From positions 1-61,182 of the forward strand of contig CAIMEL010000008.1 in the NCBI GenBank assembly GCA_903840015.1: a stretch of DNA of 61,182 nucleotides. Direction: 5' to 3'. The notes under the pieces were generated by a model, which was not told where the DNA came from, ran no database searches, and worked only from the letters and a program-made list of their open reading frames with translations. Positions 1 to 61,182 of the stretch are shown piece after piece (positions within the stretch are counted from its first letter, which is position 1; each line of letters starts with the position of its first letter). The position numbers were made by a program, and so were the translations under genes. The stretch comes from an uncultured bacterium. Its GTDB lineage: Bacteria > Patescibacteriota > Dojkabacteria > SC72.

Positions 1-1
1 A

Positions 2-673
2 GCTTACCTATCTAAAAAGGAGCTGGATATATTAAAAGATGAGATTTTCAACAAAGAGATCTACAAAATCCAGTTAAACTCGAATCCTGTTATCTACGAT
101 TTAGGCTCACACATAGGTCTATCCATCCTTTACTTTAAGAACAAATATCCTAATTCAACAATCTACGCTTTCGAACCTAATCCAAACATATTTCCACTAC
201 TTCAAGAAAATATACAAAGGAATGGAATAATTGATGTACATCTATTTGAAGTTGCACTGAGTAAGAGGAAAACACACTCCACACTACATATTGATTCATC
301 TGGAGAAGATGCATTCTCAACAGCAAGTTTTAAGAAAGACGCTTGGAATGGAAAGCAGAAAACTTTACCAATTGAAATTGAATCAGATTTACTTAGTGAT
401 TATCTCAACAGTGAAGTAGATTTGCTTAAGATGGATATAGAGGGGGAGGAATTGAATGTGTTGTCTGATCTTCAAAGGACAGGTAAGTTATCCTTGGTAA
501 AAAATATAATTATTGAATATCATCCAGGAACCCAAAGTAAATTAAGAAAAGTTATCTCAATTCTAAAACAAAATTCATTTACCTTAAAATACAAGGAGGA
601 AGGAGAAGAAATACCTGAGCCGAAAAACAAATTAATCCTTATAGTGGGCCAGAAGATTTCCAACCATTCGTAA
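2..673 (+). CDS. FkbM-family SAM-dependent methyltransferase (5'-truncated by window edge)
   Basis: Frame open from position 2 reads IYDLGSHIG...YAFEPNP...LLKMDIEGEE, the FkbM motifs; the 422..673 ORF is only its tail. Confidence 0.85.
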   Translation, partial: AYLSKKELDILKDEIFNKEIYKIQLNSNPVIYDLGSHIGLSILYFKNKYPNSTIYAFEPNPNIFPLLQENIQRNGIIDVHLFEVALSKRKTHSTLHIDSSGEDAFSTASFKKDAWNGKQKTLPIEIESDLLSDYLNSEVDLLKMDIEGEELNVLSDLQRTGKLSLVKNIIIEYHPGTQSKLRKVISILKQNSFTLKYKEEGEEIPEPKNKLILIVGQKISNHS

Positions 674-1663
674 GACAGAGTTTTTGTTGCTGTAAAATAT
701 CTTGTACAAAGTCTTTGCCAATTTCTCAGTATCATGTCTGACCAAACTCCTATCTAAGCTATCACCTTTGTCTTTTCGGATAACGTCGGTTGCAACAAGA
801 TCTGTTCTAATTACAGTTCTACCAAAACCATCACACAGATCATCCTCCATCACATTCTCACCATCTTCTAAATATCTTTTGTAAGCTTTGGTTGGAATAT
901 TTCCCTTATTTACAACCACAATATCAATATCCCTGCCCATATATTTCTCGAGAAGCTCCACAATCTCCCTATGCGTCCTACCCCTAGTCTGCCCTATTTT
1001 ACTCATCAAATTTGCTACATATACAATCTTCGCCTTGGATTGTTGAATTCTTTCCTTGACTCCAGAGACCAAGATATTAGGTAATATTGTTGTAAAAAGA
1101 TCACCTGGACCCAATACCAGATAATCAGAGCTATCTATCGCCTGAAGTGTCTCATCAAAAGCTTTTGCCTCTGAGTCTAAATAGAAATTAACAATATTTT
1201 TATGTTTCTTTGGCTCATCAATATAGTGCTCGCCAATAACCTTGCTTCCATCATCATACTCGGCAACAAGTCTTACATCGTCAAATGTAACTGGTAGAAC
1301 CTCTCCTCTAACACTAAAAAGATTTTTAAACATCTCAATCGCTTCTAACTCAGATCCCAAAATATCTGTCATAGCAACCATAAGGAGATTTCCCAAAGTA
1401 TGACCCTTAATACCATTTCCCTCACTAAATCTGTATACAAATAGCTTTCTCCAAACCTCATTATTACTAGTATCTGCCAATGCCAGAATTGACTTTCTCA
1501 CATCACTTAGAGGCAGGAGTCCAAATTCATCCCTTACCGCAGCATTACTACCTCCATCATCCATCATTCCAACAATAACTCTCAAATTCAAATCTTGATA
1601 TTTCTTTAAGCCCTGGAGTACAACTGTAGAACCTGTTCCACCTCCGATAACAGTAATATTCAT
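632..1663 (-). CDS. yvcK: YvcK/CofD-family (UPF0052) UDP-GlcNAc-binding protein
   Basis: GGGTG, MMDDGGS, PLSDVR, HTLGNL, GPGDLFTTILPN and VRHD motifs. Confidence 0.9.
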   Translation of the reverse strand: MNITVIGGGTGSTVVLQGLKKYQDLNLRVIVGMMDDGGSNAAVRDEFGLLPLSDVRKSILALADTSNNEVWRKLFVYRFSEGNGIKGHTLGNLLMVAMTDILGSELEAIEMFKNLFSVRGEVLPVTFDDVRLVAEYDDGSKVIGEHYIDEPKKHKNIVNFYLDSEAKAFDETLQAIDSSDYLVLGPGDLFTTILPNILVSGVKERIQQSKAKIVYVANLMSKIGQTRGRTHREIVELLEKYMGRDIDIVVVNKGNIPTKAYKRYLEDGENVMEDDLCDGFGRTVIRTDLVATDVIRKDKGDSLDRSLVRHDTEKLAKTLYKIFYSNKNSVLRMVGNLLAHYKD

Positions 1664-1723
1664 AATAATTAGTATACCATTTTGTGGTATAATTAGGCAT
1701 TAATATCAACATTTTCAACAATT

Positions 1724-2248
1724 ATGAATCTCAAAGTCGGATCTAAGGTCTTCTATCCATCACACGGTGCAGGTTGGGTCAGAGCAGAGAAAGAGATAGA
1801 GTTTAATGGTGAAATAAAAAAGTACTTTGAGTTCGAACTAGTAACTAACCCATTGAGAATATCCGCTCCAATAGAGAATGTTGAAAATTTGGGAATTAGA
1901 GCTGTACTTCCAGTAGAACAGATTAAAGAAGCTATAAAAGAACTTAAGAAAAATCCAAGTGTTAAACCAAAGGTTAAGGATTTCAACATAATGTTGAATC
2001 TCTTTAAAGACTTGGAAGAAAGCTCTGATTTAAAAGCATCAATACAGATAATACAGTACTGCAATAGTGTAAAGAAAAGTAGAGAGAAAGAGGGCCGATT
2101 AATACCTGTAAGTATTGAAAAGCAGATAGAGAATGCCATAAGAAATATCGTAGGCGAATTAGCAGTATCTAGTGGTACCACACTAAAAACAGCTTCCCTA
2201 AATTTCTCTAAGATAACAGGTATCGAAGTAAATATTGAGAGAGATTAA
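1724..2248 (+). CDS. CarD-like/TRCF-domain RNA polymerase-binding protein
   Basis: N-terminal KVGSKVFYPSHGAG...ISAPIENVENLGIR is the CarD RNAP-interaction domain. Confidence 0.8.
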   Translation: MNLKVGSKVFYPSHGAGWVRAEKEIEFNGEIKKYFEFELVTNPLRISAPIENVENLGIRAVLPVEQIKEAIKELKKNPSVKPKVKDFNIMLNLFKDLEESSDLKASIQIIQYCNSVKKSREKEGRLIPVSIEKQIENAIRNIVGELAVSSGTTLKTASLNFSKITGIEVNIERD

Positions 2249-5145
2249 TCTATCTTAATAAATATCTTCTTCCCGTTTAAAACAATCTCATTGGTATACT
2301 CTACCCCATCTTCTGAGACTAAGATGTCTTTGACAGACATTTCTGTATGATTCTTTTCTAAGTATTTCTGTAAAGAAACCTGCTGGTCTGAATCTTCAAA
2401 TTTAAGATGTAATGTCACAACATCATCGATCTTAAATCCACCCTTTTTCCTCATATCCCTATACTTCCTCAAGAACTCATTCCTTAGACCCTCCTCTTTC
2501 AAATCGTCAGACATTCTCACATCTATGGAAACATACATTGTGCCCTCTCCTGCAGAAATGAATCCTTCTTCTTGGATCCTCTCCTTTGAGAATTTCACTT
2601 CCTTAACATTCAACTCTTCCTTTACAATTTCATTCATAACAACATCATCTATGCCCATAAATGCTACAGATAGTGGTTGTCTCAAATTAAGTTTAGCATC
2701 CTCCCTGGCCTTCAAGCCATTTGAACAAACCGTTCTAACTGTATCCATTTTTGAAAGTATCTCCTCATCAATATCCTTTCCCATAAATTTAGGATACTCT
2801 TCTAAATGTACAGATAATTTTGCATCCTTAAGATCCAAACCAACTACTAAATTCTGATACATCTCCTCATCTACAAAGGGGATCATTGGAGCTGAGATTT
2901 GACTGAAGAGCACTAAACAGTAGTGTAGAGTTCCAAGTGCATCAGAATCTCCAACCTTAAATCTGTTTCTTGACCTTCTGATATACCACTGCGAAAGATC
3001 TTTAACGAAATCTTCCATATTTCTACTTGCATTTGCCATATCATATCTGTCCATTAACTTTTCAACATCCATTGCCAATTTCCTCACCTTAGAAACAATC
3101 CATCTATCCATTACATTGGTTAATGCTGTAGCATCATACTTTGAATTATCCCAGTTATGTAATTTTGCGTAGGTAACAAAATAGTTGTACGAATTCCAAA
3201 GAGGAAGATAGAATCTCCTACGAACATCCTCCAACCCATTCCAGCTAAATCGAATATTAGCACCTACCGAAGATGTAACATAGTTCCATCTCAGGATATC
3301 GGAACCAACCTTTTCAGCAGCTTCATCAAATTTAATGTAGGTAGGTTTGGATTTACTCATTCTCTCATTGTTCTCATCTCTAACCTCAGCAAATCCAAGT
3401 ACCTCACGATATGGAATCTGCTTCTCCAATACAACTCCGAAAACAAGCATTGAGTAGAACCAAAGTCTCACCTGTTCAATCATCTCTGTTATGAAGTCGG
3501 CAGGGAACCATTTTTCCCAATATCCCCTATCCTCCAAGTATTTCAATGTCGAGAATGGAACAACACCTGCGTCCAACCAACAATCACCAACATCAGCAAC
3601 CCTCTCTACCTCTTCTCCACATTTTGGGCATTTAATTTTAATATCATCAATCCACGGTCTATGTACGCTTGGTAAATCATCAACTAGCTTCGGTTCAAGA
3701 GCCAATTTCTTTAATTCCTCCTTACTCCCAACTACATGCAAGTTTCCACACTTCTTACATTCATAGAAAGGCAAAGCTAATCCGTAGAATCGTTTTCTAC
3801 TAATCATCCAATCTCCCATTCCATCCAACCAGCCTAACATTCTTTTACCTACATACTCTGGATTCCACTTTACAGTTTCTGATGCTTTTTTTAGATCTTC
3901 TTTAATCGATCGAACATCTAAGAACCAGTTATCTTCTAACCTAAACAAACATTTAGTACCACATCTCCAACAGTGAGGATAGCTATGCTCATACTCCTCT
4001 GTTTTGAAAAGTAAGTTCTTAGATTCAAGATATTTTAATACTTCAGGAGCAACATCATGAGCATATTTACCAGTTAAATCACCATACCCTTCCAAGAATC
4101 TTCCTGTAGAATCAAGAGGAGCAAGTGTATCAGCCTTAAGTTCTAGACCCAATTCAAAATCTTCCTGTCCACAACCTGGAGCTATATGCACAACCCCAGA
4201 ACCAGTTGAAGAATCAACTAAATTCCAAGACACTATGGAGTGAGAGATATTCTTTTGAGCATCAATCTCAAACAAAGAATCATATTCCAATCCAAGAATC
4301 TCCTTAACATCAACACTCTCCACATCCTTCATATTCATCCTCTTCGCGGCATCTGCACCAAGATATACTGTCTTCCCATCATAATTGGTTTTAACATACT
4401 CCAATTCTGGATTTACAGCCAACAAAACATTTGCAGCAAGAGTCCATGGTGTTGTCGTCCATGCAAGGACATACTCATTCTTCCTACCGGTTATTTTAAA
4501 CAAAACATACACGGCAGTATCCTTGATCATCTTGTAACCATCAGCCTGCTCATGTTGAGAAAGTCCAGTCTCACATCTTGGACACCATGTTGTAGCAGAT
4601 TTATCTTTGTACAACAGACCTTTCTCCTGACACTTTTTAAGAAAATGCCAAATATACAGGTTGTTTGTTTCAGACATTGTATAGTAGCTATTATCCCAAT
4701 CCATGAACATTCCCAATCTTTCAGATTGCTCTGTCTGAATCTTAGAAAATTTGTTTACCCTTGCAACACAAGCATTCGTAAAATTATCCATTCCGTAATC
4801 CAAAATATCCTTCTTACTGTTAAATCCTAAATCTCTCTCAACTCCTACCTCTACCCACAGTCCTTGGCAATCAAAACCATTCTGAAATCTCTGCTCAAAA
4901 CCTTGCATATTCTTGTATCTCTGAACAACATCTTTGTATGTCCTAGCCCAAGCATGATGTACTCCCATTGGATTATTCGCCGTTATTGGTCCATCAATGA
5001 AAGAGAAGTTTTTCTTAGATTTGTTATTCTTTTCTAAATACTTCTTCACAATTGATTTCTCATTCCACAGATTCATAATATCTTTCTCCATTTGTACAAA
5101 ATCAACATTAGCTTTAACCTCTCTTAATTTGCTAGCTTTAGCCAT
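2245..5145 (-). CDS. ileS: Isoleucine--tRNA ligase, type 2, with GVHH signature
   Basis: DGPITANN..GVHH, WTTTPWTL and GSGVVHIAP editing domain, DWMISRKR, RMSKS; no IleRS1 C-terminal Zn domain; T-box with AUC specifier upstream. Confidence 0.97.
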   Translation of the reverse strand: MAKASKLREVKANVDFVQMEKDIMNLWNEKSIVKKYLEKNNKSKKNFSFIDGPITANNPMGVHHAWARTYKDVVQRYKNMQGFEQRFQNGFDCQGLWVEVGVERDLGFNSKKDILDYGMDNFTNACVARVNKFSKIQTEQSERLGMFMDWDNSYYTMSETNNLYIWHFLKKCQEKGLLYKDKSATTWCPRCETGLSQHEQADGYKMIKDTAVYVLFKITGRKNEYVLAWTTTPWTLAANVLLAVNPELEYVKTNYDGKTVYLGADAAKRMNMKDVESVDVKEILGLEYDSLFEIDAQKNISHSIVSWNLVDSSTGSGVVHIAPGCGQEDFELGLELKADTLAPLDSTGRFLEGYGDLTGKYAHDVAPEVLKYLESKNLLFKTEEYEHSYPHCWRCGTKCLFRLEDNWFLDVRSIKEDLKKASETVKWNPEYVGKRMLGWLDGMGDWMISRKRFYGLALPFYECKKCGNLHVVGSKEELKKLALEPKLVDDLPSVHRPWIDDIKIKCPKCGEEVERVADVGDCWLDAGVVPFSTLKYLEDRGYWEKWFPADFITEMIEQVRLWFYSMLVFGVVLEKQIPYREVLGFAEVRDENNERMSKSKPTYIKFDEAAEKVGSDILRWNYVTSSVGANIRFSWNGLEDVRRRFYLPLWNSYNYFVTYAKLHNWDNSKYDATALTNVMDRWIVSKVRKLAMDVEKLMDRYDMANASRNMEDFVKDLSQWYIRRSRNRFKVGDSDALGTLHYCLVLFSQISAPMIPFVDEEMYQNLVVGLDLKDAKLSVHLEEYPKFMGKDIDEEILSKMDTVRTVCSNGLKAREDAKLNLRQPLSVAFMGIDDVVMNEIVKEELNVKEVKFSKERIQEEGFISAGEGTMYVSIDVRMSDDLKEEGLRNEFLRKYRDMRKKGGFKIDDVVTLHLKFEDSDQQVSLQKYLEKNHTEMSVKDILVSEDGVEYTNEIVLNGKKIFIKID

Positions 5146-5163
5146 ATCTTTAAATATTTAATT

Positions 5164-5222
5164 TAAACAAAAAGCCCCCTTGTAGAAACTAGTATATTGT
5201 ATACTAATCTTTACAAAGGGGC
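5164..5222 (-). terminator. Intrinsic terminator of the ileS T-box leader
   Basis: Imperfect 23-bp hairpin GCCCCUUUGUAAAGAUUAGUAUA / UAUACUAGUUUCUACAAGGGGGC followed by UUUUUGUUU; its 5' arm is the antiterminator 3' strand. Confidence 0.88.
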
Positions 5223-5391
5223 GAACATATTACATATTTCGCGGTACCACCCTATTCAAAGCAACATTACTGTTACTTCCTCTGAACCACACAGTGTATG
5301 GTTCGGATCTTTGATAACGGAGATCTACCGATGGAGTCTACTTGCATTCGCTTTCTTTCCACCACTTACCAGTGATAGCTGGGTCAAAGTG
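5164..5391 (-). promoter_or_regulatory. T-box riboswitch (tRNA-Ile sensing), ultrashort Stem I, transcriptional expression platform
   Basis: Minus strand: Stem I CAC-UUU-GA-C-CCAG[CU AUC A]CUGG-U-AA-GUG (5391-5363); Stem II GUGGA..AAGAA..AGUA..UCCAU; IIA/B pseudoknot CGG/CCG plus GAUCU/AGAUC; Stem III 5304-5284; AGGG-UGGUACC-GCG antiterminator pairing with CGC-CCCU. Confidence 0.93.
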
Positions 5392-5398
5392 TTTCCCC

Positions 5399-5407
5399 AT
5401 TATATCA
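5399..5407 (-). promoter_or_regulatory. Extended -10 promoter (TGnTATAAT) for the T-box/ileS transcript
   Basis: TGATATAAT ends 7 nt before the first base of Stem I. Confidence 0.75.
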
Positions 5408-5444
5408 CACTCATATGGTATCTTAGAAATGGCTTGGAGTGTAG

Positions 5445-5450
5445 TATAAT
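5445..5450 (+). promoter_or_regulatory. -10 box of pepF-like gene (probably leaderless)
   Basis: TATAAT 5 nt before ATG 5456. Confidence 0.6.
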
Positions 5451-5455
5451 GGGGA

Positions 5456-7231
5456 ATGAAAACAACTTGGAATTTAGAACAGCTATACAAGAATCAGAAT
5501 GATCCACAGATTGAATTAGATACAGATGTCGCAATATCAAAAAACAAAACTTTTGTAAAAAAATGGAAAGCAAACAGAGAATATCTCAGCAATCCAAAAA
5601 TTCTAAGAGCAGCTATTGAAGAATATGAGGAGCTAGAAGAAAAATACGGCCAAGCTATGAAGCCGTTTTACTACTTCATCCTCTTAAATTCCCTAAATCA
5701 AACAGACAGCAATATCAAAGCTAAACTTAACAAACTTTCAGATTTGTATACACGTTTAAGTAATGATATTCAATTTTTTGAATTAAATATCTCAAAAATT
5801 TCCGAAGAAAAGCAGAAACTATTTCTCACATCTCCCGACCTAGTAAAATACAAACATTTTCTCGAGGGATTATTTCTAAGTGGTAAATATATTCTTACGG
5901 ATATGGAGGAAAGGGTTTTCAATTCAATGAGCAAAACATCTTACTTCAACTGGGTAGATATGCTCTCTGAGCTATTGGACAAACAGGAATTGAGTATAAA
6001 GGGGGAGGATGGAAAAACAAAACAGATCCATTACAATGAAATTAGTAAATATTTTGAATCAAGAGACAAGAAGGTTCGACATTTTGCAGCAAAGGAGTTC
6101 AACAAGGTAAATAGTAAGTATGCTGAAATTGCTGAATTTGAGATAAATTCAGTGCTTGAAAGCAAGTACATATCAGACACATACAGAAAAGTAAAAAGAG
6201 CAGATCTTCTAAGACATATAGAAGATGATATAGAGACAGAGATTGTAGATACTCTTGTAAAAACAGTTACTGAGAATTTTGATATATCTCGAAACTACTA
6301 CAAATACAAGGCTAAGTCTTTAGGTGTAAAACAATTAGGATACCATGATCGTCATGTTCCATTGGGAAATGCTACAAAGGAGTATCAATATAGCGAAGCT
6401 ATGGATATTGTAAAGAAAACTTTCTACTCTTTAGATAAAGAATTTGGAGATATTGTTGAAAGATTTCAATTAAACGGACAGTATGATGTATACCCTCAGA
6501 AAGGCAAATCGGGAGGAGCTTTTTGTATAAATGTTAGTAAATCACTACCTACATACATTCTGTTAAACCACAATATGAAAGTGCATGATGTTTTAACAAT
6601 AGCCCATGAAAGTGGACATGGTATACATTCAGAACTATCCACATCTCAATCAGCTGTTAACAGTGATTACCCTACCTCGTTGGCTGAGACAGCAAGTACA
6701 TTTTTTGAAGATTTTACTCTACAAAACATTCTTGAAACCGCTAACGAAGAGGAAAGATATACAATCTTAGGTCAGAAAATGCACAATGATGTGTCAACAA
6801 TATTCGCACAGGTTGCTTTATATAACTTTGAAACAGAATTGCACAGAGAATTTAGGCGGAAAGGATATGTAGATAGAGATACAATATCAGAGCTTTTCTG
6901 TAAGCACATGCATGCATACTTGGGAGATTCTGTAAAAATAGATGAGGGTATGAAAAATGGATGGATATACTGGAGCCATATTCGTAGATATTTCTATGTT
7001 TATTCATATGCAAGTGGCCTCCTTATATCCAAATCACTACAAGCAATGGTTCGAGAGAACCCGAAAAAGATTTCTTTAGTAAAAACTTTTCTATCTTCTG
7101 GGAGTATCAAATCGCCACGGGAAATATTTTTAGATATGGGTATTGATATATCTAGAAAGGATATTTGGTTGAAGGGTATTAATGAGGTAAAATATATGTT
7201 AGATAACTTAATTAGAAATAATTATGGGTGA
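5456..7231 (+). CDS. pepF: M3B oligoendopeptidase F family
   Basis: N-terminal WNLEQLY, GKSGGAFC, HESGH (HExxH), LAETAS, WSHIRRYFYVYSYA. Confidence 0.88.
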   Translation: MKTTWNLEQLYKNQNDPQIELDTDVAISKNKTFVKKWKANREYLSNPKILRAAIEEYEELEEKYGQAMKPFYYFILLNSLNQTDSNIKAKLNKLSDLYTRLSNDIQFFELNISKISEEKQKLFLTSPDLVKYKHFLEGLFLSGKYILTDMEERVFNSMSKTSYFNWVDMLSELLDKQELSIKGEDGKTKQIHYNEISKYFESRDKKVRHFAAKEFNKVNSKYAEIAEFEINSVLESKYISDTYRKVKRADLLRHIEDDIETEIVDTLVKTVTENFDISRNYYKYKAKSLGVKQLGYHDRHVPLGNATKEYQYSEAMDIVKKTFYSLDKEFGDIVERFQLNGQYDVYPQKGKSGGAFCINVSKSLPTYILLNHNMKVHDVLTIAHESGHGIHSELSTSQSAVNSDYPTSLAETASTFFEDFTLQNILETANEEERYTILGQKMHNDVSTIFAQVALYNFETELHREFRRKGYVDRDTISELFCKHMHAYLGDSVKIDEGMKNGWIYWSHIRRYFYVYSYASGLLISKSLQAMVRENPKKISLVKTFLSSGSIKSPREIFLDMGIDISRKDIWLKGINEVKYMLDNLIRNNYG

Positions 7232-7628
7232 TCCAAAAGGTCCAACAGGTGGATATCTTAATCAGTGGGAAGCAGCTCGAGAGAGAGAGATGGATGCTCG
7301 AAAAGAGGAAGCTATAGCAATACATAGAGAGAAAGTTGTTGATTATCTCGATCAACAAGGAATTGTCGGTTATTCACTAGGCAAAGGAGCGTATTACTAT
7401 CTGAAGCCTATACATGTATGTGTACTGGATCCAGAGGTAGACGAACCCGAGCAAATAGAGATATTTATTGGTGCAGAGATAGTACAGAAGGATGCAATTA
7501 CAAGGACTGTCGAGCAAAACCCCAAGGGTACTCTAAATTACAAATTTGAGATCATGAAGTCAGAAGATAATTCCATAGGAATGACAATAACTTGCGATCC
7601 ACTCGGGAATATCGAAAGCGTTGAATAG
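7224..7628 (+). CDS. Hypothetical protein
   Basis: 134-aa ORF overlapping the pepF stop and converging on tRNA-Gln; no recognisable motif. Confidence 0.6.
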   Translation: MGDPKGPTGGYLNQWEAAREREMDARKEEAIAIHREKVVDYLDQQGIVGYSLGKGAYYYLKPIHVCVLDPEVDEPEQIEIFIGAEIVQKDAITRTVEQNPKGTLNYKFEIMKSEDNSIGMTITCDPLGNIESVE

Positions 7629-7631
7629 AAA

Positions 7632-7702
7632 TTGCCGGACCTAGATTCGAACTAGGATTAACGGTTCCAGAGACCGTCGTCCTACCATTAGACGATCCGG
7701 CA
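7632..7702 (-). tRNA. tRNA-Gln(CUG), CCA not encoded
   Basis: Acceptor TGCCGGA/TCCGGCA, anticodon arm ACGGT-ctCTGga-ACCGT, T loop GTTCGAAT. Confidence 0.95.
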
Positions 7703-7718
7703 ATATCACACGATTATA

Positions 7719-8399
7719 TCACTTAGAAGACTCTTCTTGATATATTTCATCTACATTAACATATAGACGAGACCTGTTTTTAAATTTCTCAATTACTTCA
7801 TCCATAACTCGAATCATGATCCTTGTTCCTAGGATATAATCACCTGTTCCTTTCAAAAAGTGCGACTTAATAGCCTGTATCGGATTAATAATATTCATCC
7901 AATTCGCTTCATCAATATGACTTGTTATATACCAACAACCATCATCATTATGATATATCCTACAGTGGAATCGTTTTTTGCCTGGGGAAAGCTTAGTTAG
8001 AAACAAATGTTTCAAGTTTTCTTTTCTCCCATAAAGTAATTTTGCCAACTTCTCCCAACCAGGAATCAAATATCCTCCGACATTATAGACGATAATGATA
8101 TCTCCATTATGATATTCAGAAAATGACACATCTGTATTAAAACCAACATCATCAAAGATATCTCTAATCTGATTCACTGTGATTAATTCATTCCCTTTGT
8201 TAAAAAGCTTGATAATATGTACAACCTTATCTACTGAAAATTCTCTGGAAAAGAGCCTCTTACGCATCTCATTGTTCTGCTCAGCAATAAATTTACTTGC
8301 CTCTAAAACCTCAAATCCAAGGTCTAGATTAGCATAACTCTTACTACCAAATCTTTTATTATCATCACTCGAACGCAGAATGGATGAACGTACTGACAT
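7719..8399 (-). CDS. Hypothetical protein
   Basis: 226-aa ORF, 1 nt from the upstream gene; RFHCRIY...SHID...H...GDY pattern but no confident family. Confidence 0.65.
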   Translation of the reverse strand: MSVRSSILRSSDDNKRFGSKSYANLDLGFEVLEASKFIAEQNNEMRKRLFSREFSVDKVVHIIKLFNKGNELITVNQIRDIFDDVGFNTDVSFSEYHNGDIIIVYNVGGYLIPGWEKLAKLLYGRKENLKHLFLTKLSPGKKRFHCRIYHNDDGCWYITSHIDEANWMNIINPIQAIKSHFLKGTGDYILGTRIMIRVMDEVIEKFKNRSRLYVNVDEIYQEESSK

Positions 8400-8400
8400 C

Positions 8401-8901
8401 TCACTTTCCTCTTAATTTATTTATTGGCCACAACCAGTTATTAATATGCCCTAACTGTTTTACATCATCAAGAATATCAAAAGTCATATGGACTAGAAAA
8501 GCACCAGAGATAACAGTCAGGATATCTATTTGCAACAGAATACTGATAACAAAAGCTATCCACACTAAGACGTAAAAGATGACATTATGCAAAACAAGGT
8601 TGTTCATAACTTTATGATTAATTGTAGCTATCTCTGCAACTTTTTTCAGATTCTTACTTTTCAAAGATGCCATTACTTCCTCATACAGATCCAAGTACTT
8701 TGATCTACTAAAAAGAAAGCAAATTAAATTATCCAAATCTATAACGAAAGAGAAGACCAAGAATATGAATAACATAGGTACAGAGAGGGAGCCCAAGAAA
8801 AGCGAAACAAGGAAAAAACCTAATAGAGCCAATAACAAATGCTGAGTATAATGTCTAAGAGATTTATCTTTTGCGAAATAATTATTATAAAGATTTTGCA
8901 T
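8401..8901 (-). CDS. Putative membrane metal-dependent hydrolase (YdjM/DUF457-like)
   Basis: Multiple hydrophobic helices with N-terminal H, IDLD, LHN and VHMTFD motifs. Confidence 0.6.
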   Translation of the reverse strand: MQNLYNNYFAKDKSLRHYTQHLLLALLGFFLVSLFLGSLSVPMLFIFLVFSFVIDLDNLICFLFSRSKYLDLYEEVMASLKSKNLKKVAEIATINHKVMNNLVLHNVIFYVLVWIAFVISILLQIDILTVISGAFLVHMTFDILDDVKQLGHINNWLWPINKLRGK

Positions 8902-10504
8902 AAGCCTCCAACCTCTCTTCTACTATATTGTTTCCCATAACTTGTACTATCTGATATAGATCTGGTGTCTTTGTTCTATGTGTTAAGGCAACTCTTAAAA
9001 CCATTGCAACATCACCAGGCTTACACTCTAACTTCTCTGCCAAATTCTTAATCTTACCAAACCACATATCAAGATTATCTGCGATATCAAATATCTTTGT
9101 ATATTCCTCAACTATTTTCTCTTGAAGATTCTTATCTACTCTATCAGAGATATCCTCCACTTCACTCTCAGCGAATGTACTATTAAAGAATATACTTAAT
9201 AGATCCTTGGCATCCTGATATTTAACCATATCCTTCCTAACCTTTGATCCTTCCCTTTCAATATTGAATATCTTAATACAGTAATCCTTATTCTCTTCTA
9301 ATACTTTTGCCGTATCCGTATCAAAGGATAATGCCCATTCTAAAACTCTTTCATACACCTCTTCTGCACTTAATGTTGCAATATACTCCTTACAAATATC
9401 ATTCAATTTAGTAATATCAAAAAGTGCTCCTGCATTATTAAATTTCTCTATCCTCAACCTAAATTCATCCAAACTCCTCTCTTTATTCTGCACCCTCCAA
9501 TCGTAGAAATTGGAGTTAGCAATATTCAAAAGATACTCCAAAACACCCTCTTTCGGATAGCCTCTTTCTACATAGTAAGAAACTGCAGCCTCCGGATCTT
9601 TCCTTTTACTCAATTTCCTTTTCTTACCCTCTTCAGACTTCATCAATGGAGACACATGACCATACGGTAATTGTTTAAAATCTAACTTCTCAAAAAGTTC
9701 ATAATGCAAAGGTACAGAGGAGAACCATTCATCACCTCTAATAACATGAGTAATACCCATCAAAGTATCATCTATCGGATGTGCAAAATGGTAGGTTGGG
9801 AAACCATCTGATTTAATCAATACTGCATCCATATCATTCTCCCTCAAAGTAACACCACCCTTGACTAAATCTTTCATAGCAAAACTATTTTCAATATTCC
9901 CAGTTGAGTACAATCTAATGACAAATTTTTCTTTTTTCTCTAACCTCTCTTTTATCTCACTCAAGCTAGCATCTCTCCACTTGGCCCATTTACCATAACA
10001 ACCTGTCCTCAGAGATGATTTCTCTTGTTCTTCTCTGATATTCTCCAATTCATCTAGTGTAAGAAAACATGGATATGCCAAGCCTTTCGAAACCATCTGT
10101 TTAGCAAAAACCTTGTAGATCTCTAACCTTTGGCTTTGTATATATGGACCATATGCACCAACTCCTACCTCTTCATCTACCATCCCTTCATCAAACACAA
10201 CTCCAAATCCTCTCAAACCATTAACTATCATAGAGACTCCTTTCTCTACCTCCCTTTCCTTATCGGTATCTTCTATACGAAGAATCGATATTCCATTACT
10301 CTGCTTTGCAAGTCTTGTACAAATCAAACCTGTATATACATTACCTATGTGCATAAACCCTGTGGGACTTGGAGCAAAACGTAAAACCATAGCTTCATCT
10401 GGAATATTCCTTTTGGGATATTTTGAGAAGATATCATCTACTGTGTCTGTAACATCTGGGAAAAGTAAATTTGCTAATTCAACATTCTCTTCGTTTGTTC
10501 TCAT
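8885..10504 (-). CDS. gltX: Glutamate--tRNA ligase (start moved to ATG 10504)
   Basis: RFAPSPTGFMHIGN, RIEDTD, GPYIQSQR, DGFPTYHFA, HVIRGDEW, KLSKR. Confidence 0.96.
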   Translation of the reverse strand: MRTNEENVELANLLFPDVTDTVDDIFSKYPKRNIPDEAMVLRFAPSPTGFMHIGNVYTGLICTRLAKQSNGISILRIEDTDKEREVEKGVSMIVNGLRGFGVVFDEGMVDEEVGVGAYGPYIQSQRLEIYKVFAKQMVSKGLAYPCFLTLDELENIREEQEKSSLRTGCYGKWAKWRDASLSEIKERLEKKEKFVIRLYSTGNIENSFAMKDLVKGGVTLRENDMDAVLIKSDGFPTYHFAHPIDDTLMGITHVIRGDEWFSSVPLHYELFEKLDFKQLPYGHVSPLMKSEEGKKRKLSKRKDPEAAVSYYVERGYPKEGVLEYLLNIANSNFYDWRVQNKERSLDEFRLRIEKFNNAGALFDITKLNDICKEYIATLSAEEVYERVLEWALSFDTDTAKVLEENKDYCIKIFNIEREGSKVRKDMVKYQDAKDLLSIFFNSTFAESEVEDISDRVDKNLQEKIVEEYTKIFDIADNLDMWFGKIKNLAEKLECKPGDVAMVLRVALTHRTKTPDLYQIVQVMGNNIVEERLEAYAKSL

Positions 10505-10545
10505 ATACAATTGATTATACAAGTAAGTATTGCTAAGATTATAGC

Positions 10546-11871
10546 ATGACATTAACAGAAGCAGCATTCTGGACAAAACGATTTGGAGTTATTGCACTAG
10601 GAGCAAGTATTGTTTTTGTAATTGTAATACTTGTTGTAACCCTCCAACCCAAAAAATATATGCCTCCTGAATATTTAACTGCAAACTTTGCATGTACGGA
10701 GAAAAGGGAGGAATTTTTGCAACATAAATTGGATATACCAGCCTTACAGCTGGCAGATGGCTCTGAGATGGTATTTGAGATTCTTACTGATACTGGAAAG
10801 ATAGATTCTTTACCCCAGATTATTAATGTATACAAATTTAATAATCCTACCCAGTCATTAAGTGCTCAGGCAAATGCAAAAATTCTTGCAAAGAAACTTA
10901 ACTTCAATCCTGATGACATCATTAGAAAAGACGCAGTAACGTATATCTGGATTGACAAACTTGGTAAAAGGAATCTTGAGATTCAGGCAAAGAATATGAA
11001 CTTTACATTTAAAACAGATCCTTCCGTTATAAAGAGTATTGCAGAGACAGGTCTTCTTCCTACTGAACAGGAAGCTAAAGCAAAAGCTGCAGAGATACTC
11101 CGAACCCTCAGTGTCTATTCTGATGACTACTCCAAAGGTACACACAGAACCACATATATCAATATTAATCCAGACGGTAGTTACAGCAAGGCATCTTCTG
11201 CTTCTGAAGCAGAATTGATAAGGGTGGATTTTGTAAGAAAAAAATCTATGATTACGATAGCATCAAATATTGTAGGTGCTGATCTCATGATACAGTCTCT
11301 AACAAAAAGAACAGGTATCGAACCTACACAGTCGAATATAATCGTTAATGACAAGAAAGTTGATGTATATACGTATGATACTGTGGTGACATTTCCTGAG
11401 ACGCAAAGATACAATGTATCTGTCTATGTAGGAGTTGAGGATAAGGAGAAAAGATCTGGAGGAAGCTCACTAAACAGTATCTATCAGATAGATTTTACAT
11501 ATTGGCCAATACAGGTTGAAGCGTGTGGTACATATGAATTAGTCTCTCCACAAAAAGCAATCGAAGAGGTACAAGCAGGTAAGGGTAAATTGGTCTACCT
11601 ATTCGATAAGAATGGAGATGATGTCGTCCCATACACCCCTAAACGGGTAAAGAAATTCATTGTGACTAAAGATATTTTCATTACATACTATGAATCACCA
11701 GACGAATTGGAGTACCTACAACCTGTATATGTGATATCTGGAGATGTTATTTTTGATAATGATATAAAAGGGACATTCGATTTTTACTACCCAGCAATTA
11801 ACTATGACATAGTCCAAGACAAAATAGAGCTCCCACCACCTGTTGTTGAGGAGAAAAGCTCTTGGCTTTAA
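10546..11871 (+). CDS. Single-pass membrane-anchored hypothetical protein
   Basis: N-terminal TM helix then a large soluble domain; C-terminal YYESP...YLQPVY. Confidence 0.75.
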   Translation: MTLTEAAFWTKRFGVIALGASIVFVIVILVVTLQPKKYMPPEYLTANFACTEKREEFLQHKLDIPALQLADGSEMVFEILTDTGKIDSLPQIINVYKFNNPTQSLSAQANAKILAKKLNFNPDDIIRKDAVTYIWIDKLGKRNLEIQAKNMNFTFKTDPSVIKSIAETGLLPTEQEAKAKAAEILRTLSVYSDDYSKGTHRTTYININPDGSYSKASSASEAELIRVDFVRKKSMITIASNIVGADLMIQSLTKRTGIEPTQSNIIVNDKKVDVYTYDTVVTFPETQRYNVSVYVGVEDKEKRSGGSSLNSIYQIDFTYWPIQVEACGTYELVSPQKAIEEVQAGKGKLVYLFDKNGDDVVPYTPKRVKKFIVTKDIFITYYESPDELEYLQPVYVISGDVIFDNDIKGTFDFYYPAINYDIVQDKIELPPPVVEEKSSWL

Positions 11872-11875
11872 TACA

Positions 11876-13588
11876 CTACTTAGAAAATCTCCACTCTTTT
11901 ACATTAAACTGAATACTCTCATTTCCATTCCAAACATTGATATCTGGATACCCAACAACATCAATAGAATCGTCTATGTTTAATTTCTCGACATCATCCT
12001 GACATCCAAACAGAAGTAGAGGTAGAAGATCTATACCATTTCCCTTTACTAACAACTTGAGATGATTAGATTCCTTCCCTATTACATTCTTCTTAACTAT
12101 AATTAAATTCTGTAAACATATTGTTGGTTTTGGGTTTCCAAATCCAAATGGCTCTAACAGTTTTAGTCTATGTATAAAATCATACGATATATCTTCTGTC
12201 TCCAATGCCAAATCAATATTCAATTTAGGTTTTAGCTGTTCATCAGATATCTTCTTCTCTGCATATTCCGTTATTTCATTAACAAACCTCTCACTCTCCT
12301 CTATTTTTAATGTAAAACCGGCTGCAAGCTCGTGACCACCGTACCGATATAAATACTTACTAAATTTCTCTAAAGCCTTAGTTATATTAAAACCAGAGAT
12401 ACTTCGTGCAGAACCCTTTATAACACCCTCATTTTCCGTAGCCACTAATACAGGTCTGTAATACTCCTCTTGTAATTTACCAGCTACCAGACCAATGACA
12501 CCTTCGTGCCAATCTTTACCAATTATAGAAATCAATTTGCTATCTGGATTAACACTCTCCTTTGCTTTTTCCAAGATCTCCTGGGTAATCTTCTGCCTAT
12601 CAAAATTCAGATTCTCCAATTCATTTGATATCTCCTTACATTTACTCTCATCCTCACTCACCAACAATCTTACAGCCTCCATAGGAGAACCGATTCTTCC
12701 TGCTGCATTAATTCTTGGTCCAATGATATATCCTAAGTGATATGCCTCTATATCCTTTGGCTCAATACCAGCTCTAAGAATCAAACTCCTCAAGCCAATT
12801 CGTTTGTATTCTCGTATCTGTTTCAATCCATATGATACAAATACTCTGTTTATATCCACTAATGGCATAATATCCGTTACTGTTGCAAGAGCAACTAAAT
12901 CCAATCCTTTTGTACTCTCTGATATCTTACTCTCCATACCAGCTAGTTCCTTAATAGCTTGAATTAACAGAAATACCACAGCAGTACCACATATCTCTCG
13001 TTGAGGATATTCTTTTCCAGGATACATCTGATGAACCAATGGATAATCTAAGTTCTCCAATACTCCTTCTGGAGGTTGATGATGATCTGTTATGACAAAT
13101 TTCAATGATCTCTCAGATCTAAACTTCTTAATCAATTCCTTATCTCTCACACCACAGTCAACAGATATTACAAGCTGCGCTCCTAGATCCAATACATCTT
13201 TTAAAGAATCTTCAGTCAATCCATATCCCTGTTCTATCCTATTCGGTATATACGGTAATACAGATATTTCTTTTTTAAGATGTTTTGCTAAATCCCTGTA
13301 CAAGAAATCCCACAACAAACTACAAGCACATATACCATCTGCATCGTAGTCAGCATGAATCACTATCTTCTCACCATTTTCAACACTTTCAAGAAGACTC
13401 TTAGCAGCTTTTCTACTGTCATGAAGTTTTTTCCAAGGATATATCTGTGATATTGAAGGGTTAAGAAAGTCATCTTTTTTAAAAATCTTTCTGGACTCTA
13501 GCAGATAGTCAACAAAATCTTTCTTCGTTTTTTTAGGTAAAATCCATTCCCGTTTACTCTCTAGACTCATCCTCAATATATTGCTCAA
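11876..13588 (-). CDS. recJ: Single-stranded-DNA exonuclease RecJ
   Basis: DYDADG, PNRIEQGYG, ITDHH (DHH), GPRINAAGR, KGSARS, GGHELAAG, LEPFGFGNP. Confidence 0.96.
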   Translation of the reverse strand: MSNILRMSLESKREWILPKKTKKDFVDYLLESRKIFKKDDFLNPSISQIYPWKKLHDSRKAAKSLLESVENGEKIVIHADYDADGICACSLLWDFLYRDLAKHLKKEISVLPYIPNRIEQGYGLTEDSLKDVLDLGAQLVISVDCGVRDKELIKKFRSERSLKFVITDHHQPPEGVLENLDYPLVHQMYPGKEYPQREICGTAVVFLLIQAIKELAGMESKISESTKGLDLVALATVTDIMPLVDINRVFVSYGLKQIREYKRIGLRSLILRAGIEPKDIEAYHLGYIIGPRINAAGRIGSPMEAVRLLVSEDESKCKEISNELENLNFDRQKITQEILEKAKESVNPDSKLISIIGKDWHEGVIGLVAGKLQEEYYRPVLVATENEGVIKGSARSISGFNITKALEKFSKYLYRYGGHELAAGFTLKIEESERFVNEITEYAEKKISDEQLKPKLNIDLALETEDISYDFIHRLKLLEPFGFGNPKPTICLQNLIIVKKNVIGKESNHLKLLVKGNGIDLLPLLLFGCQDDVEKLNIDDSIDVVGYPDINVWNGNESIQFNVKEWRFSK

Positions 13589-14207
13589 TTAAATCCCAAC
13601 TAAATCCTTTTCGAAGAAGAAACTCTATCTTCTTCCTATCTTCTTTAGTTATTTTAGACTCTTTAAACTTCTTTGCATATGTTTTCTTTAACAAAGATAT
13701 TTCATCTTCAACTAATTCATTAACCTTCTCCTCTGCCAATTCCCTAGCAACACCTTTAGACAAAAGTTCCCCTACTAATACTGATTTCCCTCTAGGCCTA
13801 TTCTTTATCCTGGACTGTATGAAAGCAATTGCATACTTCTCATCATCAATATACCCATACTTATTCAATTTCTGGATTACATACTCCGTTATCTTAGATA
13901 TCTCTTCTTTTGAAATATCATTGAACCATGCACCCCTTTTCTTCAAAGATAGTTCTCGAATATATCGCTTGACTTGATACTCGGTTCTTAAAGATCGAGC
14001 AATATATTCCACAGTACGAGTAAGAAATCTACTTCGTATTTCATTGTACGCTATACTTTTCAATTTCTCTTCCTCAATCTCACATCCTTCATACAGAGAA
14101 TACTTAGCTACAGTATCTAACGATATACCACAATGGAAATCTCCATCTATATACATATTAACTCTCGAGGGAGTTCTTTTTTGCGATACTAATTTTGTTA
14201 CCCTCAT
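13554..14207 (-). CDS. recX: RecX regulatory protein
   Basis: Directly downstream of recA; GYIDDEKYA, RGKSVLVGELLSKGV, FLLRKGFS. Confidence 0.88.
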   Translation of the reverse strand: MRVTKLVSQKRTPSRVNMYIDGDFHCGISLDTVAKYSLYEGCEIEEEKLKSIAYNEIRSRFLTRTVEYIARSLRTEYQVKRYIRELSLKKRGAWFNDISKEEISKITEYVIQKLNKYGYIDDEKYAIAFIQSRIKNRPRGKSVLVGELLSKGVARELAEEKVNELVEDEISLLKKTYAKKFKESKITKEDRKKIEFLLRKGFSWDLIEQYIEDESRE

Positions 14208-15230
14208 CTATTTAACTTTTGCTTTAACTTCTTTCTCTATCTTCTCTCTCAATTTCTTGTCTTCCCTCAAAACATCTGCAGTTGCCTCTCTTCCCTGTCC
14301 AAGCTGTGCTTCACCATATCTAAACCATGTACCGGCTTTCTGTACGACTCCCATTTCTAATGCAGCATCTAATACACTACTCTCCTTGTCTATGCCCATT
14401 GGATATATCATATTGAAGGTAGCCTCTTTGAATGGAGGAGCAACCTTGTTCTTAACAACCTTAACTTTCCTAGAATGACCAATAACTATACCATCCTTCA
14501 GAATCTTGTCCTTCTGCCTAATATCCATCCTTATGGAAGCATAGAACTTCAAGGCATTTCCACCAGTAGTAGTCTCAGGATTACCAAACATCACCCCTAT
14601 CTTCATTCTCAATTGGTTTAAGAAAATTATCGTTGTACCTGTCTTGCTGCTAATTGCAGTAATTTTTCTCAAAGCTTGGGACATCAAACGAGCCTGTAAT
14701 CCCATATGGCTATCACCCATATCTCCTTCAATCTCTGCACGAGGAGTAAGAGCAGCAACAGAATCAACCACAATCACTCCGAAAGCTGCTGAACGAACCA
14801 AAGTCTCAAGTATTTCAAGAGCTTGCTCACCAAAATCTGGTTGAGAAATGTATAGCTCATCGGTATTCAATCCAATGTTTCTTGCATAGACAGAATCAAA
14901 AGCATGCTCAGCATCTATGAAGGCAACTGCCTCTCCCATTCTCTGTGCTTCTGTTAAGATATGTATAGCAAGAGTTGTTTTACCAGAAGATTCTGGTCCA
15001 TATATTTCAATGATTCTTCCCTTTGGTATTCCACCGACACCCAAAGCAATATCTAAAGAGAGAGCTCCTGTTGGTATAACTTCAGTATCAACTTTTTTCT
15101 GATCACCTAACCTCATAATGGAGCCTTTACCAAACTGCTTTTCAATTTGAGAAACTGCCATCTCTATAGCTTTCTTTTTAGGGGATTCGACAACTTCAAC
15201 CTTCTCTGTATTCTTAACTGTTTCTTTCAT
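14208..15230 (-). CDS. recA: Recombinase RecA
   Basis: [53 protein letters not shown]. Confidence 0.99.
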
Positions 15231-15329
15231 TTTAGAAAATATTTAAATTAGATTCTGTATTTAGGATAACAGAGGGTACATGGGTAGTCAAAGAGTATGT
15301 AGTAATACTTAATTAAAGGATAATGTCCT

Positions 15330-15920
15330 TTATACAAAATCTTTAGATATCACAGAACAGAGATTTTCTACAAAACTATTTCTCAAGGTTTCATCTTCCC
15401 TGATATATCTAGCCACCTCTATCTGGATTGCTGGTATGCGTAATTTTGAGGCTACGAATTCTCCTAATGTTTTCTGCCCATTATCTGGGAAACGGAATAC
15501 TGAAACTGTAACACCCTTTAATTCTCCCTTACCTAACTCTTTTGCTATCTTCATAGCAATATTTCTAGAACGAGAGAATTTGGATGGATAATATATTCCA
15601 AAATCGTACATACTGTCATTATCCAAACCATGGATATCTACAAAAAGTTTTGGTTTAAATTCTGTAACCATTGTACGAATCTCTTGTTTGTAAGGATTAC
15701 TTTTTTCTGTGTGGAAATTTGCATCGTAATCTGTATCTTCGGTTATATAGATACCGAGACATTTCAATTTTTGACAAACATCTTTCACAATACTGTCTGT
15801 AAATCTCTCTCCAACCTTATACCCCATATTTAACTTAGGTCTTCTATGGGCATATACATGGGGAGCAGAAAGCAGGATAGGTTTTTTGCCTGTGATAGTT
15901 GTGATATTTGAGCAGTTCAT
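15330..15920 (-). CDS. N-formylglutamate amidohydrolase-like Zn hydrolase
   Basis: LSAPH, D.NF, VDIHG and IQIEV pattern shared with 38520..39389. Confidence 0.55.
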   Translation of the reverse strand: MNCSNITTITGKKPILLSAPHVYAHRRPKLNMGYKVGERFTDSIVKDVCQKLKCLGIYITEDTDYDANFHTEKSNPYKQEIRTMVTEFKPKLFVDIHGLDNDSMYDFGIYYPSKFSRSRNIAMKIAKELGKGELKGVTVSVFRFPDNGQKTLGEFVASKLRIPAIQIEVARYIREDETLRNSFVENLCSVISKDFV

Positions 15921-15998
15921 TACAAATAACTTACCATATATTGATGAGTGTTTTCAAATATGTAAGAATGTAGAAGATATAATTTAATATTTTTAAAT

Positions 15999-16619
15999 AT
16001 GAAAAAACTACTTAACATTATCCTGTTGCTAACTCTACTACTCACTCCAGTTGCTGTCTTCGCACAGGAAGAGGAAGATGTGATGCTTTACGGAGCACCT
16101 CAGGAAGAGGATGATTTAATGTTCTACAGTGCACCACAGGAAGAGGATGCTGTTGATGCCGTACCTTACACATCTGATGGTGAGTATGACTATGATTTCA
16201 ATTTTGAAAATTCAACCTTGCCCGCAGGGCTTGCAGAGGCATTGGGTGCAACAGGCATAATATTTGGAGGGATGATGATTCTGTTCTCTCTAGTTGTCTG
16301 CCTTGCCTTCTATGCTTATTTTGCCTTAGCATTGATGAAGATTGGAAAACATCTTAATTATGAAAACTCATGGTTTGCATGGATCCCCATACTTAACCTA
16401 GTAATGTTATTCCAACTTGGAGATCAAAATCCTTGGTATCTACTCCTCACATTAATTCCTGGTATTGGAGCTATCATTGTCGCAATACTTACAATTATTG
16501 CTTTGATGAATATCTGTGAGAAGAGAGGGTATGACAAATTGCTTGGATTACTCTACCTAGTACCAGTTGGAAATCTAGTACTTCTTGGTATATTGGCATG
16601 GGGTAAACAAGAGAAGTAA
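15999..16619 (+). CDS. Signal-peptide membrane protein (DUF5684-like) with acidic N-terminal repeats
   Basis: Signal peptide ending VFA; AWIPILNL...GDQNPW...LIPGIG...LVPVG pattern. Confidence 0.7.
   Translation: MKKLLNIILLLTLLLTPVAVFAQEEEDVMLYGAPQEEDDLMFYSAPQEEDAVDAVPYTSDGEYDYDFNFENSTLPAGLAEALGATGIIFGGMMILFSLVVCLAFYAYFALALMKIGKHLNYENSWFAWIPILNLVMLFQLGDQNPWYLLLTLIPGIGAIIVAILTIIALMNICEKRGYDKLLGLLYLVPVGNLVLLGILAWGKQEK
16065..16148 (+). repeat. 36-bp in-frame tandem repeat (2.3 copies)
   Basis: CAGGAAGAGGA recurs at 16065, 16101 and 16137; encodes QEEEDVMLYGAP/QEEDDLMFYSAP/QEED. Confidence 0.85.
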
Positions 16620-16639
16620 AGGCTTGCAGCTGAATTAAG

Positions 16640-16665
16640 AGGGAGTACTCTGTACTCCCTTTTTT
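16640..16665 (+). terminator. Intrinsic terminator between converging genes
   Basis: AGGGAGTAC-tct-GTACTCCCT followed by a T run. Confidence 0.8.
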
Positions 16666-17794
16666 AATCTTCAGTACTTGGTAAATCAAGAAGAGATGAT
16701 GGAACTGTATCACCACCCTCCAACCCCTCCTGCTTCACTCTATCTATTCTTCTTACTAACTGATTAAATCTAGTTGTACTAACAGTATCATACTGTTTTT
16801 GCAGAGAATCTATTCTCTCCCCTATTTTAGAAAAAGACAGTGCAAAATTATCAAACTCTTTTTCAAAAGATTTAACATGCCCAATGATGCTGTATATGTT
16901 CTTTTGAACTCTAAAATTCTCATATGCCTGCTTAATCATTCGTAAAATAGCGGTAAAACTAAAAGGACCTGCAAGTACAACTCTACTAGCCATAGCTTCT
17001 TGAGATAGCTCTGGCATCTTGTCATAGATATATGAGAAGATCATCTCATTTGGGATGAAAAGTATTACAAAATCAACAGTCTTGTCCTCAGGATTAATAT
17101 AGTCTCTGGAGGTAACCTGCTTTATCTTCTCCTTAACATCCTTCTCAAAGAGCCTCATATATTTCTCCTTACTCTCCTTGTCTTCCATCTCAGACATCCT
17201 TTGTAGGTTTGCATAAGGGAATTTAGAATCAACATTAATTCTAGTTCTATCTGGTAAGAATATTGCAAAATCAGGACGAGTCTCAGAACCTGCCTGTTCT
17301 TTGTTAAATTCATAGTCCTCACCCTTAACAAATCCCGCCATCTTTAGTAAATCATCAGCAACCTGCTCACCAAACTGTCCTCTTAACTGATTATTCGAAA
17401 GAACCTTCTTCAAACTCTCCGTACTAACAGAGAGCTGTTCGGTAATTTTTCTACTCTCCTCTACTGAGGTCTTCAATGTAGCAAAAGAATCAATCCTCTC
17501 CTTCTCAGCCGTCTTCATATACTCCTCTAACCCCTTAACCATTCTAGATATCTCCTCCCTCTTATTCTCAAAATCTATACGATTCTGTTTACTCTCAGAA
17601 GAAAGTTTTTCATTTGCCATACGAACCAAATCCTCATTTGCTTGATTAAGAACAACCGGTAACAATTCAGTCAATTTATCCTCAATCGTTTCTGTAATCT
17701 CTTTTGAATTACTACCCTGCCCTCGTTTTAGAAAATAGAAGAGACCAATACCTAAAAGAATTCCTCCTACCAACGCTACTACTACCTCTGTCAT
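16664..17794 (-). CDS. rmuC: DNA recombination protein RmuC
   Basis: N-terminal TM, coiled coil, RGQFGE, RPDF...LP....VDSKFP, FVILFIPNE. Confidence 0.92.
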   Translation of the reverse strand: MTEVVVALVGGILLGIGLFYFLKRGQGSNSKEITETIEDKLTELLPVVLNQANEDLVRMANEKLSSESKQNRIDFENKREEISRMVKGLEEYMKTAEKERIDSFATLKTSVEESRKITEQLSVSTESLKKVLSNNQLRGQFGEQVADDLLKMAGFVKGEDYEFNKEQAGSETRPDFAIFLPDRTRINVDSKFPYANLQRMSEMEDKESKEKYMRLFEKDVKEKIKQVTSRDYINPEDKTVDFVILFIPNEMIFSYIYDKMPELSQEAMASRVVLAGPFSFTAILRMIKQAYENFRVQKNIYSIIGHVKSFEKEFDNFALSFSKIGERIDSLQKQYDTVSTTRFNQLVRRIDRVKQEGLEGGDTVPSSLLDLPSTED

Positions 17795-17858
17795 AATGGT
17801 AAAATACTTTAAGTTAATGTATAGCTATTATATATAACTTTAAGATAGAAGGCCAAAC

Positions 17859-19076
17859 ATGATCAAGCAGCTATCCAGCAAACAGATTGTCTTCATTCGC
17901 AATCTTTTACTCACTACGGTACTCGGTGGAATAATTGGCTTACTAAACTACCTCTTCAATATCTTCGTCGCAAGATACACAACACAGGAGATATTCGGAA
18001 TATTCAGTGCAGCTATGGGAATCATATATTTGATACAGATTTCTGCTGTCTCGATCCAATCATTAGTAACAAAACAGATTGCACAGAACAAAGGTAAAGA
18101 TCTAAATCATTACAAATGGTATTCACTTGGAATATTTACAGTAATTGGGATAGTATTTTCTTTAGTTCTTTTCTTAAACAAAGATTTTGTTGCCGAAGTA
18201 GCAAATATTCCAAATACATTGATAGTATTTCTTGCATTAACTATGCTCTTCGCATTCATTAGCCCCATATCCAAAGCACTGCTTCTCGGAGAAGAAAAAA
18301 TCGTATTAGTTAACTTTGTTCTACTGTTTGAAACAATCCTTAAATTTGCCATTGGAGCTTTAGCAATACAGAATGGTGGACTTGTCTGGGCTTTAATCTT
18401 AGCAAATTCCTTGCCTGCAATGATTACCACACTATTCATTTTTCCTTTCGTGAAGTTTGAGAACAGAACGAAAGAAAGAGTTCAATTGAATTTGAAAGAA
18501 TTTCTTCTAATTACAATCTCCTTCCTTCTTCTAACAGTACCTTTCTCTGTAGATTTGATTTTAGTAAATGAGACATTCAGAGCAGAATACTCTGCAATCT
18601 CGTTACTAGGAAAGTTAGTTTACTTCGCATCCATTACAACCTCTGCAGTTATGTTTGCACGATTAACGAATGAGAAAGTTGCAAAAGATCAGAAGAAAAG
18701 TTTACTCATCTCACTAGCGCTTTCTGTTGGAATTGGTTTAATTCTCTCCATTGGATATTTCATCTTTAACAACCTAATCATCACTCTTACAGTTGGTGAA
18801 CAATATATATCAATTGCTAGATATATTGGTGTGTTTGGCCTTTGTATGACAGGGTTTGCTTTTGTATATATGGCTGCCAACTATTTCATTTCAAAAGGAT
18901 ATTACAAGTATCTGTATATACTTTTTGTTGTTTGTGTTATCCAAATTCTTCTTTTCATATTTAGAAACTCTACAATTGAAGATGTACTACAGAATCAGAT
19001 TTTTACATATACTGCACTAGCTATTTCAACAGCTATCTTTTTGGTATTTAAATTAAAAGATCAAAAAAATGGGTAA
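17859..19076 (+). CDS. Oligosaccharide flippase (MATE/Wzx-like)
   Basis: About 12 TM helices; LLNYLFNIFVAR...FGIFSA and VDLILV...AEYSAISLLGK patterns. Confidence 0.75.
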   Translation: MIKQLSSKQIVFIRNLLLTTVLGGIIGLLNYLFNIFVARYTTQEIFGIFSAAMGIIYLIQISAVSIQSLVTKQIAQNKGKDLNHYKWYSLGIFTVIGIVFSLVLFLNKDFVAEVANIPNTLIVFLALTMLFAFISPISKALLLGEEKIVLVNFVLLFETILKFAIGALAIQNGGLVWALILANSLPAMITTLFIFPFVKFENRTKERVQLNLKEFLLITISFLLLTVPFSVDLILVNETFRAEYSAISLLGKLVYFASITTSAVMFARLTNEKVAKDQKKSLLISLALSVGIGLILSIGYFIFNNLIITLTVGEQYISIARYIGVFGLCMTGFAFVYMAANYFISKGYYKYLYILFVVCVIQILLFIFRNSTIEDVLQNQIFTYTALAISTAIFLVFKLKDQKNG

Positions 19077-19521
19077 ACTTAAAGAGGTTTTTGAGAATTT
19101 CAAGCAGTTTGCTTTTAAAGAAGCAACTATTGGAGTAGCAGTAGGTATAATGCTTGGGGCTGCATTGAAGAGTGTTATAGATTCTTTGGTATCAGATATA
19201 CTTACACCACCGATAGCAAAGATTACTTCAGGGATAGATTTTTCAGATTTGTATATTGTCCTAGGTACAGAGAAGTATGATTCATTAGTAGCAGCAAAAG
19301 AAGCAGGAGCAGTAGTAATTACATATGGTAATTTCATCGACGCTTTTATATCTTTCTTAATAACTGCCTTTATACTTTTCCTCATTATTAATCAAGGTGG
19401 GAAATTACTAAAGAAAGAAGAGAAGAAAGTACAAAGTAATACTAAGACATGTAGATATTGTAAATCAGAGATACATAAAGAAGCTGTTAAATGTGCTTTC
19501 TGTGGAAGTGTATTGAAGTAA
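19069..19521 (+). CDS. mscL: Large-conductance mechanosensitive channel with C-terminal Zn ribbon
   Basis: FKQFAFK, AVGIMLGAA, SLVSDILTP, YGNFIDAFISF; tail CRYC-x10-CAFC. Confidence 0.93.
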   Translation: MGKLKEVFENFKQFAFKEATIGVAVGIMLGAALKSVIDSLVSDILTPPIAKITSGIDFSDLYIVLGTEKYDSLVAAKEAGAVVITYGNFIDAFISFLITAFILFLIINQGGKLLKKEEKKVQSNTKTCRYCKSEIHKEAVKCAFCGSVLK

Positions 19522-19526
19522 AAGAA

Positions 19527-19600
19527 TGGACGATGATGGATTCGAACCAACGACCCCTACAATGTGAATGTAGTGCTCTAACCAGCTGAGCTAATCGTCC
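19527..19600 (-). tRNA. tRNA-Val(CAC), CCA not encoded
   Basis: Acceptor GGACGAT/ATCGTCC; anticodon arm CTACA-ttCACat-TGTAG. Confidence 0.95.
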
Positions 19601-19612
19601 CTTTGTGATGTA

Positions 19613-19855
19613 TTATACCCCTTGTGAAGGAGTATCTGAAGTGTTTTCTGTTTGTTCAACAACAGGTTTCTCTTCTACCTCCGGTTGAATATTTCCAGCA
19701 GCTAAATCTCTCTTAAAAGCATCCCAGATTAGATAGAAGGCGATGAGGAGGAAAGGAAAAGCAAAACCAACAAAGATATTACGAGTTACAAATCCTGCAA
19801 TTAAACCTAACAAGATACCACCACCACCCCAAATTACAATCTTACCTATACTCAT
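19613..19855 (-). CDS. Small membrane protein
   Basis: Two hydrophobic segments and an acidic tail. Confidence 0.65.
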   Translation of the reverse strand: MSIGKIVIWGGGGILLGLIAGFVTRNIFVGFAFPFLLIAFYLIWDAFKRDLAAGNIQPEVEEKPVVEQTENTSDTPSQGV

Positions 19856-19924
19856 ACAAATATATTATATATTTGAGTGGATGTTGTAAAGGGAAAAAAT
19901 ACCCAAACAATATTTAGAATGGTA

Positions 19925-20323
19925 TTAAAACAGATAACCACAGAACTCTGCTTTTATCTGATATTCTCTATCGGGAGTCGCTATCATTTCTTCTGGAACT
20001 ATACAGTCTCCAAGATTATAATCATCTCCTATTTCTTCCGCAGCAATATCAAAACCTTGCTCATTACAATATCTTGCTAATCTTTCTTTATAATCTTTGT
20101 TTACAGCTTCTGCACATTCATGCTCTGATATAACTTTCCTTGGCTCAATATTAAATCCTAATTTATAATCTGAACTCATATTCATTTTGAACCCAGGGAA
20201 CTGAGAATATAAATACAGAGTAGATATTAGGAGAAGTACAATTACTATAAGCATAAAAGCAAATAATGGTTTTCGCATATTGTCTATTTTATTAAATTTA
20301 AAATTGAATGCCCTTTTATTCAT
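19925..20323 (-). CDS. Hypothetical single-pass protein
   Basis: Basic N-terminus, TM helix, Cys-containing exported domain. Confidence 0.6.
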   Translation of the reverse strand: MNKRAFNFKFNKIDNMRKPLFAFMLIVIVLLLISTLYLYSQFPGFKMNMSSDYKLGFNIEPRKVISEHECAEAVNKDYKERLARYCNEQGFDIAAEEIGDDYNLGDCIVPEEMIATPDREYQIKAEFCGYLF

Positions 20324-20410
20324 AGGATTCTTTTCACTTATATTACTATATATTCAGCATTGACGGAATTATTTATATTATCAACATCGTTACAGGGGGA
20401 AAAGGATGGA

Positions 20411-20487
20411 TGGTGGGCGACATAGGATTCGAACCTATGACCCTCTCGGTGTAAACGAGATGCTCTGACCAGCTGAGCTAGTCGCCC
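20411..20487 (-). tRNA. tRNA-Val(UAC), CCA encoded
   Basis: Acceptor GGGCGAC/GTCGCCC plus ACCA; anticodon arm TCTCG-ttTACac-CGAGA. Confidence 0.96.
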
Positions 20488-20499
20488 ATAACAGACATA

Positions 20500-20586
20500 T
20501 GCCGGGGACAGGAGTTGAACCTGCACGGGAGTATAAATCCCACTACCACCTCAAGGTAGCGTGTCTGCCAATTCCACCACCTCGGC
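20500..20586 (-). tRNA. tRNA-Leu(GAG), CCA not encoded
   Basis: Long variable arm; anticodon arm CTACC-ttGAGgt-GGTAG; acceptor GCCGAGG/CCCCGGC. Confidence 0.95.
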
Positions 20587-20694
20587 ACATACTACAGCAA
20601 TTCTATCAAACAACCCTTCTAAACTCAATGAAAAAGTTTTTGCAAAAATATCCATTTTGATGCAAAATAGAAAGATAATATAACCATCAAAACA

Positions 20695-21966
20695 ATGAAA
20701 ATCAAATCCATCCAAGCACAAGAAGTACTAGATTCAAATGGTAATCCAACAATATCTACAAAAATAGAGCTACTAAGTGGTGATATTGGTATAGCCCAAG
20801 TACCATCAGGAGCATCAACAGGAACAACTGAAGTATTGGAAATGAGAGACCAAGATCCAAAAAGATATGATGGCAAAGGTGTTCTTAATGCTGTAGAAAT
20901 AGTAAATACAACCATAGAGGATATTGTGCTAGATCATGAATTTACAAGTCAAAAAGAATTTGATGATCTTCTAATAAAAATAGATGGTACTGAACTAAAA
21001 AACAAATTTGGTGGTAACACAATACTCTCCTGTTCCATGGCTTTTGCCAAAGCAGTAGCCAACAGTATTGGGTTAGAACTGTATGAATACATAGGGATGA
21101 TATATTGGGATAACGAATACAAGGTTGAGAAATTAAAACTTCCAATTCCTCAGATGTTAGTGCTAGAGGGTGGGAAGCATGGTAATTGGGCCACAGATAT
21201 ACAAGAATATATGATAGTACCTAACTCTTCAAAATATTCTACATTTGCAGAACAATTAAGAGTAAGTACACAGGTATATCAAAAAATTGGAAAGATCTTA
21301 CAACAGAAAGAATACTCTACAGGAGTAGGATTCGAAGGTGCCTTTGCTCCGAGAGAAATGAGAGAAAACAAAGAAGCCTTCTCCATAATTATGGATGGTC
21401 TTACAGAAAGTGGTTTCAAAGCAGAAGAGGATTTTACAATAGCTATAGATGTAGCATCTTCTGAATTCTTCAATCAAGAAAATCAAAGATATGAACTAAA
21501 GAGAGAGAATCTCTCACTAGACAGTATAGAATGGGCTAACCTACAGAAGGAATGGTACATCAACTATCCAATATCATCCATTGAAGATCCATTTGATCAG
21601 GAGGATTGGAATGGGTGGGCAAGATTCATGGTAGAAGCTGGTAGTAGATACCAGATAGTTGGAGATGACCTCTTAACTACAAACACATCACGTATTAAAA
21701 AAGGTATTGAAAGGAAAGCTATGAATGCTGTACTCATCAAGCCAAATCAGATAGGGACAGTGTCTGAGACCTTAGACGCTATTAGGATGACAGTAGACAA
21801 TCATATGGAAGCAATAATCTCACACAGAAGTGGAGAAACAACAGATACCTTCATAGCTGACCTAGTTGTAGGAACAGCAGCAAAGTTTAGTAAATTTGGA
21901 GCTCCCAATAGAGGAGAAAGAATAGCTAAATACAACAGGTTGTTGGATATAGAAAAAAGGAGCTAG
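20695..21966 (+). CDS. eno: Enolase
   Basis: LDSNGNPT, VPSGASTG, IQEYM, IEDPF, VGDDL, IKPNQIG, SHRSGET, ERIAKYN. Confidence 0.96.
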   Translation: MKIKSIQAQEVLDSNGNPTISTKIELLSGDIGIAQVPSGASTGTTEVLEMRDQDPKRYDGKGVLNAVEIVNTTIEDIVLDHEFTSQKEFDDLLIKIDGTELKNKFGGNTILSCSMAFAKAVANSIGLELYEYIGMIYWDNEYKVEKLKLPIPQMLVLEGGKHGNWATDIQEYMIVPNSSKYSTFAEQLRVSTQVYQKIGKILQQKEYSTGVGFEGAFAPREMRENKEAFSIIMDGLTESGFKAEEDFTIAIDVASSEFFNQENQRYELKRENLSLDSIEWANLQKEWYINYPISSIEDPFDQEDWNGWARFMVEAGSRYQIVGDDLLTTNTSRIKKGIERKAMNAVLIKPNQIGTVSETLDAIRMTVDNHMEAIISHRSGETTDTFIADLVVGTAAKFSKFGAPNRGERIAKYNRLLDIEKRS

Positions 21967-22034
21967 GGGGGGATGTGGGAACTTGTGTTGTTACAGTGTA
22001 ACCGATAATCGGCATACGTCATCCACCCCTAGCT
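21961..22034. repeat. 15-bp inverted repeat enclosing two short palindromes
   Basis: AGCTAGGGGGGGATG (21961-75) vs CATCCACCCCTAGCT (22020-34), 14/15 complementary; inner GTTAC-agt-GTAAC and CCGA-taa-TCGG. Confidence 0.75.
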
Positions 22035-22037
22035 AGG

Positions 22038-22111
22038 AGTCCTCGATGGGATTTGAACCCATAACCTTACCCTTACAAAGAGTATGCTCTACCGGGTTGA
22101 GCTACAAGGAC
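22038..22111 (-). tRNA. tRNA-Thr(UGU), followed by CCT rather than CCA
   Basis: Acceptor GTCCTTG/CGAGGAC; anticodon arm TACTC-ttTGTaa-GGGTA. Confidence 0.93.
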
Positions 22112-22156
22112 TCGCATGAGTACACATATTATATCAGAAAAACGCTTGGATACAAG

Positions 22157-23224
22157 CTAAAGAGACAATCTAGGTTCCCTATCTATATTCTCAATACCAT
22201 CAGCCATATACTCCCCCCTCTCAATTTTGTAGTTAGCAACAACACCAATCATAGCAGCATTGTCACCCCTCTCATCCATATTTGGATATATATATTCCAG
22301 TCCATTACTTTTCGCAATATTACCAATATATCTCAATATCTCCTCACTATTAAAAACTCCTCCTCCAACAAACAAACTTTTAACATTAGGGACTTCCTGT
22401 AAAGCAAGCTCAAGTTTAATTCTAAGAGATTCTTTCACTGTATCTAGAAATCCTCTGCAGAAATCATACACCCACTCCTTCTCTGGGATACCAGATTCTC
22501 TTAACTCTTTTGTTTTGTAAAGAGCTGCTGTCTTCAAACCAGAGTAACTAAAATTCATATCTCCTGAATTTTTCATTGGTACAGTAAATACAATATTTCC
22601 AGATTTACCTTTCTTAGCAAAATCACATATAACGGGACCACCTGGGTACCCAAAGTTCAACATCCTACTTACTTTGTCAAAAGCCTCTCCCACAGCATCA
22701 TCCAAAGTCTCTCCTAATTTCTTGTATTCCCCTATTCCGTTACACTGTATTAATTCTGTATGCTTTCCGGAAATTAACAATCCTAGAGCAGGAAAAAGGT
22801 TGTTAACATCACCCTCTACCAATCCTTTACCCTTAGAATTCAATAGTAATCCAGAGAGGAGATGTCCCTCCATATGGTTGATGGGTATAAATGGTTTAGA
22901 ATATTTGATAGCTAAATGCTTTGAATATTCCAAACCAACCTCTAAATCAATAGCTAATCCAGGACCATATGTACAAGCAATATATTCAATCTCTTCGATT
23001 GTAACTTTTGCTTTCTTTAAAGCTTCTGAATATACCAGAGGGATATTCTTCTCATGCTCCCTCCTTGCGATATCTGGGACAACACCACCCCACTGTGCAT
23101 GAATCTCTACCTGAGATGAAACAACACTTGAAAGAAGATTTCTTCCGCGAAGTACAGCTACAGAGGTATCATCACAGCTAGTATCGAAAGCAAGTATTAA
23201 TGGATCTTTACTCATATATCTCAA
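22157..23224 (-). CDS. tsaD: tRNA N6-threonylcarbamoyladenosine transferase TsaD
   Basis: FDTSCDDT, PDIARREH, TYGPGL, INHMEGH, ISGKHT, DDAVGEAFDK, YPGGP, FSYSGLKT, DNAAMI. Confidence 0.96.
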   Translation of the reverse strand: MRYMSKDPLILAFDTSCDDTSVAVLRGRNLLSSVVSSQVEIHAQWGGVVPDIARREHEKNIPLVYSEALKKAKVTIEEIEYIACTYGPGLAIDLEVGLEYSKHLAIKYSKPFIPINHMEGHLLSGLLLNSKGKGLVEGDVNNLFPALGLLISGKHTELIQCNGIGEYKKLGETLDDAVGEAFDKVSRMLNFGYPGGPVICDFAKKGKSGNIVFTVPMKNSGDMNFSYSGLKTAALYKTKELRESGIPEKEWVYDFCRGFLDTVKESLRIKLELALQEVPNVKSLFVGGGVFNSEEILRYIGNIAKSNGLEYIYPNMDERGDNAAMIGVVANYKIERGEYMADGIENIDREPRLSL

Positions 23225-24296
23225 TACTCCTTTCTTCCAAAGAGATATATTTGATTACAACTTTGTACATAGGGATATTCATATTGTCACACAGAGCAGA
23301 TATTTCTTGGTAGAATTTGTCTGCCCATTCAATTAGGAGTATGTTTCCTTTTTCTAAATGCTGTATTAATCCTGATGTTTGAAGTTCTTCTCCCTCTAAT
23401 CTCCATGTGTCCATATGTGCAAGTATTGTTTTTCTACCGTTATACATATATGGATATTCATTGATTATGGTATATGTAGGAGAATTAACTATATCTTTTA
23501 CTCCAATTTGTTTTGCTACACCTTTTGCAAATTGTGTTTTTCCTGCTCCTAATTCACCACTTAATGCTACTACACAGGGAGAGTTGTTGTTTAGATATTT
23601 TTTTGCAAACATACTTCCAAAAGCAATTGTTTCTTCTGCACTTTTACTTTCCACCTCCTCTATCTTTTTGTTTTTGATTAATGCATTTTCAAATTCAACT
23701 TTGCCCTGTCTAAGTACAGCAAGTTCATTCATAGTGGTATCTAGAACTGTAGAGGGTTGATTTTTTGGTAACTCCCCTGCATCTAGATATATCCCTATGA
23801 GTTCTTTACTCTTTTTAGGTAAATCCTTTATCAATCCCTTAATACTGTATGGAGGAGATTTGTACGATACATTTGCGGATGTCGCGGTTATGGGTTTACC
23901 ATACTCTTTGATTAGATCTAATGTGAATTTGTAATCAGGATATCTAACACCTACAGCTCCCTGTATTGAAACTACAGGTGGTTGTAAGGTACCTTTACTG
24001 AAAGATATTACGGTTATTGGACCTGGGAGATAGTTGTTGTAGATGTTGTTTGCTGTTTCATTTAGTTCCACATACTCTTTGGCCATTGTTTTGTTTGCAA
24101 CTGCTATTGATATGGGTTTTGATCCTCTTAGTTTCTTGTACTTCATTATTTTTTCCAATGCTTTTGGATTTGTAGCATCTCCACCGAGACCGTAGCAGGT
24201 TTCAGTAGGGTATACTATTAACCCACCTTCTGAGAGTATTTTTTTAGCTTTTTGTATAGCTAATGTTCTTTCTTTTTTAATATCGATTATGTTCAT
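23208..24296 (-). CDS. tsaC-tsaE: Fusion of TsaC (YrdC) and TsaE (P-loop ATPase); start moved to ATG 24296
   Basis: N-half YPTETCYGLG, K.RGSKP, PGPIT, TATSANVS, PSTVLD; C-half SGELGAGKT, VNSPTYT, HMDTWRL, IEWAD, with no stop between. Confidence 0.9.
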   Translation of the reverse strand: MNIIDIKKERTLAIQKAKKILSEGGLIVYPTETCYGLGGDATNPKALEKIMKYKKLRGSKPISIAVANKTMAKEYVELNETANNIYNNYLPGPITVISFSKGTLQPPVVSIQGAVGVRYPDYKFTLDLIKEYGKPITATSANVSYKSPPYSIKGLIKDLPKKSKELIGIYLDAGELPKNQPSTVLDTTMNELAVLRQGKVEFENALIKNKKIEEVESKSAEETIAFGSMFAKKYLNNNSPCVVALSGELGAGKTQFAKGVAKQIGVKDIVNSPTYTIINEYPYMYNGRKTILAHMDTWRLEGEELQTSGLIQHLEKGNILLIEWADKFYQEISALCDNMNIPMYKVVIKYISLEERSIEIYE

Positions 24297-24373
24297 GGTA
24301 TAATACATATTATACAAGGAATATATCTGAATGCCCATATTCCAATACTTTTAAATTGTTAACCATATATATT

Positions 24374-24694
24374 ATGTCACTAATACATTTAACAGACGAG
24401 AGCTTCAAAACAGAGATTTCTGAATACGAGGGAGTTGCTTTGGTAGATTTCTGGGCACCTTGGTGTGGACCATGTCAGATGGTTGGTCCAGTTATTGAGG
24501 AGTTAGCTACAGAGTTCGAGGGTAAAGCAAAGGTTGGAAAGGTTAATGTGGATGAGCAACAGAATTTAGCAGAGCATTTTCAAATTATGAGTATACCTGC
24601 TGTTTTTGTTTTTAAGAATGGAGAGGTTGTAGATACTCTGATTGGTGCAATGGCGAAGGAGGATTACAAAGAAGCTATTCAGAAGCATCTTTAA
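24374..24694 (+). CDS. trxA: Thioredoxin
   Basis: DFWAPWCGPC, KVNVDE, IMSIPA. Confidence 0.96.
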   Translation: MSLIHLTDESFKTEISEYEGVALVDFWAPWCGPCQMVGPVIEELATEFEGKAKVGKVNVDEQQNLAEHFQIMSIPAVFVFKNGEVVDTLIGAMAKEDYKEAIQKHL

Positions 24695-25604
24695 TTTCTG
24701 TTTGTCTAAGTATTACAGTAGGTTTAGCGAAACCACCTGATTTTACCTTTGCTTGCCTTTTTGCTTCGTACATCAGTTTGTCTGCAAGCTGTACTTTTTC
24801 ATTAAGTACAATACGGATACTATCCGAGATATGACTCCCAAAGAGGTGATTGTCTCTTGCTTCTTCGTAGAGTAATTGTGTCGGTATTGTATATATACCG
24901 GCAGAAAAGCGTAGTGTAGGATCGCTAATTGTTTTTAAACGTTTTTGAACCTTTTCTGACGGATCTTCATCTGATTCCATTAGTATTGCAAATTCGTCTC
25001 CTCCCCATCTAGCTAGTTCATCGGTTGGTCTGAAAGTAGACTGAAGTAGTCTAGACACACCAACTATATACCCGTCACCTGTTGCATGCCCCTCTGTGTC
25101 ATTTATCTCTTTTAGACCATTTAGATCAAGCATTATGATTGTTATGAAGGGTTTGGCATCTCCTCTGTATATTCCTTCTCCGAGTTTTTTAATAGCTCTA
25201 TCCTATCCTCCTCTGTTGTCTAATTTTGTCAAGGGATCCACTGTAGCCTGTTCACTTAGTTCTTGTATTCTAACAACTTCATCTATATCTTTACTGAAAA
25301 GAAGGAAACTAGGATCTCCTTTTTGATCAAAGATTATCTGTGTTCCTTTGAAACCAGCATATTCATATGGTATGTGCATTTGAGTTGCTTTACCTGTGTT
25401 CTCCTCTTTAGCTCTTACAGAGTGATCTTCAATAACAGAGAGCTTTTCTTCAGGTATATATTCTTTTTTGTATTCTGCAAAGTACAGGGTAGCACCAGAG
25501 GGTGTTTGTTCTAATTCGGTTAGAGGTATATTTATTTCTGGTGTTTGTGGTACTCCTTCTGTATCCATACAGATTATATTACAGTATCTATATTCTGTTG
25601 TCAT
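24675..25604 (-). pseudogene. Diguanylate cyclase (GGDEF) gene interrupted by an in-frame TAG at 25203-25205
   Basis: ORFs 25203..25604 and 24675..25133 share a frame: DPLTKLDNRGG*DRAIKK...MLDLNGLKEINDTEGHATGD...RPTDELARWGGDEF. Confidence 0.85.
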
Positions 25605-25642
25605 TCTTTTTACTGTTTGATATACTTTGTAGCGATATATAT

Positions 25643-25719
25643 GGAGTGGTAGCTCAATTGGTTAGAGCATCTCACTGTCACTGAGAAGGTTGCGGGTTCG
25701 AGTCCCGTCCATTCCGCCA
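25643..25719 (+). tRNA. tRNA-Asp(GUC), CCA encoded
   Basis: Acceptor GGAGTGG/CCATTCC, G73, CCA; anticodon arm TCTCA-ctGTCac-TGAGA. Confidence 0.96.
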
Positions 25720-26376
25720 TACTTCACATGTTCCCACAAGACTCGTTTGCTATGCTTTAAAACCTTTATGGGGATTGAGTTATTTTGTTTCAAAAAGTAA
25801 AGTTTTCAAAATTAAGGCCTGGTGGATGAAATTTGCCTTTTCTGGAGTAGTTTTATGCACCTCTCGGTTCGATGTAGAAAGCCTTTTAAAACTTGATTAT
25901 TTGAATATTCAAAAATCTTACAACCGGTTCCGTTCTCGTTTCTGCCACTTAATTATTGTGGGTAAGTTCGAAAGGGGTCTTACTTTGAGGTTTTAAGAAA
26001 TTAATATGAAGATATTGCTATCATTCTAATTTCAAGTAACGAATCTTACGATTCTCCCTCCGGATGATTACTCACCCTACTTTTTTGACCGTGAGGTCAC
26101 TTCTTCTTGGTGGACACATATGACCCATTCTTCTTCTTTTTTTCGTTCCCTTGTTTTTGAGAAGTCGGTGGGTTTTTCTTTGACTTTTCAGCCATGGCAT
26201 CCTCCTTTCGTAAGAATGGCAGGATTATACCCCATAATATTTACTGTGGGAAGAGTGACTCGTTTCTCTAGTGAACGGTGCTCGAACAAATCGCCTATTT
26301 TTGCTGAATTTTGAAAATAAAATTCCTTTGTTGCTTGCTTTTATTTTCGCTAGTTCGATCCCCGTCCATTCCGCCA
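25720..26376. mobile_element. 657-bp integrase-less mini-island bounded by a duplicated tRNA-Asp 3' end
   Basis: tRNA 3' 24-mer (25696-25719) recurs at 26353-26376 (22/24 identical); the sequence after each copy is also homologous. Confidence 0.65.
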
Positions 26377-26510
26377 CGTTTGTGTTGTTCCGACAAGACC
26401 CGTACACTATCTCTAGGAATCCCTTGGTTGCTTCGTTATTTTCCCCTTAAAAAGTTAATTCTCAATTTCACATCCTGGTGGATGAAATTTGCCATTTCTG
26501 GAGTAGTTTT
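25818..26510 (+). repeat. Direct-repeat core of two degenerate ~230-bp blocks
   Basis: CCTGGTGGATGAAATTTGCC[T/A]TTTCTGGAGTAGTTTT at 25818-25854 and 26474-26510 (36/37 identical). Confidence 0.9.
26097..26195 (-). CDS. 32-aa Lys-rich small protein, absent from the ORF track
   Basis: TATAAT (26229-24), AAAGGAGG (26208-01), 5-nt spacer, ATG: MAEKSKKNPPTSQKQGNEKKKKNGSYVSTKKK-TGA. Confidence 0.6.
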   Translation of the reverse strand: MAEKSKKNPPTSQKQGNEKKKKNGSYVSTKKK

Positions 26511-26625
26511 TACTCGCCCACGGTTCGAAGGGAAGATCCTTTTATGGCTTGATTTGTGGACATACCGAATATTCATTACTCGGTGAGAGTCTCGTTCTGT
26601 ACATATACTTTTGTGGATAAAACTC

Positions 26626-27483
26626 TTATTTCATTAACATACCATAGGTTATTTCTTCTTCTGGCTTAATAGGCTCTTGCTCCTTTTTGACTTCTGACCT
26701 GAAAATAATATCATTTACAATACCCGGTCTTTCCATGTTTACAAAATGGCCAATACCATCTGCTAACTCAAGATTACTATTTGGAATCTTAGTTGCCAGT
26801 TCTCGAGTCTGCTCTAAGCTATCATAGGAATCATCAAGTCCGACAATTACATTCGTTTTGCATTTAATCTCTCCTAATCTCCCTATTATTGGTGGATTCG
26901 GAGTCTCCCTTTTACATCCTCTAAAAAACATTGAGCCATTAAATTCTTGAACAATTTTTGAAATTTGAGCATGAAGCTCTGGTTTCGCTGTTTTCATCTT
27001 TCCAAGTTCTCCATAGTCGAGAATTTGAGCAATTACCCCTTTAAGATTTCCATCTAAAACCATCTTTGTCCATTCTTGAAAAGGGGCATGCTCCTTTGGA
27101 GAATACCCATTTATTCCTGATCCTATTAAAGTTAACTCTTTAACATACTGTGGGTTACTAACAGTAAAAGATGTTGCAATCTCTCCTCCAAAGGACATTC
27201 CTACAAGATGACATTCGTTAATACTGAGACCATCTATTAGTTGCTTTAGATCTTCCTCATGAGAGTACAAGCCTTTAGGATCAGATGATTTACCAAAACC
27301 TCGCATATCATATGTAATGACTCTTCTTCCCGCTTTATTAAGTGCATCCACTTGAGATTCCCAAATTTTCTGATTAAGTGGAAAACCATGAATCAATATT
27401 ATTGGAGTCCCCTCTCCTCCATTGTCTGTGTAGGACAACTTACCACTTCCATCTTTCAACTCTAACGTTTTTTCTTCTGGCAT
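26626..27483 (-). CDS. Alpha/beta hydrolase (start moved to ATG 27483)
   Basis: LIHGFP, YDMRGFG, GMSFGG nucleophile elbow, GLDD, GHFVNME. Confidence 0.9.
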   Translation of the reverse strand: MPEEKTLELKDGSGKLSYTDNGGEGTPIILIHGFPLNQKIWESQVDALNKAGRRVITYDMRGFGKSSDPKGLYSHEEDLKQLIDGLSINECHLVGMSFGGEIATSFTVSNPQYVKELTLIGSGINGYSPKEHAPFQEWTKMVLDGNLKGVIAQILDYGELGKMKTAKPELHAQISKIVQEFNGSMFFRGCKRETPNPPIIGRLGEIKCKTNVIVGLDDSYDSLEQTRELATKIPNSNLELADGIGHFVNMERPGIVNDIIFRSEVKKEQEPIKPEEEITYGMLMK

Positions 27484-27494
27484 AATTAAATATA

Positions 27495-28562
27495 TCATCT
27501 TGGTAAGATAATACCAACCTCTGCAAAGTTCCCCCCTATAACCATCTTCCCTATACTTGGATCAATATTATCATGTATTAATGATAGGCCATCTCCAGAG
27601 AATTCTGGGTTATCATTACCTCCCATATCTGATGAAAACCAATCCCCCTGTACAGTACCATATACATTCTGATGTGGACTTCCACATATTGGTTCTATCG
27701 TTCTAGGTAAAAAGTATTTCTCTTTCCGTTCCTCTAACTTCTTGTCCTCATACTTCTTAAAAGCATATGTTCCAAATTTTGAATACAAAATATCTTTCAA
27801 ATCCCCTGAGTAAAGATCAAACATACAGAAAGCATAGGGGTAGTCATTATAATCATATCTTTCCCAATCAACATTCTTGTCTGGTTCTACATTGTAATTG
27901 AACGCCCAAACCTCTGGAATCTGGTCTATACCGGTCCACGCTATCTGTTCTCCAGCTTTTGACCAATACTCTAACTCATATCCACACTGAGTTATTGTTG
28001 CTTGTCCATCATGTTTACCTTTAGAGGATTTACAATCTGGTTTTACACTGTCAACTTCACTTTGAAGCTTTGGCATTAGTTCTGATACCCCTGCAGCTAC
28101 TACTTTTACTCCTTTACAAAGATTAAAATCAATTGCATAGGTTGTTTGAATAATATCTCCATCCACATCATATGACTTTTCTTGCATGACCTCTGAAATG
28201 ATACTATCCCCCGGAGTATAGAATGGCATACGAGGCCAATCACCCATCTGACCATATCCTTCAAAATATACATGATCTACCGGGAATGTATGACCTGGAG
28301 GATTAGAATTCCCCAGAGGGGTCAATGAAGCTAGATATTCAATATCAATCATTGATACAGTAAGAAGACCTGAGAGGTCGGGAGGACAATCTGGTAGTTT
28401 GTTGCTGTACGAAGAATCCCCATAATGATCTATTTCTTTCTTAATTTGTTCGCCTTTTTCAGGAATTAGAAGAATATAGATTGTGACAGAAAGAATAACG
28501 AAGAGAATGATTAATATCACCCACCAAAACCTTTTAAGAAAGGATTTTAAGATTATCATCAA
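27495..28562 (-). CDS. Membrane-anchored hypothetical protein, possibly C-terminally truncated
   Basis: N-terminal TM, PLGN..PPGHTFPVDHVYF motif, several Cys. Confidence 0.7.
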   Translation of the reverse strand: MMIILKSFLKRFWWVILIILFVILSVTIYILLIPEKGEQIKKEIDHYGDSSYSNKLPDCPPDLSGLLTVSMIDIEYLASLTPLGNSNPPGHTFPVDHVYFEGYGQMGDWPRMPFYTPGDSIISEVMQEKSYDVDGDIIQTTYAIDFNLCKGVKVVAAGVSELMPKLQSEVDSVKPDCKSSKGKHDGQATITQCGYELEYWSKAGEQIAWTGIDQIPEVWAFNYNVEPDKNVDWERYDYNDYPYAFCMFDLYSGDLKDILYSKFGTYAFKKYEDKKLEERKEKYFLPRTIEPICGSPHQNVYGTVQGDWFSSDMGGNDNPEFSGDGLSLIHDNIDPSIGKMVIGGNFAEVGIILPR

Positions 28563-28657
28563 TACAATATATCATTTTGATTAGAGAATTACAGATGCAC
28601 ATGTTTGAGCATCAAACGCAATAGAAGATATTTCATTCTTCTAGTATACTAACATAT

Positions 28658-29191
28658 ATGGATATCCATTCACTCTTCATTATCTCTTTTCTGTTTTTAG
28701 CAATATTTGGCTCTCTCTTACACTTCACTCATGCTTGGTTCAAGAAAGGAATTCTACTTCACATATTCTCAGCACTAAACGAGAGTACATGGGAACACAT
28801 GAAGTTATTAATAGCTCCAACAATATTCATAGGTATCTTTCAATATCTTGTTCTAAGAGAAAATTTCACTAACATATTTAACTCACTATTAATTCTCCTA
28901 ATTATTGAGCTATTAACAATTCCCCTACTATATGAACCACTCAGGATATTAATTAAAAAAGTGCCATTCCCAATTACAATACTAATCTTCATATTATCAA
29001 TACTCTTTGGTTTAACTGCAGAGTATTTAATGTTAAACAAGGGTATTCTCTTCTTACCGGAACCTGTATCCTTAGTCTTAATATTTATAATAGTGATTAA
29101 ATTTGGGATATTCTCCTACTATCCTCCCAAAATATTCATATTCAAAGATCCCACAACAGGAAGATATGGAGATGTAAAACATCAACAATAG
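28658..29191 (+). CDS. DUF6512-like membrane protein
   Basis: GSLLHFTH...NESTWEHMKL pattern, about 5 TM helices. Confidence 0.65.
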   Translation: MDIHSLFIISFLFLAIFGSLLHFTHAWFKKGILLHIFSALNESTWEHMKLLIAPTIFIGIFQYLVLRENFTNIFNSLLILLIIELLTIPLLYEPLRILIKKVPFPITILIFILSILFGLTAEYLMLNKGILFLPEPVSLVLIFIIVIKFGIFSYYPPKIFIFKDPTTGRYGDVKHQQ

Positions 29192-29251
29192 TTCCTTGCC
29201 CCACCCTCCCTTTTCATATACAATTTACTATTAACATCATACATATTAAAT

Positions 29252-30010
29252 ATGGATAAAACATTTAGGAAATTAAGGATGTACAACATAATCGTTGGAT
29301 TAGTTCTACTACTCCAAGGTATTGTCATGTGGGCAATATCAAATGGTACGAAGGTAATGATTACTACAAATTACTTAAAGTGGAACAGTGACATTGGTTT
29401 CCCTGCCCCTGTACTAAACAACCTCTTCGAATTACAACTAGGTCCTGTTGTAGCACTATTCCTCCTTCTCTCTGGTATATTCCTTCTAGGTTCAGCATTC
29501 ATTTGGAGGAAGAAATATCAAGAACAGATTAGTAAAGGTATGAATCTCTTCAGATGGGCAGAGTATTCCATAACTTCATCCTTAATGCTTGTAGTAATTG
29601 CAACACTCTGTGGTGTATTTGATTTCTCTTCACTAATTCTCATCTTTGCACTAAATGCCTGTATGATATTCTTCGGTTGGGTTATGGAGACACATAATCA
29701 AAATACTAAGGAAGTTAACTGGACATCATATATCTTTGGTTGTTTTGCAGGATTAGTACCTTGGATTGTATTAGGTCTTTACTTCTTCAACGCTATCAAT
29801 TCTAATGCCGAATCAGTACCATCCTTTGTCTATGCAATATTCTGGAGTCTTCTCTTCTTCTTCAATATCTTTGCAGTTAATATGGTTCTACAATACAAAA
29901 AGGTTGGTAAATGGAAAAACTATATCTATGGTGAATATGCATATATCACACTATCATTAATAGCAAAGGCTCTACTTGCGTGGCAGGTATGGGGAGGTAC
30001 GTTGAGATAG
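29252..30010 (+). CDS. Heliorhodopsin
   Basis: 7 TM; NLFRWAEYSITSS (R101, E104), FGWVME, AGLVPW, YGEYAYITLSLIAK (Schiff-base K239); colinear with recalled HeR-48C12. Confidence 0.95.
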   Translation: MDKTFRKLRMYNIIVGLVLLLQGIVMWAISNGTKVMITTNYLKWNSDIGFPAPVLNNLFELQLGPVVALFLLLSGIFLLGSAFIWRKKYQEQISKGMNLFRWAEYSITSSLMLVVIATLCGVFDFSSLILIFALNACMIFFGWVMETHNQNTKEVNWTSYIFGCFAGLVPWIVLGLYFFNAINSNAESVPSFVYAIFWSLLFFFNIFAVNMVLQYKKVGKWKNYIYGEYAYITLSLIAKALLAWQVWGGTLR

Positions 30011-30020
30011 TGGAATCAAT

Positions 30021-31019
30021 CTAGAATAGCTTGAAGTAAAGGTATACCAGATAACAGATAAGGATAAAGAAACCTACAGGTTTTGTTAATATCTTGTTCT
30101 TTCCTAAGATCTTTCCCTCAGTCAAAATACTAAAGATAACAACAATATTTAGTAAATTAAACAGATACAAATCATCAGTTGCACCTTTAGTAAACATAAG
30201 GGGAGCTATCAATGCAGGAATACCCAAACCCAACCCTATATTAGCTATCGTACTACCAAATATATTACCCAAAATAATATCCGTATACCCCTTAAATGCT
30301 GACCTCACAGAAGTAACAATCATAGGCAAAGATGTACCTATACCAATTATCGTCAAACCAAGAACATACTCACTAATACCAAAATCCCTAGAGAATCTCT
30401 CTGTCATAAATGCCAACAAAACACTAAAACCGACAAGAAATATCATTCCAACAAATACTCTGGCATATACTGTCCACAAACTAATCTCCTCTGTAGCCGT
30501 CGAAGAGATTGTACTAGTATTAAGCTCAACCTGGTTCATATCATCATCCCCTAACTTTTCTCTCTTAGCATACTGGTAAAGGATATACAGCGTGATGATG
30601 TAAACAAGAAGAAGGAATAGACCCTCGATTCTACCCAGTGTACCATCAAACACAAAGCCAGTAAGAACTGCTGACAAAGCCAAAAAGATTGTAAGTTCTT
30701 TCTCAAAAACTTGATATTTCGTATTTATGGCAACTATCAATGCAGAAATACCCAATCCAAGCCCAACATTAACAAAATTAGTTCCAAGAGCATTACCAAC
30801 CACAACATCTGCACCATTTGAACTAAAACACATCATCGCAATATTAACAGCTATTGTTGGTAAACCAGTACCAAACGCTATCAACGTTGATGCTATAACC
30901 AAGTCGCTAATCTTCTTCTTTCGAGCAAAAATAACAGCTCCTTGCAATAACCATTCTGCTCCTAGGATAAGTAAAGAAAGAGAAACAACAATTATTAATA
31001 CATCAACTAAAATATTCAT
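30021..31019 (-). CDS. Ca2+/Na+ antiporter (YrbG/CaCA family)
   Basis: Two alpha repeats GTGLP...GNALGTN and GTSLP...GNIFGS. Confidence 0.9.
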   Translation of the reverse strand: MNILVDVLIIVVSLSLLILGAEWLLQGAVIFARKKKISDLVIASTLIAFGTGLPTIAVNIAMMCFSSNGADVVVGNALGTNFVNVGLGLGISALIVAINTKYQVFEKELTIFLALSAVLTGFVFDGTLGRIEGLFLLLVYIITLYILYQYAKREKLGDDDMNQVELNTSTISSTATEEISLWTVYARVFVGMIFLVGFSVLLAFMTERFSRDFGISEYVLGLTIIGIGTSLPMIVTSVRSAFKGYTDIILGNIFGSTIANIGLGLGIPALIAPLMFTKGATDDLYLFNLLNIVVIFSILTEGKILGKNKILTKPVGFFILICYLVYLYFKLF

Positions 31020-31160
31020 AACGCTAGCATATATAAAATAGAACGAAGAGAGTATATACCTAAGTATAGGAAAATCAAAGGGAGATAGATAGAATCAAAT
31101 TAACAAGTCTTCACAACACTTTTTTTTTAGTCATATATGTAATATAATCACAAGAACCTT

Positions 31161-33368
31161 ATGGAAACAGACATGCCAGAGAAAAACGAAATAGGTCCTA
31201 GCTGTAGCGAATCTTTCACTACAACAGCAGAACAAAGACAACAACTCTCCTCAGAACTATTTGAACACGCATATAATATCTCCCACAGTGAAGACGATAT
31301 CTTTCTATGTGGAGAGACTGTTTCATCACTAATCACAGGAGCAGAAGACGATCAATCACGCTTTACCTTTTTAGGCGATTTCTATATAGAAGAAATCGCA
31401 AAAAGATATGGCTGTGAAATTACAGAAGAAGGCAGGGTAACTGTTGAAGAAGAAGGAAAGATGTTTGAGTTCATTGCAAGAGAAACATTCGAGAGAGAAT
31501 TCCAATCCTCACATCCATCTGAACGAATTCTCATGAGTAGAGATGGCGGGATAATAGACTATTTTAGAGATATTACCAATTTAAGTAAGGAAGAAATAGA
31601 AGAAATCTTTTCAGACAAACCTGTAAAGATTTTAGCTTTAGAAGCAATTGAAAGAGTTGGTCAACAGGTAAGAACAAATGGTTGGGTAGCAAAAGTTAGA
31701 AATCACGGTTCTCTTGTATTCATAGATCTCAGAGATTTCTCTGGAACAATACAATTAGTGCTAGACAAAGGAAGAGTACCTTTTGCAGACAAAATTGGTT
31801 TAGAGTATGTACTAGAAGCAAGAGGTTTAGTTAAAAAGCGAGAGGAAGGATACGAAAACCCTAAGATTCCAACAGGAGAAATTGAAATTGATGTTCAAGA
31901 TATTAGAGTTCTTAACGAATCCAAGACACCACCATTTCCTTTAGACAAAAGTGGAGAGAAGACCGATGAGAATTTGAGATTAGAGTACAGGTATATTGAT
32001 ATAAGGAGAGAGGCAGTAAGAGAGTTGATAGAAGCAAGACATAGACTTTTGATGCAGACAAGACTATGGTTTGATCAAAACGGTTTTACTGAAGTACAAA
32101 CTCCCCTACTTACAGTAAGTTCTCCAGAGGGAGCAAGAGACTATCTTGTACCAAGTAGACTTTACAATGGAGAATTCTATGCACTTCCACAAGCTCCACA
32201 ACAGTACAAACAGTTACTAATGGTCGGTGGAATGCATCGATATTTCCAAATTGCACCATGTTTCAGAGATGAAGATCCTAGAGCAGACAGACATTCAGGA
32301 GAATTCTATCAAATCGATGCAGAATTCTCATTCATAACTAGAAATGAAATTTTTAGAACTATTGAACCTTACTTTTTAGAAATAGCAAAGAACAGCAAAG
32401 ACAGAAGGTTACTACAGTACAGATTCCCTCGTATTCCATATTCTCAAGTCATTGAAGATTACGGCTTAGACAAACCTGACTTAAGATTTGAGATGTTACT
32501 AGTGGATCTTACAGAAGAATTTAGATCTTCTGAGATGCAGATATTCCAAGCTTCACCTTCAGTAAGAGCTATTGCTGTAGATAGGGAATTTACCAAAAAA
32601 GAGATTGAGGAAATTACAGAGAGAATGAGATTAGAAGGTGCAAAAGGATTAGCTTGGTTTTCATTGGATGAGGGACAGTTTGGTGGTAATATGGCCAAAT
32701 TCTTTAATACTGAATTACAAGAGTCAATCCTCAAGAAACTAAAAGCGAAAGGATACAGTATTAAAGGCAAACAAACTATTTTTGCATTCTCAGATGAATA
32801 TCCAAAAGCATCAAAATATGCAGGATTACTAAGATCGCAGATGGGTGATTTACTCAAATTAAAAGATCCAACTGTATTAGCATTTGCATGGGTTGTAGAT
32901 TTCCCAATGTTCGAATGGGATGAGAAGGGTCAGAAATGGGACTTTGGACACAATCCTTTCTCAATGCCAAAAGGTGGATTAAAAGCCTTAAGAACAGAGA
33001 AACCAGGAGAAATATCAGCAGAGCAATTTGACTTGGTATGTAATGGTTATGAACTTGCAAGTGGTTCCATTAGAAATCATGACCCTAAGACATTCATAGA
33101 GGCATTTAAAATTGTAGGATATTCAGAAGAAGAAACAAGATCTAGATTTGGTCATATGATTTCTGCATTTGAATACGGAGCTCCACCACACGGAGGATTT
33201 GCTATTGGATTTGATAGATTTATGATGTTGCTCTACGGTATTACAAATATCAAAGATGTATATGCATTCCCAAAAACAAATGCAAAGGAACTCATGACAG
33301 GAGCACCAAGACGTGTACCACAGGAAGATCTAGATGTTTTGGGAATTACAATCAAGGGGAAAAAATAG
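31161..33368 (+). CDS. aspS: Aspartate--tRNA ligase (likely non-discriminating) with ~155-aa N-terminal extra domain
   Basis: GWVAKVRNHG..FIDLRD, PEGARDY, LPQAPQQYKQ, FRDEDPRADR, GYELASGSIR, GAPPHGG; His in RNHG and Gly in EEGYEN match ND-AspRS. Confidence 0.93.
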   Translation: METDMPEKNEIGPSCSESFTTTAEQRQQLSSELFEHAYNISHSEDDIFLCGETVSSLITGAEDDQSRFTFLGDFYIEEIAKRYGCEITEEGRVTVEEEGKMFEFIARETFEREFQSSHPSERILMSRDGGIIDYFRDITNLSKEEIEEIFSDKPVKILALEAIERVGQQVRTNGWVAKVRNHGSLVFIDLRDFSGTIQLVLDKGRVPFADKIGLEYVLEARGLVKKREEGYENPKIPTGEIEIDVQDIRVLNESKTPPFPLDKSGEKTDENLRLEYRYIDIRREAVRELIEARHRLLMQTRLWFDQNGFTEVQTPLLTVSSPEGARDYLVPSRLYNGEFYALPQAPQQYKQLLMVGGMHRYFQIAPCFRDEDPRADRHSGEFYQIDAEFSFITRNEIFRTIEPYFLEIAKNSKDRRLLQYRFPRIPYSQVIEDYGLDKPDLRFEMLLVDLTEEFRSSEMQIFQASPSVRAIAVDREFTKKEIEEITERMRLEGAKGLAWFSLDEGQFGGNMAKFFNTELQESILKKLKAKGYSIKGKQTIFAFSDEYPKASKYAGLLRSQMGDLLKLKDPTVLAFAWVVDFPMFEWDEKGQKWDFGHNPFSMPKGGLKALRTEKPGEISAEQFDLVCNGYELASGSIRNHDPKTFIEAFKIVGYSEEETRSRFGHMISAFEYGAPPHGGFAIGFDRFMMLLYGITNIKDVYAFPKTNAKELMTGAPRRVPQEDLDVLGITIKGKK

Positions 33369-33369
33369 C

Positions 33370-34653
33370 CTACTTTAATCCTTTCAATGCAGCTTCGACA
33401 TCCATTGGCCTAGCTTTGGGATAATTGCATATATACTTTCGAATATCTCTAGATGCTACCGGATTTTTTGCGATATATAGGTATATATTTCTCCAAGCGA
33501 AATCGGTATAGAGCTCTTGAGCTTTACTGTCATCAGAGTAACATATCAATCTCCAAAGGGTCTTTGCCTTAACACTCGTATTATTAGCAATTCCATACAA
33601 AACATACCAATCATATGGATTATGCAATGCCAAAGAATCAAGTAATTTCGAATCATTTGTCGCATATGCCGCAACCACTCGACATATCTCTCCCCTATTT
33701 AGAACACTATCTTTCAAACAAACTTTTTTACTACTCTCCAAGAAAACATCGTAAAGGTAATTCACATCCTGAGGATCTAACTCCTCACATGCCATATCCA
33801 AGGCTATTTTCTTAAGGGAATCATACAGCAACAACGCGAACTTTTTGTTATCCCTCAAGGAGAGAAAGAGTTCTTCCTTTGTAATCATAAGATCTTTAAC
33901 AACTCCCCCTATCAGTTCCTCCTCTAAAACATAAACTTCCTTCTTTGCAACCCTCTGAAGAGAATTCCTTATACCCAACAAAACATCAAAACTTTCAATA
34001 GCCTTTTTCACTATCTTCTCATCTAAAAATCGATTAACACTAAGATATTCAAATGCATCAACAGTACTATATATATCAAAATCCGACTTTATATAGTTGG
34101 CAAGAAGATGTACAAAACCATAGTACTTTATTCTACCCTCTCCAAATTTGATATTTCTATCATTAAACATATTTGGATATGCGAATTCTAAATTAGCACA
34201 AATATGAAAAATCTCGCGAAGATTATTTCTCGAATCCTTCCGAATCTTTTCTGCCATCTTCGTATTATGATACCCATACTCTTTACGCAAGAAGAGCAAC
34301 GCTTGTCTATCCGTACCATCGATCTGAGCCAATCTCTGTAATTCTCTAATTGTATAAACTTCCAATATATCTAATCGATGAGATGGTAAGAGATACTGAA
34401 CTTCCTTTTTAAAGAGTTCAATCTTTCTCTTTGAGGGTCTTTTACTTAAAATTATCAAATCCAAATCAGAAAAAGGGCCCATCTCTCGACGAGCTACCCC
34501 ACCCCAAGAGAAGAGTGAGTAATCTTTTCCTTCAAAATACTTTTTAAAAATATTTAAACATACAGACAACACATGTTCTGTAATATTCTTTGATTCCTGT
34601 ATTCCTGAGATTCTACTATCAGTTTTATACAATTGATTGTCCACCATCAACAA
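33370..34653 (-). CDS. GlnD-like nucleotidyltransferase lacking HD/ACT domains
   Basis: WGGVARREMGPFSDLDL (GG.x.R...SDxD), NIKFGEG, SFDVLLGIRNSLQ; helical-repeat tail (IANN.., IAKNP). Confidence 0.75.
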   Translation of the reverse strand: MLMVDNQLYKTDSRISGIQESKNITEHVLSVCLNIFKKYFEGKDYSLFSWGGVARREMGPFSDLDLIILSKRPSKRKIELFKKEVQYLLPSHRLDILEVYTIRELQRLAQIDGTDRQALLFLRKEYGYHNTKMAEKIRKDSRNNLREIFHICANLEFAYPNMFNDRNIKFGEGRIKYYGFVHLLANYIKSDFDIYSTVDAFEYLSVNRFLDEKIVKKAIESFDVLLGIRNSLQRVAKKEVYVLEEELIGGVVKDLMITKEELFLSLRDNKKFALLLYDSLKKIALDMACEELDPQDVNYLYDVFLESSKKVCLKDSVLNRGEICRVVAAYATNDSKLLDSLALHNPYDWYVLYGIANNTSVKAKTLWRLICYSDDSKAQELYTDFAWRNIYLYIAKNPVASRDIRKYICNYPKARPMDVEAALKGLK

Positions 34654-35368
34654 CTATATCAGCCCCATGAATATATGAGGCTTTAGGGGAAATTAAAAAC
34701 TCTACAATACCTGCTATATCTTTTGGCAAACCTAAACGACAAAGAGGGATACGACTCTTTAAGAAATCCGTATCCTCATACTTTTTCAACATCTTTTCCC
34801 TATTCCTATCAACAAGAATACAACCAGGAGAAATACTATTTACCCTTATATTGTATTCCCCAAGTTCAGTGGCTAATACCCTTGTCAGAGAAGCTATTGC
34901 ACCTTTGGTTGAAGCATATGCCGTCTGACCTTTAATCCCCAAACGAGCACTTATGGATGCAATATTAACAATATTACCCTTACCCAATTTTTTCATTTCT
35001 GGCACTACTGCCCTTGAGAAAAGGAAATATCCTCCCACATTTGATTTAAAGGTATTTGTGAAAATATCATACTCGGTTTCTTCTACATTGAAATATGGAA
35101 CAACACCAGCACAATTCACCAAAGTATCAATCTTTTTGTATTTCTTGACTACCTCTTTAACAAAAGATATTACATCCTCTTCAACTCCACAGTCTAATTT
35201 CCTGACAAAAAGCGTCGCTTTCTTGAAAACGGATTTAATCTTGAGAATTCTTTCATTATTGTCACAAAGACACAATACATTTCCACTCTTATCAAGACCC
35301 TTGGCTATTCCAGATCCTATACCTCCAGCAGCACCTGTTATTATGATGACATTATTTGAAGTTTTCAT
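34625..35368 (-). CDS. Classical SDR oxidoreductase
   Basis: TGAAGGIG, LVNCAG, IASIS, YASTK, RVNSISPG, VDGG. Confidence 0.93.
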   Translation of the reverse strand: MKTSNNVIIITGAAGGIGSGIAKGLDKSGNVLCLCDNNERILKIKSVFKKATLFVRKLDCGVEEDVISFVKEVVKKYKKIDTLVNCAGVVPYFNVEETEYDIFTNTFKSNVGGYFLFSRAVVPEMKKLGKGNIVNIASISARLGIKGQTAYASTKGAIASLTRVLATELGEYNIRVNSISPGCILVDRNREKMLKKYEDTDFLKSRIPLCRLGLPKDIAGIVEFLISPKASYIHGADIVVDGGQSIV

Positions 35369-35798
35369 TTTCTATCTCGAGAATCTTTTCTATTTTAACT
35401 TTTGAACCTTCATTTATCGCATATTCCTTAACCCAGGTTTCAACAATACTTTTCGCATCCTCTATTCCTGTTGTTAATGCACCCAAGGTCAATATGTTTG
35501 CGTCATTGCTTGAGCGAGATTTTAATGCTGCATAGACACTATGACAAAGTGTTGCACGAATACCCTTAATCTTATTCGCTGAAAGACACATACCCATACC
35601 TGTTCCACAAATTAGAATTCCCCTGCTATCTTTTGTGACAAGCACTTTTTGACACACCTCTTTTGCAACATCTGGATAGTCTGGAAGATTCTCAAAATCA
35701 TCTATCTTCTCCACTTCGTGATTGAGAGATCTTAGATATTCGTATATCGTATCTCTGTAAGTAACACCTGACTGATCAGAGCCTAAGAATATTTTCAT
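35352..35798 (-). CDS. RpiB/LacAB-family isomerase with degenerate phosphate site
   Basis: GSD, DYPD, GILICGTG.G...ANK..GIRA, NDAN..L.LG. Confidence 0.85.
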   Translation of the reverse strand: MKIFLGSDQSGVTYRDTIYEYLRSLNHEVEKIDDFENLPDYPDVAKEVCQKVLVTKDSRGILICGTGMGMCLSANKIKGIRATLCHSVYAALKSRSSNDANILTLGALTTGIEDAKSIVETWVKEYAINEGSKVKIEKILEIENENFK

Positions 35799-37042
35799 AG
35801 TAGGTTTTGTAAATAATTTGAAGTTTTTAAAATATCATAACCTCCCTCAACCGGTTTTAAAATCGCTTCAGGTTCTACATTTGTATGTTCCCTTCTACCT
35901 CTACCTGTAACTACCATATATATTACATCTTCTTTGTTAATCTTGCCTGCCTTTGCTAACTTAACCAACCCAGCAAAAGAGATATATGGACTTTTTTCAT
36001 CTTCGTAAGAAAGCTCCATACCTTCTTTTCTTAGAGCATTCTCGAAAATATCCCTTATACTTTCTACCTCTTCAATACTACTTGATTCTATACTACCGAA
36101 GGTACCATCAACCGCTTGTTTTACAGCAGAAAATGTCTTAAGAGGATTAGTACTCTGTAAAGTCTTTTCGTAAGGAAGTTGAGGAAGCTTTAGATCTTTC
36201 TCCGAAATACTATCTAATCCATTCTGATATGCAGTTGTAATTGTACAGTTGTCATCAACTTGCAGAGCATAAATACGAGGGATTAAATACTTTCTGTCAG
36301 TAATTCCATTCATCTTCATTCTCTTATGCCCTAACAAGAAGCCTAATATACCATATCCACCAGCGATAGTTTGTGCAAAGATAGTTGCATTTGGAACTTC
36401 TTCGTACTGTTCATATGCAATGGTTGCTTTTCCTTCCAATTTCTCATGCATTGGGGCTACTACCTGGATATTATTCTTTGCGGCAAATAGTTTTGCTATG
36501 CTACTCACTTGATTGAAATGCCCATCTACAGCAATAATGTGGATCATATCTCCCAACATTGTACTGTCACACTTTTCCATACAACTTAGAGGCAAAAAGA
36601 AGAAAGTTTCAATACCTGCGCTTTTAGCATATCTACAGTATGCTCTTCCCGTATTACCAGTTGAATGACAAACCATTTTCTTCATCCCCAATTCTTTTGC
36701 TTTACTGATAATATAGGAAGCCTCCCTGTCCTTGAATGTTCCAGTAGGATTCTCTCCTTCGTATTTACAATACAGTTGGGCAAAGTTTAAATATTTCTCT
36801 AGCTCAGGAATCCTTTTTACAAAGGTTCTACCCTCACCTAAAGAAACAATGTTTGAATAGTTGTTTACTGGAAGAAGGTTGAAATAGCGCCACATATCGC
36901 CTCTTTGTAAGTATTCCTCGTTACCCTGCTCGACAGATGATTGTAATTTGTATTCAAGATTTTCTTTTGAGATGAAGGCCGACAAATCTTCCTGATTTCC
37001 ATCAGGATCTAAAAGCAGAAATTTGCTCGCAAAGCCTTCCAT
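35795..37042 (-). CDS. Threonine-synthase-like fold-II PLP enzyme
   Basis: MWRY..LLP, SLGEGRT, KYEGENPTGTFKDR (PLP Lys), STGN, EGKAT, VTGRG. Confidence 0.88.
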   Translation of the reverse strand: MEGFASKFLLLDPDGNQEDLSAFISKENLEYKLQSSVEQGNEEYLQRGDMWRYFNLLPVNNYSNIVSLGEGRTFVKRIPELEKYLNFAQLYCKYEGENPTGTFKDREASYIISKAKELGMKKMVCHSTGNTGRAYCRYAKSAGIETFFFLPLSCMEKCDSTMLGDMIHIIAVDGHFNQVSSIAKLFAAKNNIQVVAPMHEKLEGKATIAYEQYEEVPNATIFAQTIAGGYGILGFLLGHKRMKMNGITDRKYLIPRIYALQVDDNCTITTAYQNGLDSISEKDLKLPQLPYEKTLQSTNPLKTFSAVKQAVDGTFGSIESSSIEEVESIRDIFENALRKEGMELSYEDEKSPYISFAGLVKLAKAGKINKEDVIYMVVTGRGRREHTNVEPEAILKPVEGGYDILKTSNYLQNLL

Positions 37043-37126
37043 AAGGCGAATTATACTATTAGAACAAGGTTTTGTAAACTATATACCATCCCAACAGGTG
37101 AAGACCATCGAAGGGAGATTCTTCGT

Positions 37127-37636
37127 TTAGTTCTGTACTATATATTCTCGTTCTGCTGAAATACTTTCCAAATTATCATCTACTGCATTGTAAACTGTCA
37201 TAGTTAATACTACTCTCAATTTCCCTACCTTATCCATCAAGGTTGAAGTAAAACCACAAATCTCCTTTGATTCTCCACTTAATACACCGGAGGTATCTTG
37301 CTCCTTATACAAAGCTTCTTTGTTGTTTTCATTTAGATAGAATTTCCAATTACATCTAACCAAATTGGCATATTTACCATTACCCTCCACGAGAGCATTG
37401 TACATTCTGGCCTGTCTTGGCATGATAATGTCTTCTTCGGGACCAATAATTGTCAACTTAAGATTATGTTCAATTGGCTTTTCTTCAGGAAACAACCCTT
37501 CTTCATATGTGCTCTCTGATTCCTTTTGTTGATCCTCCACAGGGGAATTGTTCTGTTTGATGACCCAAAATATCACCCCAGACAAAATCACAAGAATAAA
37601 AACCACGATAACCAAGATTTTAGATTTTTTTTGCAT
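37127..37636 (-). CDS. Single-pass hypothetical protein
   Basis: N-terminal TM then a beta-rich domain. Confidence 0.7.
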   Translation of the reverse strand: MQKKSKILVIVVFILVILSGVIFWVIKQNNSPVEDQQKESESTYEEGLFPEEKPIEHNLKLTIIGPEEDIIMPRQARMYNALVEGNGKYANLVRCNWKFYLNENNKEALYKEQDTSGVLSGESKEICGFTSTLMDKVGKLRVVLTMTVYNAVDDNLESISAEREYIVQN

Positions 37637-37698
37637 AACTATTCATCAACAATTTATACCCTATTATACACTACCCACTTCATATATAATTAAGATGC

Positions 37699-38523
37699 AT
37701 GCTTCTTTACAACAAAGTAACAGAATTAGTATATGATCAATTTCTCCTTCTATTCCTGCTCGAAATCGTAGTTCTACTCTTCGCAATAATACTTTTCAAG
37801 AAGAAGCTAAGCTTCAAAACAATCCTCTTCTCTTCCATTATCGCAATCGTCATATCTCTACTCAGTATGATTATCGTCAATGGCTTCTACGGTGGTATGG
37901 CATACCATGAAAGATTTGGTTGGCCATTCCCATTCCAATGGACATCCGGGAGTATTGATGAAATTGCCACACCTTGGGGATTACGATTCGAACCATGGAA
38001 ATTCCTTGCAAATACAATCTACTGGGGTCTGTTACCCCTCACAATACTTCTAGAAATATACTCAAAACAGAAAAGTAAAAAGTATCAACTATTCATTGTT
38101 GCTTCTCTAACAATATATATCATACTAACTATACTCTTCTCTTGGTCTAACAATCGGAATAACTTTGAGGTAGAACCACATCAGATATCAGAAACAACTA
38201 CAGAGGAAAATACAATCATAGATATTGATTTAGCGAAAAGAAAACAGGAGACTTTAGAGAAAGAATTCCCTGAATTTAAAGGGTTTGAAAAAGCCTCCAG
38301 TTTTGCAGGAGTATCAGTTAAAATCCAAGAAGAAGGGAGTGATCATTACTATGCATATATTCTTCATGGGAGTGGTATTCCAATACTTAAAGCCACATGT
38401 TTTAGAGTAGACAGAATGTTCAGAGTTTTTAAGATTGGAGAATTTCCAGATATGTTAGATTCATACATTGGGTATATGGATATAGATGCGAGAACTTGTG
38501 GTGGTATAAAAGGCGATGACTAA
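37699..38523 (+). CDS. Multi-pass membrane protein with C-terminal exported disulfide-type domain
   Basis: About 4 TM helices, GWPFPF motif, then ...KATCFRVD...IDARTC. Confidence 0.65.
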   Translation: MLLYNKVTELVYDQFLLLFLLEIVVLLFAIILFKKKLSFKTILFSSIIAIVISLLSMIIVNGFYGGMAYHERFGWPFPFQWTSGSIDEIATPWGLRFEPWKFLANTIYWGLLPLTILLEIYSKQKSKKYQLFIVASLTIYIILTILFSWSNNRNNFEVEPHQISETTTEENTIIDIDLAKRKQETLEKEFPEFKGFEKASSFAGVSVKIQEEGSDHYYAYILHGSGIPILKATCFRVDRMFRVFKIGEFPDMLDSYIGYMDIDARTCGGIKGDD

Positions 38524-39389
38524 ACTGCGTATCCATTTACAAAATCCGAAAGATCTTTTACTAATTTAGGACCAAGAATCTTAGCTTCCTCTCCTTCTCG
38601 AAATCTATTGGCCACTTCAATCTGTATAGCATTGACCTCTGATGTCCTAGAGTGATGCCTAGTAGTAAAATCTCCTGCGAAACAGTCATCCATTTTTCCA
38701 TCCACTGGGTTGATACCAGGAATAAAAACGGAATACCCTCGTTCTCTCAAATACTCACCCATTACAATATCAACATCACCGTAAAGAATACTCCCCCTAT
38801 TTCCCGTTCCGAGTATCAAATCATATCCATTAGGTACAGGTGCATACTCAGGTTGTTCAGAGAAACCATGCAGATCTAAAAGTAGAACTTTTTCATTACC
38901 AAATGCATCTATACCAATCTTCAATAAATGCTCAATCATTTCGTGGTAGGCAAGATATGCTGTAGAGAGTCTTTCATCATCCAATGCGGATGTAGAACCG
39001 AGTTGTGTATGTTGGTAGTAGTTTACTGGGTCAGGCCAAGACCGATTGTAATCTAAATATTTACGTGGCATAAGGCCTCTAATTGCACTGGCATCTTCTG
39101 TAGAGCTCAGTATTCCTGTTGCAATCGGCCAAACCTTTCTGTCACGCACAGTTCTCGCAGATTCTCTTTGAGAGAGCATACTTCCAAACAAACCGGAAAA
39201 CCCAACCCCATCATGAGGGACAGAAATTACAACCTTGTTAGGTTTTTTAGATTTAAGCACTAAACAGAAAGATTCTTGAAAAGCTTCATGATTATCCAAC
39301 TCAAACACTCTAGCACCACTTTCACACCTATTTTCTATATCTTGATATTTGAAATCGAGTTTAACAAAACATCTTAAATATATTGCCAA
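38520..39389 (-). CDS. N-formylglutamate amidohydrolase-family protein (start uncertain)
   Basis: ISVPHDG, DYNR, YHEMI, LDLHGF, DLILGT, FAGDFTT, IQIEV. Confidence 0.75.
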   Translation of the reverse strand: MAIYLRCFVKLDFKYQDIENRCESGARVFELDNHEAFQESFCLVLKSKKPNKVVISVPHDGVGFSGLFGSMLSQRESARTVRDRKVWPIATGILSSTEDASAIRGLMPRKYLDYNRSWPDPVNYYQHTQLGSTSALDDERLSTAYLAYHEMIEHLLKIGIDAFGNEKVLLLDLHGFSEQPEYAPVPNGYDLILGTGNRGSILYGDVDIVMGEYLRERGYSVFIPGINPVDGKMDDCFAGDFTTRHHSRTSEVNAIQIEVANRFREGEEAKILGPKLVKDLSDFVNGYAV

Positions 39390-39500
39390 TTATATCAAAA
39401 AAGCCTGTAACTACAAGATTCTTCTCGAATTGCTTCGTCAATGCAAAACTCCCTGGTATTGTGATATATTATCCATACAAAATTATATATACACACAAAT

Positions 39501-40289
39501 ATGGATCAGGAAAAAGTATCAGTTATTGTTCCCGCTTACAACGAAGAGAAGACCATTGAGAAGGTAGTAACCTTCCTACTCTCTTCCTCCCTTGTAGATG
39601 AAATCATATGTATCAATGATGGTTCAAAGGATAGTACAGAGAAGATTTTGAAACAGTTTGGGAACAAGATCATTTTCATTAATCTTAAACAGAACAAAGG
39701 TAAAGGAAATGCTTTAGCACAAGGAATCGAAATTGCAAAAGGCGATATCGTAATATTCCTAGATGCTGACCTAGTTACTCTCTCAGATGAACATATACAT
39801 TTACTACTTGAGCCTTTACAAAAGAAAACCCACAGGGCAGTCATAGGGCATCTGGTTGGTAAGATGGGTTTCAATATATTTTCGGAGATAAGTGGGCAGA
39901 GAGCATACTACAAAGCTGAGCTAATGCCTCATACAGATGAGATGATCGATACAAGGTTTGGAATTGAGATGTTTCTCAATGGACTGTTTTCAGAAAAGGA
40001 AACAAAGAAAATACCTCTTCCAAAATTAAGAGGATTATTCAAATATGAAAAACAAGATGGAGAGACAGCAATAAAAGAGTACATACAGGAAGGTATTGAG
40101 ATAGCGAAGGTAATCGCGAATAAGGAGATATTACCAAAAGGTGATTCTATACTTCTCAAGGAAATATCTGCAATAACGGATATGAATGGCCTCAAAGAAA
40201 GTATTGCAAAGATAAAGAATAAAAGGATAAAGAATATCTTAGAAAAATATATACTTAAATATCTCCTCCTATCTGAGAAGCAGAAATAA
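39501..40289 (+). CDS. Glycosyltransferase family 2
   Basis: VIVPAYNEE, INDGSKD, GKGNA, FLDAD, SGQRAY. Confidence 0.9.
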   Translation: MDQEKVSVIVPAYNEEKTIEKVVTFLLSSSLVDEIICINDGSKDSTEKILKQFGNKIIFINLKQNKGKGNALAQGIEIAKGDIVIFLDADLVTLSDEHIHLLLEPLQKKTHRAVIGHLVGKMGFNIFSEISGQRAYYKAELMPHTDEMIDTRFGIEMFLNGLFSEKETKKIPLPKLRGLFKYEKQDGETAIKEYIQEGIEIAKVIANKEILPKGDSILLKEISAITDMNGLKESIAKIKNKRIKNILEKYILKYLLLSEKQK

Positions 40290-40290
40290 A

Positions 40291-40318
40291 AAAAGGGAGA
40301 GATGCTATCTCCCCCTCT
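40291..40318. terminator. Probable terminator between converging genes
   Basis: AAAA-GGGAGAGAT-gct-ATCTCCCCC-TCTT hairpin with one mismatch. Confidence 0.55.
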
Positions 40319-40338
40319 TCTAAGAACCAAATCAAAAG

Positions 40339-40764
40339 TTATTCAGTTCTATCACAGACTCCATCGTTATTTACATCTACAAAGTTCCCACCTCTGTTTT
40401 GACCATGATTCCCACCATTTCCTCTCCTCTCACCATTTCCAAGACCTAATTCTTCTCTGATTGCATTTGCTTCCTCTGTTTTACCCTCGTGACCTAATTC
40501 ATACGCTTGGGCAAATTTGTCGAAATCCTCTTGAGAATCAACTTTTCTCAACACTCCTGGATTCCTTCCATCTTCGGTCATTAATTCCTTCCAACCCTCA
40601 TAATCTCTCTCTTCCATAACTTTGTTCATGGATGTTTCTCTTTCCTCAGTGTGGTTTGGACCCTGTTTACTGTAATCACCTCGGTATGCAGAGACATTTG
40701 TTAAGCCCCAGATCACTAACAGAGTAACTGCTAAAACAGGTACTAGTAATAATTTACGATTCAT
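40339..40764 (-). CDS. Secreted hypothetical protein, third gene of ECF operon
   Basis: Signal peptide, helical core, Gly/Asn/Arg linker, terminal FVDVNNDGVCD. Confidence 0.75.
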   Translation of the reverse strand: MNRKLLLVPVLAVTLLVIWGLTNVSAYRGDYSKQGPNHTEERETSMNKVMEERDYEGWKELMTEDGRNPGVLRKVDSQEDFDKFAQAYELGHEGKTEEANAIREELGLGNGERRGNGGNHGQNRGGNFVDVNNDGVCDRTE

Positions 40765-40828
40765 ATTAATTAGAATAATAATTTAAAAGGAAATCTAGAC
40801 TTCTATACAATATATTACGCAAACCTCA

Positions 40829-41548
40829 CTATCTTTCTTGCATTCCTCTTCCATTTCCTTGCCAAGGACGTATCTCGGAAGCAGCAAAACGACCTTTTGA
40901 AGAGCTTTTCCCTATTAATTTAATAACCTCTCCCTTTTGCAAAACCACTCTACCTTTTACAAAAGCATCCCTATATACTACGGACCATTCATCTCCTGAA
41001 AGATCAAGGAGCCTGATTGAAAACTCTTTCTCATTTAATTCTAAAATCTCACCCGCTAAAAATCCTGCCTCTGGACGCATCCATATTTTAAATCTTGTAT
41101 CTAATGTATGGGTGTAAAAGGGGATATTCTTTGCAAACAAATCGTTCAGTTTCTCAGAGAGCCCCCCAGTATACAACACTAAACCTAGAAGAATTGTTAT
41201 ACCGATATTTATTAACAGCTTTCTTCCAACAGAAAATCTATATGCATCCTCTGTTTTTGTAAAATTATAATAGGCAACAAAAAAGAAAAACAAAGTTAAA
41301 ATAATCCAAAGTATTGGTATAACCAAAACTATCCACTGCCACAAATTCCCCACCAAGGAAACATCTAGTAAAGCTTCATTATTGACTAAGAGGTATATTA
41401 TGATTGCAAAGCCTACAGAGCCGAAGAGTATGTTTACTATGAAGAGATTCCATACAAAAGATTTCTTTAACATAAAATGCCATTTCGGAATTGGTTTAAT
41501 ATTCTCTTTCTTAATTTTTTCTAAGACATCCCTACTTACTTTTCCCAT
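40829..41548 (-). CDS. Putative anti-sigma membrane protein
   Basis: Overlaps the sigma gene end; 3 TM helices then an OB-like exported domain (W.RPEAG.LAGEI). Confidence 0.65.
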   Translation of the reverse strand: MGKVSRDVLEKIKKENIKPIPKWHFMLKKSFVWNLFIVNILFGSVGFAIIIYLLVNNEALLDVSLVGNLWQWIVLVIPILWIILTLFFFFVAYYNFTKTEDAYRFSVGRKLLINIGITILLGLVLYTGGLSEKLNDLFAKNIPFYTHTLDTRFKIWMRPEAGFLAGEILELNEKEFSIRLLDLSGDEWSVVYRDAFVKGRVVLQKGEVIKLIGKSSSKGRFAASEIRPWQGNGRGMQER

Positions 41549-42098
41549 TCTCTTCTATCAATGATTTTAATTTAACTTTTGCCCTACTAATCAAGGAACC
41601 GACAGTCCCTGAAGATATCTCTAGTATCTCCGATATCTCATTATAATCTTTTTCTTCTAGGAATTTTAATATTAAAACATCTCGATACTTACTATCCAAA
41701 GATTGAATTATTTTCTCAAACCTTTTCCTCTCCTCTTCCTCAAGATACTCTCTTTCCAAATCCAAACCAGATGAAATACCATCAAAAAGATCCTTATTTA
41801 AATCATTCACTATCTCAACATTTCTTTTAGAATTCTTCCTTAAAAAAGATATAGCCTCATTATGTGCAATCCTGTATATCCAACTTGAGAATTTCTTGTT
41901 TGTATTAAACCCATTTAAATTACGATATGCTTTCAGAAAAACCTCTTGTAAGATATCTTCCGCATCTTCAGTATTCACATATATTATCCTTTTAACATAG
42001 GCCAATAATCTCCTCTCATACTTCTCCACGAGATATTTGTAATGATTGGGATCCTCTATGCTTAATTTTACAATCTCTTCATCTTTTCTCTCCCGCAT
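41532..42098 (-). CDS. ECF RNA polymerase sigma factor
   Basis: DAEDILQEVFLKAY, FSSWIYRIAHN, YNEISEIL.ISSGTVGSLISRAK. Confidence 0.93.
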   Translation of the reverse strand: MRERKDEEIVKLSIEDPNHYKYLVEKYERRLLAYVKRIIYVNTEDAEDILQEVFLKAYRNLNGFNTNKKFSSWIYRIAHNEAISFLRKNSKRNVEIVNDLNKDLFDGISSGLDLEREYLEEEERKRFEKIIQSLDSKYRDVLILKFLEEKDYNEISEILEISSGTVGSLISRAKVKLKSLIEENGKSK

Positions 42099-42191
42099 AT
42101 ATCAATTCTACCATTTTAGAGAATACAACAATGATATTTACATCAATATCGTTTCAATATACTATTTAGTAATAAGTTTTAATTTCTCAAA

Positions 42192-42905
42192 ATGAAAAAA
42201 TTTCTTCTAATTCTCCTGATCTTAATCATAGGTTTAGGAGTTGTTGGATATCTAACCATAAAAGGTAAAATACCTGTACTTTACAATGCAGTATTTCAAC
42301 AAGTAGATCTTGGTATCGATGAATCACCTGATATCATATATGCATTTTACGAAAAAATTGGATATGAAGATAATCTTAAAGGTGATTCTCCTAAGAGTGG
42401 AGAATTGGTATTCGAAGGAGGCATAGATCTTGACCATACATTCACTCAGAGCGAGATAAATTCATGGCTTTCAGCTTGGGAAAACTCTTGGACTGGCATT
42501 CCCTTTAAAAATCTTCAGATAAGAATTAATTCCGATGGAACGGTAGAAGCCTCCTCCTTAATTTCACTCAAAGAAGCAGAGTCAATTGGCAGAACACTTG
42601 GCTATTCACAAGAGGAAATAGATAAAGCTAAGGATTTTCTTAAATATATACCAGATCCTCTTCCTCTGTATGCAAAAGGTACTGCAAGTATAAAAGATAA
42701 TCAGGTGAATTTAGATATTCAGAATTTCAAAGTAGTTGGTTACTCTCTTCCAGAAGGTATGAATAGTACTGTAGAGGGCGTAATTGAGGACGTCATATCC
42801 AGAGCAAAAAATCTCTCTACAGAAACAGACATTAAATCTGCAGAAGTAACTTCTGAAGGAGTGAAGTTCTTAGGTACTGTTCCTGCAAGCGTAAGTATTA
42901 AATAG
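42192..42905 (+). CDS. Membrane-anchored hypothetical protein
   Basis: N-terminal TM, beta-rich domain. Confidence 0.7.
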   Translation: MKKFLLILLILIIGLGVVGYLTIKGKIPVLYNAVFQQVDLGIDESPDIIYAFYEKIGYEDNLKGDSPKSGELVFEGGIDLDHTFTQSEINSWLSAWENSWTGIPFKNLQIRINSDGTVEASSLISLKEAESIGRTLGYSQEEIDKAKDFLKYIPDPLPLYAKGTASIKDNQVNLDIQNFKVVGYSLPEGMNSTVEGVIEDVISRAKNLSTETDIKSAEVTSEGVKFLGTVPASVSIK

Positions 42906-42990
42906 CTGTAGAACAGGTATTTCTCAGCCCTAAACAGGCCCTTGTGCTTTGCAATGGTTCTGGTAGAATACATCTTCCGAAAGGGAGTAC

Positions 42991-43512
42991 ATGAAAAAAT
43001 ATATAAAATATTTAAGATATTTAGTAAAACATAAGTGGTTTGTAATGCGAGAGTGTTTTAAACACGGAATAGTACTTCAAGGTATACTTCATGATATTAG
43101 TAAATTAACCCCAGAGGAGTTTTTCCCCTATGCAAATTTCTTCTATGGAACACAGAGGGTTGAAACAAAAGATCAGAATGGATATTACAAACCAGTAGAT
43201 ACTGGAGATAGCAAGTTTGATTTCGCATGGTTACTACACTGTAAAAGAAACAAACATCACTGGCAGTGGTGGGTAGTACCAAATGAAAATGGAGGATCAA
43301 AGACATTACCAATTCCCGAGCCATACCTTACAGAGATGCTTTGTGACTGGATTGGTGCTGGGAAAGCACAAGGACATTTTTCTCCTACAGAAGATCCATA
43401 CTGGAATGTAAGAAATTGGTACAATGCTAACAAGGAGAGAATACAACTAGCAGACGAAACTAGAAAAGAAATTGAGAAGAGAATTAATGTTACCAACTCG
43501 ACAAATTTCTAA
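42991..43512 (+). CDS. DUF5662-family HD-like protein
   Basis: HKWFV, LHDISK, H..RNKHHWQWW, EMLCDW. Confidence 0.75.
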   Translation: MKKYIKYLRYLVKHKWFVMRECFKHGIVLQGILHDISKLTPEEFFPYANFFYGTQRVETKDQNGYYKPVDTGDSKFDFAWLLHCKRNKHHWQWWVVPNENGGSKTLPIPEPYLTEMLCDWIGAGKAQGHFSPTEDPYWNVRNWYNANKERIQLADETRKEIEKRINVTNSTNF

Positions 43513-43530
43513 TTGATGAGATAATACATT

Positions 43531-44238
43531 ATGCCCCAACTTTCATTAACAAAAATTCAGTATTCAAAATACGATCATCCTAAATTCCTAAGATTACTTT
43601 CTGTCCTCATATTGCGTATATATACATCCATACTCCTTGGTTTTAGAATAAAGACAATACAGAAACTACCAAACGGACCGAGAATTTTTGCAATAAATCA
43701 TCCTACAACAGCAGATCCTTTCATCATATACAGTATATTTCCAAATGCAAAAGTACTGATCACAGAGAAAGCCTTCAAAGTAAGAGCTATTGGATGGATA
43801 CTTAGGAAACTAGGACATATACAGGTTACAGAAGAGAAGAAATATGATGCGTTTGAAGAAGCTAAACAAACATTACTTCAAGGCAAAGATATCATCATAT
43901 TTCCCGAAGGGACATTAAGCAAAAAGGTACACAGTATCAATGAAATTAAAACTGGAATCACTCGATTAGCATTAGAAACAAATTCCACAATAGTTCCGAT
44001 TGGAATAAATCTTTTGGAAAAAGGAATAAAACAATACAAGGTAAAAACTGTTAAAGGAGAAACCTTAATCTCCAAATGGTACCTATTCAACAAATATATT
44101 GTCAATATCGGGAAAAGTATAAAGTTAGAAGGGAGTGTTAAAAACAGAGAATACGTAAAGAAGAAGAGTATATATTTACAGGAACAGATTCAGAAGTTAA
44201 GTAGAAAGTATTTTTACAAAAGAAATTGGAATTCCTAG
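43531..44238 (+). CDS. Lysophospholipid acyltransferase (PlsC-like)
   Basis: NHPTTAD (HxxxxD), FPEGT, IVPIG. Confidence 0.88.
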   Translation: MPQLSLTKIQYSKYDHPKFLRLLSVLILRIYTSILLGFRIKTIQKLPNGPRIFAINHPTTADPFIIYSIFPNAKVLITEKAFKVRAIGWILRKLGHIQVTEEKKYDAFEEAKQTLLQGKDIIIFPEGTLSKKVHSINEIKTGITRLALETNSTIVPIGINLLEKGIKQYKVKTVKGETLISKWYLFNKYIVNIGKSIKLEGSVKNREYVKKKSIYLQEQIQKLSRKYFYKRNWNS

Positions 44239-44310
44239 AACAAAGCATACCCTCCATACTCCTCCCCTTTTTTAATATCTATCTTTCCAATATAATTTTG
44301 AGAGAGCAAT

Positions 44311-46230
44311 ATGAAACTAGACAAAAAGAAAGCCCTAAAGATAACCCTCATAGGAATACCTGTTCTCCTAATCCTCCTTCTTCTCTCCTTCTGTATATAC
44401 ATCCTCTCTTTTAAACAGATTCTTCAATACGACAATATCATTCGGAGTTCTGAGAAATATTGCATTACAGGGAATTTCTTTCTACCCTCCCTCTACAAAA
44501 TCACATATGACACCCCCGTAGAGATAGACACAGAAGAGACAGTAACAATATTCAACAAGTTTGATATATTTGCAAAATCCATATGCATACAATCTCAAAC
44601 ACTCTTACCTGAAAATTCTCTAACAACTCTCTCGCTCACTTTCCTTGGTAATACTGGTCTACAGATATTTAAAGAAGAGATATCCATACCAACAGAGGAA
44701 TACCCAAAAGTAAGCGAAGCTCCTTCAGACAGAGATTTCAATATATCAGAAAGCATCTCCTACGAAATTACAAATCCCAATCCCCTACTTCAATACAAGT
44801 TACTCGAAGGGGAGAATGAGACTCTGTGTTCACTCGAAGACAGTACATTACACTGTAATCTAGAAGAATTGGAGCTACAGTATGGAGGGGAGTATGAACT
44901 CACTCTGATATCAACATATAACTCGGCAATTGTAGATGAACTAGACTCTTCCCAAATAGAGACATTAGAACCAGTAAAGATTGTATCAACAAATATAAAA
45001 CAGGGAGGAACAATATATGACTTAAATCCTAAGATCGTTTTTAGTACAAACAAACCAGTAGAATTCATAGGAGAAAACACACTCGAAAATAGCGAAGGAG
45101 TAAAAACACAATTAGTTATATCAACAAAAGGCAATACAATAACCATGGAACCAAAATCTCCTCTTTCTCAGAAGAGTACATACACTCTCACTCTTGGTAA
45201 TCTGAAAGCTGAAGATGGAAGTGAGTTAACAGATCCATTTACTTTAAAATTCAAAACCGGAGATGGCCCTAGACCCAGATACACAAATATATCTGGATAT
45301 GGCTTCCCCACAGGTAGCAATATATACATAACATTTGACCAAGACTTGAAGAGTAATCAGGATATTAGTAAGAAAATTCTTCTTTCAGATTCAACAACAT
45401 ATACATATTCGATATCAAATAATAGGATTAGTATAAATCCAAAAACATCATTAAAAGCATGCAAAACATACTCCCTTGTTCTTAAACAGAGCATCTTAAG
45501 TGACAATGAGTTATCCTCCTCTCAAGAATATACATATACGTTCAAAACAAAATGCGCTCGAATAGTTACTCTTGGTTCTTCAGTACAATCTCGACCAATA
45601 TACGCCTACTATTTCGGAACTGGTAGTAAGAAAATAGTCTTCTTCGGAGCTATGCATGGTTCCGAAGCCAAAACAAAGGATACTATGTTAAGTTGGATTG
45701 CTGAATTAGAAAAAAATAGTTCTAAAATACCCTCTGACAAAACAGTAATCGTAGTACCTACATTCAATCCAGATGGTATTGCAAATCAAAGCAGATTTAA
45801 TGCTAACAAAGTAGATATCAATCGTAATTTCGATACTTCTGATTGGAGTCCTGATTCATATTTTTTAAGCAAGAAGTATGTTAATGGTGGAGGTACAGAA
45901 CCATTTTCAGAACCAGAAACAAGATTAATCCGAAACTTAATTACAAACAACCATCCTTACCTTACACTTTCTTACCATTCAGCAGCATCATACACCATTC
46001 CGTGTGGTACATCAAAATCTTTTGAATATGGAACAATATATTCACAACTCTCGGGATATAGATATGTACCTCCAGAGTATGAAGATGCGTTCTCATACAC
46101 AGTCACAGGGTCACTGGGTACCTGGGCCAAAGAAAATGGTTACAATGAGTTAACCATAGAGGTATCTTCACCATATGTAGACGAATTTAGTAGAAATGTT
46201 AAGGCCATGTGGAAAATGGTTACGATGTAA
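44311..46230 (+). CDS. Membrane-anchored M14 Zn carboxypeptidase with Ig-like domains
   Basis: TM anchor, Ig-like repeats, then GSSVQSRPI, GAMHGSE (HxxE), NPDG, RFNANKVDINRNF, FSEPET, SYHS. Confidence 0.85.
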   Translation: MKLDKKKALKITLIGIPVLLILLLLSFCIYILSFKQILQYDNIIRSSEKYCITGNFFLPSLYKITYDTPVEIDTEETVTIFNKFDIFAKSICIQSQTLLPENSLTTLSLTFLGNTGLQIFKEEISIPTEEYPKVSEAPSDRDFNISESISYEITNPNPLLQYKLLEGENETLCSLEDSTLHCNLEELELQYGGEYELTLISTYNSAIVDELDSSQIETLEPVKIVSTNIKQGGTIYDLNPKIVFSTNKPVEFIGENTLENSEGVKTQLVISTKGNTITMEPKSPLSQKSTYTLTLGNLKAEDGSELTDPFTLKFKTGDGPRPRYTNISGYGFPTGSNIYITFDQDLKSNQDISKKILLSDSTTYTYSISNNRISINPKTSLKACKTYSLVLKQSILSDNELSSSQEYTYTFKTKCARIVTLGSSVQSRPIYAYYFGTGSKKIVFFGAMHGSEAKTKDTMLSWIAELEKNSSKIPSDKTVIVVPTFNPDGIANQSRFNANKVDINRNFDTSDWSPDSYFLSKKYVNGGGTEPFSEPETRLIRNLITNNHPYLTLSYHSAASYTIPCGTSKSFEYGTIYSQLSGYRYVPPEYEDAFSYTVTGSLGTWAKENGYNELTIEVSSPYVDEFSRNVKAMWKMVTM

Positions 46231-46271
46231 CATATTTGCTAAACTAAAATATTAAGATTTAAAGAACAGAC

Positions 46272-46703
46272 ATGAATATAAAAATTAAGAGATTCGACAA
46301 AGAGCTACCAATACCCGAATACAAAAGTGAAGGGGCTGTAGCATTAGATCTCTACTCTAGGACTGACATATCAATACAACCTGGTGAGGTAGTCTTAATT
46401 CCTCTAAACATTGCAGTAGAAATCCCAAAAGGATATTTCATACTCCTAGTCAACAGAAGCTCTACATACAAACTTGGAATTACCTGCGTAAATGGACTTG
46501 GCATTGGAGACTACGACTACTGTGGAGACAATGATGAATACAAATTCCCAGCATTAAACTACACCAATCAAGAAGTAACTATCGAGAAAGGGACTCGCTG
46601 CTGTCAGATGTTAATTCTACCCATAGAGAGAGCAGATATTACCGAAGTTGACAAACTTGCAAACTCAGACAGAGGAGGATTTGGATCAACTGGAAACAGA
46701 TAA
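46272..46703 (+). CDS. dut: Trimeric dUTPase
   Basis: ALDL, NRSS, GIGDYDY.G, Q.LILP, RGGFGSTG. Confidence 0.9.
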   Translation: MNIKIKRFDKELPIPEYKSEGAVALDLYSRTDISIQPGEVVLIPLNIAVEIPKGYFILLVNRSSTYKLGITCVNGLGIGDYDYCGDNDEYKFPALNYTNQEVTIEKGTRCCQMLILPIERADITEVDKLANSDRGGFGSTGNR

Positions 46704-46776
46704 AAAGACTTCCTTGCTATTTCTTCCTTAAAAGCATATAGTGTAGAGCTTTATTTATATTCTAAGCTTACAAATT

Positions 46777-47385
46777 ATGGGTAGATTTTTTAATGACAGA
46801 AATTCAGGACGAAGAAGTAGTGGTAGATCTGAAAGACCAACAATGCATCGTGCTGTGTGTGACAAATGTGGTAATGACTGTGAAGTGCCTTTCAAACCAT
46901 CTGGAGAGAAACCAATTTACTGTAGTAGATGTTTTGAAACAATGGGAAACACCTCTAGCAACAGAGACAGAGGAAGCTACAGGGATTTCGGCAGTAGAGA
47001 TAGAGGTAATTTCAGAGATTCAGGAAGAAAAGAGATGTTTTCAGCTGTTTGTGATAAATGTGGTGAAGAATGTGAGGTACCTTTCAAACCAAGTAGCGAC
47101 AAACCAATTTACTGTAGTAGATGTTTTGAAACAGTAGGAAACCGAAGAGAAGACAGAGGTTCACAAAACAGACCTTCTAGTAACAACACTGCAGAAATAT
47201 CGCAATTGAAAGAACAGCTAGGTAGTATTAGTGCAAAACTAGACAAATTACTTAAAATTCTTACACCTGTTGAAGTTGAGGTTAAAGAAGTAGAGAAAAA
47301 GACAACTAAGAAAGCTACTACTAAAGCCAAAGCAGAACCGAAGAAGAAGGTAGCTACAAAGAAAAAGGTGACAAAGAAAGAATAA
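46777..47385 (+). CDS. CxxC-x17-CxxC double zinc-ribbon protein with Lys-rich tail
   Basis: Two copies of CDKCG..CEVPFKPS..KPIYCSRCF with RG/RD-rich spacers. Confidence 0.88.
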   Translation: MGRFFNDRNSGRRSSGRSERPTMHRAVCDKCGNDCEVPFKPSGEKPIYCSRCFETMGNTSSNRDRGSYRDFGSRDRGNFRDSGRKEMFSAVCDKCGEECEVPFKPSSDKPIYCSRCFETVGNRREDRGSQNRPSSNNTAEISQLKEQLGSISAKLDKLLKILTPVEVEVKEVEKKTTKKATTKAKAEPKKKVATKKKVTKKE

Positions 47386-48126
47386 TTACCACCTAGGATA
47401 CTTAACTGTATCTGATCTTAAATCAGTAATGTAAAGATCTGGGTCTACCTCAATACCGAATCCTTCCTCTAAGAACATTTTTGCAATATATGCATTACCT
47501 AGAGCATTTGGATGCACTGGATCAATCTTAGATTCACCTAACAAATTATCTCTTTCACCAAATTCTAACGTGTAAAAATTTGAAAGCTCGAATTTACTAA
47601 AAAGATCATACCCATTAAAAACTTTAATACCTTCATGACTTGGGATATCCATTACAGCCTGAACAAACGGTAAATACTTCATATTCAAATCATAGCTACC
47701 AGAATATATATCTGGTGAAAAGATAATTCTCTTACCTTGTTCACCTTCCATCATACGAAAAATCTCAGCAATATTTGTTACATGTTCCTCCAATGGTATT
47801 CCCAACTCAACATCATTCGCAGTCCCCATTATGATATACAGATCTGCATCCACCTCTTTCATTGCTAATTTAACACTATCTAGGAATTCTCTTGAAGAAG
47901 CGCCATCTAAGGAATAGTTGTAGAACTTTAGATTCCATTCAGGTATCCACCAATCATCATCATCAAATTCTGTAAAAGAAAATTTCAAAATATATTCGAA
48001 AATATTCCTCCAATTAGGTTGAACCCATTCTCCAGATGTAATTGAATCTCCAATAAATACGATCTTGTATCTCTTACTTTCTTTCAAACTCTTCAGAATC
48101 TCTTGATAGATATCACTCTTTTCCAT
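47386..48126 (-). CDS. SGNH/GDSL hydrolase (start moved to ATG 48126)
   Basis: FIGDSIT, DGASS, GTAND, DPVHPN. Confidence 0.85.
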   Translation of the reverse strand: MEKSDIYQEILKSLKESKRYKIVFIGDSITSGEWVQPNWRNIFEYILKFSFTEFDDDDWWIPEWNLKFYNYSLDGASSREFLDSVKLAMKEVDADLYIIMGTANDVELGIPLEEHVTNIAEIFRMMEGEQGKRIIFSPDIYSGSYDLNMKYLPFVQAVMDIPSHEGIKVFNGYDLFSKFELSNFYTLEFGERDNLLGESKIDPVHPNALGNAYIAKMFLEEGFGIEVDPDLYITDLRSDTVKYPRW

Positions 48127-48127
48127 A

Positions 48128-48574
48128 CTAATACCCCTGCCTTTCCATAACATCTTTTTGATACCTCTCGTGCAAAGTTGTTCCCAAGATATCAATATAT
48201 CTCGATTGGTATGCAAGCTTAACAGGCACGCCACCTAAAACTACATCTCTCCTTAAACCAGAGAGATTATTCGGATCCTGCACACTCTTCTCAACAATAT
48301 CTACCCCCTCTCGGATAATGACTTCCAATACATCTTGATTTTCCAATGGTATTCCGTTAAGAATTGATCTTGCACTATTCTTCTCCGCATATGTCAACTG
48401 GAAAAGATGGACCACATTACTACCCTCGCCAGAGGAGAAGCCAACACACCTATCAACATGAGGCGTTGCAGACTCAAAGTAATAGACATAGGGCTGGCCA
48501 TCAACCTCAACATTACCTGAACTCAGGTAATCTCCGGATTCTACATCTTTTTTTTCTAAATCATCTCTATCCAT
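48128..48574 (-). CDS. Hypothetical protein
   Basis: 148-aa ORF tightly packed between co-oriented genes. Confidence 0.65.
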   Translation of the reverse strand: MDRDDLEKKDVESGDYLSSGNVEVDGQPYVYYFESATPHVDRCVGFSSGEGSNVVHLFQLTYAEKNSARSILNGIPLENQDVLEVIIREGVDIVEKSVQDPNNLSGLRRDVVLGGVPVKLAYQSRYIDILGTTLHERYQKDVMERQGY

Positions 48575-48585
48575 GTATATATTTG

Positions 48586-49512
48586 TTAAACTGTAGGGAA
48601 CTCCGGCGGAGTTGGTTCCTGAGCCGTCGGGACCTCATCAACAACTGGTTGTTGAACCTGTACCGGTACAGTCTCCGTCACAATCGGGGACTGACCCAGA
48701 TCTGTCCCACTCGGCGATGGAGTCTCAGTTTGAATAGCTGGCATCGTATCCGTTACGATCGGGGACTGACCCACATCTGGTCCACTAGGCAAAGGACTCT
48801 CGGTTCGAATAGCTGCTGGTTGTTCGGAAACTTTTTTACGTTTAACCATGAAGAAGTAGAGAATAGCACCAAGTGTATTAAGCAAGAGAAGAATAACAAT
48901 CCACATACTCTTCTTCTCAAAATCTCTCTTCAAACAATCAATGAACATCCATATCCAAAAAGCTGTGAACAGTAAACATATTGGGATGATGATCAAAGCC
49001 ATATTACCCAAAAGTCCAAGAACAAAATCACCTCCCAGTTTCTGGTAGAAATCAGTATCAGATATTAACCATGTACTCCCTGTCTTCTCTAAGACAAAAT
49101 ATGTAGACAAACCAGCAACATTCCAGCCATCACCCTCTGCAGAAAATTTCGCTTTAACTTTGACCTTCCCATCACCAACTATATCAACATTATCTACAAG
49201 ATTCCCATAATCTAAAACATACGATATTCCAGTACCAACTTTCTCCTCGATCATACCCATCCTACTTTCATCTTGAGACACCATCAATGACCCTATCTCT
49301 GCCATATTACCAACCTTAATAGCTGATACCAACCTGTCTAAAGTATTACTAATACCATTCTTCTCCTCCGTACTTAATACTCCCTGTCCCAGTACAGGCA
49401 TCGCAAACAGAAACAAAAAGAACAAAGACAATGCAACCAGGATTTTATTCCTCATCTGTAAAAAAGATAAGATTATTACAATCAGTTTAACAAAGCATTC
49501 AAAGGAAAACAA
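48586..49512 (-). CDS. Exported domain plus PLDc_N-type TM hairpin and Pro/Thr-rich tail
   Basis: Signal peptide; WIWMFIDC...W...LLLNTLGAILYFF. Confidence 0.75.
   Translation of the reverse strand: MFSFECFVKLIVIILSFLQMRNKILVALSLFFLFLFAMPVLGQGVLSTEEKNGISNTLDRLVSAIKVGNMAEIGSLMVSQDESRMGMIEEKVGTGISYVLDYGNLVDNVDIVGDGKVKVKAKFSAEGDGWNVAGLSTYFVLEKTGSTWLISDTDFYQKLGGDFVLGLLGNMALIIIPICLLFTAFWIWMFIDCLKRDFEKKSMWIVILLLLNTLGAILYFFMVKRKKVSEQPAAIRTESPLPSGPDVGQSPIVTDTMPAIQTETPSPSGTDLGQSPIVTETVPVQVQQPVVDEVPTAQEPTPPEFPTV
48670..48819 (-). repeat. 75-bp in-frame tandem duplication
   Basis: PAAIRTESPLPSGPDVGQSPIVTDT / MPAIQTETPSPSGTDLGQSPIVTET; ATCGGGGACTGACCCA occurs in both copies. Confidence 0.9.
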
Positions 49513-49575
49513 TTACTATTCTCTTTTCTATCAAAATCTTCTAATATATTAATAATAAATTCTTCTGAAATCTCT

Positions 49576-51351
49576 ATGTCCTCAAATATGAAAAATATGA
49601 TATTGGGTGGATTGATAATTTTAAGTTCAACCGCCCTACTAGCCCTCTTAGTCTCCTTCAGCATATACCTCTACTCCAAATCAAAACAAACAAATATGGC
49701 AGATGTCGTTCCTAACTCTGCATATATTTCGGAGGATATTGGGTTGTTAGACGACAATCCAAGTGCACCAGAAGAGATAACGAAAGAATCTGTTACACCC
49801 GAACCTAAGAAGGGAATCATACAAAAAGATGAAACTCGTAAGATTGTAAATGTTGGGAAAACATTAACAGAGAGTGAAATTCAAGAGATAGAAGAAAAAT
49901 ACGCCGTGGAGTTCTCATCTGATACTCCAAAGAAAGGCATCTATGTTGTTACCACATCTTCAGAGAGCAAAACAGAAACTCTTCAGGAAGATTTAAACGC
50001 AACTGTTGAAGTAGACATACCTGTTAGAATGTCTGCACAAACTCTCGATTGGGGAGTAACAAGGATAGGAGCAGACAAAGTTTGGAGTAAAAGCACAGGA
50101 ACGGGGGTAAAGGTGGCAGTAATAGATACAGGAGTAGAGAGAACACACTCGGACCTAAGCTCAAATATTGTAGCAGGGTATGATTATGTAAATAATGATA
50201 CAGATCCAACAGATGATAACGGACATGGTACCCACGTTGCAGGAATTATCGCTAGTGTTAACAATACAGTAGGGAATGTTGGTGTGGCTAACAAGACTCA
50301 AATTATGCCAGTTAAAGTACTAAATAATCAGGGATATGGCTACCTTTCAGATGTTGCAAAAGGAGTTTACTTTGCAACAGACAATGGAGCTCGAATCATA
50401 AATATGAGCCTTGGCTCAACCTCAGATTCTTTGACACTAAAGAATGCAATAACCTACGCAACACAAAAAGGTGTTCTAGTTATAGCAGCCGCAGGTAATA
50501 GCAGTGGACAACCATGCGAATACCCTGCAGCATATACCTCGGTTGTGTGTGTTGTAGCAACAGACACATCGAACAAGTTAGCTAGTTTCAGTAACATGGG
50601 AGGAGAGCTAGCAGCACCTGGGGTCTCCAACTATTCATCTTACATTGGTAATACATACAGATATATGAGTGGAACAAGTATGGCAACACCCCACGTCGCA
50701 GGTGCAGCAGCAGTAATCCTTTCTATGTGTAATAGCTGCTCAACAACCGATGTTCGCAACCTTCTAAGAAGTACAGCAGTTGACCTTGGAGTCGTTGGAA
50801 GAGATTCAGTTTTTGGGTATGGGCTTGTAGATCTCGTAAGTGCTTCAGCTACATTTGAACAAGCTCCAGCACCTGAAGAAACTGTAACTCCAACACCAGA
50901 GGAACCTACAACACCCGTAGTAACACCTCCAGCTACAGTCAAACCACAAAAGAGATATCCAAAGCAAAAAATCTCAATAGTAGAACCTAAAGAAACTTCG
51001 ATGAAGAGATACATTCCGACTGTCCAAGAGGATATCACAATCAAATTTACATTAGATCCATTAAGTGAAGAAAGCAATTTCAAGGAAAGTATTCTTACTG
51101 TAAACAATATAGAGCTGTATGCAACTGAATTACAGAATGATGAATATATTGTAAAGAAGGAGTTACTAGATAGTTCCCAGCATTGGGTAAAAGTAACTTC
51201 ATATTTCGAAGATGGTACAACTTCATCTGACAGTATGATTATAGATTTAACTTCTTTTAGAAGGAAATCTCTAAGACAGAGTGATAGAAGTGTATTAGGA
51301 ATAGCAACATCAGCTATATTTGATTTTACATATTTTCTTTTTGGGAGATAG
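49576..51351 (+). CDS. Membrane-anchored S8 subtilisin-like serine protease
   Basis: TM, propeptide-like region, VAVIDTG / HGTHVAG / GTSMATPHVAG triad, PT linker, C-terminal beta domain. Confidence 0.95.
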   Translation: MSSNMKNMILGGLIILSSTALLALLVSFSIYLYSKSKQTNMADVVPNSAYISEDIGLLDDNPSAPEEITKESVTPEPKKGIIQKDETRKIVNVGKTLTESEIQEIEEKYAVEFSSDTPKKGIYVVTTSSESKTETLQEDLNATVEVDIPVRMSAQTLDWGVTRIGADKVWSKSTGTGVKVAVIDTGVERTHSDLSSNIVAGYDYVNNDTDPTDDNGHGTHVAGIIASVNNTVGNVGVANKTQIMPVKVLNNQGYGYLSDVAKGVYFATDNGARIINMSLGSTSDSLTLKNAITYATQKGVLVIAAAGNSSGQPCEYPAAYTSVVCVVATDTSNKLASFSNMGGELAAPGVSNYSSYIGNTYRYMSGTSMATPHVAGAAAVILSMCNSCSTTDVRNLLRSTAVDLGVVGRDSVFGYGLVDLVSASATFEQAPAPEETVTPTPEEPTTPVVTPPATVKPQKRYPKQKISIVEPKETSMKRYIPTVQEDITIKFTLDPLSEESNFKESILTVNNIELYATELQNDEYIVKKELLDSSQHWVKVTSYFEDGTTSSDSMIIDLTSFRRKSLRQSDRSVLGIATSAIFDFTYFLFGR

Positions 51352-51357
51352 AATAAA

Positions 51358-53583
51358 ATGGTATCGAATTTTTCAAGAGCTATAACAACCAGATTGGGAA
51401 GGATTTTTCTCCGAATTTTAGTTACTATCACAACCTTCTTTGTCATTCTATTACCTAGCCACAATGAACCCGTTTATGCAGCTGCCAGGCAAAATTATTA
51501 TGCGGAGTCAACCACACAAAGTACTTGGAATACAGATACAACATATCAAGATAAAACAACTTTGACTTTCACACCAGATGCCAACTCAACCTATGTAATA
51601 ATAGCTTCTTGGTTGGTACTATGTAACAATGTGACCTATGCTGTCTACTCAAAACTTACTCGCACAACAGGAACTGCTAAGGACTTCAATGAATTAATAT
51701 ACTTTCCCAAAGATACAACAGACTATATAGCTGGAGGAGCAGTCGCTTTTGATTCATTTGGGAGCAGTCCAACTTCTCAAACCTACAAAATACAATATCG
51801 ACCATCCAATACAGCAGCAACAGCTTCAATTAAAGAAGCCAAGATTATTGCCATCAAACTAAATGAAGAGGATAAATATGCTGAAGTAGATGCAAGAACC
51901 ACAACACAACAAACAGCCTACCAAGATAAAGTCACTCTAAATTTCACCCCAACTTATCAGGGCGATTATATAATTCTCGCTTACGCAACCGGTGATGGAG
52001 CTATAAACTCATATGACTTCCGCATACAGATGAATATTGATGGGACTGCCTATTCTAATTACAATATTGAACCTGTGAATGCTGCTAACAGATATTTATT
52101 TGGTACTGTAAAAAAAGTGAATTTTGACGCTACATCTCATACGATAAAGATACAGTACAGTACAGAGAGTAATAACTCGGCTAGGGTCGCAGGCATTGCA
52201 AATGCCAGAATTCTTGCTTTGAGAGCAGACTATTTCAATAATTCGTATTTTGCAGAATCAGAAGCTTTAAGTACAACCACATCTACAACTTACTCATCCA
52301 AAACAACTTTGACAGAAACACCTTTAGCTGTAGATCATCTCATAATAGGAGCTTCTGGAATCGCTGGTAATAGTGCCTCCTATTCCACCTATACTCAATT
52401 ACTCAAAAATACAACTTCTTATGGAGAAATGCTTATAGAAACAAAGGATACATTAAATTATGGATATCCCTACTTTGTTATAAAAAAAGAAACACTAGCA
52501 AATACTTCAACTTCGTGGTATTTACAATACAAATCGGAAAATGCAGCTGCAACAGCTTGGATCCGAGATTCAAGAATTGCAGTAATTGAGTTAGAAGAAC
52601 CTTCCTTCGTAATCACAGCGAATACAGCTGGTACACAAATTACAAATTTACACCAAGGAGAATCCAACGCACATATTGGTGGGGCATTTACATTTACAAG
52701 AAATCTTACTTCGACTTCTGTAACAAGTATAACCATAAGTGAAACAGGGACTATTTCTGATTCAAACATTTCAGGCTTAATAATATATTACAAACAAGAA
52801 GCAACTTGCTCCACCACAATTCCAGGAGATGCAACTCAATTTAATAGTACCCCAGGATCTTTCTCTTCGGGAAGCTCCACAGTAACAGGCAGTATGACCG
52901 TTGGTACATCACAGATATGTGTATACATAGAAGTAGATATTGGATCAGGGGCTGGAGTTGGAGATACAGTGGAAATACAAATTACAAATCCCTCTACCCA
53001 AGTAACAGCATCCAGTGGTACTGTGTCTCCTGCAACTGCTGTAGCCATAAGTGGGACAACAACAATAATTTCGGCAGGAGCGCTTGCCGTAGATATAGTA
53101 GATGGTAGTGACCAAACAGTTAGTAGCCCATCGGTAAGTTTTAGTAACACTTTTTTTAGTTGGGTTGGAGCACAGACAACAGGCACACTTGGAACAAGTA
53201 CACAGAAAATAAAAGTAACAAACACAACCACAACACACACATGGACTCTTTCCATTGCAGCTACAAGTGGAGAATCCGCTCTCTGGCAAGATTCACCAAA
53301 TTCATATGACTACAATGGTACTCAATCCGCTGGCAGACTAAGAGTAAATCCATCTTCCGTAACTATAACCCCAGGAGGAGCATGTAGTAATACAGGTATC
53401 TCTGGTCAATCAGCACAGTATTTTGTTAGCGGTTCTGTATCTTCCATAAACCTAGTCATAGCATCTGCAAGTGCAGAGCACAATTGCTATTGGTACATAA
53501 CTGCCGTGGGACTGACCCAGGACATACCTGCAGAACAACCAACAGGAACATACAGCTTAGGAATGACTATTACTGTAATTTAA
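51358..53583 (+). CDS. Large secreted adhesin-like protein: three ~125-aa repeats, Ig-like domain, C-terminal WxL-like domain
   Basis: Signal peptide; three YAE-initiated repeats; C-terminal ~170 aa homologous to 55945..56592. Confidence 0.8.
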   Translation: MVSNFSRAITTRLGRIFLRILVTITTFFVILLPSHNEPVYAAARQNYYAESTTQSTWNTDTTYQDKTTLTFTPDANSTYVIIASWLVLCNNVTYAVYSKLTRTTGTAKDFNELIYFPKDTTDYIAGGAVAFDSFGSSPTSQTYKIQYRPSNTAATASIKEAKIIAIKLNEEDKYAEVDARTTTQQTAYQDKVTLNFTPTYQGDYIILAYATGDGAINSYDFRIQMNIDGTAYSNYNIEPVNAANRYLFGTVKKVNFDATSHTIKIQYSTESNNSARVAGIANARILALRADYFNNSYFAESEALSTTTSTTYSSKTTLTETPLAVDHLIIGASGIAGNSASYSTYTQLLKNTTSYGEMLIETKDTLNYGYPYFVIKKETLANTSTSWYLQYKSENAAATAWIRDSRIAVIELEEPSFVITANTAGTQITNLHQGESNAHIGGAFTFTRNLTSTSVTSITISETGTISDSNISGLIIYYKQEATCSTTIPGDATQFNSTPGSFSSGSSTVTGSMTVGTSQICVYIEVDIGSGAGVGDTVEIQITNPSTQVTASSGTVSPATAVAISGTTTIISAGALAVDIVDGSDQTVSSPSVSFSNTFFSWVGAQTTGTLGTSTQKIKVTNTTTTHTWTLSIAATSGESALWQDSPNSYDYNGTQSAGRLRVNPSSVTITPGGACSNTGISGQSAQYFVSGSVSSINLVIASASAEHNCYWYITAVGLTQDIPAEQPTGTYSLGMTITVI

Positions 53584-53589
53584 TCTATA

Positions 53590-54888
53590 ATGAAACCTAT
53601 GAAATTATTTAAGCCATTTGGAATACTTCTCACACTACTTTTCTTCTTTTTTTTAGCAACTCCCTCCCTTGCCATAGAGTATTTCTTCCTAGGTGGGAGA
53701 CCAGCAAATCCTGATTCCAAAATTCCCAATAGCTCTGCATGGTTCATCTATTCCCTGAACCCCGGAGAACAGAAAGAAGATGCCTTAGAAGCTATAAACA
53801 ATTACGAACAACCAACAGAACTACTAATTTATGCAGCTGATGGGATTAAAAGTTCAAGTGGAGGTTTTGCCTTAAAACAGTATGTAGAACCAAGGACAGA
53901 TGTAGGTTCATGGGTACGATTCTATCCATATGATGTTCCCAAACCATTTGAGAAACTATTTAAAGCAAATGGAAACAGTATACTTAGATTCTGTGAACAA
54001 GAATTAGACAATAGTTGGGATAGCGATGAAAAAAAAGCTTTTCAAGAATGGTGCGAAGGAGAAGAAACAGTCCAAATCAAAATTAGTGCTAAATCAAAAA
54101 GAAATGTAGATTTTGTATTCTCAGTACCAGATAATGCAAGTGTCGGTGAACATACTGGAGGAATACTCATACAGAAAGTAGAGAAAGATGAAAGCCCCGA
54201 CAAACAGGGTATTTCTCTTACCACAAGAGTTGGAATCAGAATATATCAAACTGTTCCTGGAGATATACAGAAAAAACTGGCTATTAGTAACTTCTCCCTT
54301 AAGAAACTTTACGAAGAATTAGATTTTTCCAAACTATTCAAAAAAGATACAAAGCCTGAAGAATTCCTCATAACTACAGAGCTTCGAAACGAAGGGAATG
54401 TAAGTATTGATTTTATGGAAACCATTATCATAAATGACGATCTATTTAACAAGTCAGAAGAGAGAGTATCAGATAGAAAGTTTCAGATTCTAAGAGATGA
54501 TAATTTTACCTCAAACTATTCATGGTACAGCCCAAGGTTTGGGAAATTCAGCATATCAAACAACATCTCATACACTGATGAAAATAACCAACCAAAATTA
54601 CTTAGCAGCAACAAAATTACTGTATGGATAATTCCTTGGAGAGAGATGATTGTCGCGGGAGGAATCCTTCTCTTAATACTAATACCTTCAATACTTCTTA
54701 GAGCTGCTCAGAAGAAAAAATATGGGGGAATTGGATGGAAAGAGTATACAATTCAAGTTGGTGACACATTAGATAGCATAACTTCCAAGTTTGATGTAAA
54801 TTGGAAACTCTTCGTAAAAACAAACAAGATAGAACCTCCATATACTCTTACACCTGGTAAAAAGGTTCTTGTTCCACCATTAAAGTAA
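53590..54888 (+). CDS. DUF916-type (WxL-interacting) protein with TM anchor and C-terminal LysM
   Basis: WFIYSLNPGE..ED...N, YAADG..SSSGGFAL, VGSWV, VP.NA..GEH.GGI, RVGIRIY; TM; YTIQVGDTL..I...F.V....N.I...L.PG..V.VP. Confidence 0.82.
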   Translation: MKPMKLFKPFGILLTLLFFFFLATPSLAIEYFFLGGRPANPDSKIPNSSAWFIYSLNPGEQKEDALEAINNYEQPTELLIYAADGIKSSSGGFALKQYVEPRTDVGSWVRFYPYDVPKPFEKLFKANGNSILRFCEQELDNSWDSDEKKAFQEWCEGEETVQIKISAKSKRNVDFVFSVPDNASVGEHTGGILIQKVEKDESPDKQGISLTTRVGIRIYQTVPGDIQKKLAISNFSLKKLYEELDFSKLFKKDTKPEEFLITTELRNEGNVSIDFMETIIINDDLFNKSEERVSDRKFQILRDDNFTSNYSWYSPRFGKFSISNNISYTDENNQPKLLSSNKITVWIIPWREMIVAGGILLLILIPSILLRAAQKKKYGGIGWKEYTIQVGDTLDSITSKFDVNWKLFVKTNKIEPPYTLTPGKKVLVPPLK

Positions 54889-54951
54889 GATTTTCACTAC
54901 AACCGAAATTTGATATCATCAAATATATCTTAATAACAAATATTAGGGGAT

Positions 54952-55866
54952 ATGAATCGTTTTGCTAAAATATTTTTCCTTGCCCTACTACTCTGTTGTA
55001 TCCCAACAAACCATGCATTTGCAAAAGAAAAAGAATATATACCATCGACCCATATAATTGAGGAGATTACACAGAAGAAAAGTACTAACAAAGTACCGTT
55101 TGAGATAAATCTCTGTCCACAGAAGAGAATAAAAACACAGACGATTGATTTAGAAACAATACTAGATACAAAACCATATATCACAAAAACAAACATATAT
55201 CATTTACTAAGAAACCAAGTTCAATCTTACTCGATAAAACAGGAAGTCCCCAATACAAGCAAATCTCTCACATACTACTTAAGCAAATCATCTGAAAAAT
55301 TAGAAATCAAATATAAGGGTATACTTCAATCCTTCAAGGAATCACATAGAGAAAAAATTTCCGTAACAAAATACTCCAGAGATATCGCTAACAAACTACA
55401 AGAGGAAACTTCAATACCGAAAAAAGAGTTTAGATGGGAGAAGATTGCATCAACAGTCCATATTCAAGCTTCTGCCCCTACGGTTCCAGAGATTAGAACT
55501 GAAACAAAAGTTTCAAAGGAAGGAAAATCCTCCAATAACCAAACTAATGTAGAATTTAAATTAACAATTCTCCCTGTTAGATTTGTGTATATTGAAGATG
55601 GAGAGATTGTAAAGATTTGGAATAACACGAAAAAAAATGATAGTAGATATGCCTTGAAATTCTTCGACTATCAAACAGAAGAAGAGATCAATCCTACCAA
55701 TACAATGTATGCAACATACAATCAATTGATCACTCAGCTTAATGTATTCTCCCAAGGAATCATATTTGAAAAAGGACAAACTGTCACAACGGATGAAAAG
55801 ATTACCTGGGATATACAGATGAGCTATACATCAAAAGGCTCGGAGGAGGTACATACATATATCTAA
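54952..55866 (+). CDS. Secreted hypothetical protein within the surface cluster
   Basis: Signal peptide ending AFA; C-terminal ILPVRFVYIEDG...WNNT domain. Confidence 0.7.
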   Translation: MNRFAKIFFLALLLCCIPTNHAFAKEKEYIPSTHIIEEITQKKSTNKVPFEINLCPQKRIKTQTIDLETILDTKPYITKTNIYHLLRNQVQSYSIKQEVPNTSKSLTYYLSKSSEKLEIKYKGILQSFKESHREKISVTKYSRDIANKLQEETSIPKKEFRWEKIASTVHIQASAPTVPEIRTETKVSKEGKSSNNQTNVEFKLTILPVRFVYIEDGEIVKIWNNTKKNDSRYALKFFDYQTEEEINPTNTMYATYNQLITQLNVFSQGIIFEKGQTVTTDEKITWDIQMSYTSKGSEEVHTYI

Positions 55867-55873
55867 AAAACTG

Positions 55874-55902
55874 TTGACACAGTAAAAAGAATAAGATACT
55901 AT
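55874..55902 (+). promoter_or_regulatory. Sigma70-type promoter for the small WxL-like subunit
   Basis: TTGACA (55874-79), 17-nt spacer, TACTAT (55897-902); ACTGT/ACAGT inverted repeat overlaps the -35. Confidence 0.65.
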
Positions 55903-55944
55903 TTTCTAAGATCAAGATTTGTTCGTAATTATAGAGAAAGAAGA

Positions 55945-56592
55945 ATGAAATATACTGCCATTAGTAGATTAAAAGGAATAGCAAAAAGTTTCCTGTTAGT
56001 ACCCCTTTTCATAGCATTGGTGTTTGCACAGATTGTACTTGCAGATACAACCGAGACAACCTTTAATCAAACCATCAATGCAGGGACACTAAGTGTTGAT
56101 ATTGTAGATGGCTCTGGGGATACTGTAGCTAGCCCTTCTGTATCATTTGCAGGCACAACCTTTTCGTTTGACCCTCAAACAGCAACAGGTACCTTGGAAA
56201 CCGCATCAGAGAAAATCAGACTAAGTAACCCTACAGCTACAGCGGCTTGGAATATCTCCATAGCAGCAACTGGAGGACAAAGTGCTGTTTGGGACACTGG
56301 GACATACACATATCCTTACAACAATGCAACAGCAGATAACGGTAGGCTAACCATAGATCCTAGTGTAGCCACTGTAACACCTGTGGGAAGTTGTACTAGT
56401 ACCGGAGTAACCAAAGGAAGTTCTTCATATTTTAATGGTGCAACTACAACAAGTATCGATTTACTGACCGCGAGTGGTAGTGCTGATTTGGGGTGTAGAT
56501 GGGATTTGACTGGAGTTTCTCTTTCTCAAAGGATTCCTGCCTCACAAGTCGCAGGTAGCTACTCCTTAGCAATGACAATTACTGCACTCTAA
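55945..56592 (+). CDS. Small secreted WxL-like beta protein (candidate major pilin)
   Basis: Signal peptide ending VLA; WNISIAAT, CRWDL, terminal SQRIPASQVAGSYSLAMTIT; Cys pair shared with the adhesin domain. Confidence 0.75.
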   Translation: MKYTAISRLKGIAKSFLLVPLFIALVFAQIVLADTTETTFNQTINAGTLSVDIVDGSGDTVASPSVSFAGTTFSFDPQTATGTLETASEKIRLSNPTATAAWNISIAATGGQSAVWDTGTYTYPYNNATADNGRLTIDPSVATVTPVGSCTSTGVTKGSSSYFNGATTTSIDLLTASGSADLGCRWDLTGVSLSQRIPASQVAGSYSLAMTITAL

Positions 56593-56618
56593 AGACTCTT
56601 TCCTGTATAATCTAATTA

Positions 56619-57233
56619 ATGAAAACAGATTTTAACTCCTTAAAAGAGTTGCATGAGTATTACGCTGTGCATAACAGCTGTCCCCTAAAGAAATCAGCAA
56701 CACAACCGGTATATGAGATAACTCCACCCTCTTCTGGTATTTTCTTCATTGGAGAAGCGCCAGGTCGAAATGAAGATTTGCAAGGCAGACCTTTTGTTGG
56801 AGCTGCAGGGAAATTCCTAAATGAACTTCTTGGGAATATTGGGTTAACTAGAGAAGATGTATATGTTTCGAATGTTGTTAAATATCGTCCACCAGAAAAC
56901 AGGGATCCAAGTGATGAAGAGAAAGATTCCTGTCGAGTATGGCTCAATTCCGAGTTACTATTTATCAAACCAAAAGTAATTGTTACTCTTGGAAGACATG
57001 CTCTAGGCAGATTCATACCTGATGTAAATATCTCCACTTCACACGGAGAGATTTTCTACCATAAAACTGGATTACCTGTATTTGCTATGTATCACCCAGC
57101 CGCAGCCCTTTACAATCCTGGATTAAGAGACGATCTTAAAAAGGATATTCTAAAACTCCAAGCATTTTTAGAAAGTAAACCAAAACAAAATGTTACTAAA
57201 ACAAATGAGATCGATAAGTTACTAGAACTCTAA
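56619..57233 (+). CDS. Uracil-DNA glycosylase family 4
   Basis: GEAPG..ED.QGRPFVG.AG, NVVKYRPP.NR.P, TLGR.A, YHPAA. Confidence 0.92.
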   Translation: MKTDFNSLKELHEYYAVHNSCPLKKSATQPVYEITPPSSGIFFIGEAPGRNEDLQGRPFVGAAGKFLNELLGNIGLTREDVYVSNVVKYRPPENRDPSDEEKDSCRVWLNSELLFIKPKVIVTLGRHALGRFIPDVNISTSHGEIFYHKTGLPVFAMYHPAAALYNPGLRDDLKKDILKLQAFLESKPKQNVTKTNEIDKLLEL

Positions 57234-57239
57234 TAAATT

Positions 57240-57926
57240 ATGACTATTCCAATTGGAACAATAATTAATATCGGCGCAGTAATATTAGGAGGGAGTATAG
57301 GGTTAGTTGTAAAACAAAATCTACCAGAAAGATACAAACTTATCATTTTTCAAGGAATAGGACTATTTACCATACTCCTTGGCATATCAATGGCTACACC
57401 CTTACCCAATCCACTACTCGTTGTCTTTGCCATACTCATTGGAGGTACTATCGGAGTAGCCCTAAAATTAGAGAGAAGGATGGAAACCCTTTCTACGGAT
57501 ATTGGAAAGAACTTAAAATTAAAGGACTCAAAATTTAACGAAGGATTAGTAACCGCCTTTCTTATCTACTGTATTGGTTCAATGACAATACTAGGATCAA
57601 TAAATGAAGGTATAAATGGTGACAATAGTCTGTTACTAACCAAATCTGTAATGGATGGATTCACATCAATTGCCCTTGCCTCGACATTCGGAGTTGGGGT
57701 ACTCTTCTCGACCATTCCAATGCTAATCTTCCAAGGAGGCTTAACAATTTTAGCTTCGTTCTTGGGAGCTTTCTTTACAGAAAGTTTAATTCAATACCTA
57801 TCTTGCATTGGTGGGATATTAATAATAGGGGTAGGAATAAATCTGCTAGAATTGAAAAAGATCTCAGTCTTAAACTTACTACCCTCCTTGATAATCATAA
57901 TCGTCCTCTACCTGTTATTCTCCTAG
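57240..57926 (+). CDS. DUF554-family membrane protein
   Basis: GTIINIGAVILG, YCIGSMTILG, KSVMDGF, VLNLLPSL. Confidence 0.88.
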   Translation: MTIPIGTIINIGAVILGGSIGLVVKQNLPERYKLIIFQGIGLFTILLGISMATPLPNPLLVVFAILIGGTIGVALKLERRMETLSTDIGKNLKLKDSKFNEGLVTAFLIYCIGSMTILGSINEGINGDNSLLLTKSVMDGFTSIALASTFGVGVLFSTIPMLIFQGGLTILASFLGAFFTESLIQYLSCIGGILIIGVGINLLELKKISVLNLLPSLIIIIVLYLLFS

Positions 57927-58529
57927 ATGATCCCAGCCTTCATCATAGAAAATTTTCTCCACTCCCGTTTCATAATTATTACATAGCTCTTTCTCCTTAA
58001 ACCATATCTTTAATTCTCTTTCAGCATTCTCAACCGAATCAGAGGCATGTAACATAGTCCTTGTAGACCTAGAAACATAGTCCGCAAGAGCATATGTATC
58101 CAAAGAGTAATCATCCCTAATGGTACCAACATCACCATCTGCTGGACTTGTACTTCCCAAAACTTTTCTCACCTGAGCTATAACCCCGAATCCTTCTAAG
58201 ACCATTGCAACTATTGGACCACAGGTTAAATAGTCAATATTCCTCTGCCTAATAATCTTACCTTTTTCCAAAGAATTCCAATTAGTAACATCCTCACCTC
58301 TTGCGATAGCGCCCTTCTTAGCTTTCTCCCCTGTTTCAATTAAGTAGGATTCTTCGTTAATATAGTGGTCTCCGACTTGTTCTTTTGTAGCATTCAACAT
58401 CTTCAAACCAATTATCTTGAAACCTTTTCTCTCAAATCTGGAAAGAATTTCACCAACTATTTGCCTTTGTAACACATCAGGCTTAATTAGAAGCAAACTT
58501 CTCTCTAAAGCGATCTTTGGTCTTTTCAT
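57915..58529 (-). CDS. ndk: Nucleoside diphosphate kinase
   Basis: ERSLLLIKPD, RFERKG, GPIVAMV, GTIR.D, HASDS. Confidence 0.92.
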   Translation of the reverse strand: MKRPKIALERSLLLIKPDVLQRQIVGEILSRFERKGFKIIGLKMLNATKEQVGDHYINEESYLIETGEKAKKGAIARGEDVTNWNSLEKGKIIRQRNIDYLTCGPIVAMVLEGFGVIAQVRKVLGSTSPADGDVGTIRDDYSLDTYALADYVSRSTRTMLHASDSVENAERELKIWFKEKELCNNYETGVEKIFYDEGWDHLGE

Positions 58530-58579
58530 GTAGCAAGTATTGTTAAAATGTTAGATAATACTAAGCATAACAAATATAT

Positions 58580-60226
58580 ATGAAAAACCAAAGTAACAAG
58601 AAAATATTAGATATCTTTTCATCCATCGCAAATGAAGAACGATGGGAGGAGAATTCACTGAACAAAATCTTAAGAAAATACAAAAAAGATGATGGCACAC
58701 TATTTCGTAATGATGAATTAGTAAGATACTTCAAAGAGTTATCTAAGAGCCAACTCATACCAGATGAGAAGAAGGTAAAAGAAAGAATACGTCTCAGACC
58801 AACAAGAAGCAACTCAGGTGTTAGCGTAGTTACAGTACTGACCAAACCGTTTCCTTGCCCCGGGAACTGTATATACTGTCCAAATGACCCATTGATGCCC
58901 AAAAGCTATATCTCCTCTGAGCCAGGAGCACAGAGAGCCCTAGCAAGTAAATTTGATCCATATGCGCAGGTATTTAACAGATTGGTAGCTTTGAATAATG
59001 TTGGCCATAATATTGAAAAGGTTGAGCTACTAATTCTTGGAGGAACATGGAGTGCATATCCTGAAAGCTATCAGATATGGTTTGTGAATGAGTGTTTCAG
59101 GGCTATGAATGATATGACCGAAGATATTACTGAATATGTTACACCACAAGAAAATAGCTATACTGAAACTGATTGGGATATTTTAGAACATAGCCATACG
59201 ATTAATGAGAAAGCATATTGTAGAAATGTAGGTTTAGTTTTGGAAACTAGACCCGACTATGTCTCTGACGAAGAGGTACTAAGAATGAGAAGATTAGGAG
59301 CCACAAAGATACAGTTAGGAATACAATCATTGGATGATGAAATTTTGAGATTGAATGGAATTGGTAGAACAGTTGAGGATACGCAGAAGGCATTTGCACT
59401 ATTAAGACGAGCTGGTTTCAAGATACATGGGCATTGGATGCCTAATCTCTACGGATCTGCTGTTGAAAAAGATATTAATGATTACAAATTGCTGTGGAGT
59501 GACAGATTCTCACCCGATGAATTAAAAATCTATCCGACTTCAGTAATACCAAATACTGCACTACATACTCTGTACAAAGAGAAGAAATATATACCATATA
59601 CCGAGGGAGAGTTGATCAATGTTCTATGTAAGACTATTCCTTCAACGCCTAGATACTGTAGACTTTCAAGAATAATTAGGGATATACCTTCAGAGGAGAT
59701 TGTGGCAGGTAACAAGAGAACAAATCTGAGACAGATTGTTGAAGACAGATTGAGAGAGAAAGGGATAAAGATTCAAGATATTCGAAGTAGAGAGATACGT
59801 GGACAGGAGATTATTTTGAGTGAGATTGAAGAGGAAGAAATTAAGTACAATACAACTGTTAGTACAGAGTATTTTCTTAGTTACAGAAGTAAGAAGGATG
59901 ACAGACTTTGTGGATTTTTAAGACTTTCTATTCCAAAGAAAGAGTATATAAATGATAACTTTGTAAGAGAGCTTAATGACAACTCAATTATTAGGGAGAT
60001 TCATGTATATGGTAAGGTTGTTGGTATTGATGAGAATACAGAAGGTGCTTCACAGCATTTAGGATTAGGAAGAAGATTGGTATCCAGGGCAGAGGAGATT
60101 ACAAAGAAGGAAGGAATACAAAAGATTTCAGTAATATCTGCCATAGGTACAAGGGAGTATTACAGAAAGCTTGGATACGAGATAAATGGAATGTATATGA
60201 CGAAACTGTTCATTTCTGAACATTAA
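58580..60226 (+). CDS. elp3: Elp3-family tRNA U34 acetyltransferase (radical SAM + KAT)
   Basis: CPGNCIYCP, PKSY...EP, KVELLILGGT, ETRPD, LGIQS, DELKIYP, IIREIHVYG, QHLGLG, GTREYYRKLGY. Confidence 0.92.
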   Translation: MKNQSNKKILDIFSSIANEERWEENSLNKILRKYKKDDGTLFRNDELVRYFKELSKSQLIPDEKKVKERIRLRPTRSNSGVSVVTVLTKPFPCPGNCIYCPNDPLMPKSYISSEPGAQRALASKFDPYAQVFNRLVALNNVGHNIEKVELLILGGTWSAYPESYQIWFVNECFRAMNDMTEDITEYVTPQENSYTETDWDILEHSHTINEKAYCRNVGLVLETRPDYVSDEEVLRMRRLGATKIQLGIQSLDDEILRLNGIGRTVEDTQKAFALLRRAGFKIHGHWMPNLYGSAVEKDINDYKLLWSDRFSPDELKIYPTSVIPNTALHTLYKEKKYIPYTEGELINVLCKTIPSTPRYCRLSRIIRDIPSEEIVAGNKRTNLRQIVEDRLREKGIKIQDIRSREIRGQEIILSEIEEEEIKYNTTVSTEYFLSYRSKKDDRLCGFLRLSIPKKEYINDNFVRELNDNSIIREIHVYGKVVGIDENTEGASQHLGLGRRLVSRAEEITKKEGIQKISVISAIGTREYYRKLGYEINGMYMTKLFISEH

Positions 60227-60677
60227 CCCTACCACCTACAAAATATGCAATATATACCTCCTTGTCATCCATACAGATCTTTTCTGTTTGCCTAAACTCC
60301 TCGATATCTCCTTCAATACTGTTTGTATATTTTAAATCTCCCTCTACATATGCACTTGGTCCCCTATGTACTAATACTCCATCTGGACCTTTTGACAGTG
60401 CTTTTCTTAAAAAATCATAAATATCTGAAAAGTTAACACCCTTAACTACCTTACCCCAATACACACATCTAAATATATCCTTACCATTTTTCCATATTGT
60501 TTCATTCCCAGAATATGGTTCTCCTCCATAGAATTCATCCTCATATGTAAAATTATCAATAGTGAGTTTTAATACCTTACCATTCTTACCATTATCTATA
60601 TATTTTGCAGTAGGATCAGCATATCCCTTTATGTTGAATTGTCTAAGGAGATCTTTTAGGGTGGTTTTGTCTAACAT
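60210..60677 (-). CDS. DUF5680-like protein
   Basis: YEDEFYGG..YSG.E.IW......Y.G, RGP..Y.EGD..Y.N...GD. Confidence 0.65.
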   Translation of the reverse strand: MLDKTTLKDLLRQFNIKGYADPTAKYIDNGKNGKVLKLTIDNFTYEDEFYGGEPYSGNETIWKNGKDIFRCVYWGKVVKGVNFSDIYDFLRKALSKGPDGVLVHRGPSAYVEGDLKYTNSIEGDIEEFRQTEKICMDDKEVYIAYFVGGRVNVQK

Positions 60678-60694
60678 AGAAATAACAGTGAAAT

Positions 60695-61108
60695 TTAAAA
60701 ATTCTTTACTAATTCATTCCTAATAGCTTCCAATAACTCCTCAGATGTTTCAAAACTATGATCTGTTTTGTAGTTGTGACCATACAGAGTATCTTCAAAG
60801 ATAACCCCCATGAATTCTCTTTTACTTTCATATCTCGGAATAAAATGACAATGCAAATGGCGTGTCTCATTACCCAAGAAAGAATAGTTAAACCAATCGA
60901 CATCAAAGGTTCTTTGGACTAATTCTCTTAAAACCTTCAATATTTGAAATAGCTCTTCTCTTTCTTCCAATGTTGCCTCTGTTAGATCTTCAGCACTCGA
61001 TCTTTTACACCAAATAACACATCTTCCCAAATAACCTTGATTCTCGTGTAGATATACGTCCCAATATGTATAACTTTTTAACAAATTTTTTGAAAAATCT
61101 TTTCCCAT
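60695..61108 (-). CDS. HIT-family nucleotide hydrolase
   Basis: FNYSFLGN..RHLHCHFIPR histidine triad. Confidence 0.9.
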   Translation of the reverse strand: MGKDFSKNLLKSYTYWDVYLHENQGYLGRCVIWCKRSSAEDLTEATLEEREELFQILKVLRELVQRTFDVDWFNYSFLGNETRHLHCHFIPRYESKREFMGVIFEDTLYGHNYKTDHSFETSEELLEAIRNELVKNF

Positions 61109-61182
61109 TTTTAGTACTCTAATACTACAATAATATTACCATGAATATGAAAACAAAGAGAGAGGAAAAGACTGGGTGTGCA

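Follow-up and report, generated by a model that had tools for sequence, protein, structure and literature searches.

A T-box leader upstream of ileS in a Dojkabacteria genome with an ultrashort apical-loop decoding module and a predicted intrinsic terminator

The T-boxes that precede ileS in Actinobacteria are the closest described relatives of the leader analyzed here, and their structures are represented by PDB entries 6UFG and 6UFM (cited in PMC7583486). They are termed ultrashort (‘US’) and belong to Class III of the Zhang-lab classification, which is characterized by a short Stem I, a specifier located in an apical loop of 5-6 nt, and a requirement for Stem II (PMC10482949, 2023). Members of Classes III and IV mostly regulate translation, and the groove formed between Stem I and Stem II is reported to bind with high affinity (PMC10482949). 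The short-stem model of TBDB is named ‘isoleucyl translational’, and the discovery paper of 2005 described actinobacterial ileS T-boxes as carrying Shine-Dalgarno (SD) sequestrators in place of terminators. In the case of the transcriptional T-boxes studied so far, the distal platform of Stem I has been reported as necessary on kinetic grounds, the rationale being that contact with the tRNA elbow speeds tRNA capture before the polymerase reaches the terminator (PMC7583486). The initial annotation of the present locus, prepared from the sequence alone, had summarized the field in the same terms, assigning ultrashort leaders to Actinobacteria and SD sequestration, and terminator-type leaders usually to a long Stem I with T-loops; this summary agrees with the T-box literature. 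A full-text literature search combining T-box with Patescibacteria, CPR, Saccharibacteria or TM7, whose coverage leaves out key T-box surveys, returned no paper linking them. With moderate confidence, an ultrashort T-box joined to a terminator in CPR bacteria therefore appears undescribed, and exceptions to the translational rule may already be known, because the 2023 classification is worded as ‘mostly’ translational (PMC10482949).

The window, a stretch of 61,182 nucleotides (GenBank assembly GCA_903840015.1, contig CAIMEL010000008.1), contains a complete T-box leader upstream of ileS, read on the minus strand from 5407 to 5165. The leader is a real, conserved regulatory RNA located within the 262 bases that separate a divergent M3 peptidase gene from the ileS start codon. 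From 5′ to 3′, it comprises an extended -10 element, Stem I, Stem II, a IIA/B pseudoknot, a 9-bp hairpin, Stem III, an antiterminator, a terminator, and a U-tract (Table 1). RNA positions are numbered from window base 5396 (position 1), such that the window coordinate equals 5397 minus the position. At its gathering score of 93, the Rfam T-box model (RF00230) does not match the leader; applied with E-value thresholds, as in the Infernal-type scan that the initial annotation had proposed as a check, it matches 5214..5396 on the minus strand with 54.3 bits over model positions 1-219 (E 2.9e-11 in a local search, 4.2e-9 over both strands of the whole window), which is the only non-tRNA match in the window. 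The score stays under the gathering value because 76 Stem I positions of the model are absent, being replaced in the alignment by the 6-nt loop CUAUCA. Thermodynamically, the leader folds 4.2 standard deviations better than its shuffles (z-score -4.18), and the unconstrained minimum-free-energy fold yields the Stem I apical helix, Stem II, the 9-bp hairpin, Stem III, and the terminator.

Table 1. Elements of the leader and neighboring features, in window coordinates
Feature	Position	Strand	Detail or basis
Extended -10, TGaTATAAT	5407..5399	-	TG 5407..5406, TATAAT 5404..5399
Ultrashort Stem I, 29 nt	5391..5363	-	sequence, Rfam and R1 alignments
Stem I basal helix, CAC/GUG	5391..5389 with 5365..5363	-	RNA positions 6-8 with 32-34
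Stem I K-turn	UUU bulge 5388..5386	-	G5385.A5366 (G12.A31), A5384.A5367 (A13.A30)
Stem I apical helix, CCAG with CUGG	5382..5379 with 5372..5369	-	closes loop CUAUCA, 5378..5373
Specifier codon AUC (Ile)	5376..5374	-	followed by conserved purine A5373; gene downstream is ileS
Stem II with S-turn	5362..5331	-	RNA positions 35-66; helices covary
Stem II proximal helix	5362..5358 with 5335..5331	-	
Stem II distal helix, GC/GC		-	closed by GAAU loop
Stem IIA, CGG/CCG	5330..5328 with 5320..5318	-	sequence
IIB pseudoknot, loop GAUCU with AGAUC	5325..5321 with 5310..5306	-	AGAUC 11 nt downstream
Extra 9-bp hairpin, GAACCAUAC-ACU-GUGUGGUUC	5304..5284	-	RNA positions 93-113, between IIA/B and Stem III
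Stem III, 7 bp, loop AGUAAU	5278..5259	-	RNA positions 119-138; matched by Rfam
T-box sequence, AAUAGGGUGGUACCGCG	5256..5240	-	sequence, Rfam alignment
Antiterminator	5252..5218	-	-5.9 kcal/mol; helices covary
Antiterminator helix A1, GGG/CCC	5252..5250 with 5220..5218	-	
Antiterminator helix A2, GCGAA/UUCGC	5242..5238 with 5225..5221	-	
Bulge UGGUACC, 7 nt	5249..5243	-	UGGU complementary to tRNA 3′ end ACCA
Terminator hairpin, loop CAA	5222..5174	-	22 pairs and one A.C mismatch, -27.9 kcal/mol
Shared strand GCCCC	5222..5218	-	5′ arm of terminator, 3′ strand of antiterminator
U-tract, UUUUUGUUU	5173..5165	-	directly 3′ of hairpin
ileS, 966 aa	2245..5145	-	TIGR00392, 691.7 bits (cut-off 621.4)
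ileS start codon AUG	5145..5143	-	28 nt past last paired base of terminator
M3 peptidase gene	5456..7231	+	only neighbor, divergent from ileS
ORF, 101 codons	5197..5502	+	overlaps leader

To place the leader among its relatives, we compared the ileS loci of related genomes. The IleRS encoded in the window shares 64-71% amino-acid identity with proteins from Candidatus Dojkabacteria (CPR/Patescibacteria) MAGs, several of which are recorded under other labels, and nhmmer searches with the leader showed that 13 of these loci carry a homolog of it ahead of ileS. Further leaders were added by means of a DNA pattern describing the specifier loop, the K-turn, and the S-turn. In order to count paired and compensatory positions, the structure of the window leader was transferred to an alignment of 13 full-architecture Dojkabacteria leaders (alignment A2), to which the covariation values given below refer.

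Stem I is reduced to a basal helix, a K-turn, and a 4-bp apical helix, with the isoleucine specifier and a following purine exposed in the terminal loop. It thus has the short form of Class III, in which an apical loop of 5-6 nt holds the specifier and the distal platform is absent, and the long Stem I of Class I, with its internal specifier loop, AG bulge, and distal loop, is not found. The apical helix is paired in 100% of cells, with compensatory changes at 2 of its 4 pairs, and appears across CPR as GCAG/CUGC, GCGG/CCGC, GAGG/CCUC, GUGG/CCAC, and CUAG/CUAG. The specifier AUC and its purine occur in 12 of the 13 relatives found by nhmmer (the Stem I of the remaining one, L012, is masked by Ns), and the amino acid they specify is that of the ileS gene downstream. 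The second tandem pair of the K-turn is A.A in the window, whereas it is A.G in most relatives. Upstream of Stem I, the transcript would start near 5392, as suggested by the position of the extended -10. Of 22 Dojkabacteria-type leaders, 21 have a TGnTATAAT element at a distance of 14-18 nt from the Stem I apical helix, on its 5′ side, and no good -35 was found upstream of the extended -10 in the window.

The K-turn connects Stem I to a Stem II that contains an S-turn and is followed by the IIA/B pseudoknot, the arrangement described for Class III. In the S-turn, GAAAGAAAG faces AAGUAGA; these purine strings are invariant in alignment A2 and are common to Actinobacteria, and both Stem II helices show compensatory changes. 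The IIB pseudoknot is paired in 91.5% of cells and all 5 of its pairs have changed on both sides, while Stem III is paired throughout (100%), with compensatory changes at 7 of 7 pairs. Between the two lies the 9-bp hairpin, which the Rfam model handles as an insertion. It appears in minimum-free-energy folds and shows compensatory changes at 7 of 9 pairs; it was not seen in the actinobacterial or Saccharibacteria leaders and is lineage-specific.

The 3′ half of the leader contains two mutually exclusive structures. The T-box sequence contributes to an antiterminator whose helices flank a 7-nt bulge of the UGGN type expected from RF00230, and the strand GCCCC, which closes this antiterminator, also forms the 5′ arm of the terminator hairpin, such that only one of them can form, as in Class I. 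In TBDB, transcriptional T-boxes have antiterminator and terminator energies of -7.4±4.2 and -19.5±7.9, respectively; the values of the leader (-5.9 versus -27.9 kcal/mol) fall within these ranges and show the same asymmetry. A consensus promoter/terminator scanner flagged neither the promoter nor the terminator of the leader, a silence that is not read as absence, because the stem exceeds 20 pairs and includes a mismatch, and the promoter lacks a good -35. The hairpin is also ruled out as the terminator of a neighboring gene, since the only neighbor, the M3 peptidase gene, is divergent. In a separate search for tRNA-Ile genes, none was found in the window, and a tRNA-Ile called by ARAGORN in the related locus L099 is a false positive inside the ileS reading frame.

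The initial annotation had placed all T-box elements on the minus strand, and each was located in the sequence where it had been described: the 29-nt Stem I with AUC in a terminal loop (CCAG-CUAUCA-CUGG, 5382..5369), the K-turn-like motif beneath it (with A.A where most relatives have A.G), the Stem II S-turn, the IIA/B pseudoknot and Stem III (each with covariation), the UGGUACC bulge within the antiterminator, and the extended -10 at the right distance, whose position is conserved in 21 of 22 leaders. Its list of elements holds with one omission, the 9-bp hairpin at 5304..5284, which had been overlooked. Likewise, the 23-bp terminator that it described does exist as an exclusive hairpin with a U-tract, but consists of 22 pairs and an A.C mismatch over 23 stacked positions.

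To characterize the decoding module, a covariance model (R1) was trained exclusively on decoding domains taken from 14 actinobacterial ultrashort ileS leaders. In the window, R1 returns a single match at 5307..5394 on the minus strand, covering positions 1-95 of 95 with 44.6 bits (E about 3e-8); the leader is thus matched by models of both kinds of T-box. Among 76 ileS loci, R1 finds 12 Dojkabacteria leaders and two other CPR leaders, while its matches in the loci obtained by pattern are 33 CPR leaders, two leaders of the Actinomyces type, and, weakly, one canonical leader; none of about 50 chance pattern matches was found. The R1 match, the K-turn layout, and the S-turn strings together identify the decoding module as one of the actinobacterial ultrashort type. 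These results support the reading of the leader as a T-box that joins an ultrashort apical-loop decoding module to a predicted intrinsic terminator as its expression platform.

Covariation extends to both alternative conformers. In the 13 aligned leaders, the conformer with the antiterminator and the pseudoknot has 94% of its cells paired, compared with 33-46% in slid controls, and 27 of its 46 pairs are compensatory, a count reached by 0 of 500 shuffles. The terminator conformer has 96.5% of cells paired, compared with 42-52% in slid controls; 10 of its 22 pairs are compensatory, which 14 of 500 shuffles also reach, while none of the 500 reaches the observed number of paired cells or the covariation score. 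In the same alignment, no variation is seen in the specifier loop, in the S-turn purines, or in the UGG of the bulge. Since both exclusive conformers covary, both are under selection, a pattern that marks a switch.

The terminator is likewise a recurrent property of these leaders. A script that looked for hairpins with a U-run no more than 2 nt from their end identified this combination in every one of the 27 Dojkabacteria-type leaders (-20 to -33 kcal/mol), in 17 of 20 other CPR leaders, and in 0 of 16 actinobacterial leaders. Two of the three CPR leaders missed by the script (L137 and L162) proved on reading to have a U-run after a longer-range helix; the third is L108. Overall, the search upstream of ileS in CPR genomes, which the initial annotation had suggested, recovered about 50 leaders with the ultrashort and terminator layout in Dojkabacteria, Saccharibacteria, Magasanikbacteria, and others. 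The proposed ‘mixed class’ thus stands insofar as an ultrashort decoding module is found with a terminator, but it is a family across CPR phyla and not a one-off. The Rfam gathering score is reached by none of the 17 other CPR leaders tested, and one actinobacterial leader also falls below it.

On this evidence, the leader very probably responds to uncharged tRNA-Ile(GAU), regulating ileS through transcription attenuation. Transcription would begin a few bases downstream of the extended -10, and the nascent RNA would fold Stem I and offer AUC in its apical loop. The K-turn and the IIA/B pseudoknot would then hold this loop beside the S-turn of Stem II, with Stem I and Stem II forming the anticodon-binding groove known from actinobacterial ileS T-boxes, and with no platform for the tRNA elbow. 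In the case of an uncharged tRNA, the 3′ ACCA would pair with the UGGU of the bulge and stabilize the weak antiterminator (about -6 kcal/mol); once stabilized, the antiterminator would allow RNA polymerase to read through into ileS. With a charged tRNA, or with none, the far more stable 22-bp hairpin (about -28 kcal/mol) would instead capture the shared GCCCC strand and, together with the U-tract, end the transcript about 20 nt ahead of the ileS AUG. For this scheme, we infer that the tRNA binds, that readthrough depends on tRNA-Ile, that the hairpin actually terminates transcription, and that the decision is made co-transcriptionally without elbow contact. A terminator T-box of this elbow-less kind is mechanistically putative, because the distal platform has been reported as needed in the transcriptional T-boxes studied (PMC7583486). 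Fast tRNA capture without the elbow may be aided by the high affinity of the Stem I/Stem II groove, by slow transcription in these organisms, or by the distance of about 130 nt from the pseudoknot to the U-tract, which is lengthened by the extra hairpin and the unusually long terminator.

Counted against attenuation were the reported need for the distal platform, the sub-threshold Rfam score, the A.A pair of the K-turn, the lack of a tRNA-Ile gene in the window, and the silence of the terminator scanner.

A different solution to the absence of the elbow platform would be a transcriptional, tRNA-responsive T-box in which the missing contact is supplied by the hairpin at 5304..5284, touching the tRNA, or in which a K-turn-binding or other protein assists the slow recruitment of tRNA, which we consider improbable. 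The hairpin is conserved and covaries (7 of 9 pairs), and it is retained in relatives that have no IIA/B (L006, L008, L009, L102, and L133); moreover, K-turn proteins may assist suboptimal K-turns (PMC7583486), and the window K-turn carries an A.A pair. However, the terminator occurs without this hairpin in the leaders of Saccharibacteria and Magasanikbacteria, as well as in the reduced leaders L084, L160, and L035, and no protein candidate was identified.

Still less probable is a translational T-box similar to its actinobacterial kin, in which the long hairpin would sequester the ribosome-binding region, as the literature describes for decoding modules of this kind. Nevertheless, the hairpin ends at 5174 and is directly followed by UUUUUGUUU, and the AUG at 5145, together with the 28 nt that precede it, lies outside any conserved pairing. 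The stretch before the AUG is A/U-rich and no SD-like sequence was found in it, so that neither an SD sequestrator nor an anti-sequestrator of the Class III type is present, and the hairpin cannot act by occlusion, because the AUG is 28 nt past it in a stretch without SD. SD-like motifs are rare in the window as a whole: with start codons uncurated, an SD-like tetramer occurs at -18..-5 in 8 of 59 long ORFs, and a -10-like hexamer lies 3-12 nt from the start codon in 21 of the 59, which suggests frequent leaderless or SD-independent initiation. Saccharibacteria leaders of the same layout do have an obvious AAGGAG or GGAG, which lies past the U-run, ahead of the start codon and outside the hairpin. 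Actinobacterial leaders have no U-run. The position of the SD past the terminator in Saccharibacteria indicates that the terminator platform is a property of the CPR lineage and not a special adaptation to SD loss. The suggestion in the initial annotation that a terminator would suit a genome largely lacking SD sequences therefore fits the window (8 of 59 long ORFs with an SD-like tetramer), but it is unneeded, as Saccharibacteria have the same architecture with a clear AAGGAG.

Finally, that the leader is a decayed or constitutive attenuator, or that the overlapping plus-strand ORF is the real feature, has a negligible probability: the score under the Rfam threshold and the 101-codon overlap would fit such a reading, but compensatory changes between species have preserved nearly every helix, the specifier does not vary and neither do the S-turn and the T-box bulge, and the ORF, already considered spurious in the initial annotation, is open in the window only, is broken in 12 of 12 relatives, and matches no protein family, and is thus ruled out as a gene.

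If transcription attenuation by uncharged tRNA is the correct reading, its implications reach beyond this locus. CPR/Patescibacteria may carry a phylum-spanning T-box lineage that decides termination co-transcriptionally without an elbow platform, by means of the anticodon/S-turn groove and the acceptor-end contact, a proposal that we hold tentatively and rate slightly below an even chance. If true, the accepted pairing of a long Stem I platform with transcriptional control, and of ultrashort Stem I with translational control in Actinobacteria, would be a sampling artefact of cultivated Gram-positive bacteria. The actinobacterial translational form and the CPR terminator form would then have a common ancestry, and Saccharibacteria may conceivably have exchanged such leaders with their actinobacterial hosts. 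A covarying family that combines the ultrashort module with a terminator provides a natural test of the kinetic argument for a long Stem I, and brings T-boxes into CPR bacteria, in whose very small genomes few regulators are known. Since CPR leaders fall below the Rfam threshold, they are likely to be systematically unannotated. Some Saccharibacteria with the same architecture can be cultivated with their hosts, and the prediction is therefore testable in vivo. The compact module might also find use in controlling genes of organisms without SD-dependent initiation.

In comparison with known systems, the leader shares features with several T-box classes. Canonical Class I elements (Bacillus subtilis tyrS type, RF00230) have the T-box sequence, the competition between antiterminator and terminator, and the U-tract in common with it, as well as Stem II, IIA/B, Stem III, the basal K-turn of Stem I, and an aminoacyl-tRNA synthetase target. 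However, the Stem I of the window leader has 29 nt versus roughly 100 in the canonical Class I model, its specifier is apical instead of placed in an internal loop, and it is devoid of the AG bulge and distal loop that form the canonical tRNA-elbow platform. The glyQS T-box (Class II) is also a reduced transcriptional T-box that has given up one of the two contacts with the tRNA body, but in the reverse manner: it retains the long platform of Stem I but does without Stem II (classes according to PMC10482949). Class IV ileS T-boxes with an intermediate Stem I, found in Actinomyces and Schaalia (L089, L170, and similar leaders), are specific for isoleucine, have the same S-turn and pseudoknot, and have no elbow platform; they differ in that the specifier occupies a side bulge with a second short helix above it, and in being translational, with no U-run. 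The closest resemblance is to the ultrashort Class III ileS T-boxes of Mycobacterium smegmatis, M. tuberculosis, and Nocardia farcinica, which likewise present AUC in an apical loop of 5-6 nt. These leaders share with that of the window the 4-bp helix above the K-turn, the absence of the distal T-loop platform, the S-turn (GAAGAAAG opposite AGUAGA), the IIA/B pseudoknot, Stem III, the UGGUACC bulge, and ileS as the downstream gene. The window leader is AT-rich and belongs to a CPR host, whereas actinobacterial leaders are GC-rich, and its Stem II is longer by one A-U pair at the base, while a further hairpin precedes Stem III. Their expression platforms also differ: actinobacterial leaders sequester the SD and have no U-run, whereas the window leader has no SD and carries a 22-bp hairpin followed by a U-tract.

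In the ultrashort T-box leader of ileS, Stem IIA/B is separated from Stem III by an inserted hairpin of 9 bp, with covariation in seven of its nine pairs (for coordinates, see the table of features). This hairpin is retained in Dojkabacteria leaders without the IIA/B pseudoknot (L006, L008, L009, L102 and L133; L-numbers denote ileS or leader loci of other genomes), whereas actinobacterial and Saccharibacteria leaders lack it. Other ultrashort leaders are strongly reduced (L003/L005/L087, L070, L084, L160 and L035): in L003/L005/L087, apparently just a small IIA-like hairpin is left and Stem III is apparently missing, while in L084, L160 and L035 Stem II leads almost directly into the T-box. 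A strong terminator and U-run are retained in all of these reduced leaders. In the Saccharimonadales leaders L119, L137, L162 and L173, inspection by eye indicates that the helix adjacent to the U-run is formed by the Stem III loop and 3′ half, paired with sequence downstream of the antiterminator, and that it encloses the entire antiterminator rather than invading its 3′ strand; the competition scheme in these leaders would thus differ from 3′-strand invasion.

Features in the window and in loci of other genomes
Feature	Locus	Coordinates	Strand	Position
Inserted hairpin, 9 bp	window	5284..5304	-	between Stem IIA/B and Stem III
Region with TAGTATAAT	window	5441..5458	+	TAGTATAAT 5 nt before ATG of the divergent M3 peptidase gene
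tRNA-Gln(CTG) gene	window	7631..7703	-	few kb from ileS
NYN domain gene, small	L035	379-915		directly after Ile T-box, then ileS
GNAT acetyltransferase gene, small	L173	1044-1613		directly after Ile T-box, then ileS
CYTH domain gene, small	L175	5210-5815		directly after Ile T-box

Three CPR genomes carry a small gene immediately downstream of the Ile T-box (see the table). It separates the T-box from ileS in L035 and L173, and no ileS was found within locus L175; the ultrashort Ile leader is therefore not always placed directly on ileS. The Ktedonobacteria loci L044 (300-670) and L073 (280-650) carry a canonical long-Stem-I T-box with a terminator, located upstream of the gene preceding ileS. 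The product of this intervening gene starts with MKTKLLYH and, judged by eye, looks like a putative AlaX-type editing protein.

The synteny of tRNA-Gln(CTG) and ileS is conserved, since the two genes lie within a few kb of each other both here (see the table) and in numerous relatives from the Dojkabacteria (L081, L091, L102, L133, L146, L155, L156 and L194). An ARAGORN call of tRNA-Ile(GAT) in a Saccharibacterium (L099:2487-2558, minus strand) was rejected as a false positive, as it falls inside the 1008-codon ileS ORF. In many MAG records (L001, L003, L008, L012, L014 and L060; L015, L020, L023, L027, L031 and L035), ileS and its leader are clearly Dojkabacteria-like or Microgenomates-like, yet the title names either an 'uncultured Candidatus Saccharibacteria' or an 'uncultured Gammaproteobacteria'; such labels look unreliable.

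Four further genomes of the class Dojkabacteria (L007, L010, L011 and L013) lack a T-box; in them, the riboswitch was either lost or never gained. Their ileS mRNA looks leaderless, because the start codon lies 7 nt past TATGATATAAT, within the ~30 nt upstream of ileS. Across the window, with start codons uncurated, a -10-like hexamer occurs 3-12 nt before the start codon in 21 of 59 long ORFs, versus an SD-like motif in only 8 of 59; together with TAGTATAAT at the M3 peptidase gene, these counts suggest that leaderless or SD-independent initiation is widespread. In the leader of L163 (Dojkabacteria HKST-UBA13), no obvious U-run terminator was seen, and its architecture resembles the Actinomyces type, an ileS T-box without a U-run that combines an intermediate Stem I with a specifier in a side bulge below a second short helix.

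Follow-up and report, generated by a model that had tools for sequence, protein, structure and literature searches.

Heliorhodopsins (HeRs) contain two cavity histidines, H23 and H80 in HeR-48C12, that have been described as highly conserved, with Asn/Asn as the sole exception mentioned (Kovalev et al., PMC7049168). In 48C12, H23 and H80 were proposed to serve as terminal proton acceptor and relay; the H23F and H80F mutants both have a slower photocycle, and H80F lacks the O state (PMC9726877). The double mutant H23F/H82F of TaHeR still forms M, which accumulates to a lower level, according to later papers that cite Shihoya et al. 2019. A natural counterpart of this double change is HULAa30F3, encoded on a Dehalococcoidia fosmid, in which both conserved histidines are replaced by leucine. 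HULAa30F3 was expressed and followed by flash photolysis; it absorbs at 562 nm, forms little M and has a long-lived O, resembling TaHeR H23F/H82F (Chazan et al., bioRxiv 10.1101/2021.02.16.431466). HeRs of the CPR were also known previously (Chiriac et al., PMC9166423; Bulzu et al.), and neither report discusses positions H23 and H80. The function of HeRs and the role of His23 and His80 are still open questions in the field.

Here we describe a CPR heliorhodopsin gene in which leucine occupies both histidine positions (Leu/Leu, as opposed to His/His). It is no new kind of protein, and it leads to a large natural clade in which both histidines have been lost.

The heliorhodopsin gene and its two leucines

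The window, by which we mean the whole 61,182-nt stretch of DNA analysed, is the entire contig C8 of a 680,604-bp genome that is 96.6% complete. The HeR open reading frame (Table 1) matches the Pfam model PF18761 with 302.2 bits (cut-off 26.7) over model positions 1–242, which is the full model, and the NCBIfam model NF038020 ("HeR") with 305.2 bits (cut-off 100). Among solved structures the best match is TaHeR (6is6, E = 4e-67), and HeR-48C12 (6su3) matches with E = 2.5e-57. The AF2 model, computed from 66 homologues with a pLDDT of 87.6, contains seven helices and the AB β-hairpin (strands E34–45 and E50–62), and superimposes well on 6is6 (TM 0.89 at 46% identity) and on 6uh3 (TM 0.85). The protein is predicted to have the inverted topology with a cytoplasmic N-terminus. 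The positive-inside count fits this prediction, as 13 of the 16 Lys and Arg residues are in the N-terminus and the BC, DE and FG loops, and the remaining three are in the AB, CD and EF loops and the C-terminus.

The alignment shows that N12, Q22, S74, Y89, N98, R101, E104, Y105, E146, E228, S235, K239 and W244 are all kept, and R101 and E104 are invariant in 120 of 120 homologues. The gene thus encodes a genuine, intact seven-helix HeR in which the other polar residues of the Schiff-base cavity are conserved.

Table 1 Features of the heliorhodopsin locus, in window positions
Feature	Position	Strand	Basis
DUF6512 membrane protein, 177 aa	28658..29191	+	PF20122, 68.8 bits (cut-off 26); alignments; AF2 model
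60-nt spacer between DUF6512 and HeR genes	29192..29251	+	sequence read
Heliorhodopsin gene, Leu/Leu (histidine-less) subtype, 252 aa	29252..30010	+	PF18761; NF038020; AF2 model
Codon CTA, L19, position of HeR-48C12 H23, helix A	29306..29308	+	alignments; codon read
Codon CTT, L78, position of HeR-48C12 H80 and TaHeR H82, helix B	29483..29485	+	alignment; S74+4 rule; codon read
R101 and E104, Arg and Schiff-base counterion, helix C	29552..29563	+	codons read; alignment
S235-L-I-A-K239, retinal-binding SxxxK motif, helix G	29954..29968	+	alignments; codons read

The initial annotation had placed L19 and L78 at the positions of H23 and H80 and had stated that the counterion E104, R101 and the retinal lysine K239 are retained. 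Both assignments hold when checked against the alignments and the codons. L19 lies opposite 48C12 H23 in all alignments made. The H80 column needs care because 48C12 is one residue longer than TaHeR in this region and MAFFT --auto shifts it, displacing the column by one in three runs; we therefore used L-INS-i together with the S74+4 rule. In the L-INS-i alignment L78 falls in the H80 column. L78 is also four residues after S74 (48C12 S76) and 11 before Y89, a spacing identical to that of TaHeR H82.

The Leu/Leu subfamily and the origin of the window copy

The count of double substitutions that had been suggested as a check on the variant was made on a nearest-relative set of 120 clusters (90% identity) from a 5.8-billion-protein collection. 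All 108 full-length proteins in this set, at 58–98% identity to the window protein, are Leu/Leu; five other clusters, at 61% identity or less, are His/His, and the remainder are N-terminally truncated. The clade in which Leu/Leu is fixed comprises at least 115 protein clusters (90% identity) that diverge to 58% identity. The natural double His-to-Leu variant that had been proposed is therefore real, but neither unique, in view of these clusters, nor undescribed, as HULAa30F3 has been measured. Double-Leu variants are common, a finding that goes against the significance first attached to the gene; the measured HULAa30F3, however, is unlike wild type. The Leu/Leu state defines a large natural subfamily, and because the gene comes from this subfamily and measurements exist for another protein with both replacements, it is an ordinary member of a known variant. 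What is new here is how large the clade is, which columns mark it and how it is distributed in the CPR, the kind itself being known already.

The CPR Leu/Leu proteins form a single clade with a support of 100 in FastTree and IQ-TREE analyses (trees of 365 and 161 sequences). The clade is nested among His/His HeRs, and its sister is the His/His protein P0113. Its signature columns, in 48C12 numbering, are H23L, H80L, A77G, I82G, S111T and V235T, together with several Trp and Cys positions. The co-varying changes A77G, I82G, S111T and V235T sit around the counterion, to which S111 of 48C12 donates a hydrogen bond (PMC9726877), and could change the photochemical outcome. Among the 365 sequences Leu at position 80 is always paired with Leu at position 23, while position 23 varies alone. 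In the best 150 representatives at 50% identity, position 23 is His, Tyr, Phe, Leu or Gln, and His predominates at position 80. A large natural clade has thus lost both histidines in a way that is stable, coupled and strictly maintained and that goes with specific changes around the counterion, and this clade constitutes a natural experiment for the proposed proton relay from His80 to His23.

A second, related Leu/Leu group is found in Geothermincolia-type Actinomycetota MAGs (Solincola, Geothermincola secundus, SURF_21, fen_727 and others), where it is accompanied by His/His relatives such as that of Geothermincola primus. Free trees split the Actinomycetota group from the CPR clade and require two to three changes. 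Constraining all 43 Leu/Leu rows to a single clade does not make the tree worse (log-likelihood +8.95, AU p = 0.565). Between one and three origins of the Leu/Leu state are therefore possible within the sampled sequences.

We also considered how the gene came to be in this genome. The contig belongs to the genus to which the genome is assigned, since its genes at 14–19 kb are 48–85% identical to those of same-genus genomes. One gene of this region, a RecA-like gene at 14211–15230 (minus strand), has its nearest named relatives (82–83% identity) among sequences labelled Candidatus Saccharibacteria. A HeR gene is present in 3 of 23 genomes of the genus, the other two copies being His/His, and in 86 of 201 sampled genomes of the class. 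With the window copy and one fragment too short to read left out of the count, all 84 other readable HeRs of the class have His at position 80, and they are His/His save two with Tyr at position 23. In 401 sampled genomes of the phylum, the relatives at 66–75% identity belong to families of other classes (f30 and f133). Contigs that carry the closest HeRs (80–83% identity) have almost no other genes in common with the window genome, the dUTPase excepted, which adjoins the HeR on those contigs and lies 16 kb from it in the window. Because every other readable HeR of the class has His at position 80, it is likely, as far as species-representative sampling reaches, that the window HeR was laterally acquired from another CPR class; vertical carriage by close relatives outside the species-representative sample could also explain its presence. 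A transfer of this kind would mean that HeR types move between CPR lineages unable to make retinal.

The dUTPase/DCD paralogue at 46272–46700 (plus strand) is 79% identical to a dUTPase that lies 1.3 kb from the Leu/Leu HeR of locus L049. Within the genus, this type is found only in the window genome and in G120, the others having a paralogue at 33–39% identity. The window dUTPase may have been acquired together with the HeR.

A search for island boundaries returned only a duplicated tRNA-Asp 3′ end and no third copy flanking the HeR. The 3′ end at 25696–25753 is repeated at 26353–26410, 657 nt downstream, with 76% identity. As there is no further tRNA-Asp copy at the HeR, no island boundary was drawn. 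Genus synteny did not show a clean empty site for the HeR gene either, because DUF6512 has different neighbours in each of the six relatives and rearrangement has affected the AspRS region. Some relatives in the same class have HeR matches with in-frame stops or reduced to C-terminal remnants (G068:C3:42585-43343, G079:C4:35400-35696 and G007:C2:105758-105919), which suggests ongoing gene loss in the class.

DUF6512 and other neighbours

The claim that a DUF6512-like gene lies upstream of the HeR in the same orientation is borne out by the PF20122 match, and the gap is exactly 60 nt. The spacer has no terminator-like hairpin and no Shine-Dalgarno sequence. A promoter-like TTGCCC-17-TACAAT at 29196–29224 is weak, and promoter-like hits are not above shuffle expectation. 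On the other side of the DUF6512 gene, between it and an alpha/beta hydrolase gene, a 355-aa ORF (27495–28562, minus strand) has no Pfam or NCBIfam match.

The AF2 model of the DUF6512 protein (pLDDT 94.2) has five long and two short helices. Residues H22, N41, E42, S43, W45, E46, H47 and K49 are invariant in 54 sequences, and the conserved motif is located on the short helices between the first two long helices. The invariant H...NES.WEH.K pattern suggests a catalytic or ligand-binding site. No PDB entry matched the DUF6512 protein, either in a sequence-profile search or with Foldseek (best Foldseek E 0.78). A relationship to DUF2177 was rejected, as the hhalign profile–profile probability is 0.6%.

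Other HeRs regulate a glutamine synthetase, photolyase or ABC transporter encoded adjacent to them. DUF6512 and the HeR might likewise form a functional pair, in which a light-sensing HeR binds or regulates the DUF6512 membrane protein, a reading that we consider doubtful. In its favor, the two window genes are co-oriented and close together with no intervening terminator, and an iterated HMM scan found the same association elsewhere. In the "Eisenbacteria"-labelled, unrelated MAG of locus L176, DUF6512 is 134 nt upstream of a Leu/Leu HeR and co-oriented, and in a Saccharofermentans MAG (L034) it is 2.2 kb from a His/His HeR. The two genes are adjacent or near-adjacent in the Asgard-type loci L364, L377, L278 and L282. 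The HMM took over from a tblastn search of the window DUF6512 against HeR loci, which gave no match and was under-powered, a true family member reaching only E = 0.01.

Seen from the DUF6512 side, a HeR is nearby in 5 of 160 sampled loci, comprising 3 of 80 loci of species representatives (within 4 kb) and 2 of 80 metagenome loci (within 3 kb). Chance expectation is well under 1 by a rough estimate, which is not a computed statistic: one randomly placed HeR per genome would fall within 4 kb in about 0.3% of loci. Four of the five HeR-linked loci are Asgard-type, and there the arrangement varies while the linkage persists.

Against a functional pair, more than 95% of DUF6512 loci have no nearby HeR, and many of these are from gut Clostridia. 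Of the 23 genus genomes, 14 have DUF6512, and 11 of these 14 lack a HeR; both members of the genus that carry a His/His HeR have DUF6512 on another contig, and its neighbours differ in each of six genus relatives. The pairing is also absent at all of the roughly 20 other CPR Leu/Leu loci and at all 85 other HeR loci of the class. Synteny had been proposed as a check of the partnership, and neither the closest Leu/Leu relatives nor the genus gave it support, both being without linkage; what is left of the proposal is a weak lead, the linkage in four distant lineages.

We conclude that DUF6512 is a resident gene of the genus and that its association with HeR is weak but non-random: recurrent, not obligate, and facultative at best, because most DUF6512 and HeR loci are unlinked. 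Recurrence elsewhere is no evidence on the gene pair of the window itself. The recurrent neighbourhood nevertheless hints at a HeR partner and gives a new gene-neighbourhood lead for HeRs. The published survey of HeR neighbours used Pfam 33.1, a release that we take to be older than PF20122, so it presumably could not have seen DUF6512, and our literature search found no mention of this family. DUF6512 might be an unnoticed, facultative membrane partner or effector of HeRs in both Bacteria and Archaea (CPR, the "Eisenbacteria"-labelled MAG, Clostridia and Asgard archaea), and the Leu/Leu HeR of the window would have been recruited for that reason. We regard this broader proposal as unlikely. 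If it were true, the invariant His/Glu/His/Lys motif and the fold without a solved match would be signs of a novel membrane activity under light control.

No neighbouring gene proved to be conserved among the CPR Leu/Leu loci. The neighbours are mostly housekeeping genes and include FtsA-like, AlaRS-like, class II aminoacyl-tRNA synthetase, SMC, dUTPase and DUF2177 genes. DUF2177 and DegV are published characteristic neighbours of HeRs, DUF2177 having been reported beside HeRs by Chazan et al. (bioRxiv 10.1101/2021.02.16.431466). That association is reproduced here, as DUF2177 adjoins the HeR in nine loci (L001, L024, L066, L072, L081, L161, L197, L212 and L234). Among the species-representative genomes found to carry a Leu/Leu HeR, L001 is the closest, and there the DUF2177 gene (L001:1017-1412) is directly upstream of the HeR and co-oriented.

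On L164, a 721-kb CPR metagenome contig, a Pyr_excise gene (PF03013, a T4 endonuclease V-like UV-dimer glycosylase; L164:3657-3986) stops 15 nt before the Leu/Leu HeR, which fits the published links of HeRs to light-damage repair. A class II aminoacyl-tRNA synthetase gene (tRNA-synt_2) is directly upstream of the Leu/Leu HeRs on two large CPR contigs (L163:2453-3847 and L164:2259-3653). In the window, an AspRS gene (31161–33368) is 1.15 kb downstream of the HeR. Its N-terminal extension of about 155 residues (31161–31625) is specific to the window genome among those checked, as the orthologues in G076 and G048 align only from residue 150–156; five other members of the genus have no AspRS match at E ≤ 1e-50.

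Proposed function and comparison with described heliorhodopsins

Judged from its sequence and model, the gene probably encodes a functional HeR of the histidine-less, Leu/Leu subfamily. The protein would bind all-trans retinal that other cells have made. In the genome, which is 96.6% complete, neither phytoene synthase (PF00494; positive control matched in 8 of 14 genomes) nor carotenoid oxygenase (PF03055; positive control matched in 2 genomes) has a match. Blh (PF15461) and type-1 rhodopsin (PF01036) have none either, the positive controls for these two being likewise silent. Of the blh/crt search that had been suggested, the crt part returned no match beside a working control, and the blh part none beside a silent one. 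Since there is no match to a carotenoid or retinal pathway, it is a reasonable inference that the organism scavenges its retinal, as had been claimed. Scavenging fits the published views on CPR rhodopsins (Jaffe et al., PMC9296517), and blh is rare near HeRs in the published neighbour survey.

Without the His80...His23 relay, the Schiff-base proton would have no histidine acceptor. The photocycle would nevertheless persist and, by analogy with HULAa30F3, one natural protein of another branch, and with one mutant, TaHeR H23F/H82F, it should show little M and a long-lived O-like state, with absorption that is probably red-shifted. The protein would most likely be a slow light sensor or regulator that acts via protein contacts. 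Its lineage would have acquired the HeR from another CPR class, and the gene now adjoins the resident DUF6512 gene.

A competing possibility is that the Leu/Leu proteins are degenerate HeRs, retinal-free or photochemically dead scaffolds that have taken another role in the membrane. Both putative proton-relay histidines are gone, and record titles, such as SURF_21 and those of hot-spring sediment MAGs, point to a dark or subsurface source for several Leu/Leu carriers, but His/His HeRs come from similar dark samples as well (SURF_19, locus L199, and rumen Methanomassiliicoccales). Furthermore, the clade shows no variation at K239, E104, S74, S235, W102, Y105 and further conserved residues, and HULAa30F3 makes a pigment and photocycles. 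Degeneration is therefore very improbable. That the Leu/Leu state is a private, recent peculiarity of the window organism with novel photochemistry, as its sole occurrence among the 86 HeR-bearing genomes of the class might suggest, has next to no probability and is refuted by the state being clade-wide, with at least 115 clusters down to 58% identity, by its presence in other CPR classes and in Actinomycetota, and by the published HULAa30F3.

We compare the window protein, as a probably functional Leu/Leu HeR, with the closest described systems. HULAa30F3 is alike in that the histidines of helices 1 and 2 are both Leu and the lysine and counterion are kept. The two differ in placement: HULAa30F3 is from Chloroflexi and was assigned by its authors to group A (48C12-like), whereas the window clade is from CPR and TaHeR-like, and the window protein is nearer to TaHeR (46% identity) than to 48C12 (42%). 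HULAa30F3 also has a DegV neighbour, and there is none beside the window HeR. DUF2177 is a small membrane protein directly upstream of the HeR in many phyla; in the window, DUF6512 holds that place.

TaHeR provides the closest solved structure, and its H23F/H82F mutant exchanges the same two histidines for hydrophobic residues. TaHeR itself, however, is His/His in nature, and the window clade adds S111T, V235T, A77G and I82G around the counterion. With 48C12 (6su3, 6su4 and 6uh3) the window HeR shares the fold and the cavity residues N16, Y92, N101, R104, E107, Y108, E230 and S237 (48C12 numbering), and the Gln26/Trp246 cluster of 48C12 is also present. The differences from 48C12 are the replacement of H23 and H80 by the Leu/Leu pair and of Gln213 by Met.

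Follow-up and report, generated by a model that had tools for sequence, protein, structure and literature searches.

A degenerate tRNA-nucleotidyltransferase head, predicted to be non-catalytic, fused to the aspartyl-tRNA synthetase of an uncultured Dojkabacteria bacterium

Why does the gene for a bacterial-type aspartyl-tRNA synthetase (AspRS), in an uncultured member of the Dojkabacteria, run open for some 150 codons before its anticodon-binding domain begins? The gene lies in a 61,182-nucleotide stretch of DNA (here called the window) from a tiny symbiont-type bacterium with a 680-kb genome. An earlier, sequence-only reading of the window had counted about 155 extra residues, uninterrupted by a stop codon, before the anticodon-binding domain, and had taken them for a degenerate head domain like that of CCA-adding enzymes and poly(A) polymerases. 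The count was close: bacterial AspRS models cover residues 164–733 only (NF001750, E 6.9e-205, profile positions 15–588 of 590), and the synthetase part begins near residue 154, where the proteins of relatives start (their canonical AspRS starts at the position of residue ~155 here), so that ~153 extra residues precede the anticodon-binding OB fold in the one open frame. The ATG at 31161 is the earliest possible start, since an in-frame TAA stands at 31140–31142. The host genome has a G+C content of 35%, and an open stretch as long as this extension is unlikely to arise by chance. The parts of the fusion gene and its surroundings are set out in Table 1.

Table 1. Features at and around the aspS gene, in positions of the window
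Feature	Position	Strand	Remarks
tRNA-Asp(GUC), cognate substrate gene	25643..25719	+	own CCA encoded
Whole fusion gene, putative pseudo-nucleotidyltransferase head plus bacterial-type AspRS	31161..33368	+	735 aa, stop included
N-terminal leader, residues 1-21	31161..31223	+	low model confidence; least constrained part
Putative degenerate class II tRNA-nucleotidyltransferase (PolyA_pol-type) head, residues ~22-141	31224..31583	+	homology, predicted structure
Putative motif A remnant, residues 47-74 (IFLCGETVSSLITGAEDDQSRFTFLGDF)	31299..31382	+	alignments
Putative motif B remnant and IIDYF..D...L element, residues 119-141 (PSERILMSRDGGIIDYFRDITNL)	31515..31583	+	alignments
Acidic linker, residues 142-153 (SKEEIEEIFSDK)	31584..31619	+	low model confidence
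Canonical bacterial AspRS body: OB-fold anticodon-binding domain, class II catalytic core, GAD insertion	31620..33368	+	domain models
Four-gene module, overlapping genes, converging on the aspS 3' end	33370..37042	-	
GlnD-like nucleotidyltransferase (NTase)	33370-34653	-	module gene
SDR	34625-35368	-	module gene
RpiB-like	35352-35798	-	module gene
PALP enzyme	35795-37042	-	module gene

The synthetase body itself is full-length, scoring 681.8 bits against NF001750 (cut-off 443) and 573 bits against TIGR00459 (cut-off 374), with the Pfam domains tRNA_anti-codon, tRNA-synt_2 and GAD. It is the only AspRS match in a genome that is 96.6% complete, implying that it is the sole AspRS, and in a phylogenetic tree it falls inside the radiation of the AspRS sequences of its bacterial family. 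Judged by domain models, copy number and phylogeny, it is the cell's single housekeeping aspartyl-tRNA synthetase and not an extra paralogue. No asparaginyl-tRNA synthetase (AsnRS) was found in this genome, where the asnS model matches only the AspRS itself and LysRS, both under its cut-off; at 96.6% completeness, the absence of AsnRS is probable, not certain. Because AsnRS was not found, while gatB (502 bits) and a tRNA-Asn(GUU) gene (on contig C24) are present, the AspRS is probably a non-discriminating enzyme that feeds GatCAB.

What, then, is the extension? Searched alone with phmmer and hmmsearch it matches nothing in Pfam, NCBIfam or the PDB, and the Pfam model of class II heads, PF01743 (PolyA_pol), matches none of the four extensions found so far (described below), even at E 10. 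The link to CCA-adding enzymes is instead a transitive one. Among 1.8 billion representative sequences, phmmer aligned residues 34–154 with the protein P0008 (E 1.8e-4), and pairwise BLASTP of the two gave E 2e-11. P0008, P0010 and P0011 are uncharacterised proteins of 632–650 residues, known from metagenomes only, that carry two heads in tandem and pass the PolyA_pol model at 43.5–60.5 bits (cut-off 23). Profile comparison with hhalign joins the extension to this tandem-head family (98.7% probability, E 3.3e-16) and the family, in turn, to the CCA heads of the bacterial family to which our host belongs (96%, E 4.2e-9). A joint profile of the extensions and tandem heads matches the PDB entries 4wby, 1vfg, 4x4w and 1ou5 with E values from 2e-5 to 1e-4. 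Aligned directly with canonical CCA heads, the extension falls into the correct register without reaching significance (hhalign, E 0.04–0.1), so that the homology depends on a single intermediate family with three members. The registers that had been drawn by eye, IFLCGETVSSLITG...RFTFLGD and ERILM...GGIIDYF...NL, are the same ones that HMMER, MAFFT and hhalign give against real heads.

These comparisons support, through the transitive link, descent of the extension from a class II tRNA nucleotidyltransferase, whose catalytic head it represents. By the same alignments it is most closely related to the first head of the rare tandem-head family and not to the cell's own CCA enzyme, against which BLASTP of the extension returned nothing. 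An origin by duplication of the cell's own cca gene was rejected, the extension being far closer to the tandem-head family. The representative search also matched cadherin, beta-helix, Ig and YHS repeat proteins; these matches are compositional noise spread over several stretches and were set aside. Weak matches to the extension in three further genomes were also rejected; those in G044 and G108 are UvrD-like helicases, and that in G095 lies in a region with no long open reading frame.

The separate, real cca gene that the sequence-only reading had expected is the only hit of a PF01743 search of the genome; it lies on contig C21 and has its GG, RD, DYD, RRD and ED..R motifs intact. Across the genome, CCA is encoded by 17 of the 44 tRNA genes. 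The earlier statement that four of the six tRNA genes in the window have no encoded CCA is correct, those for Val-UAC and Asp being the two that do.

Structure prediction points in the same direction as the alignments. An AlphaFold2 model of the extension (pLDDT 78.3, pTM 0.73, with residues 21–140 at 84–95) starts with a helix at residues 23–41, followed by strands at 47–50, 67–72, 92–97, 100–106 and 123–125/131–133, with further helices at 52–59, 76–83 and 107–114. This is the five-stranded sheet with two connecting helices of the polymerase-beta-like fold, its elements in the expected order. The top 35 PDB matches returned by Foldseek are without exception class II A-, CC- or CCA-adding enzymes or bacterial poly(A) polymerase. 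Since real CCA heads were part of the input alignment, neither the model nor the Foldseek matches are independent of the sequence comparisons; single-sequence AlphaFold of the full protein was uninformative (pLDDT 32). The model thus supports retention of a polymerase-beta-like fold, and the assignment as a nucleotidyltransferase head, which had begun as an alignment by eye, is supported by the tandem-head intermediate, by the joint profile against PDB enzymes and by the predicted structure.

In active class II enzymes the GG motif forms the nucleotide-binding turn, DxD binds metal and RRD senses the ribose (PMC2910056, PMC3925840); motif B (DxxRRD) serves ribose recognition, a flexible loop carries the BxA element, and the EDxxR motif of the neck forms the base-recognition pocket (PMC2910056). 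The absence of the catalytic DxD and RRD residues, remarked on in the sequence-only reading, is borne out by the alignments, and the losses extend to GG, RD and the flexible loop. Across the four orthologues GG has become GE or GD (GE here), RD has become SS (AD in the most divergent orthologue, L063), DxD has become RxT, GxT or KxL (RxT here; DxT in L063), and PSE, PKE or PRG stands in place of RRD. Where CCA heads have the flexible loop, about nine residues are deleted. The third catalytic carboxylate aligns to T94 or to position 103, depending on the alignment, and position 103 is E, D, T or N, with no conserved acid; none of the three metal-ligand positions has an invariant acid among the four orthologues, L063 alone retaining one Asp of DxD together with the Asp of RD. 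The head is truncated exactly where the neck domain should start, and a 12-residue linker then leads into the OB fold of AspRS; neck (with the motif D template EDxxR), body and tail are all absent. With these elements lost the extension is predicted to be unable to add nucleotides.

The best-conserved stretches, residues 47–58 and 119–141, are the former active-site elements; D133 and L141 are present in every aligned head domain, and an invariant F-x-F occupies positions 102/104 of a strand. The same fused architecture, in proteins of 735–744 residues, occurs in four independent assemblies from different samples and sources, the extensions of the three further assemblies being 64%, 50% and 31% identical to that described here. 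The fusion, for which the sequence-only reading had named two separate reading frames in orthologues as a counter-indication, is a single open reading frame in all four, with an identical junction. Synonymous sites are saturated (pS 0.65–0.86), whereas residues 46–150 show pN of 0.17–0.29 and dN/dS of 0.09–0.22, compared with 0.29–0.69 for residues 1–45 and 0.04–0.07 for the AspRS body. On these substitution patterns the head domain is kept by purifying selection, as what its motifs predict to be a non-catalytic module. It is also strikingly acidic, with a net charge of -23 over 150 residues and a pI of 4.3, and its charge per residue lies below the first percentile of the proteome.

The distribution of the extension is narrow. 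Among 120 genomes of the order it occurs in this one only. A metagenome scan with the four-extension alignment gave 600 pattern matches, none of which was confirmed, and no hidden extension was found in the 585-nucleotide gap upstream of the canonical AspRS of L070.

The extension does, however, have company. Genes for a PALP enzyme, an RpiB-like protein, an SDR and a GlnD-like NTase form the module that converges on the 3' end of aspS (Table 1), and the module NTase, like the extension, was found in one of the 120 genomes of the order, the same genome. The module adjoins the extended aspS here, in L055 and in L063, where it is inverted; on the extension-bearing contig of L056, which is 5 kb long, it was not seen. 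In the AspRS tree, G056 and G096, the two nearest AspRS relatives lacking the extension, nest within the extension-bearing clade and have neither extension nor module, the key node having support of 86/87 in a tree that may differ from the species tree. From gene order and phylogeny the extension is co-inherited with the adjacent PALP–RpiB–SDR–NTase module, a co-distribution that rests on few lineages. In other phyla the same module stands beside an ordinary AspRS with no extension, implying that the module does not need the extension.

We conclude, with a probability of roughly 0.75, that this locus encodes a dead CCA-enzyme head that acts as a non-catalytic binding module on a housekeeping AspRS. 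A domain of about 120 residues, descended from a class II head, has become fused to the N-terminus of the cell's single AspRS; it would have lost its chemistry, kept its fold and been retained as a non-catalytic module, and it may serve as a binding or docking domain beside the anticodon-binding domain. As to what is bound, the likeliest partner, we suggest tentatively, is a protein of the co-inherited module or one of its products, to which the head would link AspRS. Binding of a tRNA end or of a second tRNA is a less likely role, and the remaining probability is shared by others, autoregulation and stability among them. A more specific form of the module coupling, which we regard as speculative and rather improbable, is that the head is a docking or sensing element physically coupling the sole AspRS to the module, with Asp-AMP or Asp-tRNA channelled into an undescribed product derived from aspartate or a nucleotide. 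Were this true, the synthetase would anchor a pathway in the manner of the transamidosome or of SepRS–SepCysS, and a shared chemistry would account for the module's place next to AspRS genes in distant lineages.

Could the dead head instead be a tRNA-binding appendage, as the sequence-only reading proposed, one that retains a grip on the acceptor end and aids capture or retention of tRNA-Asp and tRNA-Asn, or the handover from CCA addition to aminoacylation? The type of domain from which it descends touches the 3' end of the tRNA and is stacked on the top of the acceptor helix (PMC3925840). The strong conservation of the former active-site stretches and of the F-x-F would suit such a role, as would the need for CCA addition to the transcripts of 27 of the 44 tRNA genes, and the AspRS of other genera of the family has gained a C-terminal tRNA_edit domain that likewise acts at the tRNA 3' end. 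Several observations nevertheless make this proposal unlikely. The extreme acidity of the domain argues mildly against simple tRNA binding; the body and tail, which give CCA enzymes their affinity for tRNA, are absent, and the parts in contact with the 3' end, the loop and BxA, have been deleted or altered. The point of fusion is the N-terminus of the anticodon-binding domain, which in bacterial AspRS–tRNA complexes is far from the acceptor end, and this too weighs mildly against it. Close relatives, moreover, function with no head domain, and the tRNA-Asp gene is one of those that already encode their CCA. That the head is still an enzyme, transferring a nucleotide from a non-canonical site to AspRS, to tRNA or to a small molecule of the module, is very improbable. 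The two Asp residues kept in L063, the acidic residue at position 103 in two of the four orthologues, and the tandem-head relatives, which also have no RRD yet retain DxD, are the observations that favour it; set against them, both DxD carboxylates are here R and T, the GG turn reads GE, neither RRD nor the flexible loop is left, there is no neck to form the base-recognition pocket (EDxxR), and none of the three metal-ligand positions is invariantly acidic.

It is equally improbable that the extension is a neutral relic of fusion, or that it is absent from the mature enzyme through an internal start such as Met125. Most relatives, it is true, do without it; no recognisable ribosome-binding site precedes either candidate start, and a promoter and terminator scan gave chance-level results. 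Met125 is invariant in all four orthologues, which has a structural explanation, since its counterpart in the NA(M/L) element of real heads is a conserved Met/Leu. A relic would hardly have stayed open in four assemblies at 31–64% identity, with synonymous sites saturated and dN/dS of 0.09–0.22; a stop codon stands just before the first ATG, and the conserved positions make up a confidently predicted domain. A spurious similarity to nucleotidyltransferase heads, or a fusion created by chimeric assembly, is already effectively refuted. The empty searches of Pfam, NCBIfam and the PDB with the extension alone would be expected of such an artefact, as would the noise among the other representative matches, but the alignment with P0008 is a single continuous one of 120 residues, significant against 1.8 billion sequences and reaching E 3e-16 at the profile level, its register is that predicted from the motifs, and the same junction recurs in assemblies from different samples and sources.

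How does this architecture compare with known systems? Class II heads of the PF01743 type, as in the A-adding enzyme of Aquifex aeolicus (4WBY/1VFG), the CCA-adding enzyme of Thermotoga maritima (3H3A) and human TRNT1 (4X4W/1OU5), have a homologous five-stranded sheet and two helices, and share with the extension a common order of elements: a helix before motif A, the motif A turn, an NA(M/L)-type strand and the IIDxF..G..DL element. The extension differs from these enzymes in being a head alone, invisible to Pfam, and in being fused to a synthetase rather than to a tRNA-binding body. To the tandem heads it is 25–28% identical over ~120 residues, and both have a short loop region and no RRD (NND in the tandem heads); in contrast to the extension, the tandem-head proteins keep GG, R[DN] and DxD and have a neck-like helix following, and in contrast to the whole fusion they have a second head, a C-terminal domain of ~160 residues and no synthetase. 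The fusion protein, with one head-like domain followed by AspRS, thus stands outside the two-head family. No P0008-like gene occurs in this genome, and in a scan of 185,579 species-representative genomes the tandem-head family was absent, the only matches being ordinary Bacillales CCA enzymes.

The sequence-only reading knew of no described AspRS with this architecture, and we too found no paper in the literature that describes an AspRS joined to a CCA-enzyme head. A precedent for the non-catalytic use of CCA-adding-enzyme pieces recruited to a synthetase is bacterial GlyRS, where the pieces are the tRNA-binding body and tail of a class I enzyme and the arrangement is universal; here it is a class II catalytic head, in AspRS and in a tiny clade. 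Even if its role proves modest, the fusion would join bacterial GlyRS as a second synthetase that incorporates parts of a CCA-adding enzyme. Appended domains are a route by which synthetases gain new partners and functions, with few bacterial examples, and here a synthetase appears to have taken over the catalytic head of a polymerase, minus its chemistry. Because standard domain libraries miss the head, the number of such fusions is probably underestimated. The purifying selection on the extension acts in a 680-kb genome, where dispensable sequence would rarely be expected to persist. Gain and loss of the extension track an undescribed four-enzyme module that is a repeated neighbour of AspRS in unrelated lineages, and the fusion therefore offers a concrete and testable handle on this orphan module.

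Yeast AspRS has a lysine-rich N-terminal extension at the same end of the enzyme, before the anticodon-binding domain, and the N-terminal extensions of eukaryotic AspRS are in general short, basic and largely unstructured or helical, binding tRNA electrostatically. The extension described here is, on the predicted structure, a folded domain of 120 residues with a net charge of about -23. An inactive fold put to use as a scaffold is seen in Utp22, reported in PMC3794860 as a CCA-adding-enzyme-like binding scaffold in ribosome biogenesis; it differs from the extension in being eukaryotic, class I-like, full-length and free-standing, with a part in pre-ribosome assembly. Closer to home, in other genera of the host's own bacterial family (L017, L018–L024), AspRS has a tRNA_edit (YbaK-like) domain at its C-terminus; the same enzyme has there accreted a domain derived from tRNA 3'-end biology. 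That domain, at the opposite terminus from the head, differs from it in fold, is presumably catalytic and is found by Pfam; the extension-bearing proteins do not have it.

In the window, aspS is a single frame whose earliest possible start is the ATG at 31161, since an in-frame TAA lies just upstream at 31140-31142. The bacterial AspRS model NF001750 covers only residues 164-733 of the product (681.8 bits, profile positions 15-588 of 590), and the first 160 residues are matched by none of the Pfam and NCBIfam models. The AspRS of relatives begin with M-[KEQ]-R-[IV]-L at a point that aligns with residue ~155, so that about 153 residues are extra. These starts and the limits of the AspRS model bear out the sequence-only reading, which had noticed an additional N-terminal stretch before the anticodon-binding domain.

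Features of the fused AspRS, its neighbouring module and related AspRS variants, with substitution rates for parts of the fused protein
Feature	Position	Strand	Remarks
aspS fusion ORF	31161..33368	+	single open frame, 735 codons
OB-fold anticodon-binding domain	residues 170-251	+	Pfam
Class II core	residues 269-706	+	Pfam
GAD insertion	residues 465-530	+	Pfam
N-terminal end of extension	residues 1-45		dN/dS 0.29-0.69 (codon-level comparison)
Extension	residues 46-150		dN/dS 0.09-0.22 (codon-level comparison)
AspRS body			dN/dS 0.04-0.07 (codon-level comparison)
Module: PALP enzyme, RpiB-like isomerase, SDR, GlnD-like nucleotidyltransferase	33370-37042	-	overlapping genes, downstream of and converging on aspS
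AspRS + tRNA_edit	L018:1516-3396		PF04073
AspRS + tRNA_edit	L017:1435-3735		PF04073
AspRS + tRNA_edit	L019-L024		

A search of 5.8 billion proteins with residues 1-160 gave two more extended AspRS, of 736 and 744 residues, with extensions 64% and 50% identical to that of the window; a fourth, of 740 residues, was found beside a homologue of a neighbouring gene (extension identity 31%). Chimeric assembly is excluded because these proteins stem from separate samples and separate assemblers (Logan, ENA, JGI). Synonymous sites are saturated (pS 0.65-0.86) and non-synonymous change is far lower. By this codon-level evidence, purifying selection acts on the extension, which is translated and has an evolutionary rate two to three times that of the synthetase.

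When 1.8 billion cluster representatives were searched with the 160 residues by phmmer, the sole meaningful non-self match was P0008, a protein of 648 residues (E 1.8e-4), aligned as one stretch (query 34-154, target 39-163). Pairwise BLASTP of the extension against P0008 gives E 2e-11, with IFLCGETVSSLITG..RFTFLGDFYIEEIAKRY paired with LYLCGGSVRNLLTK..DFDFIGNFDIEQIAKDY. P0008 and its relatives P0010 and P0011 each contain two tandem PolyA_pol heads (Pfam PF01743, 43.5-60.5 bits, cut-off 23), and in profile-profile comparison the four extensions match the first of these heads with 98.7% probability (E 3.3e-16, 130 columns). At the profile level this first head matches CCA-adding enzymes of the window's bacterial family (96%, E 4.2e-9), the alignment reaching into the neck, and a joint profile of extensions and tandem heads matches the solved A. 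aeolicus A-adding enzyme (4wby, 2.2e-5; 1vfg, 6.5e-5) and human TRNT1 (about 1e-4). Compared directly with canonical CCA heads, the extension aligns in the right register at a non-significant E of 0.04-0.1; its homology to these heads is therefore transitive.

The AlphaFold model of the extension (pLDDT 78.3, pTM 0.73; residues 21-140 at 84-95) has the predicted order helix, strand, helix, strand, helix, two strands, helix, two strands, in agreement with the class II head, described as a sheet of five strands linked by two helices (PMC3925840). The top 35 Foldseek matches in the PDB are all class II A-, CC- or CCA-adding enzymes or bacterial poly(A) polymerase (best E 3e-4, probability 1.00), a result that adds weight to the sequence evidence without being independent of it, because the 16-sequence alignment given to AlphaFold included CCA heads. 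The nucleotidyltransferase fold proposed in the sequence-only reading is thus supported by the tandem-head link, the joint-profile matches and the structural prediction.

The catalytic features of this head have been lost, as that reading had held for DxD and RRD. In the aligned extensions the GG of motif A is replaced by GE or GD, RD by SS (in the most divergent orthologue by AD), the metal-binding DxD by RxT, GxT or KxL (DxT in the most divergent orthologue) and the ribose-recognising RRD of motif B (PMC2910056) by PSE, PKE or PRG. Some nine residues are deleted at the flexible loop's position, and the third carboxylate aligns either with an invariant threonine (T94) or with position 103 (E, D, T or N), neither of which is a conserved acid. 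The head ends after the IIDYF..D...L element and is followed by a 12-residue acidic linker and the AspRS OB fold, so that the neck, where EDxxR forms the base template (PMC2910056), is missing, together with the tRNA-binding body and tail. Judged from these alignments, the canonical nucleotidyl-transfer site cannot form. The extension is homologous to the class II tRNA-nucleotidyltransferase head, yet fails every catalytic criterion and the Pfam model, and is for this reason regarded as a pseudo-enzyme derivative rather than a member. The genome's own cca gene, on contig C21, has normal motifs (GG, RD, DYD, RRD and ED..R).

Full-text literature searches found no AspRS or other synthetase with a nucleotidyltransferase head, in keeping with the earlier impression that the architecture is undescribed. 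The closest precedents are the bacterial GlyRS, with body and tail domains in its beta subunit that are akin to the archaeal CCA-adding enzyme (bioRxiv 10.1101/2023.05.29.542759), and Utp22, an inactive CCA-enzyme-like scaffold (PMC3794860). The fusion is a narrowly distributed appended synthetase domain that is also a pseudo-enzyme.

The window genome (680 kb, 25 contigs, 96.6% complete) has one AspRS; the only other match to the asnS model is LysRS, and gatB (502 bits) and a tRNA-Asn gene are present. The fused enzyme is on these grounds very probably non-discriminating, also supplying the amidotransferase route. CCA is encoded in 17 of the 44 tRNA genes, including tRNA-Asp but not tRNA-Asn, and in two of the six in the window (Val-UAC and Asp), the remaining four being those originally counted as lacking it. 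In tRNA-Thr(UGU), at 22036-22111 (-), the discriminator base precedes CCT, a partial CCA only.

The fusion is also linked, unexpectedly and in a way open to testing, to an orphan enzyme module. Both the extension and the module nucleotidyltransferase occur in just one of the 120 species-representative genomes of the order, that of the window; in the genus and family the usual AspRS is a plain one of 584-616 residues. The module adjoins extended aspS in the window and on two other contigs, L055 and L063, its orientation to aspS being inverted in L063. In the maximum-likelihood tree of AspRS bodies the extended proteins do not form one clade: (P0003,(window,P0002)) and (G096,(G056,L063)) are sister groups, with supports of 100/99, 96/95 and 86/87. 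The extension is absent from the genomes G056 and G096, and the module nucleotidyltransferase was not found in them even at E 1. Their AspRS (L007 and L010) have an N-terminal leader of ~20 residues, e.g. MKQDKANIKKEIQKPT, loosely aligned with the extension's KEEIEEIFSDKP linker, a hint that the extension was lost rather than gained independently; the leaders may be remnants of a lost domain.

In other lineages (L070, L071) the module lies beside ordinary AspRS, implying that its association with AspRS is general, the extension being specific to this clade and tracking the module there, in a small sample and on a gene tree that may differ from the species tree. Of seven contexts examined, five have AspRS-type genes adjoining the module. 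Those of L065 are two archaeal-type AspRS-like genes (425-428 residues) in a larger, biosynthetic-looking cluster that also includes sugar-modifying, radical SAM and methyltransferase genes. The module of L069 lies without AspRS on a mobile-element-like stretch, among relaxase/TraG/FtsK-like genes, which suggests mobility.

What, then, might the extension do? A conserved and catalytically disabled head, predicted to be folded, precedes the anticodon-binding domain of the essential AspRS and is co-inherited with the module; it would act by binding. We tentatively favour a coupling of AspRS to the module, by docking a module protein or sensing a module product (probability roughly 0.35). That the extension binds tRNA is a doubtful alternative, to which its descent, the clustering of conserved residues in former active-site elements (with an invariant F-x-F on a strand) and the tRNA_edit domain at the AspRS C-terminus in other genera of the family lend some weight. 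Against it are the extreme charge (net -23, pI 4.3, lower per residue than the proteome's first percentile), the loss of the loop elements that contact the 3' end, and the absence of body and tail, though acidity is shared by real CCA heads of the same family (-10 to -17). Plain tRNA binding is further disfavoured by a location that we take, from AspRS-tRNA structures, to be at the anticodon end. Residual catalysis, in a head stripped of its catalytic residues, is very improbable, and so too is a neutral relic, for a stretch under purifying selection; other regulatory or stabilising roles account for the rest.

The tandem-head family (also L054:209-2155) is rare, known from metagenomes only and not found among 185,579 species-representative genomes. 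Its proteins, of 632-650 residues, have DxD but not RRD in both heads and an unassigned C-terminal domain of ~160 residues; in L054 the gene adjoins a DHH/DHHA1 phosphoesterase gene. On L056, the one extension-bearing contig without a visible module, a 113-residue minimal nucleotidyltransferase-like ORF (1310-1651) with ..YYLSSSGLHYILG..YDIDIF.. lies directly upstream of aspS. A G+C-rich gap of 585 nt without an ORF (L070:5243-5826) separates the module nucleotidyltransferase from a canonical AspRS gene and might hold a leader RNA, e.g. a T-box. In several other genera of the window's family the C-terminal tRNA_edit domain of AspRS is YbaK-like (E 2.9e-25 and 6.4e-21), and the L018 type also lacks the GAD insertion; in this family, AspRS looks like a hot spot of domain accretion.

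What the first reader, a model, noticed from the sequence alone, without database searches (positions are those of the whole stretch)
33370..37055. Orphan four-gene operon: PLP enzyme, RpiB-like isomerase, SDR and GlnD-like nucleotidyltransferase
Seen: four minus-strand genes overlap by 4, 17 and 29 nt behind one leaderless promoter and end 1 nt from the aspS stop. Established: threonine-synthase-fold enzymes perform PLP-dependent phosphate elimination/replacement, RpiB-family enzymes interconvert aldoses and ketoses, SDRs perform NAD(P)H redox, and CPR typically lack amino-acid biosynthesis. No homoserine kinase or dehydrogenase is in the window. Inference: this is not threonine synthesis but a small undescribed pathway making or degrading an amino-polyol or hydroxy-amino-acid-type compound, with a nucleotidylation step for activation, self-protection or regulation.
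Basis: partly seen in the sequence, partly recalled or inferred. Interest (0 to 1): 0.72.

Follow-up and report, generated by a model that had tools for sequence, protein, structure and literature searches.

The report
Conserved amino-acid/nucleotide pathway tied to AspRS
The four overlapping genes are real and are one copy of an undescribed enzyme module found in tiny symbiotic bacteria, archaea and antibiotic-producing actinomycetes; it usually sits beside an aspartyl-tRNA synthetase gene, so its unknown product probably acts on or with that enzyme.

Summary
Four minus-strand genes lie at 33370-37042: a ThrC-like PLP enzyme, an RpiB-like isomerase, an SDR and a nucleotidyltransferase ("NTL"). 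They overlap, follow one strong promoter and end 1 nt from the aspS stop.

The operon is not an orphan. The PLP enzyme with its SDR recurs in about 30 non-redundant loci. It is paired either with NTL plus an RpiB-like protein or ribulose-phosphate epimerase, or with a triose-phosphate isomerase and no NTL.

The PLP enzyme is not a plain threonine synthase. It falls below all curated cut-offs, and the phosphate-site residues conserved in five solved ThrCs are replaced. The RpiB-like protein lacks the canonical histidines and phosphate clamp. NTL models confidently as a GlnE/DrrA-type adenylyltransferase and belongs to a rare family.

The new result is that bona fide AspRS genes flank 14 of 21 NTL-type loci. 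They occur in several orientations and as two non-orthologous types. None flanks the 9 TIM-type loci, and none of 160 generic AspRS loci carries the module. One contig carries two AspRS copies. In actinomycetes the module sits behind an NRPS-PKS.

Best reading (inferred): the module makes a sugar-phosphate-derived alpha-amino acid that NTL nucleotidylates, giving an aminoacyl-adenylate-like ligand of AspRS. The chemistry is untested.

The parts
37050..37078 (-). Promoter-like site TTTACA-17 nt-TATAAT. The -10 box ends 7 nt before the ATG of the first gene, and there is no ribosome-binding site (candidate leaderless start).
35795..37042 (-). ThrC-family, fold-type II PLP enzyme of a distinct subfamily. 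The PLP lysine (FKDRE) and the carboxylate loop S-T-G-N-T are kept. The ThrC phosphate-site residues N-S..R and N188 are replaced by A196-P197..K201 and G229.
35352..35798 (-). RpiB/LacAB-family isomerase of a cassette-specific subfamily. Asp8 and Cys-Gly-Thr are kept. His10, His98/99 and the R-H-x-x-R phosphate clamp are lost.
34625..35368 (-). Classical short-chain dehydrogenase with TGxxxGIG and YxxxK motifs. An Asp at the end of beta-2 indicates an NAD-type enzyme. It is the most constant partner of the PLP enzyme.
33370..34653 (-). NTL: a Pol-beta-fold nucleotidyltransferase (G-S-x9-D-L-D motif) with a GlnD/GlnE-type helical domain and a conserved helical-repeat C-terminal domain. The likely start is the ATG at 34647.
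31161..33368 (+). Bacterial-type aspartate-tRNA ligase with a GAD domain and an extra N-terminal stretch of about 155 aa. It is convergent with gene 4, and the two stop codons are 1 nt apart. It is proposed to be functionally linked to the module.

Best explanation
The operon is one copy of a conserved, horizontally mobile module. It has five components:
1. a ThrC-like PLP enzyme;
2. an NAD-type SDR;
3. a supplier or isomerase of a ketose-phosphate-type substrate (RpiB-like here; ribulose-phosphate 3-epimerase or triose-phosphate isomerase in other versions);
4. a GlnE/DrrA-like nucleotidyltransferase (NTL);
5. usually an aspartyl-tRNA synthetase next door.

Proposed mechanism (inferred, not shown):
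- The PLP enzyme joins or remodels an alpha-amino acid and a sugar-phosphate-derived fragment by beta/gamma elimination-replacement chemistry.
- The isomerase and the SDR adjust the hydroxy-carbonyl part.
- A HAD or IMPase phosphatase, where present, removes the phosphate.
- NTL transfers an NMP, probably AMP, to a hydroxyl of this amino acid.
- The resulting phosphodiester would be a stable look-alike of an aminoacyl-adenylate. It binds AspRS either as an inhibitor, with the linked AspRS as the immune or target copy, or as a regulator of it.

What is shown: the gene set, its conservation, the altered active sites, the NTL fold and the AspRS linkage.
What is inferred: the substrates, the order of steps, the nucleotidylated product and its action on AspRS.
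For: - The same cassette occurs with different flanks in metagenomic CPR/DPANN-like contigs and in actinomycetes (map).
- The PLP enzyme scores 139 bits against a cut-off of 303 for the best ThrC model.
- The motif N-S-x-N-P-x-R-x-E-G-Q-K-T and the loop P-V-G-N-A-G-N, conserved in solved ThrCs (the first in all five, the second readable in the four bacterial ones), read A-P-M-H-E-K-L-E-G-K-A-T and T-I-A-G-G-Y-G here. A196, P197 and G229 are invariant in 24 family members, and so is the S-T-G-N-T loop.
- Fusions tie the PLP domain to sugar-phosphate enzymes and kinases: PALP-RpiB-like (L025), Rpe-PRK-like kinase-PALP (L030), Rpe-PALP (L029, L034) and P-loop kinase-like-PALP (P0102, P0110).
- The NTL model has pLDDT 88.9. 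Its best structural matches are the GlnE N-terminal domain (E 9e-5), DrrA (9e-4) and the GlnE C-terminal domain, followed by aminoglycoside adenylyltransferases. The NTase motif is invariant from CPR to Streptomyces.
- AspRS genes that pass NCBIfam equivalog cut-offs lie within about 2 kb of 14 of 21 non-redundant NTL-type loci. They are convergent, upstream in the same operon, or downstream. They are bacterial type or, in L001/L133 and L023, archaeal type.
- None lies beside the 9 TIM-type loci that lack NTL. None of 160 generic AspRS loci has the cassette.
- L133 carries two AspRS genes, 38% identical, within 7 kb.
- The Dactylosporangium copy resembles no Micromonosporaceae housekeeping AspRS above 77%.
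- In actinomycetes the cassette follows a formyltransferase-A-T-KS-AT-KR-ACP megasynthase. This is the usual setting of a biosynthetic cluster with a target-copy gene.
- Phosphatases recur (L003, L131, actinomycetes; IMPase in TIM-type loci).
Against: - No product is known and no homologue has been characterised. Four literature searches aimed at the module or at an AspRS link found nothing; a fifth, broader search found no such link described in the one review read from it.
- The closest folds of NTL are protein-modifying enzymes (GlnE, DrrA), so its acceptor could be a protein.
- The window's AspRS is the lineage's own gene: it is 67% identical to a Saccharibacteria AspRS that lacks the cassette. 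It is not an imported resistant copy.
- The actinomycete-linked AspRS copies share no substitution at positions invariant in 80 housekeeping copies.
- Seven NTL-type loci have no AspRS nearby.
- No exporter is consistently linked.
- No aminotransferase is present, and the amino-acid substrate is unidentified.
Confidence: 0.4

Rival explanations
1. AspRS is a pathway enzyme. It supplies Asp-tRNA(Asp) or enzyme-bound Asp-AMP. The module transforms or transfers the tRNA-bound or activated aspartate, by analogy with PSTK/SepSecS, SepRS/SepCysS and GatCAB, or with the dedicated SerRS VlmL in valanimycin biosynthesis.
For: - In L130-L132 and L135 the AspRS is the first gene of the operon, and in L135 it abuts the PLP gene.
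- In the window the native AspRS is the one linked.
- Dedicated extra copies occur in large genomes and on L133.
- P-loop-kinase-PLP fusions recall the PSTK plus PLP-enzyme logic.
Against: - No aminoacyl-transferase (FemX, GNAT or DUF2156 type) is conserved in the cassette.
- The constant sugar-phosphate isomerase/epimerase and the SDR have no role in known tRNA-dependent conversions.
- TIM-type versions work without AspRS.
- ThrC-fold enzymes are not known to act on aminoacyl-tRNA.
Confidence: 0.2
2. NTL is a GlnE/GlnD-like regulatory enzyme. It adenylylates or uridylylates a protein (AspRS, the PLP enzyme or another target) in response to a metabolite. The other three genes are a small metabolic route under its control.
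For: - The best structural matches are GlnE and DrrA, both protein AMPylators.
- There is a weak Pfam hit to the GlnD_UR_UTase helical domain (also L042).
- The C-terminal helical repeats look like a protein-binding domain.
- A RelA/SpoT gene lies inside one locus.
Against: - NTL is translationally coupled between the SDR and PLP genes inside actinomycete biosynthetic clusters.
- Its C-terminal domain is invariant at many positions from CPR to Streptomyces, while the linked AspRS is of two unrelated architectures.
- Kinase domains replace it in distant relatives. This fits substrate activation better than regulation.
Confidence: 0.13
3. The module is catabolic. It degrades an imported hydroxy-amino acid or glyco-amino acid (PLP-dependent elimination, then isomerisation and oxidation) to feed the pentose-phosphate pathway. 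NTL and AspRS are incidental or regulatory.
For: - The SDR is NAD-type, which suggests oxidation.
- Parcubacteria loci continue into Rpe and transaldolase genes.
- CPR organisms depend on scavenging (general knowledge).
Against: - The module is embedded in NRPS/PKS clusters in 11 loci.
- NRPS adenylation domains with non-standard specificity codes lie next to TIM-type cassettes.
- No transporter or kinase is consistently linked.
- This reading does not explain the AspRS linkage.
Confidence: 0.1
4. The genes are ordinary housekeeping genes that happen to be adjacent: threonine synthase, pentose-phosphate RpiB, an unrelated reductase and an unrelated nucleotidyltransferase.
For: The top family hits are ThrC and RpiB. 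The RpiB-like protein passes the broad PRK05571 cut-off.
Against: - The PLP enzyme is below every ThrC equivalog cut-off and has lost the ThrC phosphate-site residues.
- The RpiB-like protein lacks the canonical catalytic and binding histidines and the phosphate clamp in all cassette copies.
- The gene order is conserved across phyla with unrelated flanks.
- Domain fusions exist.
Confidence: 0.03

Closest known systems
Threonine synthase (ThrC) and its paralogue cysteate synthase
   Same: Same fold-type II PLP family. The PLP lysine motif and the S-T-G-N-T substrate-carboxylate loop are shared. T. thermophilus ThrC (1uim) is the best match among solved structures, E 4e-27.
   Different: The scores are far below the curated cut-offs: 139 against 303 for ThrC, and 72 against 325 for cysteate synthase. 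The residues that hold the substrate phosphate in ThrC are replaced by A, P, K and G, and these replacements are family-invariant. The enzyme is always paired with an SDR and a sugar-phosphate enzyme, never seen here with thrB or hom.
Biosynthetic clusters that carry a copy of an aminoacyl-tRNA synthetase gene. Self-resistance examples recalled from the literature: albomycin SerRS, mupirocin IleRS, borrelidin ThrRS, agrocin 84 LeuRS. Biosynthetic example: valanimycin SerRS VlmL.
   Same: A full-length, apparently functional aaRS gene lies next to enzymes of small-molecule biosynthesis. Extra copies occur in large genomes, and there are two copies on one contig.
   Different: - The aaRS is AspRS. 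The only natural inhibitor of AspRS found in the papers searched is microcin C.
- The enzyme set (ThrC-like, RpiB-like, SDR, GlnE-like NTase) matches no described cluster.
- The module also occurs in minimal CPR genomes, where the linked AspRS may be the only copy.
Microcin C (peptidyl aspartyl-adenylate mimic)
   Same: It would work alike if the hypothesis is right: a non-hydrolysable nucleotide-amino acid conjugate aimed at AspRS.
   Different: There is no MccB (ThiF-like) enzyme, no precursor peptide and no phosphoramidate chemistry. Here a Pol-beta-fold NTase would make an O-linked phosphodiester.
GlnE/GlnD adenylyl- and uridylyl-transferases and Legionella DrrA
   Same: They share the NTase core and the following helical domain. 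They are the best Foldseek matches.
   Different: NTL has a single NTase domain of about 420 aa. It has no HD or ACT domains and no second NTase domain. It has a distinct conserved C-terminal repeat domain. It scores 31 bits against a cut-off of 519 for GlnD. The family is small: 25 representatives at E<1e-30 among 1.84 billion.
Three-gene azasugar cassette GabT1/Yktc1/GutB1 (recalled from the literature)
   Same: Both combine a PLP enzyme, a phosphatase (IMPase family) and a dehydrogenase acting on a ketose phosphate. The Desulfonema and Scytonema loci have PLP-SDR-IMPase-TIM.
   Different: The PLP enzyme there is a class-III aminotransferase. Here it is a ThrC-fold enzyme that keeps the carboxylate loop, so its product should be an alpha-amino acid and not an iminosugar.

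Membership tests
Threonine synthase (EC 4.2.3.1) | Score at or above the curated equivalog cut-off | tested here: not met
   The best model, NF006050, gives 138.9 bits against a cut-off of 303. TIGR00260 gives 93 against 167.
Threonine synthase (EC 4.2.3.1) | PLP lysine and substrate-carboxylate loop (S-T-G-N-T) | tested here: met
   FKDRE and HSTGNTG align with K61 and S84-T88 of 1uim. They are invariant in 24 homologues.
Threonine synthase (EC 4.2.3.1) | Residues that bind the phosphate of O-phosphohomoserine (N154, S155, R160, N188 in T. thermophilus; their roles are recalled from Omi et al. 2003) | tested here: not met
   The five solved ThrCs conserve N-S..R (PVGNAGN visible in the four bacterial ones). 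The window protein has A196, P197, K201 and G229. A, P and G are invariant in the family.
Threonine synthase (EC 4.2.3.1) | Works with homoserine kinase and dehydrogenase | not tested
   None of about 30 loci shows a thrB-like or hom-like neighbour among the Pfam-annotated genes. The whole genome of the window organism is not available.
Cysteate synthase | Curated equivalog score | tested here: not met
   TIGR03844 gives 72 bits against 325. NF053679 gives 24 against 600.
Ribose-5-phosphate isomerase B | Family-level HMM and catalytic Cys-x-Thr | tested here: met
   PRK05571 gives 152 bits against 135. ICGTG is conserved.
Ribose-5-phosphate isomerase B | Equivalog score, plus His10, His99 (ring opening) and the R-H-x-x-R phosphate clamp | tested here: not met
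   TIGR01120 gives 129.5 bits against 138.65. GSDH is replaced by GSDQ, EHND by SSND and GGRHATR by NEGSKVK. All nine cassette copies have the same losses. The residue roles are recalled from the RpiB structure literature.
Classical SDR | TGxxxGxG cofactor motif and the Ser/Tyr/Lys catalytic residues | tested here: met
   TGAAGGIG and S...YASTK are present. PF13561 gives 184 bits.
GlnD/GlnE protein nucleotidyltransferases | Pol-beta NTase motif and fold, followed by the GlnD/GlnE helical domain | tested here: inconclusive
   The motif G-S-x9-D-L-D is invariant. Foldseek against GlnE gives E 9e-5 and TM 0.49. PF08335 gives 18.5 bits, below its cut-off of 21.
GlnD/GlnE protein nucleotidyltransferases | Full architecture (HD and ACT domains, or two NTase domains) and equivalog score | tested here: not met
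   The protein is 427 aa with a single NTase domain. TIGR01693 gives 31.5 bits against 519.
Cluster with a self-resistance aaRS copy | A second copy of the target aaRS in the producer genome | tested here: inconclusive
   There are two AspRS genes on L133. The Dactylosporangium copy is at most 77% identical to any named Micromonosporaceae AspRS. Only one AspRS is seen in the 61-kb window, and the window's whole genome is not available.
Cluster with a self-resistance aaRS copy | The linked copy is insensitive to the product | not testable with these tools
   This needs the product and enzyme assays. No shared active-site substitution was found in L027, L040 and L010.
Microcin C-type systems | MccB (ThiF-like) adenylyltransferase and a precursor peptide ending in Asn | tested here: not met
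   None of the four proteins has a ThiF-family hit.
Anti-phage defence systems (PADLOC) | Match to a defence-protein model | tested here: not met
   There are no significant hits.

The most novel reading that the evidence does not exclude
The module makes a previously unknown class of natural aminoacyl-adenylate mimic: an O-nucleotidylated, sugar-derived amino acid assembled by a ThrC-like PLP enzyme and a GlnE-like transferase. This compound targets AspRS. Actinomycetes would use it as an antibiotic, further elaborated by an NRPS-PKS. Episymbiotic CPR bacteria and DPANN archaea would use it as a weapon against hosts or competitors, or as an internal brake on translation that feeds the stringent response.
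Probability: 0.25. Interest if true: 0.9.

Novelty: new variant of a known kind. Interest (0 to 1): 0.75.

Why it matters
If the reading is right, several things follow.
- It would add a second natural chemotype directed at AspRS, after microcin C.
- It would define new reactions for three old enzyme families: ThrC, RpiB and GlnE.
- It would give one of the few testable secondary-metabolite or regulatory pathways in CPR/DPANN organisms, whose genomes have almost no described specialised metabolism.
- The module is small (4-6 genes) and has culturable carriers: Kitasatospora acidiphila, Streptomyces sp. L2, Actinoplanes rectilineatus, Dactylosporangium sp. and Desulfonema magnum. The hypothesis can therefore be tested directly.

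Even if the AspRS idea fails, the cassette marks an unassigned amino-acid building block used by NRPS clusters in several phyla.

Tried and rejected
- Four literature searches for the gene combination, ThrC-like enzymes in clusters and AspRS self-resistance found nothing relevant beyond microcin C and general reviews. A fifth, on duplicated aaRS genes and genome mining, listed 15 of 49 papers; I searched only the duplication review (PMC9437257) for AspRS and it describes no such link. I did not open the self-resistance genome-mining review or the Trojan-horse aaRS-inhibitor papers in that list.
- A search for the paper on ThrC phosphate-site residues found nothing. The residue roles therefore rest on my memory plus conservation in five solved ThrCs.
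- I looked for shared active-site changes in the actinomycete-linked AspRS copies. None is common to all three.
- I tried to find the second AspRS of Dactylosporangium by a genome scan. It served only as a negative control.
- I tried to define the cassette as an insertion by comparison with the closest AspRS loci. No other flanking gene is shared.
- There is no PADLOC match and no Rfam element other than tRNAs.
- Rejected: plain threonine synthesis; a housekeeping pentose-phosphate RpiB; a defence system; a microcin C-like system.
- Considered but left open because nothing tests them:
  - specific products such as 5-hydroxy-4-oxonorvaline-like or polyhydroxy amino acids, ribitol- or glycerol-phosphate conjugates and bulgecinine-like prolines;
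  - the idea that NTL or a kinase only installs a leaving group for the PLP enzyme.

Full report
**Observation.** They overlap by 4, 17 and 29 nt. The last overlap is 23 nt if gene 4 starts at the ATG at 34647, where all homologues begin. Pfam and NCBIfam assign them to PALP/ThrC-like, LacAB_rpiB, classical SDR and NTP_transf_2 with a weak GlnD_UR_UTase hit. The strongest sigma-70-like site of the region, TTTACA-17-TATAAT (11 of 12 matches), ends 7 nt before the first ATG, and no ribosome-binding site is present. The aspS stop and the gene-4 stop are separated by one base. The window is bacterial: it carries an ECF sigma factor. Its AspRS is closest to that of a Candidatus Saccharibacteria MAG, at 67% identity. 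A CPR origin is therefore reasonable.

**Not an orphan.** A homology search with the PLP enzyme found about 20 close relatives (54-79% identity). A wider family at 30-41% identity occurs in Parcubacteria, Nomurabacteria, DPANN MAGs, Desulfonema, cyanobacteria, Chloroflexi, Planctomycetes and several actinomycete genera. I mapped neighbours with profile HMMs built from the cassette proteins. Two architectures emerged.
- NTL-type loci combine the PLP enzyme, the SDR and the gene-4 family (NTL) with either an RpiB-like protein or a ribulose-phosphate 3-epimerase. The gene orders are PALP-RpiB-SDR-NTL (window, L001-L003, L013/L129, L126), AspRS-PALP-Rpe-SDR-NTL (L130-L132, L135), SDR-NTL-PALP-Rpe (L006, L022, L042, L136) and, in actinomycetes, RpiB-SDR-NTL-PALP (L005, L010, L027, L031, L040).
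- TIM-type loci combine the PLP enzyme and the SDR with a triose-phosphate-isomerase homologue, often with an IMPase-family phosphatase, and have no NTL (L004, L011, L015, L017-L020, L024).

Flanking genes differ between loci. Fusions exist: PALP-RpiB-like (L025), Rpe-PALP (L029, L034), Rpe-PRK-like kinase-PALP (L030) and P-loop-kinase-like-PALP (P0102, P0110). In 11 loci the cassette abuts NRPS or PKS megasynthases. In actinomycetes this is a formyltransferase-A-T-KS-AT-KR-ACP protein.

**The enzymes are divergent subfamilies.**
- PLP enzyme: it scores 139 bits against a cut-off of 303 for the best ThrC model and 72 against 325 for cysteate synthase. It keeps the PLP lysine and the S-T-G-N-T loop that binds the substrate carboxylate in this fold. 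The motif N-S-x-N-P-x-R-x-E-G-Q-K-T is shared by all five solved ThrCs and the loop P-V-G-N-A-G-N by the four bacterial ones where the alignment shows it; here they read A-P-M-H-E-K-L-E-G-K-A-T and T-I-A-G-G-Y-G. A196, P197 and G229 are invariant across 24 family members. These positions hold the phosphate of O-phosphohomoserine in T. thermophilus ThrC; their roles are from my recollection of Omi et al. 2003. The substrate is therefore most likely an alpha-amino acid with a different, probably larger, distal group.
- RpiB-like protein: it passes a broad family cut-off but not the rpiB equivalog. All nine cassette copies keep Asp8 and Cys-Gly-Thr. All lack His10, His98/99 and the R-H-x-x-R clamp of canonical RpiB.
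- SDR: it has the catalytic motifs and an Asp at the end of beta-2, which indicates an NAD-type enzyme.
- NTL: the model is confident (pLDDT 88.9). Its best matches are the GlnE N-terminal domain, DrrA and the GlnE C-terminal domain, followed by aminoglycoside adenylyltransferases. The NTase motif and many residues of the C-terminal helical-repeat domain are invariant from CPR to Streptomyces. The family is rare: 25 representatives at E<1e-30 among 1.84 billion, none with an informative name.

**The AspRS link.** Clustering the neighbours showed a class-II synthetase as the only recurrent extra gene of NTL-type loci. All tested copies pass the NCBIfam AspRS equivalog cut-offs and carry the anticodon-binding domain.
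- In the final map, 14 of 21 non-redundant NTL-type loci have an AspRS within about 2 kb.
- None of the 9 TIM-type loci has one.
- None of 160 generic AspRS loci, including the two closest relatives of the window's AspRS, has the cassette within 7-9 kb.
- The arrangements differ. The AspRS is convergent in the window, L128, L027 and L040. It is the first gene of the operon in L129-L132 and L135. It is downstream in L001 and L003. It is upstream with a RelA/SpoT gene in between in L126. It follows P450 and HAD genes in L010.
- Two non-orthologous AspRS types are involved: the bacterial type with or without the GAD domain, and the archaeal type in L001/L133 and L023.
- The L133 contig carries two archaeal-type AspRS genes, 38% identical, 4.5 kb apart.
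- The Dactylosporangium copy has no Micromonosporaceae relative above 77% identity. It is probably an extra copy.

Shared ancestry of gene order cannot explain this pattern. AspRS goes with NTL, not with the PLP/SDR/isomerase trio as such.

**Interpretation.**
- The trio recurs next to NRPS genes without NTL or AspRS. Adenylation domains with non-standard but mutually similar specificity codes lie beside two TIM-type cassettes (positions assigned from a remembered GrsA sequence).
- I therefore infer that the trio makes an unusual alpha-amino acid from a common amino acid and a ketose phosphate. The ketose phosphate would be ribulose-5-phosphate-like with RpiB or Rpe, and dihydroxyacetone-phosphate-like with TIM.
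- NTL then adds a nucleotide. Only the nucleotidylated form should matter to AspRS, which is what one expects of an aminoacyl-adenylate analogue.
- The linked AspRS could be an immune or target copy, as in other clusters that carry synthetase genes, or the compound could be an internal regulator of AspRS. I cannot tell which.
- Nucleotide hydrolases (MazG-like, NUDIX, 2H phosphoesterase) occur once each beside cassettes. That is weak support for a nucleotide-containing metabolite.

**Weak points.**
- The window's AspRS looks native.
- No resistance-type substitution is shared by the actinomycete copies.
- The nearest folds to NTL modify proteins.
- No exporter is conserved.
- The amino-acid substrate is unknown.

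The main rivals are a tRNA- or Asp-AMP-dependent pathway in which AspRS is an enzyme of the route, a GlnE-like regulatory role for NTL, and a catabolic role. Plain housekeeping functions are effectively excluded.

**Novelty.** Searches of the held literature found no description of this gene set, nor any natural AspRS-directed product other than microcin C; not every paper listed by the last search was opened. The enzyme families are known. The combination, the altered active sites and the AspRS coupling are not. I rate it a new variant of a known kind (a small biosynthetic module with a linked synthetase gene), of high interest because it is compact, widespread and testable.

Noticed in passing
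window 29252-30010 (+): A heliorhodopsin gene (PF18761, 302 bits) lies next to a Na+/Ca2+ exchanger-family gene (30021-31019, minus strand). It is notable in a probable Saccharibacteria-like genome.
   Followed up: no
window 31161-31628 (+): The AspRS ORF carries about 155 extra N-terminal residues with no Pfam or PADLOC match. They are absent from its closest relatives (67% and 64% identity over residues 156-733). This could be a real appended domain or an over-extended start.
   Followed up: partly
L133 9473-10756 and 15330-16604: Two archaeal-type AspRS genes lie on one contig and are 38% identical. The copy farther from the cassette has QSCQ instead of QSPQ, and NESRQFD where the other has NEYVGLD in motif 2.
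   Followed up: partly
L126 2278-3735 (also L127, L134): A RelA/SpoT homologue (HD, RelA_SpoT and TGS domains) sits between the AspRS and the PLP gene and ends 4 nt before it. This links the module to stringent-response genes in one lineage.
   Followed up: no
L025 7854-9521; L030 2881-5658; L029; L034; P0102; P0110: Several domain fusions of the PLP enzyme exist: with an RpiB-like domain; with ribulose-phosphate epimerase, with or without a phosphoribulokinase/uridine-kinase-like domain; and with a P-loop kinase-like domain.
   Followed up: partly
L010 about 1650-2100 and L031 about 540: The adenylation domain of the actinomycete loading module has the code DAWQFGLID. From memory this is a Gln-type code. 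It is preceded by a formyltransferase domain. NRPS adenylation domains beside two TIM-type cassettes have unusual, mutually similar codes (DSALIAEVW and DGASVAEVL).
   Followed up: partly
L013 (Candidatus Ainarchaeum MAG, 5.4-kb contig): A contig binned as a DPANN archaeon carries a bacterial-type AspRS directly upstream of the cassette. This is either transfer of the whole unit or a binning error.
   Followed up: no
window 38520-39389 (-) and 37127-37636 (-): An N-formylglutamate-amidohydrolase-family gene and a small predicted membrane or secreted protein of unknown family lie just upstream of the operon. Neither recurs next to the cassette elsewhere.
   Followed up: partly
L131 2331-3395 (-): A Fic/DOC-domain protein fused to a MarR-type domain lies just upstream of the AspRS-PALP-Rpe-SDR-NTL-HAD-methyltransferase operon.
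   Followed up: no
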